From assembly GCA_030390025.1 (NCBI GenBank), contig CM059432.1:11780001-11844000 (forward strand): a stretch of DNA of 64,000 bases, read 5' to 3'. Positions 1 through 64,000 of the stretch are shown in pieces; within the stretch, counting starts at the first letter, position 1, and each line of letters opens with the position of its first letter. Origin of the DNA: Squalus acanthias (lineage: Eukaryota). The notes under the pieces are model-generated. The model searched no databases, was not told the origin of the DNA, and saw nothing but the letters and a program-made list of their open reading frames with translations. A program made the position numbers and the translations under genes.

Positions 1-180
1 CTCTGAACACCAACATTTAATGGTTTCTCACCATTTAATAGTTTCTCACCATTTAAAAAATATTCTGTTTTCCTATTCTTCCTACCAAAGTGAATAACCT
101 CACATTTCCCCACATTATACTCCATCTGCCACCTTATTGCCCACTCACTTAACCTGTCTATGTCCCTTTGCAGACTCTTT

Positions 181-1079
181 GGGGGAGAAATTCAGTATCG
201 CCCCATTTGGGGCGCAATTATCGGCCGGGCGCAAAGATTAGCGCCTGGCGCTAATTATCGCCACCGACTGCAAACTTGACTTTTATCGCCCCTGGAGGTG
301 ATTGGAGCGCTAAATCAGGCGCTTCACACCTGTCTTAAGGCGCAAAGGCCGAGGAGCGAGGCGCTAACTCAGAGCGCTGGCGAAGCTCATGTGATGTCAG
401 TCAGCAATGGAACACACACACAATGGCACGGGCCAGTTCTTAAAGGGGAGGGTTGATCTTGCTTTCCATCCACATCCTGCTCATTGCTGCCTTGAATCTC
501 GGCCCGGAGAGACCTGTACATCAAACCTTCAGGAAAGAACAATGGAGAGGCCCAGGGAAAGAGCTCAGAGTGCAGCCCCCACAATCTCTTCTAAATCGAT
601 ACAAGGAAGGGCAAATCAAAATGAACCTGCAAAGTGCTGCTCAGTACCCAAAACTCCTTCACACAGAGTTGAATCTCTCCGGAAGTCTCTCTCTCTCTCT
701 CTCTCTCTCAGACTGCGTGGTTCAAAGATGTCACCAACAATAAAAGGCAGGAAGCGGTCGCCTTTAAATAGCGCTCCCCCAGTCCCTTCCTGACTGCAAA
801 ACGCTCCCCTCAACCTGTCGTTGCTAGCGGCAGGCGGTAAGGCAGGGGGCGCCACTCAATATCCACTCCGGGGCGCTACCGGGGCGTTGCGCACTCGACT
901 GACGTCACGGTCTGCCGGCGCAGGAGATCGTGGCGGTAGTATTTAGCGCCGCCGCAAAATGTCTAGTTAATTTCTCGAGCGGCGTAAACATTGCCGCACC
1001 CGGGCGCTAGTTGCTTTGCGCCCCATTATCGCCCTCTAAAGGCGCTAACGGGAGGCGCATCCAACTGAATTTTTCCCCC
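181..1079. mobile_element. GC-rich non-autonomous DNA element (Harbinger-like MITE) inserted in a CR1 fragment
   Basis: TIRs gggggagaaattcagt / actgaatttttccccc; 3-bp TSD ttt; CR1 sequence is contiguous across it (gactcttt|gtgtcc). Confidence 0.75.
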
Positions 1080-1843
1080 TTTGTGTCCTCCTCACAGCTT
1101 ACTTTCCTACCTAGCTTTGTATCATCAGCAAACTTGGATACATTACACTCGGTCCCTTCATCTAAGTCATTAATATAGATTGTAAATAGCTGAGGCCCAA
1201 GCACTGATCCTTGTGACACCCCACTAGTTATGGCCTGCCAACCTGAAAATGACCTGTTTATCCCTACTCTCTGTTTTCTGTCTGTTAACCAATCCTCTAT
1301 CCATGCTAATACATCACCCCCAACCTAATCTACCCCAATATGTTTATTTATTGGTGGTGTATGTATGTTGAGGGAAGAATACTTGGTCAGCGCTGGGAGT
1401 CAAAAAGTGCCATGGGACCATTTACATTTGCCTAAACCATTAGTACAGACGTCAGCCTAAATTCTGTGCTCAAGTCCTGATGTGGGTCTTGAACCTACAA
1501 CTTGGGGCTTAGGAGCCGAGGTTGCTACCAACTGAACCAGGCTGGCACTCTGAGTAAGGTCGGGACAATCACATATAAGGGCAGTGCAAACGAGATGCAA
1601 ATTTATGATAATTTTGTAGCTGTTTTATGTGTTCTGTCTAAAAGTTTCAAACCAAACTTGTGCTTTCATAAATGCTTCAGAAACGTTGCAAAGATTGTCA
1701 CAAACTCCTGTTGCTATTGTCAATTTCGGATGCTGAAAATGTACGGCTTTGGTTAGAAACAAGAATTGCAGTTTGTTTGTTAATAGTTCCGACAGAGAAT
1801 TCCCCGTGCAAATTTCCCTTGTAACCATCTATCTGTTGTCCAG

Positions 1844-2017
1844 GTGTCCAGGCTAAGCAGTTTCTTACCTCGGATGAACCGCCAACCGTTTTTCCCAACC
1901 ATACAAACAGCCTCCATGCTCAATTCCTACCCCGTGGAAGCCGCCATATTTGGTATAATGGGGGCTGTGTATTTTCTGTGTGGCAGAGTATTTAGCAGCA
2001 GGTGGAAAAGACCGAAG
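1844..2017 (+). CDS. SPIRE1: SPIRE1 alternative exon (Spire1C / mitochondria-targeting exon-like), VSRLSSFLPRMNRQPFFPTIQTASMLNSYPVEAAIFGIMGAVYFLCGRVFSSRWKRPK
   Basis: Acceptor tgttgtccag|GTG at 1843/1844 and donor AAG|gtttgc at 2017/2018; 174 nt = 58 codons, phase 0-0. Contains the TIQTAS..EAA.FG..GA.Y.LC.R.F.SRWK pattern of mouse Spire1C exon C (recalled) and lies just upstream of the [10 protein letters not shown] exon. Confidence 0.88.
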
Positions 2018-2354
2018 GTTTGCCGCTTTGCCCTCTCTGAAATACTCCTTTTCAAAAAAAAAAATCTTTCTCGCTTTCCGAGCAGGCGCAATCCCAGGTT
2101 GCATTACTAGATCATTGCTATCTGCTTTGGTGGGCGTTCCATATCTGATTGACACTGATTTTATTTTTGTCTTTGCTGTTTTATCTTTTTGGAGGGCGAG
2201 ATGATGATGTTTAATGCCAATCATTTTTTACTTCAGAAAATGTGTTTAATGCTTTATGCGCTGTAGGCCAAGAAACATTACATAATCATGGAACTACACC
2301 CTCCTCACAGTGAGCACCTCTGTTTCGGTTTTTGTAGCAAATTGCAATGACTGT

Positions 2355-2828
2355 TATGAACATAAGAATTAGGAGCAGGAGTCGGCCATTCGGCCCCTCG
2401 AGCCTGCTCCGCCATTCATTAGATCATGGCTGATCTTTGGCCTCAACTCCACTTCCCTGCCCGCTCCCCATAACCCTTGACTCCCTTACCTTTCAAAAAT
2501 CTGTCTATCTCCACCTTAAATATATTCAATGACCCAGCCTCCACAGCTCTCTGGGGAAGAGAATTCCAAAGATTCACGACCCTCTGAGAGAAGAAATTCC
2601 TCCTCATCTCCGATTTAAATGGGTGCCCCCTTATTCTGAAACTATGCCCCCTAGTTCTAGATTCCCCCACGAGGGGAAACATCCTCTCTGCATCTACCCT
2701 GTCAAGCCCCTTCAGAATCTTATATGTTTCAATAAGATCCCCTCTCATTCTTCTAAACTCCAATGAGTATAGGCCCAACCTGCTCAACCTTTCTTCATAA
2801 GACAACCCCTTCATCTCCGGAATCAACC
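2355..2828 (-). mobile_element. CR1 LINE 3' fragment
   Basis: ORF 2443..2826 (RRMRGDLIETYK...RVVNLWNSLP); nearly identical to 48455-49055. Confidence 0.9.
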
Positions 2829-3574
2829 TTGAAGTAGGAGCAGGAGTAGGCCATACGGCCCCTGTTGTTGTAACTGAGGTGATGGATCCCTGTTTCCGAA
2901 CCCCTGTAAAAGTCTGACGCTCAGATTTTCTTCACCTCAAAGACAATAATGCTCTTCCTGTTGAAAGGGTAACTCGGGAGAGCATTGGTTTAAATCTCTC
3001 CCTATTTCATTAAACATGATGCATAATTCAGCAAAAGAAACCTCCTCGGCTCTTTAACTCTCCCTGGTTAAAGTGTTGGATTGTTCAAGTGGAAATGTTT
3101 TCTGGCCTACAGCCACATTGTAACTTGATTTCTCGCCCTCCCGTTATGGTTAAAGAAATCAAGGACTAATCACATTGCGGAAATGATGCTTGTGAGCGCT
3201 CTGTGTGATAACTTTAGCAATGCTGTCGCTGTGTGTTTTTTGAGAGTGATTCCTCGACCTATATTGTTTCTTCACGATCCTGTGCACTTCTGTGTGTGAA
3301 ATATTCTCTTTTTGAATTGAATGTATTTCTTTGCAGTGGTTTTGTTTATAGGTAGGTTGGACAAACTTTCTGACAGAGGTGCACAAGATGTGGGTTTATT
3401 TTCTCCCTGTCAGACAAACTTACCAATCCCTTTGAAGGAAGGTGGATACGAACTCTCGGTGTTAGCTACATGGGCACCACACAGTACTCGGTAAAATCTG
3501 TCCGACTCCCTCAGTTGTAGAGAAAGACGAGGTCAAAGTTGTAGATCTCAACTGTGGTTCCTGCAGCATGGTGA

Positions 3575-4030
3575 GCAGCTGTGGCTCAGTGGGTAGCGCA
3601 TTTGCCTCTGAGTCAGAAGGTTGTGGGTTCAAGTCCCACTCCAGAGACTTGAGCACAAAAATCCAGGCTGGCAGTGCTGAGGGAGTGCTGCACTGTCGGA
3701 GGTGCCGTCTTTCAGATGAGATGTTAAACCGAAGCCCCGTCTGCTCTCAGGTGGACGTAAAAGATCCCATGGCACTATTTCGAAAAAGAGCAGGGGAGTT
3801 ATTCCCAGTGTCCTGGGGCCAATATTTATCCCTCAACCACCATAACAAAAACAGATTATTTGGTCATTATCACGTTGCTGTTTGTGGGACCTTGCTGTGT
3901 GCAAATTGGCTGCTGCGTTTCCTACACTGCAACAGTGACTACACTTCAAAAAAAGTACTTCATTGGCTGTAAAGCGCTTTGGGACGTCTGGTGGTCGTGA
4001 AAGGCGCTGTAGAAATGCAAGTCTTTCTTT
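3575..4030 (+). mobile_element. tRNA-derived SINE with Deu-domain-like core and L2-type tail (DeuSINE, SacSINE1-like)
   Basis: A box tggctcagtgg, B box ggttcaagtcc, core ggaggtgccgtctttc.gatgag, tail aaatgcaagtctttcttt. Confidence 0.85.
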
Positions 4031-4038
4031 TGATGAGC

Positions 4039-4853
4039 TCGGGTCGCCAACCCTCCAGGATTGCCCTGGAGTCTCCAGGAGTTAAAGACTAATCTCCGGG
4101 ACACTGCAAGAGCAAACTGGGAGAAAAATTATAGGGGCATTCAAATAAATTTCTACTTTATTTGAACACTTTCATTGATCAGTTATAAAACTATTGTGAC
4201 ATGGGGGAACGAAGACTGTTGAATGGCAGTGTCCAATCGGCCAACTTTCCGATTGGCGCAGGAAGGGGGTGCTGAATGAGGATTGACAGGTCAGACGACC
4301 AATGGCGGGAGTGTGGGGGCGGGGCAGTTGGAGGCAGAGGTCAAAAAAAGAAAGAAAAGAAAGACTTGCCTTTCTATAGCGCCTTTCACAACCACTGGAC
4401 GTCCCAAAGCGCTTTACAGCCAATGAAGTACTTTTTGAAGAGTAGTCACTGTTGCAATGAAGGAAACACAACAGCCAATTTGCGCACAGCAAGCTCCCAC
4501 AAGCAGCAATGTGATAATGACCAGATAATCTGCTTTTGTTATGTTGATTGAGGGATAAATATTGACCAGGACACCGGGGATAACTCCCCTGCTCTTCTCC
4601 AAAATAGTGCCATGGGATCATTTACGTCCACCTGACAGGGCAGACGGGGCCTCGGTTTAATGTCATCCGAAAGACGGCACCTCCAACAGTGCAGCACTCC
4701 CTCGGTACTGGCACTGGGAGTGTCAGCCGAGATTTTTGTGCTCAAGTCTCTGGAGTGGGACTTGAACCCACAACATTCTGACTCCGAGGGGAGGGTGCTG
4801 CCCACTGACACAGGTCATGTGATGAAACCTCCCACCTAGAGTTGGCAGGCCGA
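4039..4853. mobile_element. hAT-type MITE with a nested SINE
   Basis: Imperfect TIRs tcgggtcgccaac / gttggcaggccga; 8-bp TSD tgatgagc at 4031-4038 and 4854-4861. Confidence 0.75.
4344..4811 (-). mobile_element. Same SINE family, nested in the hAT MITE
   Basis: Reverse-complement copy; TSD aggtca at 4338-4343 and 4812-4817. Confidence 0.85.
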
Positions 4854-6062
4854 TGATGAGCAGAGACGAGGTGCTATCGTCCGAAGGGGATCATTCCCAG
4901 GCCATTGAATGACTAAAACGCAGCTTTGGAATTTGGGCCTGCCTCTGTTGACGGCAGGAAATTCAGGACCTGTTCAGAGAGAAAATGGGAGAGGGGGGGG
5001 GGGAGATTTTATTTTTAAATCACTAGGCAAGATAGCATTGTAAATGCAGAATTAGTAGTGATTTCTGAGACAGGTGCAAAATCAGATATTATTTACCTTT
5101 TTTTTTATAGCACTGTGCAGAGTTTTTGGCACTTACAAATTTGTTCGATATTTATTCCTTCTCCCCGCCATACGCAGCGACCAATCCCGCACTCAGCAAA
5201 CCTCCGCTCACCAGAAATGTTGGACAGTGTTATCTATTCTCCAGTTTTATAAAGAATTTTGCTGTATTTTGCAAAAAAAAATCAATATTTTATTTAAGAA
5301 TCAAAATTCTGGGGCAATTTGTAAAGCAAAACTAATTGCCACACGCCGTTATTATACTGCTGTGAGCTGTTACTCAGAATACACAGGGTAGTTGAGTGGA
5401 CTGCTCCTCCCCAATGGGACAAACTCCATTTATTTACAAAATCATGGGAATTAATTCATGGCACCAGACAAAGGATTTTCTTACAAGCATAGAATGATAC
5501 AGCACAGAAGGAGGCCATTCGGCCCAGCGTGCCTGTGCCGGCTCTTTGAAAGAGCTATCCAATTAGTCCCACGCATTCCCCTGCTCTTTCCCCAATTTTT
5601 CCTTTTCAAGTATATATCCAATTTCCCTTGTGAACGTTGAAATCAGTTGTAAAAATTAGTCGTGTTTGATAAGGGCTGCCTGCTTTCTTCCCTCTCCAGC
5701 CACTGTGAAGGTTCTTTGCAACCAGAGCTTCACTGTATTGAACTGTCGACAGATTGATTTTCCCCATCCTAAGAGAGTTGACTTTGTTTGCTAGTCAAGT
5801 AAGCAGTCATACTGTTGACAAACATGTCTAATATACATATAATAGAATAATACCTCTTGTGGTAGAGTAGTGAAATCCATTCAGAAGGCCCAAGTTTCAG
5901 CCTTCAGTTTTGACTGTCACTCATTGTTTCAATGTTCCATTGCTCTTAATGGATGAGGTTTCTCCAGCCTGCTCGATGGAACCCCTTTGCTACGGTAGAC
6001 TTTTGGGGAGGAAAGAGGACATAGCAGGAAAATCCCAAGGATAATCATGCCCAGCACCCCCA

Positions 6063-6420
6063 CAACAATAACAACTTGCATTTATGTAGCACCTTTCACA
6101 TAGTAAAATGTCCCGAGGCACTTCACAGGAGCGATTATCCAACAAAATTGGACACCGAGCCACATAAGGAGAAATTAGGGCGGGTGACCAAAAAGCTTGG
6201 TCAAAGAGGTAGGTTTTAAGGAGCGCCTTAAAGGAGGAGAGAGAGGTAGAGAGGCGGAGAGGTTTGGGGAGGGAGTTCCAGAGCTTAGGGCCCAGGCAAC
6301 TGAAGGCACGGCCACCAATGGTGGAGCGATTAAAATCGGGGATGCTCAAGAGGCCAGAATTGGAAGAGCGCAGATATCTCTGGGGGCGGGAGGGGGGTTG
6401 TGGGGCTGGAGGAGATGACA
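6063..6420 (-). mobile_element. L2-clade LINE 3' end (related pieces at about 14340-14885 +, 41210-41550 +, 53990-54210 +, 38230-38478 -, 22850-23095 -)
   Basis: GGRAFSCLGPKLWNSLP...SFKALLKTYLFDQAF C-terminus and ataaatgcaagttgttattgttg tail. Confidence 0.8.
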
Positions 6421-6682
6421 GAGATACATACCCATTGCTCATCTGTAATTCAGAAATATCTGCTAATGTTTCGAATTTTCTGCGTGTGTGTGTGTGTGTG
6501 AGTTCCCCTTTGAGGCAATGAGTGGTGCCCATGTACCCGTTACCCGCCTTTCCTGATCTTATTTTGGAATGATTCTTACACCAACAACAACAAAAAAAAT
6601 ACAAATTAAAAACAAATGTGCTAACTGGCTTGTTAAAGAGAACTGTGAATGGTGAGCAGCTAATGTGCGACTTGTGTTACAG

Positions 6683-6820
6683 GAGGAGTTCTGCTATCCT
6701 GTGGAATGCCTGGCACTGACTGTGGAGGAAGTGATGCACATCCGACAGGTCTTAGTGAAAGCAGAACTCGAGAAGTACCAGCAGTACAAAGATGTCTACA
6801 CGGCCCTGAAGAAGGGAAAG
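6683..6820 (+). CDS. SPIRE1: SPIRE1 exon, Spir-box region ([46 protein letters not shown])
   Basis: ttacag|GAG ... AAG|gttggt; 138 nt, phase 0-0; near-identical to vertebrate SPIRE1. Confidence 0.97.
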
Positions 6821-7865
6821 GTTGGTTTAGTCCTTTGCAGAAATTTGTTTCAACCAGTTTGTCAATGCCCCTCATTACTCTTCATGATGACCTTATGTTT
6901 TTATATATTTCTTTGAAAAAAATTTTAAAAACTTTTTTTGCATTTTTCTCCCTTGCTCCACTCCCCGCTTCCCACTCTATGGGAGAATCGCACAGACATC
7001 ACGGTCTAGAAATTGGATCTCGCAGCACCCATTTTTAGGGTGAGAAACAGGCGCTGAAGGGCCCATATGGCGTGCAGCACTCATTCAGCGATGGGTATAA
7101 AAAAGAAAGACTTGCATTTCTATAGCGCCTTTCACGACCGCCGGACGTCTCAAACCGCTTTACAGCCAATGAAGTACTTTTGGAGTGTAGTCACTGTTGT
7201 AATGTAGGAATAAAGTATAATGTATAATGTTATAGTGTATGCACCACACGCCATCATTTTTAGGGAGCCCTGTAGTTGTCCAGGTAGCTCACCTGAAACA
7301 GGCGTTCGGCCCATTCCCTGTGCAAATCCGGGGCCGAACGCCTATTTCAGGCCCTTGTCTGATATTGGATTGCGACTGCCTGCAGCACGCATGGTCAGGT
7401 GAACAGCAGCCAAATCAGCAGTCTTTAAAGGGACCGCTAGATGCTGTCACCAAAATGGTCAGTAGCAAATCTTTCCTTACCGGAACTGTGGAGCCAGAAG
7501 GAGCACGTTCAAACTGGGGGTCACTGCGGACCGCTGCTCACCTCCGCTCAATCTCCACCACCCCCCCCCCCCCCCAGCCCCCGACTCACGGTAGGTCTGG
7601 TCTCTGGAAAATCAGGGAAAAAAGCATTCATAAGAACATAAGAAATAGGAGCAGAAGTAGGCCATTCGGCCCTTCGAGCCTGCTCCGCCATTCAATGAGA
7701 TCATGGTTGATCTTCTATCTCAATTCCATTCACCGGCCTTACCGCCATATCCCTTGATGCCCTTACTAGTCAGAAATCTATCGACTTCTGTTTTGAATAT
7801 ACTCAATGACTGAGCCTCCACAGCCCTCTGGGGTAGAGAATTCCAAAGATTCACCACCCTCTGTG

Positions 7866-9118
7866 TAGGGTTGCAAAATTCCTGGAATTTTTAAAAGAGG
7901 AAACTTTCCATGGGAATTTTTGGGAATTTATGGGAATTTTGAGTTTTTTTGCACACTGATGGTTTTTGTCTCTGACCCTTATGTTATCTTTGTCATCAAA
8001 ATAGACATACTGTTCCATACAAATAAAAACAGGCTTTCAAAACTTTATTTAGGTTATAATTCCCTTCCACCAGGTATGTGCACTGATATGCTTGCATGAT
8101 TCCCATATCCCGTCCCCATTCCAAAGATCTTGCTTGGTAGAGAACTTTGCCAGACTTCCCAGAACTTCGCCCACGTCCAGATTGAGGTGGCGAGAGAGGG
8201 TAGAAATCACACTGTAAGCGCTGTTGATCTGTTCTCCAGAAAGTATTGGTCTCCCAACATGCTTTGTGTCCAGCATGTATGCTGCAGCATGAATCGGCTT
8301 GACACAAAATTCTTGACGCGTCTGTATGAATTGAACAATTGCCTTCTCCTCTGCTTTGAGCAGTAGGGATGTGGGTAGGGCAATGCTGATTTGTTCTTTT
8401 AAATCAGCAAAAAGCCTGAGAACATCTGACAAGACAGCGTCATCTCCTTCAATCTGAGCAATTGCAGATGCTACTGGTGAGAGTAGTTTAAGGCTGCTAA
8501 CCACTCTCTCCCAAAACACATCATCCAGCAGTATTTTCTTGATGGTGGTTTCCATATCCCCAGACTGGGATATTGCCATTTCTTGCAGCGACTCCTTACC
8601 CTCCAGAAGGCTGTTGTACATTATGACAACGCCACCCCATCTGACGGTAAACGTGGCATTGTTCTATGCAGAGAAATAAAGGGCATTCGTCTCTGTGTCA
8701 AACTGCGGTTGATCAGCACGATTGCAACAGGCCAGGGTGAGTAAATTTTTCCTGATGCTCCATGTGATGGAAGCATGACCTGTGCACGCACGACGCTACA
8801 TCACCAATAGAGGGAGCTAATCGCTCATCCACTCATCCAACCAATCGGGACACATTTGTTCACAGTCACACACAAAACTTGTAATTATTAAAACAAGCCA
8901 AGTAAGAAGATAAACATATATTGATTAAGAAATTCCTTAATAATTAAGATTCCACCTCTGTTAGTAATTTTAAGAGAGGACCTGTAAAAAAAAAAGAAAG
9001 ACAAAAAAAAACCAATAATATGCTAGCATGTGCTTTTTTGGGCAAAATTCCCAAGCTAAACTTCCTGTGGAAAATTTCCGGAAATTTACCGGAAACTTTC
9101 CACCCCTTTGCAACCCCA
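7866..9118 (-). mobile_element. Internally deleted hAT-superfamily DNA transposon nested in the CR1
   Basis: TIRs tagggttgcaaa (7866-7877) and tttgcaacccca (9107-9118); 8-bp TSD cctctgtg (7858-7865, 9119-9126); ORF 8049..8621 is a transposase-like fragment (RWG upstream, FW..V...L, PIHAAAYMLD, WW). Confidence 0.9.
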
Positions 9119-11933
9119 CCTCTGTGTAAAGAAATTTCTTCTCATCTCAGTCCTGAATGGCCTACCCTTTATCCTGAGGCTGTGGCCCCTGGTTCTAGAC
9201 TCCCCAGCCAAGGGAAACATTCTCCCAGCATCCACCCTATCAAGCTCTGTAATAATTTTGTATGCTTCAATGAGATCCCCTCTCATTCTTCTGAATTCAA
9301 GAGAATACAGGCCTAGTTTACTCAATCTCTTCTCATACGACAGTCCCGCCATCCCAGGAATCAATCTCGTGAATCTTCGTTGCACTCCCTCTATGGCAAG
9401 TATATCCTTCCTTAGGTAAGGAGACCAAAATTGTACACAGTACTCCAGGTGTGGTCTCACCAAGGCCCTATATAATTGGAGTAAGATTTCTTTACTCCTG
9501 TACTCAAATCCTCTTGTAATGAAGGCCAGCATACCATTTGCCTTCCTAATGGCTTGCTGCACCTGCACATTCACTTTCAGTGACTCATGTACAAGGACAC
9601 CCAGGTCCCTTTGAGCATCTGCATTCCCCAATCTTTCACCATTGAGGAAATGACTCTGCCTTTCTGTTTTTTCTACCAAAGTGGATAACTTCACATTTAT
9701 CCACATTATATTCCATCTGCCATGTTCTTACCCACTCACTGAGCCTGTTGAGATCCCCTTGAAGCCTCTTCACATCCTGTTTGCAACTGATACTGCCACC
9801 TAGCTTTGTATCATCAGCAAATTTGGAAATGTTACATTTAGTCCCCTCATCCAAATCATTGATATAGATTGTGAATAGCTGGGGCCCAAGCACCGATCCT
9901 TGCGGTACCCCACTAGTTACAGCCTGCCATCCTGAAAAAGACCCGTTTATCCCTACTCTTTGTTTTCTGTCTGTTAACCAATTCTCAGTCCATGCTAGTA
10001 TATTACCCCCAATTCCATGTGCCCTAACTTTGTTCACCAACCTCTTGTGTGGGACCTTATTGAAGGCCTTCTGAAAATCCAGATACACCACATCTACCGG
10101 TTTCCCTTTGTCTACTCCACTAGTTACATCCTCAAAGAACTCCAATAGGTTTGTTAAACAGGATTTCCCTTTCATAAATCCATGTTGACTCTGCCCAATC
10201 TTACTATTAGTTTCTAAGTGCCCAGTTATTGCATCCTTTATAATAGATTCCAGCATTTTCCCAACTACTGATGTGAGGCTAACAGGTCTGTAGTTCCCCG
10301 TTTTCTCTCTCCCTCCTTTCTTAAATAGCGGGGTTACATTTGCTATCCTCCAATCTGCAGGAACCGTTCCAGAATCTATAGAATTTTGGAAGATGACAAC
10401 CAATGCGTCCACTATCTCAATGGCCACCTCTTTCAAAACCCTAGGATGTAGGTCATCTGGTCCTTGGGATTTATCGACTTTTAGTCCCATTAATTTTGCT
10501 AGTACTGTTGTTTTACTAATAATAATTTCTTTAAGTTCCTCATTCTCGCCACACCCTTGGTTTTCTCGTATTTCTTGGAGGTTTTTTGTGTCTTCCTCCG
10601 TGAAGACAGAAACAAAGTAGTTATTTAATTTCTCTGCCATTTCCTCATTCCTCATTATAAATTCTCCCATCTCTGCCTGTAAAGGACCTACATTTACCTT
10701 CGCCAGTCTTTTCCTTTTCACATGCCTATAGAAGCTTTTACAATCTGTTTTTATATTTTTCGCTAGTTTGTGCTCATATTCCATTTTCCCTTTCTTTATC
10801 AATTTCTTGGTCCCCCTTTGCTGATTTCTAAAAAGATCCCAATCCTCAGGCTGACCGCTTTTTCTGGCAACTTTATAACCTTCCTCCTTTGACTTAATAC
10901 TAGCTTTAATTTCTTTTGTTAGCCATGGTTGGATCACTTTTCCTTTTAGGTTTTTATGCCCTAGAGGAATATATGTTTGTTGCAAATTATGCATTATTTC
11001 CTTGAATGTTAGCCATTCTATGTCTACCTTCATACCTTTTAGTGTAGTCTCCCAATTTACCATGGCCAACTTCTCCCTCATACCCTTGTAGTTTCCTCTG
11101 TTTAGATTGAAGACCTTAGTTTCAGATTGGACTACATCACTCTCAAACTTAATATAAAATTCAATCATATTATGGTCACTTGTCCCTAAAGGCCTCTTTA
11201 CAACAAGATTATTGATTAGCCCTTTCTCATTACACAGTACCAGATCCAGAATAGCCTGTTCCCTGGTTGGTTCCTCCACATACTGATCCAGGAAACCATC
11301 TCGCATGCATTCCAAGAATTCGTCCTCCACACCATAAGTGGTAATTTGATTTGCCCAGTCAATATGTAGATTAAAGTCCCCCATGATTACCGTATTGCCC
11401 TTGTTACATGCACTTCTAATCTCTTGATTGATACTGTGCCCTACATTACCACTACTGTTTGGTGGCCTATACAGAACTCCCACCAATGTTTCCCGCCCTT
11501 TGCTGTTTCTTAGCTCCACCCAAACTGATTCCAGTTCTACATCACGATCTGCCAAGCCAGGATCTTTTATCTCTACCGTACCGATCTCATCCCTTATTAA
11601 CAGCAATACGCCACCTCCATTTCCTTTTTGTCTGTCCTTCCTAAATGTTGAGTAACCTGGAATATTCAGTTCCCAGCTTTGGTTACCCTGCAACCATGTC
11701 TCTGTAATGGCAATTACATCATACCCATTTACTTCTGTTAGTGCCATTAATTCATGCGCCTTGTTGCGAATGCTACGTGCATTTAGATAAAGTGCCTTCA
11801 ACTTTGCCTGTTTAATATTTTTCCGCACTTTGACCCTCTTTACTGTTGGCCTTTGTTTCTGCTCCCTACTAGTTTTGCTGACTACTTTTCTAACTTGCAC
11901 TTCCAGCTTTGTTTCTCTCCGTTCTGGGCCCAC
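9119..11933 (-). pseudogene. CR1 ORF2: APE endonuclease plus reverse transcriptase (one frameshift near 9650)
   Basis: YLNARS, ITETW, YRPP, GDFN and SDHN endonuclease motifs; [22 protein letters not shown] and FADD RT motifs. Confidence 0.95.
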
Positions 11934-11959
11934 ACTTAGGTTCCCAGCCCCCTGACAAA

Positions 11960-12914
11960 CTAGTTTAAATCCTTCCGAACAGCACTAGCAAACCCCACTG
12001 TGAGGATATTGGTCCCGCTTCTGTCGAGGTGTAACCCGTCCAGCTTGTACAGGTCCCACCTTCCCCAGAATCGGTCCCAATGCCTCAGGAATTTAAATCC
12101 CTCCCTCCTACACCATCTCTCCAGCCACGCATTCATCTGGTCTATTCTCCTATTTCTGCTCTCGCTAGCACATGGCACTGGGAGTAATCCTGAGATTACT
12201 ACCTTTGAGGTCCTGCTTTTTAATATATTTTTTACTAGCTCCCTATATTCTGCTTGCAGGGCCTCGTCCCTCTTTCTACCTATGTTGTTGGTACCAATAT
12301 GGACCATGACCTCTGGCTGTTCACCCTCCCCCTTCAGAATGTCCTGCAGCCGCTCAGTGTCATCCTTGACCCTGGCACCAGGGAGGCAACATACCATCCT
12401 GGAGTCACGTCTGCGGCCACAGAAACGTTTATCTGTTCCCCTTACGATAGAATCCCCTATCACTATTGCTCTCCCACTCTTTTTCCTCCCCTCCTGTGCA
12501 GCTGAGCCACTCGTAGTGCCACGGACTTGGCTCTTGCTGCATTCCCCTGAGAAACCATCTCCCCCAGCAGTATCCGAAATGGAAAATCTGTTGGGAGAGG
12601 GAGATGGACCCAGGGGACTCCTGCACTAACTTCCTAGTTCTTTTACTGTGTCTGGCGGTCACCCATTCCCTGTCTGCCTGTGCACTCTTTACCTGCGGTG
12701 TGACCACCTCGTTAAACGTGCTATCCACGAAGATCTCAGCCTCGCGGATGCTCCACAGTGACTCCAACCGCAACTCCAGCTCCAAAACGCGGATTTCAAG
12801 TAGCTGCAGCTGGAGACACTTCCTGCACACGTGTTCGCCCTGGACACCGAAAGTGTCCCTGAATTCCCACATAGCACAGGAAGAGCACTCCACGCTGCGG
12901 AGCTGCCCTACCAT
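11960..12914 (-). pseudogene. CR1 ORF1: CxxC...HxCxxC zinc finger, coiled coil, SGNH/GDSL esterase-like domain (frameshifted)
   Basis: VECSSC...HVCRKC; IGDSIVRG, HIGTNN and DGLHL esterase blocks. Confidence 0.88.
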
Positions 12915-13169
12915 GTCCTACCCTTAATTTACACCCTTTACTTCCTCTAAATTAAAGAATCTTAAATACACTAGGGACCTTACTTCACTTTACACACTAC
13001 TTACTCTAAACTAGAGACCTTACTTTTACTTTAACGACTGGACTGTAGAAATAATCACCAGGTCCTACTTACCAATCAGCTCCTTCCCTGGTTGTGACGT
13101 CACTTTAGCTGTTTTTTGCAGTCATCATTTTACCAATTTTGGAGTGCCAATAAAAAAAAAGAAAAACAA

Positions 13170-13600
13170 AAAGTTACATTTATATAGCGCCTTTCACAAC
13201 CACGAGACGTCCCAAGCCGCTTTACAGCCAATGTTGTAATGCAGGAAACGCAGCAGCCAATTTGCGCACAGCAAGCTCCCACAAACAGCAATGTGAAAAT
13301 GACCAGATAATTTAGTGTTGTTGGTTGAGGGATAAACATTGGCCAGGATCCTGGAGATAACTCCCCTGCTCTTCTTCAAAATAGTGCCATGGGATCTTTT
13401 ACGTCCACCTGAGAGAGCAGACGGGGCCTCGGTTTAACGTCTCATCCGAAAGACGGCACCTCCGACAGTGCAGCACTCCCTCAGCACTGCACTGGAGTGT
13501 CAGCCTGGATTTTTGTGTTCAAGTCCCTTGGAGTGGGACTTGAACCCACAACCTTCTGACTCAGAGGTGTGAGGGCTACCCACTGAGCCACTGGCTGTCA
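13170..13600 (-). mobile_element. Same SINE family
   Basis: Reverse-complement copy with A/B boxes at about 13535-13595. Confidence 0.85.
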
Positions 13601-14891
13601 GGCAATAAGATGGAAAATCAGAATGCTGCAGATGTTTTCTATTTCGGGCACCAGACTCATTTACAATCATTTCTTATCAAATAAAAATAAGCTATTATGT
13701 GTAGGGTGTACACTAAAAATCAGTTCAAAGATCAAGTGGTTCCAGATAGATGCTTTAACAGAGGAAATGCTTGTCATGGGAAGTTAGAGTCACTGTCATA
13801 TGCTCATCATTCAAAAAAGGAATGGAAAATAGTTTAGTTCCCTATAAGTCTCATGCTGTTGACTAGAGTATCTGAGTGTTCCATGCCATATTTGAGCACC
13901 CACAAGTATCTATTCCCTTTTGCAGGTGGAAGGAGATGTCACTATCTTGTAACACATTCCACCCTCGCCGTGACAACGTGATTTGTAAATGTGAAATATG
14001 TGTGTTATATCCCAGTGCACAACATCAACCTTCGTCCCTTGGCTGGTCTATGGGGAGAGAGGGGGAATATGGTATTGAGATAGAGGATCAGCCAAGATCA
14101 TATTCAATGGCGGAGCAGGCTCGAAGGGCCGAATGGCCTACTCCTGCTCCTATTTTTCTATGTTTCTATGTCTCAAAGTTAAGGGGGTTGAGTGCATCTG
14201 TGGTTGAAGTTTAAAGATTGTGGCCCAGAAATTGGTTATGGCCCATTTTCGGGCAGACAGCCAGCCTGGAATTGGCCCTCGGGCCTCATTTACATTATTT
14301 GGAGCCTGTTGCACCTCCACAGGCGACCCGCCCATTTTACACTGTTGATTATCGGGCTCCTCCTCCAGCCTTTATAAACTTCAACTCATCCGAAACTCTG
14401 CTGCCTGTTTCTGTCCCACAACAAGTCCTGTTCACCCCGACGCTTGCTGACCTGTTTTGCATCCCATTCCCCCAAGGTCTTAAATTTAAAATTCTCACCC
14501 TCGTGCCTTAATTCCTTCATGACATCGCTCCTCCCCTATCTCTGTCACCTCCTCCAGCCCTACAACCATCCAAGAACCCCGCGATCCTCCACCTGGCCAC
14601 TTGTGCATCCCCCACTCCCTTTGTCCCACCACTGGCGACTGTGCTTTCAAACATCCAGGCACTACACTCGAGAATTCCCTCCTTAAACCTCTCTGCCTCT
14701 CCACCTCTCTCTCCTCCATTAAAACCCTCCTTACAATCCACCTCTTTGAACAAGCGTTTAGTTATCCATCCCAATACCTCCTTCTTTGGTTCGGCATCCA
14801 CTTTTTGACTGATTACGCTTCCGAAAAACATGTTCGGATGTTTTTGTGTGTTACGGTCGCTATATAAATCCGTGCTATTATTGTAGTTATT

Positions 14892-15906
14892 GGGTCAAAT
14901 CTTGCTGGAGCGGGACATCTCAGAACATACACCGTTAGGTAGACTTTTTCCTGCACCCTTTAGCTTGAAACATTTTTTCGCCATAACTTGTTGGACATCT
15001 GGGATCTTAGTGAATGGCGGGACCAACAGTCTATCTCCTTAACCAATGATATTTAAGGCTTGAGAAAGAAACAGAGGAATGATTGTGTAGAATGGGCCTA
15101 TACTCTCTGGAGTTTGGAAGATTGAGAGGTGATCTCATTCTTGAAACATACAAGATTCTGAGGGGGATTGACAGGGTAGATGCTGAGAGGTTGTTTCCCC
15201 TGGGCTGGAGAGTCTAGAACTAGGGGGCATAGTCTCAGGATAAGGGGTCGGCCATTTAAGACCGGGATGAGGAGGAATTTCTTCACTCAGAGGGTTGTGA
15301 ATCTCTGGAATTCTCTGCCCCAGAGGGCTGTGGATGCTGAATCTTTGAGTATATTCAAGGCTGAGATGGATAGATTTTTGGACTCTAGGGGAATCAAGGG
15401 ATATGGGGATCGGGCGGGAAAGTGGAGTTGAGGTCAAAGATCAGCCATGATCTTATTGAATGGCGGAGCAGGCTCGAGGGGCCGTATGGCCGACTCCTGC
15501 TCCTAATTATTATGTTCTTAAAGGAAAAGTAAGAAAAAAATTAAAAACTTAACATTTTTAAAAATCTCTAAGTAGAATTTAATGCATGCAGGAATGGGAC
15601 TGAACAGTTTAAATTGTTCCCTTTCTGGGCCAGAGAGGTTGATTGGCATTTCATTATCGCGTCGTTAAAAGGGTACTTACGCCGTTAATTACCAGCCCCA
15701 ACTTTCTGCGGCGAATTTAACGGGCAATTGATGTGCAAATACAGCAAGTTCTTAAAAATAACGGGGAGGCTGAGGACGAGGTGCCGTTTGCGCAAAGCTA
15801 AAATCAACCAGCAGGTTCTGGAGATTCGGACATCACGGCGTATCTCCCCATCCCCCGAACTTGCTGGCCGATTGGCACATTGATAACGGCGTGCAAGATT
15901 TGGCCC
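14892..15906. mobile_element. Harbinger-like MITE with nested CR1 3' fragment (about 15085-15520, +)
   Basis: TIRs gggtcaaatcttgc / gcaagatttggccc; internal similarity to 57857-58614. Confidence 0.65.
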
Positions 15907-16766
15907 ACCGCGCCGTGTGAGTGAATTGGAACGAGGCGGGGAAGAGAGTGGACCAGCAGCAGCTCTGATGAAACTTTTGCGCTTCATCATATGTCACAAT
16001 AGAAAGGATCAGTGACTCGGGAGCATTACACGCCACAAAAATAACATTCTAATAATATACATTATGCAATAGAAATTACTGAGCGATGAATGGTTCATTG
16101 CTACGGTGCAATTTTGGCTATTCATTTCTGCACATTTGGAGGCTGTTAAATCAAAGTTTAAACACAGCAGTTTTACTGAAACCCAGCTGGGAGCAACAGC
16201 CGGAAATATCCCGGAATAATTAGCATGCGATGCCAAATACTGGGTAAAAGCAGGAACCAGTACTTCCTGTATAATCCTCGGTGCACACTTTCACCCAACA
16301 GATGCAGGGTCTGCTGTAACACACAGTGAAATAAACCCACTGTCATTACATTTCAGCCCCTGGAGTACAACAGCACCTCAGTTCAAATCATGTGATTCAG
16401 CATTGGCAATCTGTCATCATCATTGACACCTCCCATGTCTTTTTGGGTGTTTTGTTTCTGCTGAATGAGCCCATTCTCTCCACAAACCCCAGATGTATCT
16501 TATTAATAAAAAACGTTTTGTGTCCTTATGAATAAATGAATGCCTGTAGAGTTCCCACTCACTTTAACCATGGTATGGGATCATTCAGCTCCCAGACCAT
16601 GAGAAAGAAAGCAGCCATACAAGTCTGATCCCCAGGCTCTGTCGTGCACGCTGTGTCAGACCAGAAACGTACAACTCGATTCAACTCTACACCCACCCTC
16701 CTTCTACTGACCTGACACAGCTGTCCAGCCTCCCTGTTCTTGGCCCGACCTGACTCTGAAAACTCG

Positions 16767-17280
16767 GGGCTCCTGGCCCAATGTGACTCGACAACCTCCG
16801 GGCTCCTGGCCCAATGTAGCTCTGAACCTCCGGGCTCCTGGCCCAATGTGACTCTGAACCTCCGGGCTCCTGGCCCAATGTGACTCTGAACCTCCGGGCT
16901 CCTGGCCCAATGTGACTCTGAACCTCCGGGCTCCTGGCCCAATGTGACTCTGAACCTCCGGGCTCCTGGCCCAATGTGACTCTGAACCTCCGGGCTCCTG
17001 GCCCAATGTGACTCTGAACCTTCGAGCTCCTGGCCCAATGTGACTCTGAACCTCCGGGCTCCTGGCCCAATGTAGCTCTGAACCTCCGGGCTCCTGGCCC
17101 AATGTGACTCTGAACCTCCGGGCTCCTGGCCCAATGTGACTCTGAACCTCCGGACTCCTGGCCCAATGTGACTCTGAACCTCCGGGCTCCTGGCCCAATG
17201 TGACTCTGAACCTCCGGGCTCCTGGCCCAATGTGACTCTGAACCTCCGGGCTCCTGGCCCAATGTGACTCTACAACCTCC
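16767..17280. repeat. 32-bp minisatellite, about 16 copies (gggctcctggcccaatgtgactctgaacctcc)
   Basis: Head-to-tail units with few variants; explains the three overlapping repetitive minus-strand ORFs (32-aa period = 3 units). Confidence 0.97.
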
Positions 17281-17597
17281 ACGCTCCCAGGCTGACCTTG
17301 CACCTTGACCTTGATTTTTTTTTGCACACCGACCCAATGCTGCAGTCAGCCCATCACCATCTGTGTTATAATAACATAATATTTATAATAATAAGGTTGG
17401 AGTGTGGCACAGTCATGTGTCGGCAAAGATAGCAGGTTTCCTTCCCTGAAGGACATTAGTGAACATTTCTGACAATCTAATATCTTTCATGGTCCTTTCA
17501 CAAATGACTAGAGTTATCGAATTCAAGTTGCCACAGTGGAATTATGAACTCATAACAACTACACTACCATTCCGGCATAATCTCAAGGTTAACTACT

Positions 17598-18060
17598 GTG
17601 TCAGCCGTGGCTCAGTGGGTAGCACCCTCACCTCTCAGTCAGAAAGTTGTGGGTTCTAAGTCCCACTCCAGAGACTTGAGCATAAAAAGCCAGGCTGACA
17701 CTCCAGTGCAGTACTGAGGGAGTGCTGCACTGTCAGAGGTGCCGTCTTTCGGATGAGACGTTAAACCGAGGCCCCGTCTGCTCTCTCAGGTGGACGTAAA
17801 AGATCCCCTGGCACTACTTTGAAGAAGAGCAGGGAAGTTATCCCCGGTGTCCTGGCCAATATTTATCCCTCAATTAACATAACAAAAACAGATTATCTGG
17901 TCGCCATCACATTGCGGTTTGTGGGAGCTTGCTGTGCGCAAATTGGCTGCCGCGTTTCCCACATTACAACAGTAACTGCACTTCAAAAGTTGGCTGTAAA
18001 GCCCATTGGGACATCCTGTGGTCGTGAAAGGCGCTATAGAAATGCAAGTCTTTTTTTTTC
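17598..18060 (+). mobile_element. Same SINE family
   Basis: Full copy from gtcagccgtggctcagtgg to aaatgcaagtcttt. Confidence 0.85.
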
Positions 18061-18419
18061 TCTTTTATTCCCTATTTCAACACAGCTCTCCCAACAGAGC
18101 CTGCAAGCTGACCTCTTGCGTTCAAATATCCCCGAGGCTATACGTTTGGCCGGGGTCAGGGGCACATCTCTGTGGCAGGTGGAAGTCTCGTCCCACCAGA
18201 GATGCGCCTCAGGCAAAGGGGGCCAGAAAGCCCCGGCCACTGCCTTCCGGAGAGGGGAGAAGATTTTGGCGGAAAAAATGTGCTTGTGATTTGTCTACAA
18301 TAATTGAGACGAATGTGAACTAGAGGATGTTCTTTGGGGACCCATTCCACACAACGGTCTAGAAATTTGGGCGCGCCCATTTTTGGGCACTGCATGCCGA
18401 TTCGTTGGGCCTTTAGCAA

Positions 18420-18748
18420 TATTTCCCCTCGTGGGGAAATCTAGAACTCGGGGACATAGTTTCAGAATAAAGGGTCGCCCTTTTAGAACTGAGATGAGGA
18501 GGAATTTCTTCTCTCAGAGGGTCGTAAATCTGTGGAATTCTCTGCCCCAGAGAGCCGTGGAGGCTGGGTCATTAAATACATTTAAGGTGGAGATAGACAG
18601 ATTTTTGCAAGATAAGGGAGTGAAGGGTTATGGGGAGCGGGTGGGGAAGTGGCTTTGAGCCCAAGATCAGCCATGATCTTATTGAATGGCGGAGCAGGCT
18701 CGAGGGGCCAAGTGGCCTATTCCTGCTCCTATTTCTTATGTTCTTATG
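18420..18748 (+). mobile_element. CR1 LINE 3' fragment
   Basis: SRTRGHS...RVVNLWNSLP and ttcttatgttctta tail. Confidence 0.88.
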
Positions 18749-19013
18749 ATGGCTCGTAATGACCGTGCACTTCTTGCCCGCCATATTGGAGGCTTAGTGG
18801 GCCGTTTAGCGGCCTAGAATCGGGTGCTGAACGGCCGAATTTCGAGCCAATATTTACCCAACGGGTCAATAAAATATCAAAATGGAGAAGATTTTTTTTG
18901 CAAGTTGTATAAATGAATCTAGTTGCAGTTTCAGCCAGTGTAGGTTATGGCTGTTTTAATTACATGGTGCTATTCTTGTATTGATCTAAGTGTCGTTATT
19001 GCTCTCCCTGCAG

Positions 19014-19084
19014 TTGTGTTTCTGCTGCCGAACGAAGAGATTCTCTATCTTCACCTGGTCCTACACCTGCCAATTCTGTAAAAG
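19014..19084 (+). CDS. SPIRE1: SPIRE1 exon, FYVE-type zinc finger start ([24 protein letters not shown])
   Basis: ctccctgcag|TTG ... AG|gtttgt; 71 nt, phase 0-2. Confidence 0.96.
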
Positions 19085-19149
19085 GTTTGTCACACACTCC
19101 TCTTCGACATTTCTTCATGCAGCTTTCTTATTTTCCACCTTATCATGCA

Positions 19150-21095
19150 CTCGTTCCTTTAAATTGGGAAATTGCAAGTGTCACTCTGCTATTTAAGAAA
19201 ATGAGAGAGGGAAACCAAGGAATTATAAACCAGTTAGCCTAACATCTATTGTCGGGAAATTACTAGGTCTATAAGGGGAGGGGGGGGGGGGTGGGAAGAA
19301 AGGGTGAAAAGTTTACAAGAGACAGAAACTAACTGAGCAAATCTGTTAATGGGTAAAATGACAGAAGATCAATGGGAGGAGTTCAAAAAAGAATTTAATG
19401 TGACACAGACCAGTGTATACCCCTATGGGGCAAGAGCTCTACTTGCCAAAATAAACAGCCATGGACGACTAAAGAGCTAAGGGACAACGTAAAACTAAAA
19501 GAAAAAGCAGAAAACATGCAAAAAATAATACAGATGCTGGCGAATGGGAGAGATACAAAGAACAACAAAGGGTGAGAAACAGATCGTAAGAGCTACAGAA
19601 AGGGAGTATGAAAAGAAACTCGCAAAGAATATCAAAATCAACACAATTTTGTTTACAATTATATTAGGAAAAAGAGAGTGGTCAAGAGCACTGTAGTTCC
19701 CTTAAAAACTGATAATGGTGATATTGTGAATGAAAATAAGGAAATGGTGGACATGTTAAATAATTACTTTGCGTTAGTATTTACAGTAGAGGAAGAGGAT
19801 AGTATGCTGGACACCCCAAGGAAACTAATTTTGAATCAGGGACGGGGACTCACCATAATTAACGTAAGCAAATTAACAGTAATGAAAAAAATAATGGCAC
19901 TTAAGAGTGACAAATCCCCAGGACCAGATGGTTTCCATCCCAGGGTTTTAAAGGAAGTAGGTGAGCACATTGCAGATGCCCCAGCTATAATCGTCCGAAG
20001 TTCTCTTGATTCAGGCACCGTTCCTTTAAATTGAGAAATTGCAAGTGTCACTCTGCTATTTAAGAATGGCGAGAGAGGGAAACCAGGGAATTATAAACCA
20101 GTTAACCTAACATCTATTGTCGGGGAAATTACTAGAGTCTATAATTAAGGATAGAGTGACTGAACACCGTGAAAATTTCCAGTTGATCAGAGAGAGCCAG
20201 CATGGATTTGTGAAAGGTAGGTCATGCCTGATGAATCTGATTGAATTTTTTGAGGAGGTGACTAAAGTAGTGGACAGGGGAATGTCTATGGATGTTATTT
20301 ACATAGACTTCCAGAAGGCATTCGATAAAGTCCCCCATAAGAGACTGTTAGCTAAAGTTGAAGCTCATGGAATTGAAGGCAAATTATTGACCTGGTTAGG
20401 AAATTGGCTGAGCGGCAGGAGACAGAGAGTAGGGATAATGGGCAGGTACTCAAATTGGCAGGATGTGACTAGTGGCGTCCTGCAGGGATCTGTGTTGGGG
20501 CCTCAACTATTCACTGTATTTATTAACGACTTAGATGACGGGATTAGAGAGCCACATATCCAAGTTAGGTGGCATAGTAATCAGTGTAGGTGGAAACATA
20601 AAATTGTAAAGAGATATTAATAGATTAAGTGAATGGCCAAAACTGTGGCAAATGGATTTCAGTGTAAGCAAATGTGAATTCATCCACTTTGGACCTAAAA
20701 GGGATAGAACAGGGTACTTTCTAAATGGTGAAAAGCTAGAAACAGTGGAGGCCCAAAGAGACTTGGGGGTCCATGTACATAGATCATTAAAATGTCATGG
20801 ACAGGTACAGAAAATAATCAAAAAGGCTAATGGAATGCTGGGCTTTATATCCAGCGTACTAGAATACAAGAGGGTAGAAGTTATGCTGCAGCTATACAAA
20901 GCCCTGGTTAGACCACACCTGGAGTTCAGTGAGCAGTTCTGGGCACCACACCTATATTGGCTTTGGAGGGAGTGCAGCGTAGGTTTACCAGAATGATTCC
21001 CGGACTCCAAGGGTTAAATTGCGAGGAGAGGTTACACAAACTAGGGTTGTATTCCCTGGAATTTAGAGAATTAAGGGGTGATTTGATTGAAGTAT
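19150..21095 (+). mobile_element. Degenerate CR1 ORF2 fragment
   Basis: Broken ORFs 19678..20034, 20117..20620 and 20652..20996 with RT motifs. Confidence 0.9.
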
Positions 21096-21664
21096 AATGT
21101 TTCTCATTCATCAAACCTGTCAAAAGAGGAAACGAAGTCTGCCTCAATAAGGCTCTTGTTATTACATTCAGTGCATCTTAACAGGATGCTATTTAGTTAT
21201 GCTTGTTCTTGCATCCAGGGCAGCGAGATGCGAATGTGAGTAAACACAGCTGTTTCTTCCCGAAATAAACGGGAGCACTTCAGACACTATAACCGGTAAC
21301 TTTGAAATTGACGTCAATGCAAATGAGTAATGGTCGCTGCTTTTTGGTTGATATAAGCGACTGCCCTTTTTAAACGTGGACATTTTAAGCGGTGGGGACC
21401 AACGTTCCCGTTAAGCTGCGGCTGCAGGTCTGCTGGTCCCTCGCAGGCCGCTCACCGGCTTTTAAATGGAAAAAATGCGAGAAAGTTTGATTGAGCTGCG
21501 CAGCCAGTTAAAGGGGCCGCGCGCTCAAAAAAAAATATTGGTGGAGACTGTATACATACCACGTGCATTAAAATCCCTCATAAAATAGGAAGCTTCATCA
21601 ATATACAGTCCCCCACATCCAGCAATGCATTAGGTGAAGAGAAAACAAACTACTTGATCACTTA

Positions 21665-22151
21665 TACAAAAGCAAAATACTGCGGATGCTGGAAATCTGA
21701 AATAAAAACAGAGAATGCTGGAAATACTCAGCAGGTCAGGCAGCACCTGTAGAGAGAGAAACAGAGTTAACATTTCAGGTCGATGACCCTTCGTCAGAAC
21801 TGGAAAAAGCTGGAGATTGAACAGGTTTTTAAGCAAGTGCAGGGGCAGGGAAAGGGGGGAGGGGAGGAAAGAACAAAAAGGAAGGTCTGTGATAGGATGG
21901 AAGGCAGGAGAGATTAACAGACAAAAGGGATGATGGTGCAAGGCAAAAGGAGATGGTAATGGGACAGGTTAAGAAACAAAAGATGGCTCTAGATGAAGTG
22001 TAAATGGCACTGGCATAATGATCGACAGCTGCCATGTGAGAGAGAGAGAAAAAAAATTGAAAAAAAAGATAGGGGCCGAGGTTATGTTCTGAAATTGTTG
22101 AACTCGATGTTGAGTCCAGAAGGCTGTAAAGTGCCTAATCGAAAGATGAGG
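21665..22151 (-). mobile_element. Penelope-like 3' fragment with 14-bp TSD
   Basis: Matches 59733-60135; TSD tacttgatcactta at 21651-21664 and 22152-22165. Confidence 0.85.
21765..21801 (-). ncRNA. Minimal hammerhead ribozyme, family A copy
   Basis: agtt-CTGACGA-a-gggtc-atc-gacct-GAAA-tg-TT-aact. Confidence 0.7.
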
Positions 22152-22197
22152 TACTTGATCACTTAACTGTTTTTAATACTCGATTGTCTTTCCACAG

Positions 22198-22225
22198 ACC
22201 GGTGTGTTCACAGTGTTGTAAGAAG
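22198..22225 (+). CDS. SPIRE1: SPIRE1 28-nt exon (R-PVCSQCCKK)
   Basis: ctttccacag|A CCG GTG ... AAG|gtatgt; phase 2-0 joins the flanking exons in frame; not in the ORF track. Confidence 0.95.
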
Positions 22226-22343
22226 GTATGTTCAAATTGTTGATATTTGCATCTGAATTAATTCTTCTTTCTGTGGCTATCAAAAACAGTCTTCGTTTAA
22301 AAAAAAAAATAAACGAGTGCTTTGTTTTTTTTTTGCGGTTTAG

Positions 22344-22489
22344 ATGCGACTACCCTCCAAACCATACAGCAATCTTCCCATCTTTTCCTTGGGACCATCA
22401 GCCTTGCCAAAAGAGGGGAAAGCAATAAAGCCAGAGAAGCTGTCAGGCAGCCGGCGTCGGCACGATAGTCAACACAAGTGTCTAGTCAG
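22344..22489 (+). CDS. SPIRE1: SPIRE1 exon ([49 protein letters not shown])
   Basis: ttttgcggtttag|ATG ... AG|gtacga; 146 nt, phase 0-2, after a 118-nt intron. Confidence 0.95.
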
Positions 22490-23099
22490 GTACGAAACAC
22501 CCTGCCGCCTCCCCGAGAGGCCAAAGCATTTCAGTCATTTTGTCGGAGTTGCCTGATCAATTAAAACAAAGGCAAAATACTGCGGATGCTGGAAATCTGA
22601 AATAAAAAGAGAAAATGCTGGAAACACTCAGCAGGCCAGGCAGCATCTGTGGAGAGAGAGAACTGATGAGTTTTGATGGCAGGTCATTGACCTGAAACGT
22701 TAACTCTGTTTCTCTCTCCACAGATGCTGCCCGACCTGCAGAGTATTTCCAGCACTTTCTCTTTTTATCATTGCTTGGTCAATTCTTGGAGTTTTAGCAA
22801 CAATTTTACATTTCTATCGCGCTCGCTACATATCAGAGCGATGTACATGGCAGCGGAGAGTGACAGGGCGCCAAGCGGGCAGGGACAACAAGGACGGGAA
22901 GAAGTTCAGCAAGGACAAAAGCATGGTTGAGGAAGAAGCTCTTACGGAGGTCGTTGGAAGGCAGGGAGGGAGGTGCCAAAGTGGAGATGCTGAAAGAGGG
23001 AGTTGCAGAGGGCAGGAGCAAGGTGGCTGAAGAGGTGAAACAGAGAGAGCAGGAAATGAGACATGCGTTGGATGTTGGAGACTGTGGATGTTGGGCCAA

Positions 23100-24165
23100 T
23101 TGAAATTTTCAAGATGGAGATTGATGGATGTTTGTTAGGGTAAGGGTATCAAGAGATATGGAACTAAGGCAGCTCAAGAAGTTGAGGTACATATGATCTA
23201 ATTGAATGGCGGAACAGGCTCGAGGGGATGGATAGCCTATTCCTGTTGCTATGTTCCTATGAAAGCTAACCAAATCTTGGGATCCAAAGTCAGAGGGCTA
23301 GAGCACAAATCATAGGTGGTGATAAGTTTGCACGAGACACTGGTATGGCCACACCTGGGGTACTGTGTACCGTTATGGTCACCATTTTGCATCAGGGATT
23401 TCCAGGCATTGGAGGCTTTGCAAAAAAGGGCAACTAACTAAGGCATTTGATCAAGGAGAAGAGGTTGATGAACAAAGTACTCCTGGTGGGGTCTGACCAA
23501 GGCTCTGCCCAACTGAAGCATCACTTCCTCACCTTTGAATGCCAACCCCCTTGAGATAAAGTCAACATTCCATAGTTACTTTTTATATCAATGCATTTGT
23601 CTTTCTCAGATCCAAAGTGGAAAACCTCACACTTCCCCACACTGAACACCATCTGCCGTAGTTTTGTCCATTCACTTAGTCTGTCTATGTCCTTTGTAAC
23701 TTCCTGCTCCCATCCACACAACTTACTCTGCCTCCGAACTTGGTGTCATCTGCAAACTTGGATATACAACTCTCTATTCTTTCATTAAGTCATTGATAAA
23801 TATGGTGGAAAAACTAAGGCCCCAGTACAGATCCCCGGGGGGAACACCACTTGTCACATCCTGCCAATCAGAGAACAAACCCTTTCTCCCTACTCTCTGT
23901 CTCCTACCTCCCAACCAGTTACCAACTCATTCCACAATGTTATCTTCAATTCTGTGCGCTCTCATTTTTGCTACTAATCTCTTGTGTGGAACCTTATCAA
24001 ATGCCTTCTGGAAGTCCATATAGGAAGCATCCCTAGAGACTCCCTTATCCACCATGCTAGTGGCCACCACAAAAAATTCAACCAGATTAGTCAGATATGA
24101 CGTACCCTTCACAAATCCATGCTAACATTTTTTGATCAGCTGATACTTGTCCAAGTGCTCAGTTT
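23100..24165. mobile_element. Cluster of old CR1 fragments in both orientations
   Basis: CR1 tail at about 23100-23260 (+); RT remnants 23521-24112 (-). Confidence 0.75.
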
Positions 24166-24214
24166 AACCCCCAAAAATGGAAGGGTTTGGGTCGGGTGGG
24201 AGCTTAAAGTGTTA

Positions 24215-25975
24215 GAAACATAGAAGATAGGAGCAGGAGCAGGCCATTCAGCCCCTCGAGCCTGCTCCGCCATTCAATGAGATCATGGCTGATCATCCAA
24301 ATTCAGTACCCTGTCCCTGCCTTCTCCCCATATCCCTTGATCCCTTTAGCTTTAAGAAATATATCTAACTCCTTCTTGAATATATTTAATGAATTGGCCT
24401 CCACTGCCTTCTGTGGTAGAGAATTCCACAGGTTCACCACTCTCTGGGTGAAGAAATTCCTCCTCATCTCAGTCCTAAATGGCTTACCCCTTATCCTTAG
24501 ACTGTGACCCCTGGTTCTGGACTCCCCGGCCATCGGGAACATCCTTCCTGCATCTAGTCTGACTAGTCCTGTTAGAATTTTATAAGTTTCAATGAGATCC
24601 CCTCTCATTCTCTAAACTCCAGCGAGTATAAGCCCAATCGACCCAATCTCTCCTCATACGTCATTCCTGCCATCCCAGGTATCAGCCTGGTGAATCTTCG
24701 CTGCAATCCCTCCATGGCAAGAACATCCTTCCTCAGATAAGGTGACCAAAACTGTACACAATACTCAAGATGTGGTCTCACCAAGGCCCTGTACAACTGC
24801 AGCAAGACATCCTTGTTCCTGTACTCGAACCCTTTCGCTACGAAGGCCAACATACCATTTGCCTTCTTAACTGCCTGCTGCATCTGCATGCTTACCTTCA
24901 GCGACTGGTGCACAAGGACACCCAGGTCTCGTTGCACTTCCCCTTCTCCCATTCTATTGCCATTCAGATAATAAGCTGCCTTCCTGTTTTTGACACCAAA
25001 GTGGATAACCTCGCATTTATCCACATTATATTGCATCTGCCATGCTTCTGCCCAATCACCCAACCTGTCCAAATCATACTGGAGTTTCTCGGCATCCTCC
25101 TCACAGCACACACTCCCACCCAGCTTTGTGTCGTCTGCAAACTTGGAGATATTACATCCAATTCCCTCGTCTAGATCATTAATATATATTGTGAATAGCT
25201 GGGGTCCTAGGACCGATCCCTGCGGTACCCCACTAATCACTGCTTGCCACTCGGAAAAAGACCCATTTATTCCAACTCTTTGCTTTCTGTCTGCCAACCA
25301 GTTCTCTATCCAAGACAGTACCTTACCCCCAATCCCATGTGCTTTAACTTTGCACGCTAATCTGTTATGCGGGACCTTATCGAAAGCCTTCTGAAAGTCA
25401 AATACACCACATCCACTGGTTCTCCCTTATCTATTTTACCAGTTACATCCTCAAAAAATTCCAGTAGATTAGTCAAGCACGATTTACCTTTTGTAAATCC
25501 ATGTTGACTTTGTCCGATCCTGTCACTGTTTTCCAAGTGCTCTGCTGTTACATCTTTTATAATGGACTCTAGTATTTTCCCCACTACCGATGTCAGGCTT
25601 ACCGGTCTATAATTCCCCGTTTTCTCTCTACCACCTTTTTTGAATAGTGGGGTAACATTAGCTACCCGCCAATCCATGGGTACTGTTCCAGAGTCTATCG
25701 AATTTTGGAAGATGACCAGCAATGCATCTACTATTTCTAGGGCCACTTCCTTAAGTACCCTAGGATGTAGATTATCAGGCCCTGGGGATTTATCGGCCTT
25801 CAATCCTGTCAATTTCCCTAACACTATTTCCCTACAAATACTGATTTCTTTCAGTTACTCCCTCTCATTAGACCCTATGTTCCCCGACATCTCTGGGAGG
25901 TTATTTGTGTCCTCCTTTGTGAAGACAGAACCAAAGTATGTATTTAATTGGTCTGCCATTTCTTTGTTCCCAATC
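24215..25975 (-). mobile_element. 5'-truncated CR1 LINE (young subfamily)
   Basis: ORFs 25357..25824, 24605..25297 and 24303..24608; very similar to 60946-61911 and 32068-32320. Confidence 0.93.
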
Positions 25976-26489
25976 TGAAATCTGAATCCCGACTCCAACA
26001 TGCCTCCAACCCGCCTACTTCCGGTTTTAACGGAGTCGGGATGGGGTGACGGGCAGCCAACCCTCTCCCAGAAGGCAGGTTGGCACTTTAAATATGATAA
26101 TGAGGCTGGAAACCTCTGCTTTAACCTGCTTTGCAGGTTTAACTGTGGCTGGCCAGGGTTCCTGGACCTCGGGATTCCCGATAGCTGCAGCGAGGCGAGG
26201 ACAGCCTCGGGCAACAATCCTGGTGGATCGGGAGGAGCAGGAGTCTTGCCTGCCTCTCTCTTTAAGGATCGCACATTCCCCTTTACCACTCTCTTTCTCT
26301 TAATATATTTATAAAAATGTTTGCTGTTAGCTTTACATAGGATTACATAAGAACATAAGAACATAAGAAATAGGAGCCAATAGTAGGCCAATTGGCCCCT
26401 CGAGCCTGCTCCGCCATTCAATAAGATCATGGCTGATCTGATCCTAACCGCCAATCTACTATCACAGAACCATCTCCTGAACCTAACAG

Positions 26490-29130
26490 AATTGGACACA
26501 CGAAATAGGAGCAGGATCAGGCTACACGGTCCCTGGGCCCGCTACGCTACCCACAGGGCCATGACCGATCCGAACCTAAACTCATGTCCAAATTCCTGCC
26601 CGCTCCCCGTAACCCTTAATTCCCTTTACTTCTAGGAAACTGTCTATTTCTGTTTTAAATTTATTTAATGATGTAGCTTCTACAGCTTTTTGGGGCAGCA
26701 TATTCCATGGACCTACCACCCTCTGAGTGAAGTAGTTCCTTCTCATCTCAGTTTTGAAAGAGCAGCCCCTTATTCTAAGACTATGCCTCCTAGTTCTAGT
26801 TTCACCCATCATCCGGAACATCCTCCCCGCATCCACCCGATCCAACCCCTTCACAATCTTATATGTTTCAATAAGATCGCCTCTCATTCTTCTGAACTCC
26901 AATGAGTATAGTCCCAATCTACCCAACCTCTCCTCATATGTCCATCCCCTCATCCCCGGGATTAATCGAGTGAACCTTCTTTGTACTGACTCGAGAGCAA
27001 GTATGTCTTTTCTTAAGTATGGACACCAAAACTGTATGCAGTATTCCAGGTGCGGTCTCACCAATACCCTGTACAACTGAAGCAATACCTCCCTATTTTT
27101 ATATTCTATCCCCCTAGCAATGAAAGCCAACATTCCATTGGCCTTCTTAATCACTTGCTGCACCTGCATACTAACCTTTTGAGTTTCGTGCACCAGGACC
27201 CCCAGATCCCTTTGTACTTTAGTACTTTCCAGTTTCTTGCCATTAAGATAATAACTTGCTCTACTATTTTTCCTGCCAAAGTGCATAACCTCACACTTTC
27301 CAGTATTGTATTCCATCTGCCAAATCTCTGCCCACTTACTTAGCCTGTCTATGTCCCCTTGCAGATTTTTTATGTCCTCCTCACTCACTACTTTCCCTCC
27401 CATCTTAGTATCATCTGCGAACTTTGATATGTTACACTCGGTCCCCTCCTCCAAATCGTTAATATAGATTGTAAAGAGTTGGGGACCCAGCACTGACCCC
27501 TGCGGAACACCACTAGTTACTGATTGCCAGTCTGAGAATGAACCATTTATCCCAACTCTCTGCCTTCTGTTAGATAGCCAATCCTCTATCCATGCCAGAA
27601 TATTACCCCCAATCCCGTGATTTTTTATCTTAAGCAATAATCTTTTGTGTGGCACCTTGTCAAATGCCTTTTGGAAGTCTAAATACACCACATCCTTTGG
27701 TTCCCCTTTATCCACCCTGTATGTTACTTCCTCAAAGAACTCCAGCAAATTTGTCAAACATGACTTCCCCTTCATAAAACCATGCTGACTTTGCGGTCTA
27801 TAGTTTCGAGCCTTCTGTCTACTGCCCTTTTTAAATAAGGGTGTTACATTAGCAGTTTTCCAGTCTGCCGGGATCTTTGCTGAGTCCAGGGAGTTTTGGA
27901 AAATTATTACCAATGCATCCACAATCCCTACCGCCACTTCCCTCAAGACCCTAGGATGTAAGCCATCAGGTCCAGGTGATTTATCCGCCTTGAGTCCCAT
28001 TATTTTACCGAGTACCACTTCCTTAGTGATTTTGATCGTGTTTAGCTCCTCTCCCCCTATAGCCCCCTGTTTGTCCAGTGTTGGGATATTCTTAGTGTCC
28101 TCTACTGTAAAGACTGATACAAAATATCCATTCAGTGTATTTGCCATCGCCATATTTCCCACCATTAATTTCCCGGTCTCATCCTCTAAGGGACCAACAT
28201 TTACTTTAGCCACCCTTTTTCTTTTTATATAACTATAAAAACTCTTACTATCTGTTTTTATATTTTTTGCTAATTTACTTTCATAATCTATCTTCCCTTT
28301 CTTAATCAATCTTTTTGTTATTTTTTGCTATCTTTTAAAGTTTTCCCAATCCTCTATCCTCCCACTAGATTTGGCTACCTCATAACCCCTTGTTTTTAGT
28401 CGAATACTATCCTTAATTTCTTTACTTAGCCACGGATGACTGTCTTTTCTTTTACACCCTTTTCTTCTCAGTGGAATATATATTTTTTGGAAGTTGTAAA
28501 ATAACTCCTTAAATGTACACCACTGATCATGTATCGTCTTACCCTTTAATCTATTTTCCCAATCCACTCTACTTAATTCCGCTCGCATACCTTCATAGTC
28601 TCCTTTATTCAAGCTTAGCACGCTTGTTTGAGATCCAACCTTCTCACCCTCTAATTGAATATGGAATTCAACCATGTTATGGTCACTCATTCCAAGGGGA
28701 TCCTTTACTAGGACATTTTTAATTAATCCTGTCTCGTTACACAGGACCAGATCTAAGGTTGCTTGCCCCCTGGTCGGTTCAGTTACATACTGCTCAAGAA
28801 ACCCATCCCTAATACACTCAATGAACTCATCCTCAAGGCAGCCCTGCCCAATTTGATTTGTCCAATTAATATGATAGTTAAAATCCCCCATAATTAAAGA
28901 TGTTCACTTATTACAAGCCTCAACTATTTCCTGATTGATACTCCGTCCAACAGAGTTGCAACTGTTCGGAAGCCTATAGACTACACCCACTAGTGTTTTT
29001 TTCCCCTTATTATTCCTTATCTCCACCCAAACTGTTTCATTATCCTGATCTTTTGACCCAATATCATTTCTCTGTATTACAGTGATTCCTTCCTTTATTA
29101 ACATAGCCACCCCACCTCCCCTTCCTTCCA
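26490..29130 (-). mobile_element. 5'-truncated CR1 LINE (partial endonuclease plus RT)
   Basis: ORFs 28904..29176, 28328..28891 and 26582..28309 (575 aa). Confidence 0.93.
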
Positions 29131-30650
29131 TCGGATATACGGCACAGAAACAAGCCATTCGGCCCAACCAGTCCATGCCGGCCGGCGTTTATGCTCCACT
29201 CGAGCCTCCTCCCGTCTTTCCTCATCTAAATCTATCTGCATAACTCTCTATTCCCTTCTCCCTCATATGCTTGTCCAGCCTCCCCTTAAATGCATCTATA
29301 CTATTTGCTTCAACCACTCGCTGTGGTAGCGAGTTCCACATTCTCACCACTCTCTGGGTAAAGAAGTTTCTTCTGAATTCCCTATTTGATTTCTTGGTGA
29401 CTATCTTATATTGATGGCCACTAGTTATGCTCTTCCCCACAAGTGGAAACATTCTCTCTGTATCCACTTTATCGAAATTTTTCATAATTTTAAAGACCTC
29501 TATTAGGTCACCCCTCAGCCTTCTTTTTTCAAGAGAAAAGAGACCCAGCCTGTTCATCCTTTCCTGATATGTATACCCTCGCATTTCTGGTATCATCCTT
29601 GTAAATCTTCTCTGCACCCTCTCCAGTGCCTCTATATCCTTATAATATGGTGACCAGAACTGTATGCAGTACTCTAAGTGTGGTCTAACCAAGGTTCGAT
29701 ACAGGTTTAGCATAACTTCCCTACTTTTCAATTCTATCCCTCTAGAAATAAACCCTAGTGCTTGATTTGCTTTTTTTATGGCCTTGCTAACCTGTGTCGC
29801 GACTTTTAGTGATTTGTGTATTTATACTGCTAGATCCTTTTGTTTCTCTACCCCACCTAGACTCGCACCCTCCAAGTAATAAGTGACCTCCCTATTCTTC
29901 CTACCAAAATGTAATACCTCACATTTATCTGTGTTGAACTTCATTTGCCAATTATATGCCCATTCTGCAAGTTTTTTAATGTCCTCCTGTAACTTGTTGC
30001 AGTCCTCCTCAGTATTGACTATCCCCCCCGATTTGGTGTCATCCGCAAATTTAGAAATTGTGTTTTTGATTCCTAAGTCTAAATCGTTAATGTAAATTGT
30101 GAACAGCAGTGGTCCCAACACTGATCCTTGTGGAACACCACTACCCACCTTCTGTCACTGTGAATAGCGACCCTTTACTCCCATTCTCTGCTTTCTGTCC
30201 TGAAGCCAGCCAGCAATCCATTCTGTTACTTGTCCCCTGACTCCGCATTCTCTGACCTTTAATATTCCTTGCATTTTTTTTTCATATTCCCCTTTTTACA
30301 CGTATTATTACTTTCTTTGTATTCCTTTGTTGCTTTTTGTAGCTGCTGGATTTCCACAATTGTGCCATTGGTTTGCATGAGTGAGCTACCAATACCCTAT
30401 GATTCCTCTCCTGTGTTACGTCATGTAGCCGGGAACCACGTTGTTTATACGCCTGCTGTTTATTTCCTTTTCCTAGTGTTATTACCTTGTATTTGTCCAC
30501 ATTAAACGCCATTTGCCACTCCTCAGCCCACCTTTCCAATTTATCCAGATGACTTTGCCTGTTCACTATTCTTTGAACCCCTCTCCCAATTTGATGACAT
30601 CTGCAAATTTAAATAGCTATATTTCTGTCTCCAGTTCCAAATCATTTATA
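29131..30650 (-). mobile_element. Further CR1 fragments (different subfamilies)
   Basis: ORFs 29822..30148, 29222..29731 and 30282..30566. Confidence 0.88.
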
Positions 30651-30656
30651 TTCAAT

Positions 30657-31388
30657 GGGGTAGAGTTTCCGCTTTGGGGATCAATCGGCGATCCGGGCGC
30701 AAATTGCGCTCAAAATTGCGCTAGTTTTGAGGAGGTTTTTTTTTCTCTCGCGTTTCCGCTCAAATGCATTTGCATATCGCTGAGCACAAAATCTGCCATG
30801 AACCAGCGCAACTGGGCAGCGTTTTAAAATGTAATTTAAGAAAATGAAATTTGCTTTTAGAAATATTTCTCGATGTATTTAAGAGTGGTAACCTGGTGCA
30901 GTTAGATTAATACGGCTGAAAATGGGTTTATCACCAAAAATAAGCATTTTAAATCGCAGCGTCAATCCGCACCACCTGTGATTAACCCGATTTTAAATTA
31001 TGAAAATTATTTTTTTTAAATATACCAAACCATTTGCGCGTTCTATTGGGGTGCAGTAGTCAGTTTCTTAGTATATTTTTAAAAAATTACATTCAACCAG
31101 CTTTAATTTTTACAGCCTCCTCGAAGGCCCGCAAACGAGCGCGATTAGTGGACACTCGCAGTGGCGATTAATTCATCCTGAGGGCGTGGCCAGTTTTGGG
31201 GGCGGGGCCGGCCTCCAGCGCCATGTTTTTTTAAACTAGTGCGAAAGATCACGGAAACTCCATTTGCGCCGAGCGTAATTTGCGTTGAAAATGCCGCGAT
31301 CTTTTGGGCCGGTTTACGCCGATTTCGGGCGAATCGCGCCGGGAAAAAACCCCCAAAAACCAGCGCAACCGAGCGTAAACTCTACCCC
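30657..31388. mobile_element. Harbinger-like MITE
   Basis: TIRs ggggtagagtttccgct / agcgtaaactctacccc; splits a CR1 fragment; related sequence in opposite orientation near 52900-53640. Confidence 0.75.
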
Positions 31389-32067
31389 ACTGTAAATAGC
31401 AGGGGCCCAGGCACTAATCCCCGTGGCACTCTGCTTTTTTTTTAACCTACTTGCTGTGAATGTCTTAACAGTTGATTCTCTGGGACGCAGGATGGAGTTC
31501 AGTGAGGAAAGAGTGGGCCGGGGCTGCGGGTTTTATTCCGCACGAGGACCTGAGCCACGGCACTCGGAACGACTCACGGTTTACAGAAGCAGGAAACTCC
31601 GGCCGAGGAAAAATACTGCAGAACTTCAGCGGCGAGGAGATCAAAACATTGGGTTGGGGTTTAGTGGAGGAGAGGAAGAGGTGAGGTGAAAGTGGTCTTG
31701 ATGACCGAACAGAGATGGGAAAAGGAAGTTGAGCTTATGAGTTGAACAGCTCACCAAGGTTCCCCATCTCTGGGATAAGCTTGAGTCAGCAATAGGGGGA
31801 GGTGAGGTGGATTCAGGCCAGAATCGTGTAGGAGCTGAAGAGAATGGCTTCAGTTTTACTGACATCAAGGTGGAGGAAGTCTTGTCTTATCTCTTGATGA
31901 CCGTTAGGCAGCTGGAGCCAGTGAGTCGCTTTTATCACATCTTTTCAATAAACCAAGTGCCGCCGAGTAGCCCTTGAGAGCGATATAAACGCCTTTGTAC
32001 AAAAGGAGAAGTAGTCGCGCACTCAAATTTTGCTGTGGCTTTGAATATTTCTCTATTCGCATCTGCG

Positions 32068-33125
32068 GAGGAATTTCTTCACCCAGAGAGTGGTGAACCT
32101 GTGGAATTCTCTGCCACAGAAGGCAGTAGAGGCCAATTCATTAAATAGATTCAAGAAGGAGTTGGATATATTTCTTAAGGCTAATGGGATCAAGGGATAT
32201 GGGGAGAAAGCAGGGACAGGGTGCTGAATTTGGATGATCAGCCATGATCGCATTGAATGGCGGAGCAGGCTAGAGGGGCCGAATGGCCTACTCCTGCTCC
32301 TATCTTCTATGATTCTATGATTCTGCGGTTGGTTTGATGGGCGCACCTTCATTCTGAAGCTTAGGACTAGCCACACGTACAGCAAGTTGTGCAGGGCTGT
32401 CCATTTCCCTTCTGTCTTAGAGCGACTAGTAAAGCGTAAAGGGTCTGCAGTATTAATCTCCCAAGTGTGTGTCAAAATGAACAAGTGAGATGATGGGGAA
32501 AATACACCAAACAATTCGCTAGATTGATTTATAGAAACAAAAATGGCCTTTTGAGTATTTCCAGGCTATCACCAGATCCCAGCTCTTAACAACCAGTCGA
32601 TTCGCAGCAGATCTCAGTAATCTTCCCTTATACACACACAAAAATTCACTAGATTGATTCCTGGGATGAGAGGGTTATCCTGTGAGGAGAGATTGAGTAG
32701 ATCGGGCTTATACTCTCTGGTGTTTAGAAGAATGAGAGGTGATCTCATTGAAACATATAAGATTCTGAGGGGCATTGACATGATAGATGCTGAGAGATTG
32801 TTTCCCCCTGGCTGAGGAGTCTAGAAGTAGGGGTCATAGTCTAAGGATAAGGGGTCGGTCTTTTAAGACTGAGATGAGGAGGAATATCTTCACTCAGAGG
32901 GTTGTGAATCTTTGGAATTCTCTGCCCCAGAGGGCTGTGAATGCTCAGTCGTTGAGTATATTCAAGGCTCAGATCGATAGATTTTTGGACTCCAGGGGAA
33001 TCGAGGGATATGGAGATCGGGCGGGAAAGTGGAGTTGAGGTCGATGATCAGCCATGATCTTATTGAATGGCAGAGCGGGCTGGAGGGGCCATATGGCCTA
33101 CTCCTGCTCCAATTTCTTATGTTCT
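32068..33125 (+). mobile_element. Two CR1 3' fragments (about 32068-32320 and 32645-33125)
   Basis: RVVNLWNSLP coding end and CR1 tails; the second ends about 65 nt before the SPIRE1 last-exon acceptor. Confidence 0.88.
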
Positions 33126-33190
33126 AAAATAGTTCTCACCATTCATCTCCTCAATGCGTCTCTAACATGAGGCTGTTTGATCTTTCACAG

Positions 33191-33458
33191 ACTGCCATCA
33201 ATGTCCAAATCTTCTGAGAAGTCAACCGATAACCTGGAGTTTCCCAAAGAGCTGATGGAGGACTGGAGCACGATGGAGGTTTGTGTTGACTGTAAGAAGT
33301 TCATTTCCGAAATCATAAGCTCCAGTCGACGGAGCCTTGTCCTGGCGAACAAGCGCGCCAGGTTAAAACGGAAAACCCAGTCCTTTTATATGTCCTCGAC
33401 AAGTACGTCAGAGTTTCGACTGGCAGCACCCAAGGAGCGAACTATCAAAGAGGTTTAG
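33191..33458 (+). CDS. SPIRE1: SPIRE1 last coding exon ([10 protein letters not shown]...[52 protein letters not shown]...ERTIKEV*)
   Basis: tctttcacag|A CTG, phase 2; conserved SPIRE1 C-terminus; TAG at 33456-33458. Confidence 0.97.
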
Positions 33459-34580
33459 ACTTGTGCCTTTTTATCTTCTTCCTTCTTCCTGAAGCTGTTG
33501 TTTTTTTTGAACTGGCATCTCAGAACAAAAATAACTGGAAATGGATCCACAAAAACACAGGAACATGGACTGACTATGCTAAAATTCACATGTATCTAGC
33601 TTTCACGTAATAACAAAAGTCAGGGTTCATTTGTATGGTCATATCTTTGTGAATGGGTCTTATCAAACATGAAATAATGTAAGTTACTTGTATATAATTG
33701 TAATATATTTTATTAACAGGAGGGTTTGGGCCCCGCTGACATTGGGAGTGGATATCTAATGCCACTTGCCACAGTTGAAAATTGACAACTTGTGTAATAT
33801 TTAATCTGTGCGGTATATGTACATGGAATATACTACAAACGGTCTTAGTTTAATCTGGAACATCTTTCGAGGTAATGATCTTATTCGATTGTCGTCAATT
33901 TTTTTTTTTTACTTAAACTTTGTGTCCGAGGTTTATAGATTAGGGAGAAAGATAGTTTCGGATGTGAGGGGCACTGGGAGCTCACTTTTCTATGATTTTA
34001 AAAAAAGAAAGCGCTTTTATTTTTTAACTGGATAATGATGGATTTCCGACTCTGCCCCCTCTTTGTTTTCATGAAAGCACCAGAAAATTGTCAGTATTTG
34101 TCAAACTGATGCTAGACCTGTATTGAACACTTGAATGCCAGCTTGTACGAGACAGTTTTTGCACTTATATGAAGTACTTGATCCACCCGCTCTTCCGAAA
34201 CTTGTTTGAACTTAAAAAGATCTCCTTCATGAAAGTAGCATTGTGACCAGTTCCCCACTGAGCTGATCAGGCCAGCGCAGTGCAATAAATCCATAGCTAA
34301 CCCAACTGTTGCCTTCCAGCCTTGGCTTATTGGTTACTAGCCTGAATACTTAAGGAATGGATTGCCATAACTTCCCCGCCCTTTCACTCCATTTCCCCCT
34401 TCACCAAACTGTGCACCTGTATGTGCTGTATTATATAGTTTCTAAATTATACTGTAGGGCTGATGTGAACAAGACCTGCCATTCAGTTCACTTGTACTAC
34501 TGAGTTTCCTGTATGTTCTATGTAAATGCAATGACTGTTCATGCATTAATTAAAAAAAAACACTGTAATCTTTATAAAGA
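33459..34580 (+). other. SPIRE1: Probable SPIRE1 3' UTR
   Basis: About 1.1 kb of TE-free, AT-rich sequence after the stop; AATAAA at 34284-34289 and ATTAAA at 34549-34554; Pumilio-type TGTATATA at 33689-33696. Confidence 0.6.
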
Positions 34581-34629
34581 ATATTGTCTCTCATTTAGCA
34601 GTAGCGATATGACCAGCCAGTTTTTACTG

Positions 34630-35545
34630 TGCCGATGACACCAAACTTGGGGGGGTGGTGGCAAACAGTGATGATGATATCGATCGACTGCAATGGGACA
34701 TAGAAAGGCTAGCAGAATGGGCAGACAAGTGGCAGATGGAATTTAATACAGAGAAGTGTGAGGTGATGCATTTTGACAGAAGGAACAGGGAGAGGCAATA
34801 TACACTTAATGGCACAGTTTTAAAGAGTGTGCAGGGACTGAGGGACCTGGGAGTTAATGTGCATAGGTCCCTGAAGGTGGCGGGACATATTGAGAGAGTG
34901 GTTAACAAAGCTTATGGGATCTTGGGCTTCATAAATAGATGTATTGAGTACAAAAGTAGAGAAGTTATGCTGAACCTTTATAAAGCGCTGGTTAGGCCAC
35001 AACTGGAGTATTGCGTCCAGTTCTGGTCACCACACTTTAGGAAGGATGTGAAGGCCCTTGAGAGGGTGCAGAGGAGATTTACCAGAATGGTTCCGGGGAT
35101 GGGGGGATCTTAGCTACAGAGACAGGCTGGAGAAGCTGGATTTGTTTTCCTTAGAGCAAAGGAGGTTGAGGGGTGATTTGATCGAGGTGTACAAGATTAT
35201 GACGGGTTTGGATAGACTAGACGGGGAAAGGCTGTTCCCACTAGTTGATGGTGCAAGGACTAGGGGACACAGATTTAAGGTTTTGGGCAAGAGATACAGG
35301 GGGATGTGTGGAAAAACTTCTTTACGCAGCGAGTGGTGAGGACCTGGAACTCGCTGCCGACGGAAGTGGTGGAAGCGGAGACACTCAATGTTTTCAAGGG
35401 GAGACTGGATAGACCCTTGAGGGAAATAAACCTGCAGGGCTACGGGGATAGAGCGGGGGAATGGGACTGACTGGATTGCTCTGCAGAGAGCCGGCACGGA
35501 CTCGATGGGCCGAGTGTCCTCCTTCTGTGCCGTTATGACTCTATG
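34630..35545 (+). mobile_element. CR1 LINE 3' fragment
   Basis: ADDTKLGG through RPQLEYCVQFWSP to tail. Confidence 0.9.
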
Positions 35546-35732
35546 ACATATTGAACTTTTCCAATTCAGGAATAGGAAGGTTATCAATTCCTATTGACTT
35601 TTCAGCACTTAACACCCTCAGGACTCTGTAGAATATTCACCTTTTACATCCTCTAAAATGGATGTGGATCATACTGAGGATATTGGATTTTGGCTCACCG
35701 TGGATTATTACAGTGGTGAGAAAAAATACAAT

Positions 35733-36493
35733 GGCCTGGAATTTGCGGTCAGCGGCGAAGCAAAGGCGTTCGCCGCTGGCGCCGAAGAAAGCTGCCCGCA
35801 AAGATCTCACGATCTCTGTGGTGAGACATTTGCCTTTTCCGACGCGTCAGTGATTTCAGTGCAATATAATGGGGAATCCCTAACACGCTCTGCTGTGACG
35901 TCAACAAAGCTGTCTAAGCAGCCAATCACATTGCAGAATTCTCACAGCCATGGAAGCAGGAAATGAGAACCTGCTTTTTTTTAAAAATGTTAGAGAGCAA
36001 AACAAGATTGGGGCTCCCACATGGGGATAAGGTAGAAACCTGAAATAAATATGATAAACTCTTTAAAAAAAAAAAAAAAAAAAAAAAATTTAAGTTTCTT
36101 AAAAATTGTAATTTTTATCATAATAGGAAAATTTGACACTCCACAAAATTAAAATTAGTTTTTCAGGGCCATAGAGTTTGTTTAACAGTCAATACGCTGT
36201 TAAAACCCCAGTCACACCTAATCCAAAAGGGTCTAACATTTAATGGGATATTTAATAGTGATGTTACCGCGGAAAAGCCCAAGTTTTCGTCAGTTTCACT
36301 GATTGCCGGCTATGGGAGCGGGGGGGTGGGGGGCACAGCGCAGCCAGGGTCGGAGCAGTGAATGACTGACCCCCAATTTCAGGATTTCAGCGTTAGGATG
36401 CGCAGGGGCTGCATCCTGAAGTTGCGGTCAGTTTCAAAGGGGTAATAGCAGTGAGCGCTGTTTGTTGTTATTGCCCGCTGCAAATTCTGGCCC
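35733..36493. mobile_element. Harbinger-like MITE
   Basis: TIRs ggcctggaatttgc / gcaaattctggccc; TSD aat on both sides. Confidence 0.7.
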
Positions 36494-36603
36494 AATGTAT
36501 TGGTTTTTTTTTATTCGTTCCTGGGATGTGGGCGTTGCTGGCAAGGCCAGCATTTATTGCCCACCCCTAATTGCCCTTGAGAAGGTGGTGGTGAGCCGCT
36601 AAC

Positions 36604-36641
36604 TTACCTGAGGAAGGAGCGACAGCTCCGAAAGCTTGTAA
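36604..36641 (+). ncRNA. Minimal hammerhead ribozyme, family B
   Basis: ttac-CTGAGGA-a-ggagc-gaca-gctcc-GAAA-gc-TT-gtaa: perfect stems I and II, palindromic AAGCTT stem III. Confidence 0.78.
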
Positions 36642-36689
36642 AATTAAATAAATCTGTTGGACTATAACCTGGTGTTGTGCGACTTCTCA

Positions 36690-37282
36690 TTTTCATAAAT
36701 AGAGGCATAGAGTACAAAAGTGTGGAAATTCTGATGAACCTTTATAAAACACTGGTTCGGCCTCAACTGGAGTATTGTGTCCAATTCTGGGCACCGCACT
36801 TTAGGAAGGATGTGAAGGCCTTGGAGAGGGTGCAGAAAAGATTTACAAGAATGATTCCAGGAATGAAGGACTTCAGTTACGTTGATAGACTGGAGAAGCT
36901 GGGGTTGTTCTCCTCAGAGCAGAGAAGATTGAGAGCAGATTCGATAGAGGTGTTCAAAATCATGAGGGGTGTGGGCAGAGTAGATAGAGAGATACTGTTC
37001 CCTTTGGCGGAAGGGTCGAGAACCAGAGGACACAGATTTAAGGTGATTGGCAAAAGAACCAGAGGCAACATGAGGAAAAACTTTTCTACGCAGCGAGTGG
37101 TTATGATCTGGAATGCACTGCCTGAATGGGTGGTGGAGGCAGATTCAATCTTATCTTTCAAAAGAGAATTGGATAAGTAAATTGCAGGGCTACGGGGAAA
37201 GGGCGGGGGAGTGGGACTAGCTGAGAGCCGGCACGGGCTCGACGGGCCGAATGGCCTTCTTCCGTGCTGTAACCATTCTATG
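36690..37282 (+). mobile_element. CR1 LINE 3' fragment (related pieces at about 38480-38670, 40150-40660 and 44680-45085 on -; 56345-56785 on +)
   Basis: ORF 36677..37180. Confidence 0.88.
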
Positions 37283-37604
37283 ATACGAGGAAGTGAGACA
37301 TTTGTCCAGTGACAGAGAAACACTTCCTGAACTGGATTTAGAGGCATGAGACTTGTCTGAGATGATGGATTCTCTCCTCCATGTTTCTTTCATTTAAAAA
37401 AATTTAATTTGTTAGTTCTACTCCAAGATCAGCGAGTTACTACTTGTAGAGATTAGTTTACAATCACCAAGTGGGGCTACCTCATTCCTTCTCAAGACCA
37501 CAAGATAATTACAAATGAGGAAGGTCATTTAGCCCATCCTAAGCCATTCAGACAGACCCAAAATTTCCCTCCACCCATCCATTTCCCCCCACCGATCAAG
37601 CAAG

Positions 37605-38012
37605 TACAGTAGCATAGTGGGCAATAGTGTTACTGGGCTAGTAATCCAGAGGCCTGGACTAATGATCCAGAGACTGTGAATTCAAATCCCTGCCATGGCA
37701 GCTGGGGGAATTTAAATTAAAATAATTAAATAAATCTGGAATTAAAAAAGCTACTATCAGTAATGGTGACCATGAAACTACCGGATTGTTGAAAAAACCC
37801 ATTTGGTTCACTAATGTCCTTTAGGGAAGGAAATCTGGTGTGTGACCTTAGAGTGACTCCAGACCCACAGCAATGTGGTTGACTCTTAACTGCCCTCTGA
37901 AATGGCCCAGCAAGCCACTCAGTTGTATAAAGTGGCTCGCCACCACCTTCTCAAGGGCAATGAGAGATGGGCAATAAATGCTGGCCTTGCTCACATCCCG
38001 TGAATGAATAAA
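37605..38012 (+). mobile_element. Second tRNA-like SINE family
   Basis: tagcatagtgg ... ttcaaatcc boxes; tail caccaccttctcaagggcaat..gggcaataaatgctgg shared with 36500-36600 (-), 46240-46390 and 47070-47325. Confidence 0.65.
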
Positions 38013-41000
38013 TAGAAACAAGAAATTGTTTCTTAAATGATTCCACAGGTATTTTGGCTCTAATACCGCATCTTTGTGTGAAAAGCAATTTCCTGATATC
38101 ACCCTAGATTTACCTTTCAACTAGTTTGAACCTGTGTTCCCTTATTCTACTATAACAGTTTAATTTAAAGTAACATTTTGTGATTCCCTTTTTCATTCTC
38201 TATAAGATCACCTCTTCTCCGGGCTGAAAAGCCAGGTATATTTGAGGTGTCGGGCACCGGGAGTCAATGTATGTCAGCGAGCACAGGGAAGATGGATGAG
38301 TGGGACTTGATGCAGGATAGGATAGGATATGGGTAGTAGAGTTTTGGATGAGCTTAAGTTTATGAGGAGTGGAAAGATGTCCAGGAGAGCATTGGAATAG
38401 TCTAGTCTGCCGGTGACAAAGTCATGGCTGATGGTTTCAGTGGAGTCAGGCAATGTTACGGAGGTAGAAGTAGGCGGTCTTTTTGAAAGCCACGATTGAG
38501 TCTGCCTCCACCACCCTCTCAGGCAGTGCATTCCAGATCCTAACCACTCGCTGCGTAAAAAGGTTTTTCCTCATGTCGCCTTTGGTTCTTCTGCCAATCA
38601 CCTTGAATCTGCGTCCTCTGGTTCGCGACCCTTCTGCCAATGGGAACAGTTTCTCTCTATCTACTCTGACGACGATCTCGGTATTCCCGATGTCTAACTG
38701 GAAGAAAGTGCGGCTCATCCAGGACTAGAGGTTGGAAAAGCAGTCTGACAGCACAGAGACAGGGAAGGGGTCGAGAGTGGTGGTAGGGAGGCAGAGCCAG
38801 GCTGTCACTGAGCCAATACCAGAGACACCTTCTGTCGTGGGTCCATCCTAGGACTCAGCAGTCATGAGAGAAGGACTACCTCAGTCCCAAGAGGCTCATT
38901 GTAGTGTGGCATAGCCATCCACATCTCAGACCCCAGGCCCTCAGGTGACTCTTAGAAAAATTATTAGAATAGGCCAAAGCAAAAGTTGCGTGGAGACCAG
39001 GTATATGCACAGTAAAGATACCATGCGATGTAAAAAAAATACTTGAATAATTGCTGCAATGACTGCGTGCTGTTTGGTTATATTAAAGAAGAATGGGATA
39101 TGGCTTATTGTAGTTCTTGCGTTTCATGTAACGACGAGATGTGAAGATCTCACTTTTGGGGAAAGACTGGTTGGTGAGATGGGGCTGATCTGCAATAGGA
39201 CGAATATAATGACAGATACTTGATTAGGCACCTCAGTGGAAATGGAAATCGGGAGAGATGTAGAACGGGCAGCCGATCCGATATCGCCCACTTTGCACTA
39301 TCGCCCAAAGTCAAACTTAGCTCCACAGTGAGCAGTTAAGGAGCTTAATGTACATGGGGCTGGAGCCAGTAGAAACTGGGTGACAGCTTTAGTGTAATAA
39401 TGTGGCAGCAGACTGACCATTACTGAGATGAGGAGGAATTTCTTCACTCAGAGGGTTGTGAATCTTTGGAATTCTCTGCCCCAGAGGGCTGTGGATGTTC
39501 AGTTGTTGAGTATATTCAAGGCTGAGATCGATAGATTTTTGGACTCTAGGGGAATCGAGGGATATGGGGATCGGGCAGGAAAGTGGAGTTGAGGTCGAAG
39601 ATCAGCCATGATCTTATTGAATGGCGGAGCAGGATCGAAGGAGGCCGTATGGCCAATCCTGCTCCTAATTCTTATACTATTATGTTCTCTTCTGTGACAG
39701 CTGAGGTGATATATCACATGATTCATATTAGGATATTAAATATTTTTATTTTGCAGTTTGACAGTTTTTTTTACATATATTTACATAAAATGAATATAAA
39801 AGTTACAGTTACCATTCACAGTTATAATAGCTTATAAAACTGCATCCACTTGTGGGGAGCAGTGAGATAAATACAAATACTTTTATTCATCCAATGGCTG
39901 CACAGTGGCACTGGGTGCTGGTGAGCGAATGTTCGGTGCATTTCAAGTTGGAGAATGCTGAGCGGAAGCTGCAGCATCTCCCCGCGAGGACATCCATTTT
40001 TAGTGAGCTCTTCACCACCACACAGGCCAGGATTTTCCATTTTGCTGAAATCCCAATCTACCCGCCCTCACCCCAGCGTATTTTCCAGAGTCAGGGTCGT
40101 TTATGTAATGTCAGCAGGATTACCATTTCCCACAGCATAGTAGGGCAGTTCATAGAATTATAGTACAGCACAGCACGGAAGGAGGTCATTCGGCCCACCG
40201 AGTCTGCGCCGGCTCTTTTCGAAGAGCAATCCAAGTTAGTCCCACTTCCCCACACTTTCCCCATATCCCTGCAATTTTTTCTCCTTCAAGTATTTAGCCA
40301 ATTCCCCTTTTGAAGGCTACGATTCAATCTGTTTCCACCACCCTATCAGGCAGTGCAGTCCAAATCCTAACCACTCGTTGCATAAAAAGGTTTTTCCTCA
40401 TGTCGCCTCTGGTTCTTTGGTCAATCACCTTAAATCTGTGCCCTCTGGTTATCGACCCTTCAGCCATTGGAAACAGTTTCTCTCCATCTACTATTTCTAA
40501 ACCCTTCGTGATTTTTAAACACCTCTATCAAATCTCCTCTTAGCCTTCTCTGCTCTAAGGAGAACAACCCCAGCTTCTCCAGTCTATCCAGTAATCCCTG
40601 GAACCATTCTAGTAAATCTCTTCCGTACCCTTCACGTCCTTCCTGAAGTGTGGTGCCACATAAGAAGATATTAGAACGGGTGACCAAAAGCTTGGTCAAA
40701 AAGGCGGGTAGAATGAGATTCCACCAAAATGGAAGAGCCTGACCTTTGTGTTAACGGGGAATGTATGTTTTTTTTTAAATTTGGAATTTCATGGTGCTGG
40801 GGAGCTGTAACTGAATCAACGTCCAATGGGACCTTTAACATTTAATTCCCCCCCTACCCTCCACATGCCATGGCAATGCTGGGCACGGGAAACGTAGACG
40901 TGCCCCATGATGCCACGGCACAAATAATGGGAAATACAATGTATAACATATTCCTGTTACTTGTATTCCCTTTGAATATGCCTGTCCCTATTTGGGTACA

Positions 41001-42730
41001 TGTAGTCTACATCTTTGTCACTTCCAACAGAAAATCTTGGCAGTGGTGGGATTGAGCAGTGATGCACAGAACAGCACCCGAAGAAATTTCTGCCCCCATG
41101 CCATCTGTTGGAGTTACGCTCAGGAGCCGGAATAACTGCGGCAGAAGATCCTGGCCAGTGTGTGTGGAATGGGAAAACTTGGGAGTGCTTGACCTTCTAG
41201 TTTCCTCGCCCCTCTCTATCTCCGTAACCTCCTCCAGCCTTACAACCCTACAAGAACTCTGCGTTCCTCCAACTCTGGCCTGTTGAGCATCCCCGACTTC
41301 CTTCGCGCCACTGTTGACAGCCACGCCTTTAGGTTACAAGCTCTGGAATTCCCTCCCTAAACCTCTCCGCCTCTCGCTCCTCTTTTAAAACGCTCCTTAA
41401 AACCTACCTCTTTGACCAAGCTTTTGGTCACCTGTCTTAATATCTTCTTATGTGACTCGGTGTCAAATTCTGTCCAATGACGCTCCTGTGAAGCGCCTTG
41501 GGACGTTTTACTATGTTAAAGGTGCTATATAAAATGTAAGTTGTTGTTGTTCTTTACAGATGCTGTCTTGGGACCATGCAATACAAGCTGTGCTGAGCTC
41601 CCTAACGTCTTACTGAATAAGTGCACTGCCTCGTGATGGTGAGCTGGGAGACCCCGGGTTCTCACCGGTGCAGTCAGCTACTTGATCTCAATAGTTAGAA
41701 TGCCACACTTGGGTTAGGGAAAGGTAGTTGTGCAGAAGTGCCGAGACTTACAAAGCCGACGATACAGCCAAGGAAATGAGCAAACCTGTATCTTAAGAAC
41801 ATAAGAATTAGGAGCAGAATAGGCCACGAGCCCGCTCTGCCATTCAATAAGATCATGGCTGATCTTTGACCTCAACTCCACCTGCCCGCCCGATCCCCGT
41901 ATCCCTTGATTCCCCTAGAGTCCGGAAACCTATCGATCTCACTCTTGAATATACGCAACGACTGAGTATCCACTGCCCTTTGGGGTAGAGAATCTTGTTA
42001 TTTAATACATTGAAACACCAATTTACTACCCGACTTCATCATCCCACACTGAGCCCCTTAAACACCCATCCTTTCAAAGATGCATGCTTCTCAATAACGT
42101 TGTCTATTATTTTAAAGATTTCTCAGAATCCCACATTCTCAATGACCTCAGAGTTTGTAACAAAGTGTTTCACAATAAGATCTGACGATGACATTAAAAA
42201 CCCAAGTTTGAAGATTGCTGAGTCCCACATGCCGCTACAAGTCATGGCAAGTCTTGGCATCCTCTGGGCCATGCTGCTCCTGTTACATCTCTTTCTCCAA
42301 GGAGTCACAGAATTTCAGGCTGGAAAAAGAAAAGAATCTTTGTAAATTTCTGAGATAAATCTTATTAATTGGCACTGATAGATCTCACTGTAATGCTATA
42401 TATTCAAATCTAATTATTTCAAACCAGCACGTGTCCAGCATTCTGCACTTTTTAGATGTATTAGTGTCTGACAAGTATAAGGAGGGAAGCTGTTAAGATG
42501 AGTAGAGAAAAAGTACTTGAGAAACTAATGGGACTAAAAGCCGACAAATCCCCTGGACCTGACGGCCTAGGGTTCTAAAAGAGGCGGCTGCAGAGATAGT
42601 GGATGCGTTGGTTTTGATCTTCCAAAATTCCCTGGATTCGACAACGGTCCCAGCGGATTGCAAGGTAGCAAATGTAACCCTGCTATTCAAGAAAGGAGGG
42701 AGAGAGAAAACAGGGAACTACAGGCCAGTT

Positions 42731-42864
42731 TTTTTTCAGTTCTGACGAAAGGTCATCGGCCTGAAACATTAACTCTGTTTCTCTCTCCACAGATGATGCC
42801 TGACCCATTTCCAGCATTTTCTGTTTTTATTTCGGATTTCCAGCATCCGCAGTATTTCGCTTTT
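42731..42864 (+). mobile_element. Short Penelope terminal fragment inserted in CR1
   Basis: 16-bp TSD gaactacag(g/a)ccagtt at 42715-42730 and 42865-42880. Confidence 0.82.
42738..42774 (+). ncRNA. Minimal hammerhead ribozyme, family A copy
   Basis: agtt-CTGACGA-a-aggtc-atc-ggcct-GAAA-ca-TT-aact. Confidence 0.65.
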
Positions 42865-45800
42865 GAACTACAGACCAGTTAGCCTGACATCAGTCGTTGG
42901 GAAAATGCTGGAATCCATTATAACAGGGTACTTAGAAAATCATAATATGATTAGGCAGAGTCAACATGGTTTTATGAAAGGGAACTCGTGTTTGACAAAT
43001 TTATGAGTTTTTTGAGGATGTAACTAGCAGGGTAGATAAAGGGGAACCAGTGGATGTAGTATATTTGGATTTCCAAAAGGCATTCGATAAGGTGCCATCT
43101 AAAAGGTTGTTGCACAAGATAAGGGCTCATGGGGTTGGGGGTAATATATTAGCATGGATAGAGAATTGGTTAATGGACAGGAGAAAGAGAGTCGGGATAA
43201 ATGGATCATTTTCAGGTTGGCAGGCTGTAACTAGTGGGGTGCCACAAGGATCAGTGCTTGGGCCTCAGCTATTTACAAACTATATTAATTACTTAGATGA
43301 AGGGACTGAGTGTAATGTAGCCAAGTTTGCTGATGATACACAGCTAGGTGGGACAGTAAGCTGAGGAGGACACAAAAAGCCTGCAAAGGGATATAGATAG
43401 ACTAAGTGAGTTGGCAGTAAGATGGTAGATGGAATATAATGTGGGGAAATGTGAGGTTATTCAATTTGGTAGGAAGAATAGGAAAACAGAATATTTTTTA
43501 AATGGTGAGAAACTATTAAATGTTGGCATTCAGAGAGATTTTGGAGTCCTATTACAGCAAGCACAGAAAGTTAGCATGCAGATACAGCAAGCAATTAGGA
43601 AGGCAAATGGCATGTTGGCCTTTATTGCAAGGGGGTTGGAGAACAATAGTAAGGAAGTCTTGCTACAATTGTACAGGGCTTTGGTGAGACCACACCTGGA
43701 GTACCTGTGCACAGTTTTGGTCTCCTTATCTAAGGAAGGATTTACTTGCCTTAGAGGTGGTGCAACAAAGGTTCACTACATTGATTCCTGGGATGAGAGG
43801 GCTGTCCTACGATGAGAGATTGTGCAGAATGGGCCTATACTCTCTGGAGTTTAGAAGAATGAGAGGTGATCTCATTGAAACATACAAGATTCTGAGGGGG
43901 ATTGACAGGGTAGATGCTGAGAGGCTGTTTCCCTTGGCTGGAGTGTCTAGAACTAGGGGGCATAGTCTCAGGATAAGGGGTCGGCCATTTAAGTCTGAGA
44001 TGAGGAGGAGGGTTGTGAATCTTTGGAATTCTCTGCCCCAAAGGGTTGTGGATGCTGAGTCGTTGAGTATATTCTAGGCTGAGATAGATAGATTTTTGGA
44101 TACTGGGAATTAAGGGATATGGGGATAGTGCGGGAAGGTGGAGTTGAGGTTGAAGATCAGCCATGATCTTATTGAATGGCGGAGCAGGCTCAAGGGGCGG
44201 TATGGCCGACTCCTGCTCCTATTTCTTATGTTCGTATGCACACTTCACCTTACCCTGCTCAGCAGTTGTGCTAATTGACAATCAAACTCATGTGGAGCAT
44301 AAACACTGGCATGGACTTGTTGGGCCGAATGGCCTATTTGTGTGCTGTAAATACAATGTAACTCTGTAAACATACAGCAGTATATTTGAGACAGTTTCCC
44401 CTCTCTCCGTCTCCAGAACCCATACAGCAGAGTTAGAGGAGGACGCTCAAAGTAGACAAATTGTCATTAGAGCAGCTTCTTTAGAGGTTTAATGACACTC
44501 AATAACGGATGATTAATCCCTGATTAGTCTGACATGATACAGAAGCTGCTGATTATATGCCAGTTATAGTTTTTCTCAAATCGCTTTATAATCAGGCTTT
44601 TAGTAACACAAGAATCAGAATACTGAGAATAGTCAATCTAGTAAATGTTGTTTCCCACTCACTGGCAATTGAACTCGTAGAATCATAGAATAGCACAGCG
44701 CAGAAGGAGGCCATTCGGCCCGTTGAGTCTGTGCCGGCTCTTTCGAAGAGCAATCCAGTTAGTCCCACTTCCCCGCTCTTTCCCCATAGCCCTGCAACTT
44801 TTTGTCCTTCCAGTATTTATCTAATTCCGTTCTGAAGGCTACTATTGAATCTGTATCCACCGCCCTGTCAGGCAGCACATTCCAAATCCTAATCACTCGT
44901 TGCATAAAAAAGTTTTTCCTCATGTCACCTCTGGTTCTTTTGCCAATCACCTTAAACCTGTGTCCTCTGGTTATCGACCCTTCAGCCATTGGAAACAGTT
45001 TCTCTTTATTTACTCTATCTAAACCCTTCATGATTTTAAACGCCTCTATCAAATCTCCTCTTAGCCTTCTCTGCTATGAGGAGAAGCTCACGTAACTATT
45101 TGCAGTACCTAATGAACTGTATGCCCTACAAATATTAGAAATCAGAAGTAACTGTGAGCATAGGAAACCAGGTCAACAGCAAATAATGATATATTCGATC
45201 AGAATCAAGTATGTAAGTTGAAGTCCCCGCTGCAGTTATATCATGTAACTCGTCTGTTTCATTTTCTTTTGCTCAGCTGGGTCTCTGACGGACACGGAAA
45301 CCCATCACCATGCTTAAGAATCTCCAAAACAAACTACTGAGAAATCCACGCAGGCACGGGTTCTGCTTGTCTGATACAGAGTGCAGACATGCTCCATAGG
45401 GACAAACCCATCTTCTCTAAACTCAGACAATTTACACACAGGTTGGCAAAAGCTACGGCCTAGTGTGTGGAGGAGCACTGTTAAGAGTTTAACCGGCTCA
45501 GAGTGCATAGCTTACAGGCACCGAGCACTTCCCATTACTTGTCTAGCTAGGACCACCCTACCTATCTGGGTGTTGGCTTTTAAGGTTATCTAGAGCTGCT
45601 GAATTGGAAGAACACCAGCTCTCAGTGACAGGTCTACGCTTCCAAGTTCCATCAGTGAGCCAAGCTGGCTGGTCAATCAATCGCACCGTGGACTACTTCA
45701 GGCCTGCCTGGCTCCAGTATTGGATCAATCGGTTTATCACAAAGGATCATCTTGGCTCCAATTTCCCACTGCCAAGCAGACCATCATGGGGACAACTTGA

Positions 45801-46391
45801 CCTTACTGAGAGCCCATTTACCTCCCTCCCAAGTTGAATCGTCACTAGTTGGTCATTAGTTTGTTTCAGAAACAGTAGTACGTTGCCCTTGCATTACTCC
45901 CAGCACAAAAGCATTTCTAACAGGAATTACCCACCCATAATTGCATCAGCATATCTCAGAAGCTAAGGCTGTTTGGCGCTGGGGATTTAAGCAAGAGAGA
46001 AAAACACAAAAACTGAACTGAAAGCAGAGAATTCTGGAAATGCGATCTGAAGAGAAAGATGGGCAATATTTGGCACAAAACATTAACCAATATTTGGCTT
46101 TCAGATATCGACTGACCTGCTCTGCACTTCTAGTTTCAGGCACTTACGTCACCTTGGAATTGTTATTCCTTTTTACCCACAATATATAGTGTTATTGAAA
46201 GTTTAGCTACAACAGATACTGCAGTGGAATGTATAAAATTCATCGTCGCTGGGTCAAAATCCTGACACTCCCTCCCTAACAGCACTGTGGGAGCACCTTC
46301 ACCACAAGGACTGCAGTGGTTCAAGAAGGCAGCAGCTCACCGCCACCTTCTCAAGGGCAATTAGGGATGGGCAATAAATGCTGGACTTGAG

Positions 46392-46840
46392 TAGACAGAT
46401 TGAGTAGACTAGGCCTATATTCTCTAACGTTTAGAAGAACGAGAGGTGATCTCATTGAAACATACAAAATTCTTACAGGGCTTGACAGGGTAGATGCAGG
46501 GAGGAGGTTTCCCCTGGCTGGGAAGTCTAGAACCAGGGGTCACAGTCTCAGAATAAGGGGTCGGCCATTTAGGACTGAGATGAGGAGAAATTTCTTCACT
46601 CAGAGGGTGGTGAATCTTTGGAATTCTCTCCCCCAGAGGGCTGTGGAGGCTCAGTCGTTGAGTATATTCAAGACAGAGATCGATAGATTTTTGAATATTA
46701 AGGGAATCAAGGGATATGGGGATAGTGCAGGAAAGTGGAGATGAGGTAGAAGATCAGCCATGATCTTATTGAATGGCGGAGCAGGCTCGAAGGACCAAAT
46801 GGCCTACTCCTGCTCCTATTTCTTATGTATGTTCTTATGT
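46392..46840 (+). mobile_element. CR1 LINE 3' fragment (similar short 3' pieces at about 39420-39690 +, 41795-41995 -, 49935-50265 -, 62815-62930 +, 63360-63710 -)
   Basis: ORF 46400..46744 and tail. Confidence 0.88.
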
Positions 46841-47566
46841 AATGCATGCTTCTATAATGCTACTTCAGGAAGTAATGGTTAACTCTGCATTTGAACTTCT
46901 GCATGTAAAGGACAGAGAGCCCATCAACAACAGTGCCTGTGAAAAGACAGCACAAACAATCTGGGAAGCTTCACCGCTAAAATTCTGTGCAGGGACTTTT
47001 TGAATTAACATGGGACATTCAGGTGCAATTGCAACAGCCTCTGCCGTAAACATGAAATGTTGACCAGCAGATGCAGGGGAACACCACCACCTCCAAGTTC
47101 CCCTCCAAGTCACACACCATCCTGACTTGGAAATATATCGCCGCTCCTTCATCGTCGCTGGGTCAAAATCCTGGAACTCTCCACCTAACAGCGCTGTGGT
47201 AGCACCCTCACCACACGGACTGCAGCGGTTCAAGGCGGCGGCTCACCACCACCTTCTCAAGGGCAGCTAGGGATGGGCAATAAACACTGGCCTTGCCAGC
47301 GACGCCCATGAATGAATTAAAAAAAAACACCTAGCAATACTTGTGGTGCTAATTTAGGATTGATATCAGGAAGTTCTTCTTTACGTATCAATGTGGGAAT
47401 GGACTTCTTGGTAAAGCAGTGGAATCATTTAAGAAGCAAGTATGTGCTGTGTTGAGAAAACTTCAGATCCTTTCTGGATAGATGAGCCTTCCTCACCCAC
47501 ATCTGTTTTGTGATCTTGTGATCAGTGTTACTGCTAAGTCAATTTCATACGCATCGAGCTAATTGG

Positions 47567-47995
47567 TGTCAGCTGTGACTCAGTGGGTAGCACCCTCACC
47601 TCTGAGTCAGAAGGTTGTGGGTTCAAGTCCCACTCCAGGGACTTGAGCACATAAAGCTAGGCTGACACTCCAGTGCAGTGCTGAGGGAGTGCTGCACTGT
47701 CAGAGGTGCCGTCTTTCTCAGGTGGACGTAAAAGATTCCACGGCACTATTACGAAGAAGAGCAGGGGAGTTATCCCCGGTGTCCTGGCCAATATTTATCC
47801 CTCAACCAACATAACAAAAACAGATTATCTGGTCATTATCACATTGCTGTTTGTGGGAGCTTGCTGTGCGCAAATTGGCTGCCGCGTTTCCCACATTACA
47901 ACAGTGACTCCACTTCAAAAGTACTTCATTGGCTGTAAAGCGCTTTGAGACGTCCGGTAGTCGTGAAAGGTGCTATATAAATGCAAGTCTTTCTT
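47567..47995 (+). mobile_element. Same SINE family (small internal deletion)
   Basis: A/B boxes, core and tail present. Confidence 0.85.
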
Positions 47996-48454
47996 AATGA
48001 CTCGGTGCATTTCATCTCCCTAAGGGTAAATTAAATTATTTTTTAACTCTCCCTTTTTGTACCTTCTCCCTCCCTCCCCTCCCCAGTGTACATCATTCCC
48101 CAGCTGACCAGGGGCGGGGAGTAACTTGTTCCCTTGTCTCTAACAAAACCACCTTTAAGACAATTGCCGGGAGGAGCACAAGAGTGGCTTGTCTTCAGAT
48201 CTTCCCTTTGTCGGGAAAGCACCTCACCTTCACTTGCTAACTTAGGTACGGTCATTGGGAGTAGATTCTGACTTTGTGCGATCGTGTAAAATTGGTGATA
48301 GCGAATCGGCAGCCTGTTGTACATGTCTCCCAATTTTTATTTCCATTGACTTCAATGTTTTACTCTATCAAAGTCAAAATCTACTCCATTGAGTGTCAAA
48401 ATTCACCATGTGGGTATGATTCTTCCACCTGACCAGTGTAAACATAGTGTCACA

Positions 48455-49055
48455 TATAAGATAAGAGGTAGGAGCAGGAGTAGGTCATTTGGCCCCTCGA
48501 GCCTGCTCCGCCATTCAATAAGATCATGGCTGATCTGATCTTGGCCTCAACTCCACTTCCCTGCCCGTTCCCCATAACCCTCGACTCCCTTACCTTTCAA
48601 AAATCTGTCTATCTCCACCTTAAATGACCCAGCCTCCACAGCTCTCTGGGGAAGAGAATTCCAAAGATTCGCGACCCTCTGAGAGAAGAAATTCCTCCTC
48701 ATTCCCCGATTTAAATGGGTGCCCCCTTATTCTGAATTATATCCCCTAGTTCTAGATTCCCCCACGAGGGGAAACATCCTCTCTGCATCTACCCTGTCAA
48801 GCCCCTTCAGAATCTTATATGTTTCAATAAGATCCCCTCTCATTCTTCTAAACTCCAATGAGTATAGGCCCAACCTGCTCAACCTTTCTTCATAAGACAA
48901 CCCCTTCATCTCCGGAATCAACCTTGTGAACCTTCTCTGAACTGCCTCCAATGCACGTATATCCTTCCTTAAATAAGGAGACCAAAACTGTACGCAGTAC
49001 TCCAGGTGTGGTCTCACCAATATCCTGTACAGTTGTAACAGGACTTCCCTACTTA
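48455..49055 (-). mobile_element. CR1 LINE 3' fragment
   Basis: ORF 48727..49020. Confidence 0.9.
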
Positions 49056-49080
49056 TCTAATAGCCGCTTACGTGCAGTGT

Positions 49081-49382
49081 TCAATTTGCTACATTACTTT
49101 TGGCTACTGTCTTTCTTTTGTTGACTGTTCTGTATGTACCTTCTTTCTCCTCGCATTCACTTTCCTCATTCTCTTCTTCCAGCTCCTTCTCCTTGTCATC
49201 ATCTTCATCGCTGAATTCTTCCACTACTGTGAACGTATTTCTGTCTCCAACAGTCATATTTCTCAATTTGGATCGGACAATTTCTATAGCAGTTTCCACT
49301 TGGATGGCTTCCGTGCTACTTGTGCCCATTTCACTGGAAGTGCCGCACATGTGAGACTTGGCGGTCACATCCAGAACCTTTC
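49081..49382 (-). CDS. Exon of uncharacterised gene, RHIM-like motif 2 plus acidic tail (GKVLDVTAK...AIEIVRSKLRNMTVGDRNTFTVVEEFSDEDDDKEKELEEENEESECEEKEG...VAN*)
   Basis: Minus strand: ttctctgattag|GA AAG GTT; phase 1 matches the previous exon and the frame of ORF 49081..49368; TGA at 49083-49081; possible internal donor AAG|gtacat after 49140. Confidence 0.78.
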
Positions 49383-50437
49383 CTAATCAGAGAATTGAGC
49401 CAAGGTCAATGATTAGACACACACTCAAGAAAAATATAGACAACTGCTGCTAACCAAATCAGGATGCCAGAAATAAATGAATGCTTCAAAGAAAAGAAAA
49501 TCACAAAGGGATTTAATTTTCTCTGGTTTTTTTTTAGCGCAATGATTAACTTTTTTGCGTAAAATTCCTTTCTGCATTACAGTTGTTATCCCGTTTATTT
49601 AAAGCAGGTGAACGACAGCATTGAAATAACACAGTAATTTTACATGAACACATTCAGCAGTGCCCTACCAGAGGAAACGTACTCCCTTAATCTATCCAGT
49701 TCAGCCAAGTAACTAGGTAATCTAAAAGAAAACTAGTTTTCTCCTAACCATTTCCTATGTGCTGAGTATAATTGATGGTTAGCGATTTATACTCTTTCAA
49801 TGATACCCATCAAATTCTAGCCTCACAGGACAATGTTGCCTATGGGGATCTGGCCACTTCACATTGATGTTGTCTAAATTTAAACATCATAAGAAAAGAT
49901 GTCAGGCCACCTCAACTGCTTTTAATTCATTTTAAGTACATAAGAACATAAGAAATAGGAGCAGGAGTCGGCCATACAGCCCTTCGAGCCTGCTCCGCCA
50001 TTCAATAAGATCATGGCTGATCTTCGACCTCAACTCCACTTTCCTGCACTATCCCCATATCCCTTGATTCCCTTAGAGTCCAGAAATCTATCGATCTCAG
50101 CCTTGAATCCACTCCACGACTGAGCATTCACAGCCCTCTGGGGTGGAGAATTCCAAAGATTCACAACCCTTTGAGTGAAGAAATTTCTTCTCATCGCAGT
50201 TCCTAAATGGCCGACCCCTTATCCTGAGACTGTGGCCCCTAGTGCTAGACTCTCCAACCAGGGGATTTTATATTATTCTCATTTGATTATGACAGTTGAC
50301 TAAATTAAATGGTACAGACTGTAAAGAGCTCCTTTTTAGCTCAGAGATATAACCATGGACCAGCAATAAAAGCTCATTGTTTTAATCTCAGATTGAAGAA
50401 ATAAAGAACGCAACATTCAGGCAAAGAGTCCACGTAC

Positions 50438-50602
50438 CATGTTCTGTGTTTGTACTCGTTGCTGGCTCCACAAAGTTATCTGAGTCGGATAACGACATAG
50501 TCGTCATAATGGACACATTGTTGTTAGAACCAAAGATGCAATTGTTTAGACTTGAGTTGCAGATGCAGATCTTGCATATTACTGGAGACTGGAACTGTCC
50601 TG
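50438..50602 (-). CDS. Exon of uncharacterised gene, RHIM-like motif 1 (AGQFQSPVICKICICNSSLNNCIFGSNNNVSIMTTMSLSDSDNFVEPATSTNTEH-G)
   Basis: Minus strand: atgtttcttttttcctag|CA GGA ... CAT G|gtacgt; 165 nt, phase 1-1, open frame; unique non-TE sequence. Confidence 0.78.
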
Positions 50603-53600
50603 CTAGGAAAAAAGAAACATAAAAACTCAGCTGACCACCTCATATTTCACCACAAGTTATGTCTCATTTTGAAGGTTGGAAGGACTACCCAGACTAATTT
50701 TGGAAGACAATATCAATTAAGGCAAGGAAATAAGTAATTTCAGTGATGAGCGGAGTAACGTTACATGACGCAGGCGTTTATCCAAGGTTGTCTGCCAAAG
50801 TTACAGAAGATGATCAGGAGAACCCCAACGGAAGTTCCACCTCAATATTGCTGAACGGTAAACCTTTTCAAATGGCCTGGAACTTTCTACTTTTTTGGCA
50901 AAATCCAACATCATCAGCTCTCACCTAGGCCTCCCCACCCACTTCCCCCCCCCACCCCCGCCGGCTTGGTAAATGTCAGCCCTGCACAGCCTCCGTCCCC
51001 TCTCCCCTGGAATTAAACTAAGGGCCTACTGTTTAGATTCACCAGTATGCCCCTCCCCCTGTGGCATTTAAATTAGGCTCCTCTCTTTAAAAGCCCCATG
51101 GTTTTAGACCGAAGGTCTTCGTTCACCTCAGGCCCAGCTCAATTTCTGTTGTTCTTCACTTTCTGTCCCACAGCCACAGTGCTCAGCAGCCGAACTGAAA
51201 TTCAATCCCTTCCACCAATCACCCCTCCCCCTACACTTCCGTTCCCCCCCCCCTCCCCACAAGGCATCATTCTTGCACCACCCCCCCCCCCCACCGCCCT
51301 TGAACCCTACCTTCCTCCGCCCCCCCCAACCTGAGCTTTTTTGGCAATGGGACTTCCCCCAAAACCGCGCAGGATTTTGCCCCCCCCCACCCAACTAATG
51401 AACACCATTTTGGCCATTCACAACTCTTCCCCTCATCCCACTCCCCCAGCAGCAAGCTGACCATCCGGAACCCCTCCTACTGACAGAGCAGCTTTTGATT
51501 CCTCCAGCCCCCCCACCCCCCCTCAGAGCTGTTTTCAAGCCCCTCCCTTCCTCACTCCCTCTCTCCCCCCATCCCCACCGCTTGACACGTCCCCTCCCAG
51601 GAAAACGGGCCGGCCTTTTAAAATCGCCGGTGGGACTTGCCCGCCGAGGTCCTGCTATCTTCCCGCAGGTTCCGATTTTAACATGCTTCTCTCAGCAGTA
51701 CTTCCCGTACTCCTTCCCCCGGGAATTTCCATGAGGGTCGGGTCGCTGCCGGCAAGGCAAGAGGCCCGAAAGTCAGCTGCTCCAAACGGGCGAGCCACCT
51801 CTGGAGGGGCGACAGGTGCCAGCCGCTGACTTCATTGATTGAAACGAAGCCCGTGGCCCAATTACGGGCCGGGGTCGGGCCTCCCGGTTGGGCCGCGCGC
51901 TCAGTGCACGCCACCAGTTATAGAGCTCAAAACAGGCCGCAACTGATTCCCAACCCCACCCTTGTGTAGGTGCGGAAGTCTGTCTGGAGATTGAGAGTCA
52001 TTCTATCTCTTTTTATGCTTTTCTCAATGCAACACTGAAACTGGCACACGTGACGCAGTGCGATGCTTGATGTGTCAGAGGCTCGTATCAGATCTTTCAT
52101 CTACTGACTAGCTGATCTCCAGCGATAACCTGGGGCGCGATCTTGCCAGCCCTGGGGAGGCAGGTTTGGAGGCGGGACTGCCGGGAAAATGGCAGAATCT
52201 GGGAGCGGGTGCCCATCCCGCCCCCAACCCACCTCCGTGCCATCTCCCCAGGATGCGGGTACCCGACCCGCGCCGGGTCCTGTCTCCTGGAGGCAGGAAG
52301 GGGATTACAGCCACTTAACTGCCTGTTAACAGGTAGTTAACAGGCAGTTAAGAGGATTATCTCCATTTTTCCAGGAGAGGCGCGGGCTTCCTGACGTTGG
52401 GAAACACCGCCAGGGTCACCGAGGTGAGCAGTGGGTCTGCGGGGGTCGGAGGGGTGCAAAAGTGCGCTGTGGAGGTAAGTGATGGGTGCAAGTGTGGAGA
52501 GGTAAGTATGTGAGGTGAGTGGAAAGTGATAGAAAATGTTTACTTCGCTTTGTTTCTTCCTGCAGGCTACAACAGTTGGGGATGCGGAGAGTCTTGCATC
52601 TCACCGGCAGAGATGACAGATGGCTGCTGCATTCTCCGATGCAACAACCATCTAATTTCTGCTCACAAGAGGTTTGATGAGTCTTGAATACAAGAACTCA
52701 TCAAACAACAGAGAATGTCAGTGTTTGACAGCTTCACAGAGCTGTCAAACGATGACAATTCATCTGTCAAATATTTTTGACAGATGAAATGTCATACGTT
52801 GACGTTCTCTGCAACCGGCTTCCCCTTAATTGGCCTGCTAAGCCCACTGGGTCGGTTTAACAAGGTCAATCAAGGGAAAATAGCGTAGGTTGGCCAGAAG
52901 TCGATGGAGGCGGGACTAAATCCTGACAAGCAGCAGTCCCGCCTCCAACGCGCCCCATTGGCAAAAAGTCGCCCCCTCTGGTGTCTGAAACATTGGCCTC
53001 GGGTTTTCCGCCGGTTCAGCCGAATCCGGCTGGAATCGGGGCCAAACCGGCACAAAAGATCGCGGAATTTGAAACGCAAGTTACGTCAAGCGTAAGTCGA
53101 GCTTCCGCGATCGTTAACGCTGGCTTAAAAAAAAAAATCGTGCCGGAAGCAAAACTGGCCACGTCCCCAGATCGCAATAATGATCATGACGAGTTTCCTC
53201 CCACTGCGCCCAGTCGAGAGAGGAGGCTCTTCAAATTCACCTTGGGATTTTTCTTTAAGCGCACGGGCGCTGGTAGGAATGTTTTAAAAGTTTTAAAAAC
53301 GATTTAATTTACTAAGAAACCGACCAGTGAAACTAGTAAATAGTTCGGTATAGTATTTTTTTTTTTAAGTCATTTTCAGTGATTTAAATTAAGGTTATTC
53401 ACAGGTGGAGGACTGGACACTCTTATTAAAAATGCTTATGTTTTGTGATAAACCCCATTTTCAGCTGTATGAATAAAACTGCGCCAGGTCACCGCTCTTA
53501 AACACATCGAGGAATATTTTTTAAACACAAAAGAAAATAAATAAACGATCGCGTGCTATTACGCTGCCCGCTTGCGCTGGTTCACGGACGATTTTACGTT

Positions 53601-54365
53601 CGTGATTGTGCAAATGGCTTTGGCCGGAAACTTGAACCCTGACATTGGAAAAACAGCGCCCCATTATGTTGAGCTGCTACCCTACCTATTCCATTAAGGT
53701 CACTGCTCAGATTCTCCCCTGCGGTGAAGTAACCGAAATAGATTCTGGAGGTCAGATTGCTCAGTTTTGACTTGTTGGCGTTGTTACCCCTGAATGCGGC
53801 GTCTGGGCTGTGACATCTGGGGAGCAGTGGATACTTTCAAAATGCTTATATAAATAAATAAAGAACTCACTCTGAGGGGACGATGCTTCTACGGGACTTG
53901 GCGACATTGAAGCATGAGATCTTGCTGTAGAACAGAATTATGACAAATTAGAAACTGGCCTTTTATGCATTCTCTGTCCCTTCGCCCAGCGTTTGTGACA
54001 GTCCTGTAGCTGCTTTAGCCCCACTCTCAGAGACGCCCTCTCTAAACCCCTCCACATCTGCTTCTCCCTCCTACTTTAAAAGCCTTCTCAAAACCCATCT
54101 TTTGAACCAGGCTTTCGGTCATTCCTCCTTAACTCTCCCCCAAGGCTTGATGCTCATCTGTGAAGTGCCTTGAGACATTTTTGCATTAAATTCACGATAT
54201 AAATGCAAATTATCATTGGTGCGAAATAAAATGTACCAATCTAACTATTCAATGCATACATAAATATATACAAAAATATAAAGCAGAAGAACCCTGCCAT
54301 TGTTGAAATGTTATTGGAATTCTAAATTGGGGATGTAAAGACGCAAAGGAATTAGGTCTCTGTTG

Positions 54366-54786
54366 TGAGTCAGAAGGTTGTGGTTTTAAGTCCCACTTGA
54401 GCACGTAATCTAGGCTGACACTCCAGTGCAGTACTGAGGGAGCGCTGCACTGTCAGAGGTGCCGTCTTTTGGATGAGATGTTAAACCGAGGCCCCGTCTG
54501 CTCTCTCAGGTGGACGGAAAAGATTCCACGGCACTATTTCGAACAAGAGCTGGGGAGTTCTCACCGTTGTCTTGGCCAATATTTGTCCCTCAACTAAAAT
54601 CTAAAAACAGATTGTCTGGTCATTATCACATTGCTGTTTGTGGGAGCTTGCTGTGCGCAAATTGGCTGCCGCGTTACCTACATTACAACAGTGACAACAC
54701 TTCAAAAAGTACCTCATTGGCTGCAAAGTGCTTTGAGACGACCTGAGATCACGAAAGAAATTATATAAATGCAAATTCTTTCTTTC
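54366..54786 (+). mobile_element. Same SINE family (5'-truncated)
   Basis: Core and tail similar to 3575-4030. Confidence 0.8.
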
Positions 54787-55199
54787 TAGTGGAAATACAG
54801 CAGAGAATGACGCCGGATAGCAGCAGTGCCCGAGCTCTCAGTTTGGAAACTGTGCTTTGATTCCAGTCCTGAGTTCACACATGGGCTTCCGCCAGGGACC
54901 AGGAGGAGAAGCTAACATGTGTGGGGAAGGTGGCGGGTGGAGAGTGAGCAGTGAGCAGTTCCAGCATTGCTCAAGCATCAGGGAGTAGCTTTGATGACAT
55001 CTACAGAAATGGCTACTGCCTTGACTGTAATGGGAGAAGTAGAAAAATAAAAATAATATATATTTTTTTTTTAAATAACATCTTTAAAATGTTCACCATT
55101 GAAAAATCACCATGATGTGCTGGCAGCAATCAAATATTTATTTCTTCCAGGATTCATTAGCTACCTTTTTATTAATTTAAATCCCATTGATAATTAAAT

Positions 55200-55995
55200 T
55201 TCAATGTAGGCAAATGTGAGGTCATCCACTTTGGACCTTAAAAGGATATATCAGATTACTTTTTAAATGGGGAAAAGCCAGAAACAGTGGATGTTCAAAG
55301 AGACTTAGGGGTCCATGTACATCGATCATTAACATGTCATGGACAGGTACAAAAAATAATCAAAAAGGCTAATGGGATGCTGGTCTTTATATCCAGAGGA
55401 CTAGAATACAAGGGGGTAGAAGTTATGCTACAGCTATACAAAACCCTGGTTAGACCACACCTGGAGTACTGTGAGCAGTTCTGGGCACCACACCTTAGGA
55501 AGGATATATTGGCCTTGGAGGGAGTGCAGTGTAGGTTTACCAGAATGATACCCGGACTCTAAGAGTTAAATTATGAGGAGAGATTACACAAACTAGGGAT
55601 GTATTCCTTGGAATTTAGAAGGTTAAGGGGGATCAAAACATTTTCAAGATATTAAGGGGAACAGATAGGGTAGATAGAGAGAAACTATTTCCGCTGGTTG
55701 GGGATTCTAGGACTAGGGGGCATAGTCTAAAAATTGGAGCCAGACCTTTCAGGAGTGAAGTTAGGAAACACTTCTACACACAAAGGGTGGTAGAAGTTTG
55801 GAACTCTCTTCCGCAAACAGCAATTGATGCGAGATCAATTGTTAAATTTTAAATCTCAGATCGATAGATTTTTGTTAACCAAAGGTATTAAGGGATATGG
55901 GACAAAGGCGGTTATTACAGATCGGCCATGATCTCACTGAATGATGGAGCAGGCTCGAGGGGCTAAATGGCCTCCTCCTGTTCCTATGTTCCTAA
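55200..55995 (+). mobile_element. CR1 LINE 3' fragment
   Basis: ORF 55287..55562 and tail; same subfamily as 19150-21095. Confidence 0.88.
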
Positions 55996-57049
55996 ATACA
56001 TACATAGTTTGGCAACTCTTTACATAGTTATGCAACAGAATTACAAAAAATTCTTCAGTTCAATCTTGTACCACCAATTCTATGGTAGACTTAATTGTAC
56101 ATCCGTACTTCCAGCAGTGAGAACTAACACAGATCTATCAGCCTTTTCCAACACAGCCCTTTAGAATGCGATTCACTGTAATGGGAAGGAAGGTGAAACC
56201 GTGCTCTTATTCTTACAATACCTTCTGGGCAAAAAAAAAACTACAGATTTATGAAAACGGGCAATTATTTAAAATTTATTTGGTTGAGTTTTAAGGAATT
56301 GAGCATGAAAATTTATCTGATGGAATCGCTTTATCTGTTCAGCTATTTTAGCTATGAGGAAAGATTGGATAGGCTGGGGTTGTTTTCTTTGGAACAGAGG
56401 AGGCTGAGGGGAGATTTAATTGAGGTGTGTAAAATTATGAGGGGCCCAGATAGAGTGGATCGGAAGGACCTATTTTCCTTAGCAGGGAGGTCAACAACAA
56501 GGGGCATAGATTTAAAGTTATTGGTAGAAGGATCAGAGGGGAGTTGAGGAGAACTTTTTTCACCCAGAGGGTGGTGGGGGGTCTGGAACTCACTGCCTGA
56601 AAGGGTGGTAGAGGCAGAAACCCTCATCACATTTAAAAAGTACTTGGATGTGCACCTGAAGTGCCGTAACCTACAGGGCTACGGACCAAGAGCTGGATTA
56701 GGCTGGATAGCTCTTTGTCGATCGGCACCGACACGATGGGCCGAATGGCCTCCTTCTGTGCCATAAATTTCAATGATTCTATGATTCAGATAAAAAATAA
56801 AAAGACCAAAGTTCCGATGAAGGTCCCTAGCTGAAGCATTAACCTGCCTTTCTCTTTTTAGATACTAAAGGATCTTCCAGTGTTTTTTACCAGTGTTTTG
56901 TGTTTTAATTTTATCCTGGGAGTTGGTTTAAGTATTATGAAAATGACCTTTGCTCTTTCCATAGGGCCCCACTGCAGACTATTTGAGTTAATTAAGGACA
57001 AATCAATCTCCAATTCTGAAAGTGTCTCGAGACATCAATAAGTACTTAC

Positions 57050-57106
57050 CGGAAGGAGTTGGCCTCAGTAAGGAAGAAGCTGGTAGAGAGGTACTAGTAG
57101 AATGAA
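57050..57106 (-). CDS. Exon of uncharacterised minus-strand gene (x-HSTSTSLPASSLLRPTPS-A), Ser/Pro-rich linker
   Basis: Minus strand: cctttctcttctggttcttacag|TT CAT ... TCC G|gtaagt; 57 nt, phase 1-1, strong splice sites, in frame with the next exon. Confidence 0.7.
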
Positions 57107-57197
57107 CTGTAAGAACCAGAAGAGAAAGGTTAGCCAAACCCAGCACCAACATTTCACTATAATTAAAACAAGTTAAATGCATTTCCTCCTACACAAC

Positions 57198-57523
57198 CAT
57201 CTTTCGGATGAGACGTTTAAGCCGAGGCCCCGTCTGCCCTCTCAGGTGGACGTAAAAAAATCCCATGGCACTATTTCAAAGAAGAGCAGGGGAGTTCTCC
57301 CCGGTGTCCTGGCCAATATTTATCCCTCAACCAACATCACTTAAATCAGATTATCCGGTCATTATCACATTGCTGTTTGTGGGAGCTTGCTGTGCGCAAA
57401 TTGGCTGCTGCGTTTCCTACATTACAACAGTGACTACACTTCAAAAAGTACTTCATTGGCTGTAAAGCGCTTTGGGACGTCCCGAGGTCGTGAAAGGCGC
57501 TATATAAATGCAAGTCTTTCTTT
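57198..57523 (+). mobile_element. Same SINE family (5'-truncated)
   Basis: Core and tail similar to 3575-4030. Confidence 0.8.
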
Positions 57524-57856
57524 ATAAAATAACTAAAAGTAATATCAAATTATTAAAATTAGGTTTGTACTTTTTCATCATTGAAATTTCATGACAACAA
57601 CAACTTGTATCTGTATAGCGTCTTTAACATAGTAGAAACATCCCAAGGGGCTTCACAGGAAAGTTTACAAACAAAATTTGGCCCCGAGCCAAATGCAGTT
57701 CATGGCCATTGGGATGGAGCCAAGCTCACATTATTGGTCCCATGTTGTGCTTTGTTGTAAGCACGTGTAAATTATTATTGATCACAGTACTAGCAGAAGG
57801 AAAGAATTATCTGATTGGGTGCATTTTCTGCATTGAGTTATATTATTTGTTGTATT

Positions 57857-58614
57857 GGGCCATAATTTGCTGGGGCAGGGCATCGAACAGCGTCTGCCAT
57901 TAGTTCGAGTTGCCCTTACATGCTTAGGTTTTTAAAAATTTTTTGAGCTGATAACGGGGCAGCGAGGGGAAACCAGCATCTGGGACTTGAGCAAACAACT
58001 GTGTATCCCCTTAACCAATCAGATTGAAGCATTGTGAAATTAACAGGGCAAGGACAGAGAAGGACGTGTAAATTAGAGTGGGTGAATTCAATGTCAAATC
58101 AGGTACAGAAAGAGAAATAAAAAGGAGAGAAAGTAAGATTGGATTGAGAGAGAGAGAGAGAGAGAAAAATGAGACAGAAAGGAAATTAAAAAAAAAATTA
58201 CATTTCAAATTTTACCTATTTAAAATCTCCAACAACAATTAAAACCTGAAGGAATGAGACTCCACGCTTGCAATAGTTAATTTCCAGTGCCAGAGAGGTT
58301 GACTGGCAGTAATTAACATTTATCACATCGTTAAAAGGGTATTTAGACTGAAATGGACAAGACTTAACTTTTTGTGGCGAGTTTAGTTCGTATCTACCGC
58401 GCAAGTACAGCAACTTTACGCCATTCAATGCATTTTGATGGTGAGGCGCATAGCGAGATGCCATTTTCGTGAAGCTAACGGCGGAGCAACTCGGACAGCA
58501 ACTTTTGGATATTTGAGTTTAACCGCGCATCTGCCTGAAATTGCTGTGCCATTTGCGCATAAATAATGGGAGCGCCATTAGCCTCGTCGTTATTTTGACA
58601 GCAAATGACGTCCC
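57857..58614. mobile_element. Harbinger-like MITE (same family as 14892-15906)
   Basis: Degenerate TIRs gggccataatttgctg / cagcaaatgacgtccc; flanked by att; shared internal blocks (ccagagaggttga, cgttaaaagggta). Confidence 0.6.
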
Positions 58615-58961
58615 ATTATGTTATATTACACAGTTCTATATTAGAATGACTGCCACTCATCATATAACGCTGAGCACACAGTTGCTAAACGGCTGCACCT
58701 TGTCCCTGATTGACTGTGACAGATAGTTACCAATGAATCTTGGCAGCACCGTTAATCTATCATTAGGTTACTAGGATAGTCCTCATGCATGCCTGAAGCA
58801 TATTCTGCAGTCCCCAGTTCCCAACTGGGGAATGTTAATGGCTGCAAGCAACTATAGGGCCCTGGAAACTGCAGGCTCTTAGATATACTTGTGGATGTTT
58901 TCATTTACATCCAGATCAGAATTTTCCATTTCTCGCTCAGCAAAGGGGGGACCTAAGTTAC

Positions 58962-58999
58962 CTCGGAAGATTATGGGGTAAAATGAGATTGGCTGACAG
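58962..58999 (-). CDS. Possible upstream small exon of the minus-strand gene (x-CQPISFYPIIFR-V)
   Basis: attctttattcag|C TGT ... CGA G|gtaact; 38 nt, ends in phase 1, compatible with the 57106 exon; supported by splice signals only. Confidence 0.4.
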
Positions 59000-59415
59000 C
59001 TGAATAAAGAATATCAAATTCACCACAGTGGCACTGCAGTGAGTAATCAGAGACCAGTGACTACAATCACCATTCTACAGAGAATACTTAAAAACTAATT
59101 AAAGGACTTTCAACATTTTCTGTTGTCACAATAAAGACACTGCAGAGGCTCTTCCCCAAACATATTCCACAGCTAAGGCTAATCCAGTCACTTTGACTGT
59201 GATTTTTCTTTCCATTCATAACACCATGAGCTCATTACGTTAGCATCTGGTATTAAATTACTAAAAACGGTTACAATCCTAGAGAACATTAGACAGCAAT
59301 GAGAGTGCAGAGGGATTCTCAAATTCTACATCAAGATATATAAATACCCAAAATAACAACAGAAAACGCTGGAAAAACTCAGCAGGCCAGGCAGCATCCG
59401 TGGAGAGAGAAACAG

Positions 59416-59452
59416 AGTTAACGTTTCAGGTCGAAGACCTTTCGTCAGAACT
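59416..59452 (-). ncRNA. Minimal type I hammerhead ribozyme (Penelope-associated, family A)
   Basis: agtt-CTGACGA-a-aggtc-ttc-gacct-GAAA-cg-TT-aact: core boxes intact, stems I and II pair, palindromic minimal stem III. Confidence 0.8.
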
Positions 59453-59732
59453 GGAAAAAGGCAGGAAATGAAATAGATTTAAAGCAAGGATAAAGCTGGG
59501 AAAAGGGGGAGGGGATGAAAGAACAAAAGGAGAGATTAAGAGACATTGAGAGACATTAAGAGATAATCAAGGCAAGAGGAGGTGTTAATGTAACAGGTTG
59601 AGGCTAAAAGAAGTGTGAAATGCACTGGCAGAATGACCGAATATATACTACTACCTCAAACTAAGGACATTGTAATTAACTCTACAACCCAAAGGGAGTG
59701 GCGTAACATCTGGCCTACATTAGATACATATT

Positions 59733-62627
59733 ACAAAATCAAAATACTGCAGATGCTGGAAATCTGAAAAAGAAACAGAAAATGCTGGGAACACTCAGCA
59801 GGTCAGGCAGCATCTGTGGAGAGAGAAACAGAGTTAACGTGTCAGGTTGATGACCTTTCGTCAGAACTGGAAAAAGTTAGAGTTGTAACAGGTTTTAAGC
59901 AGAGGCAGAGGCAGGGAAAGGGGGGAGGGGAGGAAAGAACAAAAGGGAAGATCTGTAAAGGCAGAAGGAGATGGTAATGGGACTAGTAAAGAAAGAAAAG
60001 CTAAGTCTAGAAGAGGTGTAAATGGGAATGGCAGAATCATCAACAGCTGCCATCTGAAAAAATAGGGGCAGAGGTTATGGTCTGAAATTGTTGAACTCGA
60101 TGTTGAGTCCAGAAGGCTGTAATCGAAAGATGAGGTGCTGTAATCGAAAGATGAGGTGCTGTTCCTCGCGCTTACGTTGAGCTTCGTTGGAACAGTGTAA
60201 AAGGCCGAGGACAGAGAGGTTAGAGTGGGAGTGGAGCGAAGAATTAAAGTGACAGGCGACCGGAAGCTCAGGGTCATGCTTACGGATGGAACGGATGTGT
60301 TCCGCAAACCGGTCACCCAATCTGCGTTTAGCCTTCCCAATGTAGAGGAGACCGCATCGTGAGCAGTGAATACAGTATACTAAATTGCAAGAAGTACAAG
60401 TAAATCGCTGTTTCACCTGGAAGGAGTGTTTGGGGCCCTGGACAGTGGGAAGGGAGGAGGTAAAAGGGCAGGTGTTACATCTCCTGCGCTTGCACGGGAA
60501 GGTGCCGTGGGAAGGGGAAGGAGTTTTGAGGGTGATTGAGGAGTGGACCAGGGTGTTGCGGAGGGAATGGTCCCTTCGGAATGCTGATTCGGGAAGGGAG
60601 CGGAAGATGTGTTTGGTGGGATCACGCTGGAGGTGGCGGAAATGGCGGACGATGATCCATTGAATGTAGAGGTTGGTGGGGTGAAAGGTGAGGACAAGGG
60701 GAATCCTATCGTGGTTCTGGGAGGGAGGGGAAGGGGTGAGAGCAGAAGTGCGGGAAATGGAACGGACACGGTTGAGGGCCATGTCAACCACGGTAGAGGG
60801 GAATCCTCGGTTGAGGAAAAAGGAAGACATATCAGAAGCACTGATATGGAAGGTGGCATCATCAGAACAGATGCGGTGGAGACGGAGGAACTGGGAGAAT
60901 AGAGTCCTTAAAGGAAGCGGGGTAGGAGGAAGTGTAGTCCAGGTATATATTAATGATCTAGACAAGGGAACTAGATGTAATATCTCCAAGTTTGCAGATG
61001 ACACAAAACTGGGTGGGCGTGTGTGCTGCGAGGAGGATACCGAGAAACTCCAGGATGATTTGGACAGGTTGGGTGATTGGGCAGAAGCGTGGCAGATGCA
61101 ATATAACGTGGATAAATGCGAGGTTATCCACTTTGGTGTCAAAAACAGAAAGGCAGATTATTATCTGAATGGCAATAGATTGGGAGAAGGGGAAGTGCAA
61201 CGAGACCTGGGTGTCCTTGTGCACCAGTCGCTGAAGGTAAGCATGCAGGTGCAGCAGGCGGTTAAGAAGGCAAATGGTATGTTGGCCTTCATAGCGAGAG
61301 GGTTTGAGTACAGGAACAAGGATGTCTTGCTGCAGTTGTACAGGGCCTTGGTGAGACCACACCTTGAGTACTGTGTGCAATTTTGGTCACCTTATCTGAG
61401 GAAGGATGTTCTTGCCATGGAAGGAGTTCAGCGAAGATTCACAAGGCTGATACCTGGGATGGCAGGAATGACGTATGAAGAGAGATTGGGTCGATTGGGC
61501 TTACACTTGCTGGAGTTTAGAAGAATGAGAGGGGATCTTATTGAAACTTATAAAATTCTGACAGGACAGGACAAACTAGATGCAGGAAGGATGTTCCCGA
61601 TGGTCGGGGAGTCCAGAACCAGGGGTCACAGTCTAAGGATAAGGGGTAAGCCATTTAGGACAGAAATGAGGAGGAATTTCTTCACCCAGAGAGTGGTGAA
61701 CCTGTGGAATTCTCTGCCACAGAAGGCAGTAGAGGCCAATTCATTAAATAGATTCAAGAAGGAGTTGGATATATTTCTTAAGGCTAAAGGGATATGGGGA
61801 GAAAGCAGGTACAGGGTACTGAATTTGGATGATCAGCCATGATCGCATTGAATGGCGGAGCAGGCTAGAGGGGCCAAATGGCCTACTCCTGCTCCTATCT
61901 TCTATGATTCTAGGTAGCTGTGGGAGTCAGTGGGCTTATAGTGGATGTTTGTCAATAGCCTATCCCCAGAAATGGTGACAGAGAAGTCGAGGAAGGGAAG
62001 GGAAGAGTCGGAGATGGACCATGTGAAGGTGAGGGAAAGGTGGAAATTGGAAAAAAAGTGAAAGAAATTTTCTAGTTCAGGGTGAGAGCAGGAAACGGCA
62101 CCAATACAGTCATCAATATACTGGAAAAAGAGGTGAGGGAGGGAGCCTGAGTAGGAGTGGAACAAAGAATGTTCCACATATCCCACGAAAAGGCAGGCAT
62201 AGCTAGGGCCCATGCAGGTTCCCATAGCAACACCTTTAATTTGGAGGAAGTGGAATCAAAGGAGAAGTTGTTCAATGTGAGAACATGTTCAGCTAGGCGG
62301 AGTAGGGTGGCGGTGGATGGGGACTGGTTGTGCCTCTGTTCAAGGAAGAAGCGGAGCGCTCTCAGGCCATCCTGGTGGGGGATGGAGGTGTAGAGGGATT
62401 GGACGTCCGTAGTGAAAAGGAGGCGGTTGGGGTCGGGAAACTGGAAACTGTTAAAGTGGCGGAGGGCGTCGGAAGAGTCGCGGATGTAGGTGGGAAGAGA
62501 CTGGACAAGGGGAGAAAAAAGAGAGTTGAGATAGGAAGAAATCAGTTCCATGGGGCAAGAACAGGCTGAAATGATGGGTCTACCAGGGCAGTCCTGTTTG
62601 TGGATCTTGGGAAGGAGGTAGAAACGG
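59733..62627 (-). mobile_element. Penelope-like retroelement (RT plus GIY-YIG endonuclease), 5'-truncated, split by a CR1 insertion
   Basis: RT motifs DVQSLYTSIP, MGTCMGPSYA, YIDD and PFLD (61902-62551); GIY-YIG NLVYCIHCSRCGLLYIG...RLGDRFAEH...GLN (60075-60420); direct terminal repeat at about 59349-59620. Confidence 0.92.
60946..61911 (+). mobile_element. 5'-truncated CR1 nested in the Penelope element
   Basis: Starts at YINDLD, ends in ctatgattct tail; aggta duplicated at 60941-60945 and 61912-61916. Confidence 0.92.
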
Positions 62628-64000
62628 TATATATATATATATATTGTTAGCTCAATGTCAATTTAGCAGTGCAGTTTGAATATCTGATGGTATTGACTTT
62701 AGATATTGGTAAAATGTTCATTTTTGCGTACTTTATTTACTCAATAATTAGAGAAAGATGAAACTGCTGTTTCATTAGCTTACCAATGGTGATTGATTAA
62801 TTGTGACATTAATTGGGGATCGAGTGGGAAAGTGGAGTTGAGGTAGAAGATCAGCCATGATCTTATTGAATGGCGGAGCAGGCTCAAAGGACCGTATGGC
62901 CGACTCCTGCTCCTAATTCTTAAGTTTTTATGAAATACCAAAGAGCCTACTCAGATCAGAACACCATAGAAATATAGAATGTTACAGCATTCGGGTCAAG
63001 TCTGCATCAGTATTTCTCCACGTGAGCCACCGAGTTCAATCATACTCTCCTGCTCAGTCCCCTGAACCAGTAATATTCCTCTGTTTCAAGCAACTAATTC
63101 TCTTTTTAAACAACTTATAGAATCTGCTTCAACAACAGTGCATGACTGAATTTCACAATCTAACAACCTCTGTGCAAAGAATTTTATCAAACCTGCCCTT
63201 TAATTGTTTTGTGATCATCTTAAGTTTACGCCTTGCCGTTACCATCTCGCTAACCAGTGGAAACAATCTCACTATTTATCTTATCAGAACCCTTCATAAT
63301 CTTGAAGACCTCTATCCGTTCACCCCTTAACATTATCAGCACGAGTCTAAAAGCCCTAAATAAGAACATAAGAAGTAAGAGCAGGAGTCGGCCATACAGC
63401 CCCTCGAGCCTGCTCCGCCATTCAATAAGATCATGGCTGATCATCCACCTCAACTCCACTTTCCTGCCCGATCCCCATATCCCTTGATTTCCCTAGAGTC
63501 CAAAAATCTATCTATCTCAGCCTTGAATATACTCAATGACTCAGCATCCACAGCCCTCTGGGGCAGAGAATTCCAAAGATTCACAACCCTTTGAGTGAAG
63601 AAATTCTTCCTCATCTCAGTCTTAAATGGCCGACCCCTTATCCTGAGACTGTGCCCCCTAGTTCTAGACACTCCAGCCCAGGGGAAACAACCTCTCAGCC
63701 TCTACCCTGTCCTAACTTTCTCTTCAAAACTGTAAAGCCCTCATCCATGGTAACATCCTAAATGAATCTACGCTACACCTTTTCCATTGCTTTTATACCC
63801 TTCCTTTAATGAGGTGCCCACAACTGTACATAATAGTGCACCTGAAGACGAAGGCCTTGCACAAGTTTAACATTACTTTCTTGTTTTTGTATGTTATGCC
63901 TCTAGATACTATTTTGAGGAATTGGTGGGATGTTATTATCGTCGATTAAAAACTGGCTGGATTCCCATAAGCAGAAAGTGGTTATCGATGGTTGCGGATC

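Follow-up and report, generated by a model that had tools for sequence, protein, structure and literature searches.

The minus strand between positions 49081 and 57106 of this 64,000-nucleotide stretch of DNA (the window) raises two linked questions: does it carry a genuine spliced gene, and do two short motifs repeated in the product make that product a relative of the RHIM proteins, which signal by amyloid assembly? The original prediction answered both in the affirmative after reading three exons (57106-57050, 50602-50438 and 49382-49081) with AG/GT splice sites and phase 1 junctions. These boundaries hold when the sequence is translated and compared: the exons consist of unique sequence, their splice sites are intact throughout, their reading frames are open and they join in phase 1. 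Nine shark proteins match the exon peptides in a protein search (E 5e-27 to 2e-20), with 84-96% identity and the NCBI name ‘uncharacterized protein si:dkey-29h14.10’. We conclude that the minus-strand locus is a real, spliced gene encoding an uncharacterised small fish protein.

The structure of this gene is richer than first proposed. The linker exon at 57050-57106 (minus strand; (V)HSTSTSLPASSLLRPTPS) is bounded by ag/gt sites, translates in frame and is matched by the shark homologues P0003, P0009 and P0004 in tblastn; it is entered in phase 1 from an upstream CARD exon whose donor leaves one G. The three predicted exons were correct, but a fourth had been missed: tblastn with P0003 (residues 123-140), P0009 and P0004 locates a second linker exon of 54 nt, (A)RSHASMSPSPVEASSPQ, at 53871-53924 of the minus strand, in phase 1 on both sides and with the splice context acag/ca..a/gtgagt. 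The direct join of 57050 to 50602 that had been proposed is in frame, but we found no support for it, and this additional exon, which is missing from ray and skate models, lies between the two sites. The next exon (50438-50602, minus strand, 165 nt) encodes the first repeat and shares 93-96% identity with P0003. Contigs of two runs cover positions 50437-50602. Its acceptor is a tandem tagcag that could be used at 50602, where the contigs end, or at 50599, which fits the P0003 homology. It is a cassette exon, skipped in the predicted isoforms P0005, P0008 and P0010 from three species. In the genome sequence, the final coding exon (49081-49382, minus strand) carries the second repeat, an acidic tail and a TGA stop, and is 71-84% identical to P0003. 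Its junction with the cassette exon (50438/49382), one of the checks suggested for the gene model, is present with no mismatches in contigs from two runs (X1 record 2 and X2 record 11) that belong to a single study; both contigs lack the 1055-base intron, and the RNA label of their runs is a guess.

On the basis of sequence comparison, the locus is an orthologue of an uncharacterised vertebrate family whose members NCBI names ‘si:dkey-29h14.10’ or ‘CARD domain-containing protein’. Multiple alignments show the window exons to be colinear with the family over its whole length. The family proteins, of about 270 residues, consist in order of a CARD, a disordered linker rich in Ser, Thr and Pro, two repeats of about 23 residues each with some 50 residues of variable loop between them, and an acidic tail; Pfam scans found no enzymatic domain in this small protein. 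All 22 matches of a word-index search were elasmobranch, and an exhaustive profile search gave 54 matches at E<=1e-3, 33 of which were examined individually. Among these 33, both repeats occur in nine elasmobranch proteins, from sharks and rays, and in 19 bony-fish proteins, including those of sturgeon, gar, bowfin, bichir, coelacanth, lungfish, eel, clupeiforms, a cyprinid, catfish and smelt; three isoforms skip repeat 1. Lamprey and hagfish members have the CARD and a single repeat, and no tetrapod was among the 33 matches. A protein-cluster search returned only the family's own cluster, with 89 members, all from chordates, and no Pfam family. The original prediction did not recognise the gene. 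Models of it already exist in the NCBI annotation of many fishes, all of them labelled uncharacterised, and literature searches by gene label or by RHIM and CARD in fish, covering listings and abstracts, found no paper describing the family. The zebrafish gene is assigned to the family, as a named orthologue, by its NCBI label, and on that assignment the ideas discussed below are genetically testable.

It had also been anticipated that an N-terminal domain would lie beyond the window end, a CARD being one of the options named. We found a CARD exon at window-equivalent positions 65156-65413, 1.2 kb past the window end; it is 82% identical to residues 14-104 of P0003. The Pfam CARD model (PF00619) matched 30 of 30 aligned family members (best E 2.7e-14) and gave E values of 1e-12 to 6e-14 in a subset of homologues scanned separately. 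The closest solved CARDs by profile are those of NLRC4 (1.7e-12), cIAP1 (2.6e-10), ICEBERG (7e-8) and caspase-1 (1e-6), and the top Foldseek matches of the CARD model are the CARDs of caspase-1, ICEBERG, CARD8 and NLRC4. In the AlphaFold model of a homologue this domain has a pLDDT above 95 and a TM score of 0.9 to the CARDs of caspase-1, CARD8 and NLRC4. Judged by profiles and models, the N-terminal domain is thus a CARD of the NLRC4/cIAP/caspase-1 type.

The two motifs stand where they had been reported, with 76 residues from the start of one to the start of the other. Repeat 1 (KICICNSSLNNCIFGSNNNVSI; minus strand, 50508-50573) can be divided, from its translation, column counts and predicted strands, as KICIC-NS-SLNNCIF-G-SNNNVSI, and repeat 2 (AIEIVRSKLRNMTVGDRNTFTV; minus strand, 49225-49290), for which hhalign adds to the same evidence, as AIEIV-RS-KLRNMTV-G-DRNTFTV. 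Aligned with hhalign, their profiles match over 23 ungapped columns (P 3.8e-8, probability 95%), and at the sequence level the two repeats are related to each other as paralogous units. In mean pairwise identity across the family, repeat 1 (0.47) and repeat 2 (0.37) compare with the CARD (0.44), and the linkers reach 0.15-0.18. By this measure the repeats are selectively conserved, as much as the CARD, whereas the linkers are not. The selective conservation expected of the G-x-x-N motifs is evident: none of the 30 sequences lacks the core Gly in either repeat, and the residue at G+3, Asn in both repeats of the window, is Asn in 22 of 30 copies of repeat 1 (Ser in seven, His in one) and in 24 of 30 copies of repeat 2 (Ser in five, Gly in one). 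Similarly, a Ser lies at position -8 from the Gly in 28 of 30 sequences in both repeats.

Are these repeats RHIMs? The core tetrad of the RHIM is (I/V)-Q-(I/V/L/C)-G. This definition is also in line with the description of the motif in PMC12575786. The window cores read C-I-F-G in repeat 1 and M-T-V-G in repeat 2, and in the 60 gnathostome copies the residue at tetrad position -2 is always I, T or V and never the core Gln. The hagfish member, with S-Q-L-G-S-N-N, is the only one to have S-Q-L-G and thus the canonical Gln. A search with the Pfam RHIM model (PF12721, 20-bit cut-off), which had been suggested as a check, went against the proposal: neither the window peptides nor any of 35 family members, cyclostomes included, matched it at E<=10. 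Likewise, the locus was not among the six matches of a genome-wide scan with the same model, which as a control gives the canonical RHIMs of this genome 24.5 and 17.5 bits. On the other hand, an HMM built from 60 repeat copies gives the TRIF-like RHIM of the genome 15.6 bits and another of its canonical RHIMs 13.2 bits, values reached by three and eight, respectively, of 100,000 composition-preserving shuffles and by none and two of 300,000 random peptides. In terms of profile scores, there is therefore a statistical similarity between the repeats and the genome's own canonical RHIMs, which score above 99.99% of shuffles. A gap of two residues is required to align the repeats with the TRIF-like RHIM, which shows that their Ser-to-Gly spacing exceeds the canonical one by two. 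A profile of the repeat region, built from contiguous stretches of 23 of the 30 aligned members, retrieved no RIPK chain from the PDB at E<=10, its best matches being antibody and TCR J-segments at E 1. This search has little power, because a canonical shark RHIM used as a control reaches RIPK1 in the PDB only at E 0.61. Searches of each exon peptide against the PDB with phmmer gave nothing relevant.

Structure prediction bears on the same question. AlphaFold models of two homologues place three strands in each repeat (pLDDT 73-91; 73-91 for repeat 1 and 81-90 for repeat 2), flanked by disordered regions with values below 50. In one homologue the strands span residues 54-58, 61-67 and 71-78 in repeat 1 and 127-132, 135-141 and 146-152 in repeat 2 (pLDDT about 86-91), with turns at N59-S60 and G68 and at S133-S134 and G142. 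In each repeat an N-S kink is thus predicted to separate strand 1 from strand 2, and a Gly turn strand 2 from strand 3, in the order of the RIPK1 RHIM fibril. Human RIPK1 fibrils are described as having a strand 1, a kink at N535-S536, a strand 2 ending in I-Q-I-G542 at the turn and a strand 3, with N545 bonded to G542 (PMC12575786). The predicted strand 2 of the repeats has seven residues, as compared with five in the canonical RHIM. Fold searches with the CARD-less model returned HET-s 2rnm as the sole Foldseek match, at E 3.8 and with a VIA Z below 2, while the best Z of a wide VIA search was 2.3; these searches found no usable structural match. The RHIM resemblance noted in the original prediction is supported in two independent ways, by the HMM scores against shuffles and by the strand order that AlphaFold predicts, and not by the Pfam model, the core residue or the spacing.

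On this evidence, we regard the repeats as a new RHIM-like variant of assembly motif, set in a CARD protein whose architecture is itself new, with amyloid formation and RIPK binding as putative properties. We give a probability of about one half to the reading, drawn from sequences and models, that they form a divergent RHIM-type cross-beta assembly module and that the protein stands between death-signalling assemblies of the RHIM type and those of the CARD type, as either an adaptor or a brake. Within one chain the two repeats would probably stack on each other, and this stack would then act as a template onto which like molecules or RHIM proteins are added. Such stacking would cluster the CARDs, and the clustered CARDs could recruit or nucleate a CARD partner, either a caspase-1-like caspase or a CARD of the NLRC4, ASC or cIAP type. 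Skipping of the 165-nt repeat 1 exon would yield a form with one repeat. A role in necroptosis is, like amyloid formation and binding to RIPK1 or RIPK3, putative. If the proposal is true, fishes would possess a direct wire between cross-beta RHIM assemblies and death-fold CARD filaments. This would help to account for the readout of RHIM signals in lineages with a necroptosis machinery unlike that of mammals. The family would also offer a natural test of how far RHIM sequences can drift while retaining or losing amyloid assembly, the core Gln being gone and one strand being longer by two residues.

Several known amyloid-signalling systems resemble the family in part. As in RIPK1, RIPK3, TRIF/TICAM1 and ZBP1, a motif of about 20 residues lies within a disordered region; it has an Asn at G+3 and is predicted to pass from a strand 1 of alternating Ile and Val through a kink at N-S to a strand 2 that ends in hydrophobic-x-hydrophobic-Gly, followed by a hydrophobic strand 3. 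To our knowledge, there are four classical vertebrate RHIM proteins and none carries a CARD. The family differs from all four in having its motifs attached to one, and from the classical RHIM by the lack of a Pfam match, the presence of Ile, Thr or Val at the position of the tetrad Gln in all 60 gnathostome copies and the two additional residues in strand 2. The three strands predicted per repeat recall those described for RIPK1 and RIPK3 fibrils (PMC12575786; 10.1101/2020.07.10.196980), and the tandem arrangement recalls the one described for ZBP1 (PMC4262963). An acidic stretch follows the repeats, as it follows the TRIF-like RHIM of this genome. The prion-forming domain of fungal HET-s/HET-S, with NWD2, likewise has two similar pseudo-repeats of about 21-26 residues, a flexible loop and a separate effector domain, although the loop of about 50 residues in the family is much longer than in HET-s. 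Kajava et al. (2014) link the RHIM to the HET-s domain by profile comparison (PMC4262963). Finally, the cryptic RHIMs described for Drosophila IMD and PGRP-LC/LE join a motif that is RHIM-like but non-canonical to a domain of the death fold, the death domain of IMD, and signal in innate immunity (PMC4262963). They belong to another lineage, with a death domain instead of a CARD and another motif consensus.

The most ambitious form of the proposal, which we consider unlikely as a whole, would make the family an ancient vertebrate adaptor, found from hagfish and lamprey to lungfish with no tetrapod among the examined matches, that couples RHIM amyloid signalling by RIPK1, RIPK3, TRIF and ZBP1 directly to CARD filaments of the caspase-1, NLRC4 and cIAP class. 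Its two repeats would act as a self-templating two-rung unit similar to HET-s, and the cassette exon would switch between forms with one and two repeats. The family would then represent a fifth vertebrate RHIM class and would connect RHIM sensors with inflammatory caspases by a route absent from mammals.

Alternatively, the two repeats could pair within one molecule into a closed, soluble, non-amyloid beta module that binds a partner or folds back on the CARD, their RHIM likeness being a convergence of short beta-arch sequences. We view this as a possibility to be taken seriously, if a rather unlikely one. The monomer model gives confident strands for both repeats (pLDDT about 80-91), and pairing with something in the same chain is therefore needed; moreover, the Pfam RHIM search is negative, the core Gln is missing, the spacing is different, and the best PDB profile matches, at a non-significant E of 1, are to the strand G ‘FGxGT’ of immunoglobulin-fold domains. 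Nevertheless, the single repeat of lamprey and hagfish cannot form an intramolecular pair, and isoforms without repeat 1 are predicted in three species. No globular fold matches the model (best Z 2.3), and the likeness to canonical RHIMs exceeds that of composition-matched shuffles. Should the repeats turn out to form such a module, the family would still be an undescribed CARD regulator of the caspase-1/NLRC4 class.

It is less probable that the protein acts through its CARD only, as a decoy or regulator similar to ICEBERG or CARD16-18 that caps or competes in filaments of the caspase-1/NLRC4 type, its C-terminal motifs being signals for docking, degradation or localisation. The proximity of its CARD to those of NLRC4, cIAP1, ICEBERG and caspase-1 would fit such a role, as would its small size, the lack of an enzymatic domain and the NCBI names given to some isoforms (‘caspase-1 isoform X2’) and to one lamprey model (‘BIRC3-like’). 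By profile and fold, the CARDs of ICEBERG, CARD16-18, NLRC4, cIAP1 and caspase-1 are indeed the nearest to that of the family. Neither the CARD-only regulators nor the NLRC4, cIAP1 and caspase-1 proteins have a conserved beta-repeat region or an acidic tail, unlike the family protein. Against a CARD-only role, two 23-residue segments are kept from shark to lungfish at an identity similar to that of the CARD, the repeats are predicted to be ordered strands, and their alternating hydrophobic residues and invariant Gly are unusual for linear docking motifs. In addition, a predicted CARD-less isoform of Scyliorhinus, P0006, retains both repeats.

That there is no functional gene here, only chance ORFs, a pseudogene or repeat-derived sequence, is barely conceivable: the window is rich in retroelement fragments and the 3′ end shows a 4-base frame difference, but the exons are unique, with intact splice sites, spliced contigs and 84-96% identity to annotated shark proteins, in a family conserved across vertebrate fishes, and the frame difference touches only the last 10-20 residues.

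This difference consists of four extra bases relative to homologues, GTAC on the minus strand at 49136-49139, identified by tblastn and in the sequence itself. As a result, the final residues GTYRTVNKRK.. up to the stop are off-frame from the DTEQ.. ending of homologues, and the ending of the homologues, KVHTEQSTKERQ, is located by tblastn at 49142-49107 in a different frame. The shift is confined to the last 10-20 codons, after the acidic tail, and may reflect a real variant or an assembly error. The alignment of the X3 contig stops at 49140, and a splice donor at this position leading to a further 3′ exon was considered; we rejected it because the ending known from homologues follows immediately downstream, in a frame shifted by the 4-base difference.

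The original prediction also placed the gene tail-to-tail with SPIRE1. We identified no SPIRE exon in the window, where Pfam searches of 146 plus-strand ORFs between 19.6 and 48.5 kb, amid its many retroelement fragments, gave only reverse-transcriptase fragments and one weak viral match. KIND-domain exons are present on the plus strand of the same contig, 77-240 kb upstream.

The minus-strand locus is a real gene, orthologous to a family that NCBI lists as si:dkey-29h14.10. A search with the last-exon peptide returned nine shark proteins (191-283 residues, E 5e-27 to 2e-20) labelled 'uncharacterized protein si:dkey-29h14.10', 'caspase-1 isoform X2' or plain uncharacterised, and Pfam CARD is found in eight of the nine. 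Second and third searches gave 18 and 22 matches, all from sharks, rays, skates, sawfish or electric rays. Contigs from four public runs, whose RNA label is a guess only, were aligned to 48700-57300. Two of them from one study (X1 record 2, 475 nt; X2 record 11, 505 nt) cover 49198/49195-49381 and then 50437-50602 with 0 mismatches. Since they jump from 49381 to 50437, a 1055-base intron has been removed exactly at the 50438/49382 junction that had been predicted.

The original prediction comprised three exons, and these stand: the canonical ag/gt sites are present at their ends and the frames are open. Both repeats were also recovered on the minus strand, repeat 1 (KICICNSSLNNCIFGSNNNVSI) at 50573-50508 and repeat 2 (AIEIVRSKLRNMTVGDRNTFTV) at 49290-49225, their starts 76 residues apart. 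The model was nevertheless incomplete, as tblastn with three homologues revealed an overlooked fourth exon at 53924-53871 on the minus strand (ARSHASMSPSPVEASSPQ), with ag/gt sites and phase 1 on both sides; this segment is missing from ray and skate models. An N-terminal domain had been expected past the window end, and extending the locus indeed uncovered a CARD exon 1.2 kb beyond it (1512-1769 of the extracted locus L002, window-equivalent 65156-65413), 82% identical to residues 14-104 of the shark homologue P0003. Its donor leaves one G, which completes a Val codon at 57106.

The repeat-1 exon is 165 nt long and has a tandem NAGNAG acceptor (tagcag, 50599-50604); the contigs place the exon boundary at 50602, homology to P0003 at 50599. 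One-residue isoform pairs are known in other sharks (P0013 and P0014, 297 and 298 aa). The same exon is skipped in predicted isoforms from three species (P0005, P0008, P0010), and the predicted Scyliorhinus isoform P0006 lacks the CARD and retains both repeats. Relative to every shark homologue, the window carries four additional bases (minus-strand GTAC) at 49139-49136, so that the genome-derived tail, GTYRTVNKRKTVAKSNVAN before the stop, differs over its last 10-20 residues. The ending of the homologues (..EEKEDTEQ.. and stop) is present in another frame as KVHTEQSTKERQ before a stop (tblastn). The alignment of a contig from run X3 ends exactly at 49140, beside the four extra bases, which may reflect either an indel, lineage-specific or allelic, or a mistake in the assembly.

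As had been proposed, relatives were sought in other fishes, and two-repeat proteins extend from elasmobranchs to bony fishes. An exhaustive search of 1.84 billion representatives with a profile of 13 elasmobranch proteins found 54 proteins at E<=1e-3, 22 of them at E<=1e-10. Among the 33 sequences inspected, both repeats occur at full length in sturgeon, paddlefish, gar, bowfin and bichir, in coelacanth and lungfish, in eels, halosaur, clupeiforms, a mormyrid and arapaima, and in a cyprinid, catfishes, Umbra and smelts. In the cyclostomes, lamprey (P0040, P0094) and hagfish (P0073, P0100), the CARD is joined to a single repeat, followed in hagfish by an acidic tail. Names were looked up for 30 of the 54 matches; all relatives among these 30 are 'uncharacterized', 'hypothetical' or 'CARD domain-containing', and the sole tetrapod name is a primate CARD17-like protein matching in the CARD alone (E 2.9e-4).

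Conservation was measured as mean pairwise identity per region in an alignment of 30 family sequences. It is highest in repeat 1 (0.47), the CARD (0.44) and repeat 2 (0.37), followed by the acidic tail (0.25), the first linker (0.18) and the inter-repeat loop (0.15). Counting columns from the invariant Gly (30/30 in each repeat), repeat 1 has I/V at -13 and I at -11 in all 30 sequences, N at -9 (25/30), S at -8 (28/30), L at -6 (27/30), C at -3 (29/30), I/T/V at -2 and F/I at -1; position +3 is N in 22, S in seven and H in one. Repeat 2 has I/V/L at -13, I/V/M at -11, S at -8 (28/30), N (24), S (5) or G (1) at +3, L/M/F/I at +5 and V/I/M/L at +7. The two profiles align over 23 ungapped columns (hhalign, probability 95%, P 3.8e-8), and the repeats are thus duplicates of one unit. 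A Cys-rich element (e.g. C-S-C-R-C-G-Q-Q-G or C-C-T-S-C-H-K-G) recurs in the inter-repeat loop of ray-finned fishes and coelacanth (P0026, P0027, P0030, P0032, P0034, P0042, P0044, P0046), not in elasmobranchs, possibly for metal binding or lipidation.

The RHIM-like layout claimed for the repeats finds support in profile scores above shuffles and in the predicted strand order, but not in Pfam, the tetrad Gln or the spacing. Using Pfam PF12721, we located two canonical RHIMs in the Squalus genome: an exon on contig C4 (..ICISEAKGIQIGDHNVMHI..) and the C-terminus of an ORF on C19 (..IIQIQHAKNVQIGDSNQMTITE, followed by an acidic run) that also has a TIR-like region. The latter, a long single minus-strand ORF at C19:4896357-4899413 that measures 540 aa within the locus and 734 aa in the genome scan, is likely to be the orthologue of TRIF/TICAM1. 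An HMM of the 60 repeat copies scores the C4 RHIM at 13.2 bits and the TRIF-like RHIM at 15.6 bits, the latter in an end-to-end alignment interrupted by a single gap of two residues. Composition-preserving shuffles reached these scores in 8 and 3 of 100,000 cases per peptide, and random peptides in 2 and 0 of 300,000, respectively. A hagfish repeat core, S-Q-L-G-S-N-N, has the canonical Gln and is nearer the canonical tetrad than any jawed-fish copy.

AlphaFold2, run with the family alignment on P0003 and P0006, predicts the CARD confidently (pLDDT above 95), leaves the linkers disordered (below 50) and assigns each repeat three strands: 147-151, 154-160, 164-172 and 222-227, 230-236, 241-248 in P0003 (pLDDT 73-88), and 54-58, 61-67, 71-78 and 127-132, 135-141, 146-152 in P0006 (86-91). 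The predicted breaks fall at N-S (S-S in repeat 2) and at the invariant Gly. In the solved fibril of the human RIPK1 RHIM (PMC12575786), strand 1 spans I529-Y534, N535-S536 form a kink, strand 2 spans T537-I541 with I-Q-I-G, G542 sits at the turn, and strand 3 spans Y544-I549; N545 bonds G542 of the next layer. Mouse RIPK3 likewise has three in-register sheets (10.1101/2020.07.10.196980).

The HMM check suggested at the outset came out negative: neither the window peptides nor any of 35 relatives (30 + 5) matched Pfam RHIM at E<=10. As a control, the same model scores the C4 exon at 24.5 bits and the TRIF-like RHIM at 17.5-19.1 bits, under its 20-bit cut-off. Gln occupies the tetrad position in 0 of the 60 aligned copies, and strand 2 exceeds that of canonical RHIMs by two residues. 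In the PDB, the repeat-region profile retrieved no RIPK chain; Ig/TCR J-segments were its top matches (E 1). Even a canonical shark RHIM matched RIPK1 chains there no better than E 0.61, level with an unrelated enzyme, so such searches with short motifs have low power. Compared with known structures, the CARD-less model had no neighbour, with HET-s (2rnm) the single Foldseek match (E 3.8; VIA Z below 2) and a best wide VIA Z of 2.3. Because two sequence-level tests of Pfam RHIM membership were negative, we do not file these proteins in the RHIM family; they carry a RHIM-like motif variant in a new domain combination.

By profile, the CARD is nearest to NLRC4 (1.7e-12), cIAP1 (2.6e-10), ICEBERG (7e-8), caspase-1 (1e-6), RAIDD and CARD8, and by fold to the caspase-1, ICEBERG, CARD8 and NLRC4 CARDs (target TM ~0.9), which places it in the inflammasome/IAP group. 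Of the readings considered, the evidence favours one, with a probability of about 0.5: the protein would act as a small adaptor, or as a regulator, gathering CARDs through a divergent cross-beta module of RHIM type. The repeats would stack on each other or between molecules in a putative assembly, whose partners and direction of signalling are likewise inferred. Alternatively, the paired repeats could form a closed soluble beta module, a less likely reading that is weakened by the single repeat of the cyclostome proteins and the exon-skipped isoforms. Less likely again is a CARD decoy whose tail motifs serve something else. A locus without a functional gene is highly improbable. The working of a CARD-gathering adaptor would be most like that of RHIM proteins; its layout is like that of HET-s (two pseudo-repeats and an effector domain) and of IMD (a death-fold domain and a cryptic RHIM). 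Full-text literature searches turned up no description of the family, which may or may not be among those covered by Kajava et al.

The tail-to-tail arrangement with SPIRE1 is plausible but unproven: three plus-strand exons with KIND domains are located upstream, at a distance of 77-240 kb from the window (C8:11540382-11702656; window G000:C8:11780001-11844000, genome 3.7 Gb), which would fit a SPIRE-type gene oriented toward the locus, but no SPIRE exon was identified among the plus-strand ORFs scanned between 19.6 and 48.5 kb of the window. Other KIND genes lie on C6 and C11. Around and within the gene lie many reverse-transcriptase fragments, along with a tail ORF that recurs (..LQLY..LVRPHLEYC.QFW.P.LRKD..), at 20111-20617, 42797-43361 and 34613-35110 (plus strand), 48727-49056 (minus), and 55242-55562 and 60685-61842 (plus). 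At 60075-62662 on the minus strand, in the intron that separates the CARD exon from 57106, a 360-aa ORF containing a Cys-rich region and a GIY-YIG-like stretch is followed by a 196-aa reverse-transcriptase-like ORF; judged by eye, the pair looks like a Penelope-type retroelement. Contig depth is in the thousands over the reverse-transcriptase fragments and the recurring tail ORF, versus single digits over the gene exons.

Follow-up and report, generated by a model that had tools for sequence, protein, structure and literature searches.

Our analysis of the window, the whole 64,000-nucleotide stretch of Squalus acanthias DNA under study, identified predicted exons of the shark orthologue of si:dkey-29h14.10, covering its 3′ half; the full protein has roughly 270 residues. 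Sequence comparison indicates a layout of CARD, Ser/Pro linker, RHIM-like motif 1, spacer, RHIM-like motif 2 and acidic tail. By profile comparison, and with moderate strength, the two fish motifs appear to be of the same non-canonical, two-residue-longer subtype as the later RHIMs of ZBP1. The original prediction of a ZBP1 paralogue survives in these C-terminal motifs, which are of the later ZBP1 type, but a plain paralogue is excluded because the N-terminus is a CARD, not Zalpha; a C-terminal half shared with ZBP1, with the N-terminal module swapped, is possible. The small and so far unstudied protein si:dkey-29h14.10 may thus have been overlooked as an adaptor in cell death, related to the signalling half of ZBP1.

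Exons of the shark gene and the CARD of its relatives

The part of the gene that lies in the window comprises the following features.

57106-57050, minus strand: Ser/Pro linker exon right after the CARD, 57 nt, phase 1-1, located by tblastn of relatives and AG/GT context
53924-53871, minus strand: Ser/Pro linker exon, 54 nt, phase 1-1, located by tblastn of relatives and AG/GT context
50602-50438, minus strand: exon A, 165 nt with AG/GT boundaries, a phase 1-1 cassette with a tandem (NAGNAG) acceptor
50570-50505, minus strand: RHIM-like motif 1, long-spacer type, nearly uncharged, core CIFG, ICICNSSLNNCIFGSNNNVSIM, in exon A
49382-49081, minus strand: exon B, the last coding exon, phase 1 at entry, stop TGA at 49083-49081
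49287-49222, minus strand: RHIM-like motif 2, long-spacer type, charged, core MTVG, IEIVRSKLRNMTVGDRNTFTVV, in exon B
49221-49141, minus strand: acidic tail, directly C-terminal of motif 2, conserved in the family

Of 25 candidates, a search with exon A matched 13 proteins, which come exclusively from sharks and rays and are 69–96 % identical; several of them carry the name si:dkey-29h14.10, and the relatives are CARD proteins. A profile search gave 22 chondrichthyan homologues, with a CARD in 21, the exception being a CARD-less isoform. In the orthologues, as distinct from the window DNA, the CARD (PF00619) scored above the Pfam cut-off in 10/10 and 20/20 relatives. The family CARD is closest in sequence and fold to those of NLRC4, cIAP1, ICEBERG and caspase-1, and a model of it fitted known CARDs with an rmsd of about 1 Å over 83–88 residues, at an identity of 19–24 % only. 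The family proteins contain no enzyme or sensor domain. The gene model is already public as an uncharacterised CARD protein. Database names such as caspase-1 and BIRC3-like on four members (P0009, P0010, P0015 and P0036) are CARD-driven mislabels, these proteins having neither a protease nor a BIR domain, and a Pristiophorus protein (P0061) has two tandem divergent CARD-like domains and is uncharacterised.

Neither tblastn nor profile scans detected a CARD in the 64-kb window, and the CARD exon is predicted to lie upstream, beyond base 64000. Linker exon 57106-57050 was 63–84 % identical to relatives by tblastn, and the residues of both linker exons are those found directly after the CARD in the relatives. 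A 39-nt candidate exon at 58999-58962 matched no relative. The original prediction looked for Zalpha domains upstream, and a full ZBP1 paralogue of this kind would suit the motif type and the paralogon, the shark gene's own 5′ exons lying outside the window. Yet the chondrichthyan homologues have the CARD in 21 of 22 cases and Zalpha in none, so that half of what the prediction itself had named as counter-evidence, an upstream domain foreign to ZBP1, is what was found. With the window linker exons matching the residues next to that CARD, a Zalpha-bearing paralogue is largely refuted, and we regard it as extremely improbable.

Splicing of the two motif exons was compared with annotated isoforms and with contigs. 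Three sharks have annotated isoforms (P0015-P0017) that lack precisely exon A, with the reading frame kept. Contigs from three studies (X1, X3 and X8), whose RNA status is a guess, no listed run being on record as RNA, follow the window as far as 49381, next to the exon B acceptor, where they pass into other sequence, and show 0, 2 and 10 differences from it over 184, 242 and 242 bases, respectively. Among the contig matches listed there was no joint of exon A to exon B, and X9 had no piece at 49381. The end of exon B, at 49140-49081 on the minus strand, is out of frame relative to relatives: four extra bases near 49140, a tandem TACA that also makes a GT, cause the last 19 residues to differ. 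In this segment the second frame fits the Pristiophorus ending and the third frame the Heptranchias ending, and the X3 and X8 matches end at 49140. The frame shift may be a private variant, an assembly error or an alternative donor.

The window is shark-like in character and rich in repeats, with 52 % of it unique by self-BLAST. A near-complete LINE occupies 9636-12917 on the minus strand; its 782-aa endonuclease/reverse transcriptase frame follows an ORF1 with a GDSL esterase domain, and further reverse transcriptase pieces were seen at 26582-28327, along with many short LINE copies. A Penelope-like element at 60075-62662 (minus strand), with a weak GIY-YIG match and RT-like frames, is split by a LINE fragment; a minisatellite with a 32 bp unit lies at 16751-17287 (16.7 copies, 94 % matches), and a 204-aa open frame at 8049-8663 (minus strand) resembles, by eye, a DNA-transposase fragment, with no Pfam match.

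The motifs and the later RHIMs of ZBP1

Two motifs of 22 residues were located on the minus strand, each in its own exon entered in phase 1 (exons A and B), as had been predicted. Their gapless alignment was likewise upheld, the family profiles aligning without gaps at an HH probability of 94 %. The best ungapped 22-residue match between exons A and B scored 30 in BLOSUM62, against 17.9 ± 4.4 for shuffled sequences, of which 3/300 scored as high, and nucleotide identity between the motifs was 27/66. The original prediction read the common phase as a sign of exon duplication. Phase 1 is common to the whole gene, and it was rejected as evidence of duplication by itself because both motif-free linker exons are also phase 1-1; that part of the proposal fell, whereas the count of motifs in lamprey and jawed fish, given below, fits it.

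The Pfam RHIM model (PF12721) matched neither exon A nor exon B, and none of the family members in sets of 10 and 20; the same model also misses the later motifs of ZBP1, and on gharial ZBP1 it found the first motif only (E 0.54). Neither shark motif has the canonical V/I-Q-V/I-G tetrad. The family motifs do have the invariant Gly of the RHIM type, the following Asn and an alternating apolar strand in a disordered context. In motif 1, Ile at −11 from the core Gly is conserved in 28/28 proteins and Ser at −8 in 26/28; in motif 2, Ser at −8 is conserved in 25/26, two cyclostome rows without the Gly having been left out of the motif 2 counts. Asn occupies +3 in 20/28 (motif 1) and 20/26 (motif 2), with apolar residues at +5/+7. 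Charged residues average 0.9 in motif 1 vs 3.6 in motif 2, the latter being higher in 23 of the 26 proteins. AlphaFold2 modelling of an orthologue gave three strands for each motif amid sequence that is disordered by pLDDT, with values of about 76–90 for the motif 1 strands.

That the motifs are of the later ZBP1 type was borne out by profile–profile comparison, by spacing and by a library-wide hmmsearch. A chondrichthyan profile run over 1.84 billion representative proteins gave 59 matches at E 0.001, and the only outside ones that matched through the motif region were ZBP1 proteins, from gharial at E 3.4e-4 and from newt at E 4.4e-4; a CARD-less shark isoform was the sole other match with its best stretch outside the CARD. 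With a broad 28-sequence profile, six ZBP1 sequences from five species scored E 6e-11 to 6e-4 (values scaled to library size, the whole-library search having used the chondrichthyan profile) and, with the acidic tail removed, 5e-9 to 9e-3. Masking the motifs abolished all ZBP1 score. A shark-only profile left two of the six sequences non-significant.

In profile–profile comparison of 25-residue windows anchored on the Gly, both fish motifs aligned gaplessly with ZBP1 motifs B, C and D at 88–97 %, vs 67–68 % with motif A; the second to fourth ZBP1 motifs gave 93–98 % among themselves. No column shuffle (0/60) reached any of the eight scores, those for the first motif included. The fish motifs and the later ZBP1 motifs share a spacing of Ile −11, Ser −8 and Leu/Val −6 before the core Gly, as against Ile −9, Ser −6 and Gln −2 in the first ZBP1 motif. 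Gln was found at −2 in 5/5 ZBP1 A motifs, and the shark cores CIFG and MTVG lack it. In the reverse direction, a profile of the last ZBP1 motif ranked the two exons first and second of 1631 window pieces, at weak E values of 0.32 and 1.2, and two of five ZBP1 motif profiles missed both exons.

The ZBP1 proteins of crocodilians and newt (P0070, P0102-P0105) have four RHIM-like motifs, one more than is described for human. An acidic stretch also follows their last motif, and RHIM-A is skipped in frame in newt ZBP1 isoform X3, where the junction residues are all encoded by codons starting with G, compatible with phase 1 or 0. A two-sequence profile search for shark ZBP1 returned 7 proteins, all crocodilian or newt, and is too insensitive to show absence.

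The likeness could instead be a convergence of Asn/Ser-rich beta repeats, with the motifs forming a small intramolecular beta-roll or binding a globular partner and having no part in amyloid signalling. Motifs of 22 residues hold little information, the ZBP1 scores include large composition-bias terms (12–41 bits), and a 25-column motif tree, too short to trust, gave no resolution, motif 1 clustering and motif 2 mixing with ZBP1 B/C/D. The sole fold matches to a CARD-less model were four weak chains of beta-repeat type (VIA-align, Z 2.1–2.5); Foldseek gave none for this model, and ESM Atlas gave no usable match for the motif region. Searches of PDB sequences with the family and with motif 1 found no RHIM or HET-s chain, and neither did a newt RHIM-A control, so this search was powerless. 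However, no other beta-repeat protein was reached through the motif region at E 0.001 among the 1.84 billion, and the spacing, the terminal acidic tail and the cassette-exon behaviour are all as in ZBP1. The in-frame loss of one motif would also disrupt an intramolecular fold, and we consider convergence quite unlikely.

Family range, paralogon and origin

Taxonomy was checked for 26 family matches, 23 of them named, with several further matches outside this count. The named holders are sturgeons, gar, bowfin, bichir, coelacanth, lungfish, eels, bonytongues, herring relatives, a minnow, catfishes, a smelt, a mudminnow, a skate, a lamprey and a hagfish. From lamprey to lungfish only the CARD and the two motifs are kept, and the linkers drift. 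No tetrapod or spiny-rayed fish was found among the 23 named representatives, which is consistent with the predicted loss in mammals and, as an inference from absence, suggests that tetrapods have lost the gene. Two motifs are present in sharks, basal ray-finned fish, many teleosts, coelacanth and lungfish, and one each in the lamprey and hagfish proteins. The step from a single motif in lamprey to a pair in jawed fish would fit a duplication of the motif exon at the base of the jawed vertebrates. Scored with a profile built without cyclostomes, the lamprey motif reached 18.7 bits and was placed with motif 1, and the hagfish motif stayed under 1 bit; the membership of hagfish is uncertain, its motif not being recovered by a profile that lacks hagfish. 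The CARD tree joined the family and the cyclostomes at 56/69 support only, in a grouping that includes an unrelated long branch.

The gene has a convergent neighbour in the window, recognised from its open reading frames.

33192-33458, plus strand: last coding exon of the neighbour, with further exons near 6671-6820 and 22344-22556

We take these exons to belong to a SPIRE gene (SPIRE1 or an ohnologue), of which they would form the 3′ portion. The searches made, Pfam and ESM Atlas among them, gave no confirming match for the SPIRE name, with no usable ESM Atlas match for the neighbour exon. Human ZBP1 lies at 20q13.31, and the last species column of the paralogon table used below is presumably human, judging from its coordinates. 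In the portion of that table drawn on (Lamb 2021, PMC8040251), SPIRE1 is assigned to quad D of paralogon 10, and chromosome 20 genes at 50–61 Mb in the last species column to quad C, in which a SPIRE1L is also present. The claim that the SPIRE1 block and human 20q belong to one paralogon is thus supported. The gar orthologue is on a 44-Mb chromosome, and the quad C gar rows in the same portion reach only 15 Mb (PMC8040251); the size of the gar chromosome indirectly favours quad D.

An excerpt of a survey that includes sharks, coelacanth and lungfish gives ZBP1 as tetrapod-only and absent from all fish, and notes four RHIM proteins in humans and an abrupt appearance of ZBP1 in tetrapods (PMC12119088), while a review, in the extract used, lists cartilaginous fish as holders of ZBP1 (PMC13610683). 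A shared origin with ZBP1 through a swap of the N-terminus would be plausible because the species ranges are near-complementary and the blocks are sisters. We tentatively propose, at somewhat under even likelihood, that an ancestral vertebrate CARD-RHIM gene, which lamprey still has, doubled its motif exon in jawed vertebrates, that the sister in the 20q paralogon became ZBP1 by exchanging its CARD exon for Zalpha exons and acquiring a canonical RHIM, and that the CARD copy was lost in tetrapods. If this is true, the fish CARD-RHIM gene would be the source of the signalling half of ZBP1. The parts of the literature on ZBP1 origin that were retrieved state no source for its tandem motifs and draw no link to a CARD-RHIM protein. 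A CARD protein with ZBP1-type motifs, ranging from lamprey to lungfish and putatively placed in the sister paralogon, offers a testable origin for ZBP1.

Possible signalling role and comparison with known systems

We give about an even chance to the protein being an adaptor in which a CARD and tandem RHIM-like motifs couple amyloid-type stacking to CARD signalling, its C-terminal half being common with ZBP1. The two motifs would stack alternately, neutral rung on charged rung, into a HET-s-like two-rung cross-beta polymer, an arrangement that the original prediction had raised as an alternative; the stack would cluster the CARDs, and these could nucleate a partner that itself has a CARD, of the caspase-1/ASC/NLR or cIAP/RIPK2 type. 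Skipping of exon A would leave the charged motif alone and might weaken self-assembly. A signal entering at the motifs and leaving through the CARD is slightly favoured because the two-copy protein is the receiver in the HET-s system, and the opposite direction, in which a CARD filament would seed a RHIM amyloid, has almost the same likelihood. In the pages consulted, Kajava 2014 (PMC4262963) argues that alternating stacks are favoured when motifs are charged, and likens tandem copies to HET-s. According to the sections used, RIPK3 requires the V/I-Q-V/I-G tetrad (PMC12119088), and in ZBP1 it is RHIM-A, with its Q tetrad, and not B or C, that is indispensable for RIPK1/3 recruitment (bioRxiv 2025.06.06.658343). 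Direct recruitment of RIPK1/3 (the necrosome) by the fish protein is doubtful, given that it lacks the Q tetrad and that ZBP1 cannot do without RHIM-A.

The main rival reading is that the protein acts as a decoy or brake, with a catalytically empty CARD (ICEBERG/COP-like) and imperfect RHIMs capping caspase-1/ASC filaments or, in the manner of Pirk in the Imd pathway, poisoning RIPK1/RIPK3/TRIF amyloids. Such a role, which we hold to be fairly unlikely, accords with a family that has no enzyme or sensor domain, a CARD resembling ICEBERG and caspase-1, and non-canonical motifs only. The gene is, however, single-copy and kept from lamprey to lungfish, unlike CARD-only decoys, which are young and lineage-restricted. 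The reports cited, as excerpted, point both ways: Pirk is a RHIM-like inhibitor (PMC4262963), and mouse ZBP1 without RHIM-B, RHIM-C and the tail is constitutively active, whereas human RHIM-B and -C promote necroptosis, their mutation costing 40–50 % (both bioRxiv 2025.06.06.658343).

If the origin proposed above holds, the fish protein would be a fifth type of vertebrate RHIM protein, linking amyloid signalling directly to CARD/caspase signalling. It could also be a missing link from necroptotic amyloids to inflammasome/caspase CARDs in fish. It would also provide a construct made by nature for following the little-understood RHIM-B/C subtype where no RHIM-A is present, and the existence of a zebrafish gene name makes knockout and imaging directly feasible. 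The name dkey-29h14.10 was not met in the full-text literature searched, a scope outside which subscription papers and supplementary gene lists fall, and no report there combined RHIM-like motifs, a CARD and amyloid in zebrafish. Fish RHIM proteins are mentioned, unnamed in the part consulted, by Kajava 2014 (PMC4262963), and may include si:dkey-29h14.10.

Compared with known systems, the fish protein shares with ZBP1 the tandem, long-spacer, non-canonical motifs of RHIM-B/C and later type, the disordered spacers, the acidic end after the last motif and a motif exon that can be skipped in frame. Unlike ZBP1, it has a CARD in place of two Zalpha domains, no canonical RHIM-A and two motifs as opposed to three or four. 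The helical domain of HET-s is HeLo, and Imd and RIPK1 have a C-terminal death domain, whereas the CARD of the fish protein is N-terminal. From HET-s it further differs in a spacer of about 55 residues, with no sequence or fold match to HET-s found, and from Imd, RIPK1 and Pirk in having two motifs. As excerpted, PMC4262963 describes HET-s as a single chain whose two motifs are alike but unequal, with a flexible loop and an attached death-related helical domain, as in the fish protein, and in Drosophila Imd, the RIPK1 C-terminus and Pirk a comparable enzyme-free arrangement that ties a RHIM-like motif to a death fold. The fish range also contrasts with that of ZBP1, reported in the excerpt as tetrapod-only (PMC12119088). 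The combination of CARD and RHIM is likewise reported for bivalves and the bivalve-iridovirus protein BiIV1_006R (PMC12452177, in the part used); unlike that group, which was compared by description, the fish family had no molluscan or viral proteins among its named library matches. The CARD is like those of ICEBERG, NLRC4, caspase-1 and cIAP1 in sequence and fold, and, unlike CARD-only proteins, the fish protein adds a conserved motif pair and an acidic tail. Adaptors that join a death fold to a RHIM are a known kind, to which the fish protein adds a CARD with two ZBP1-type motifs.
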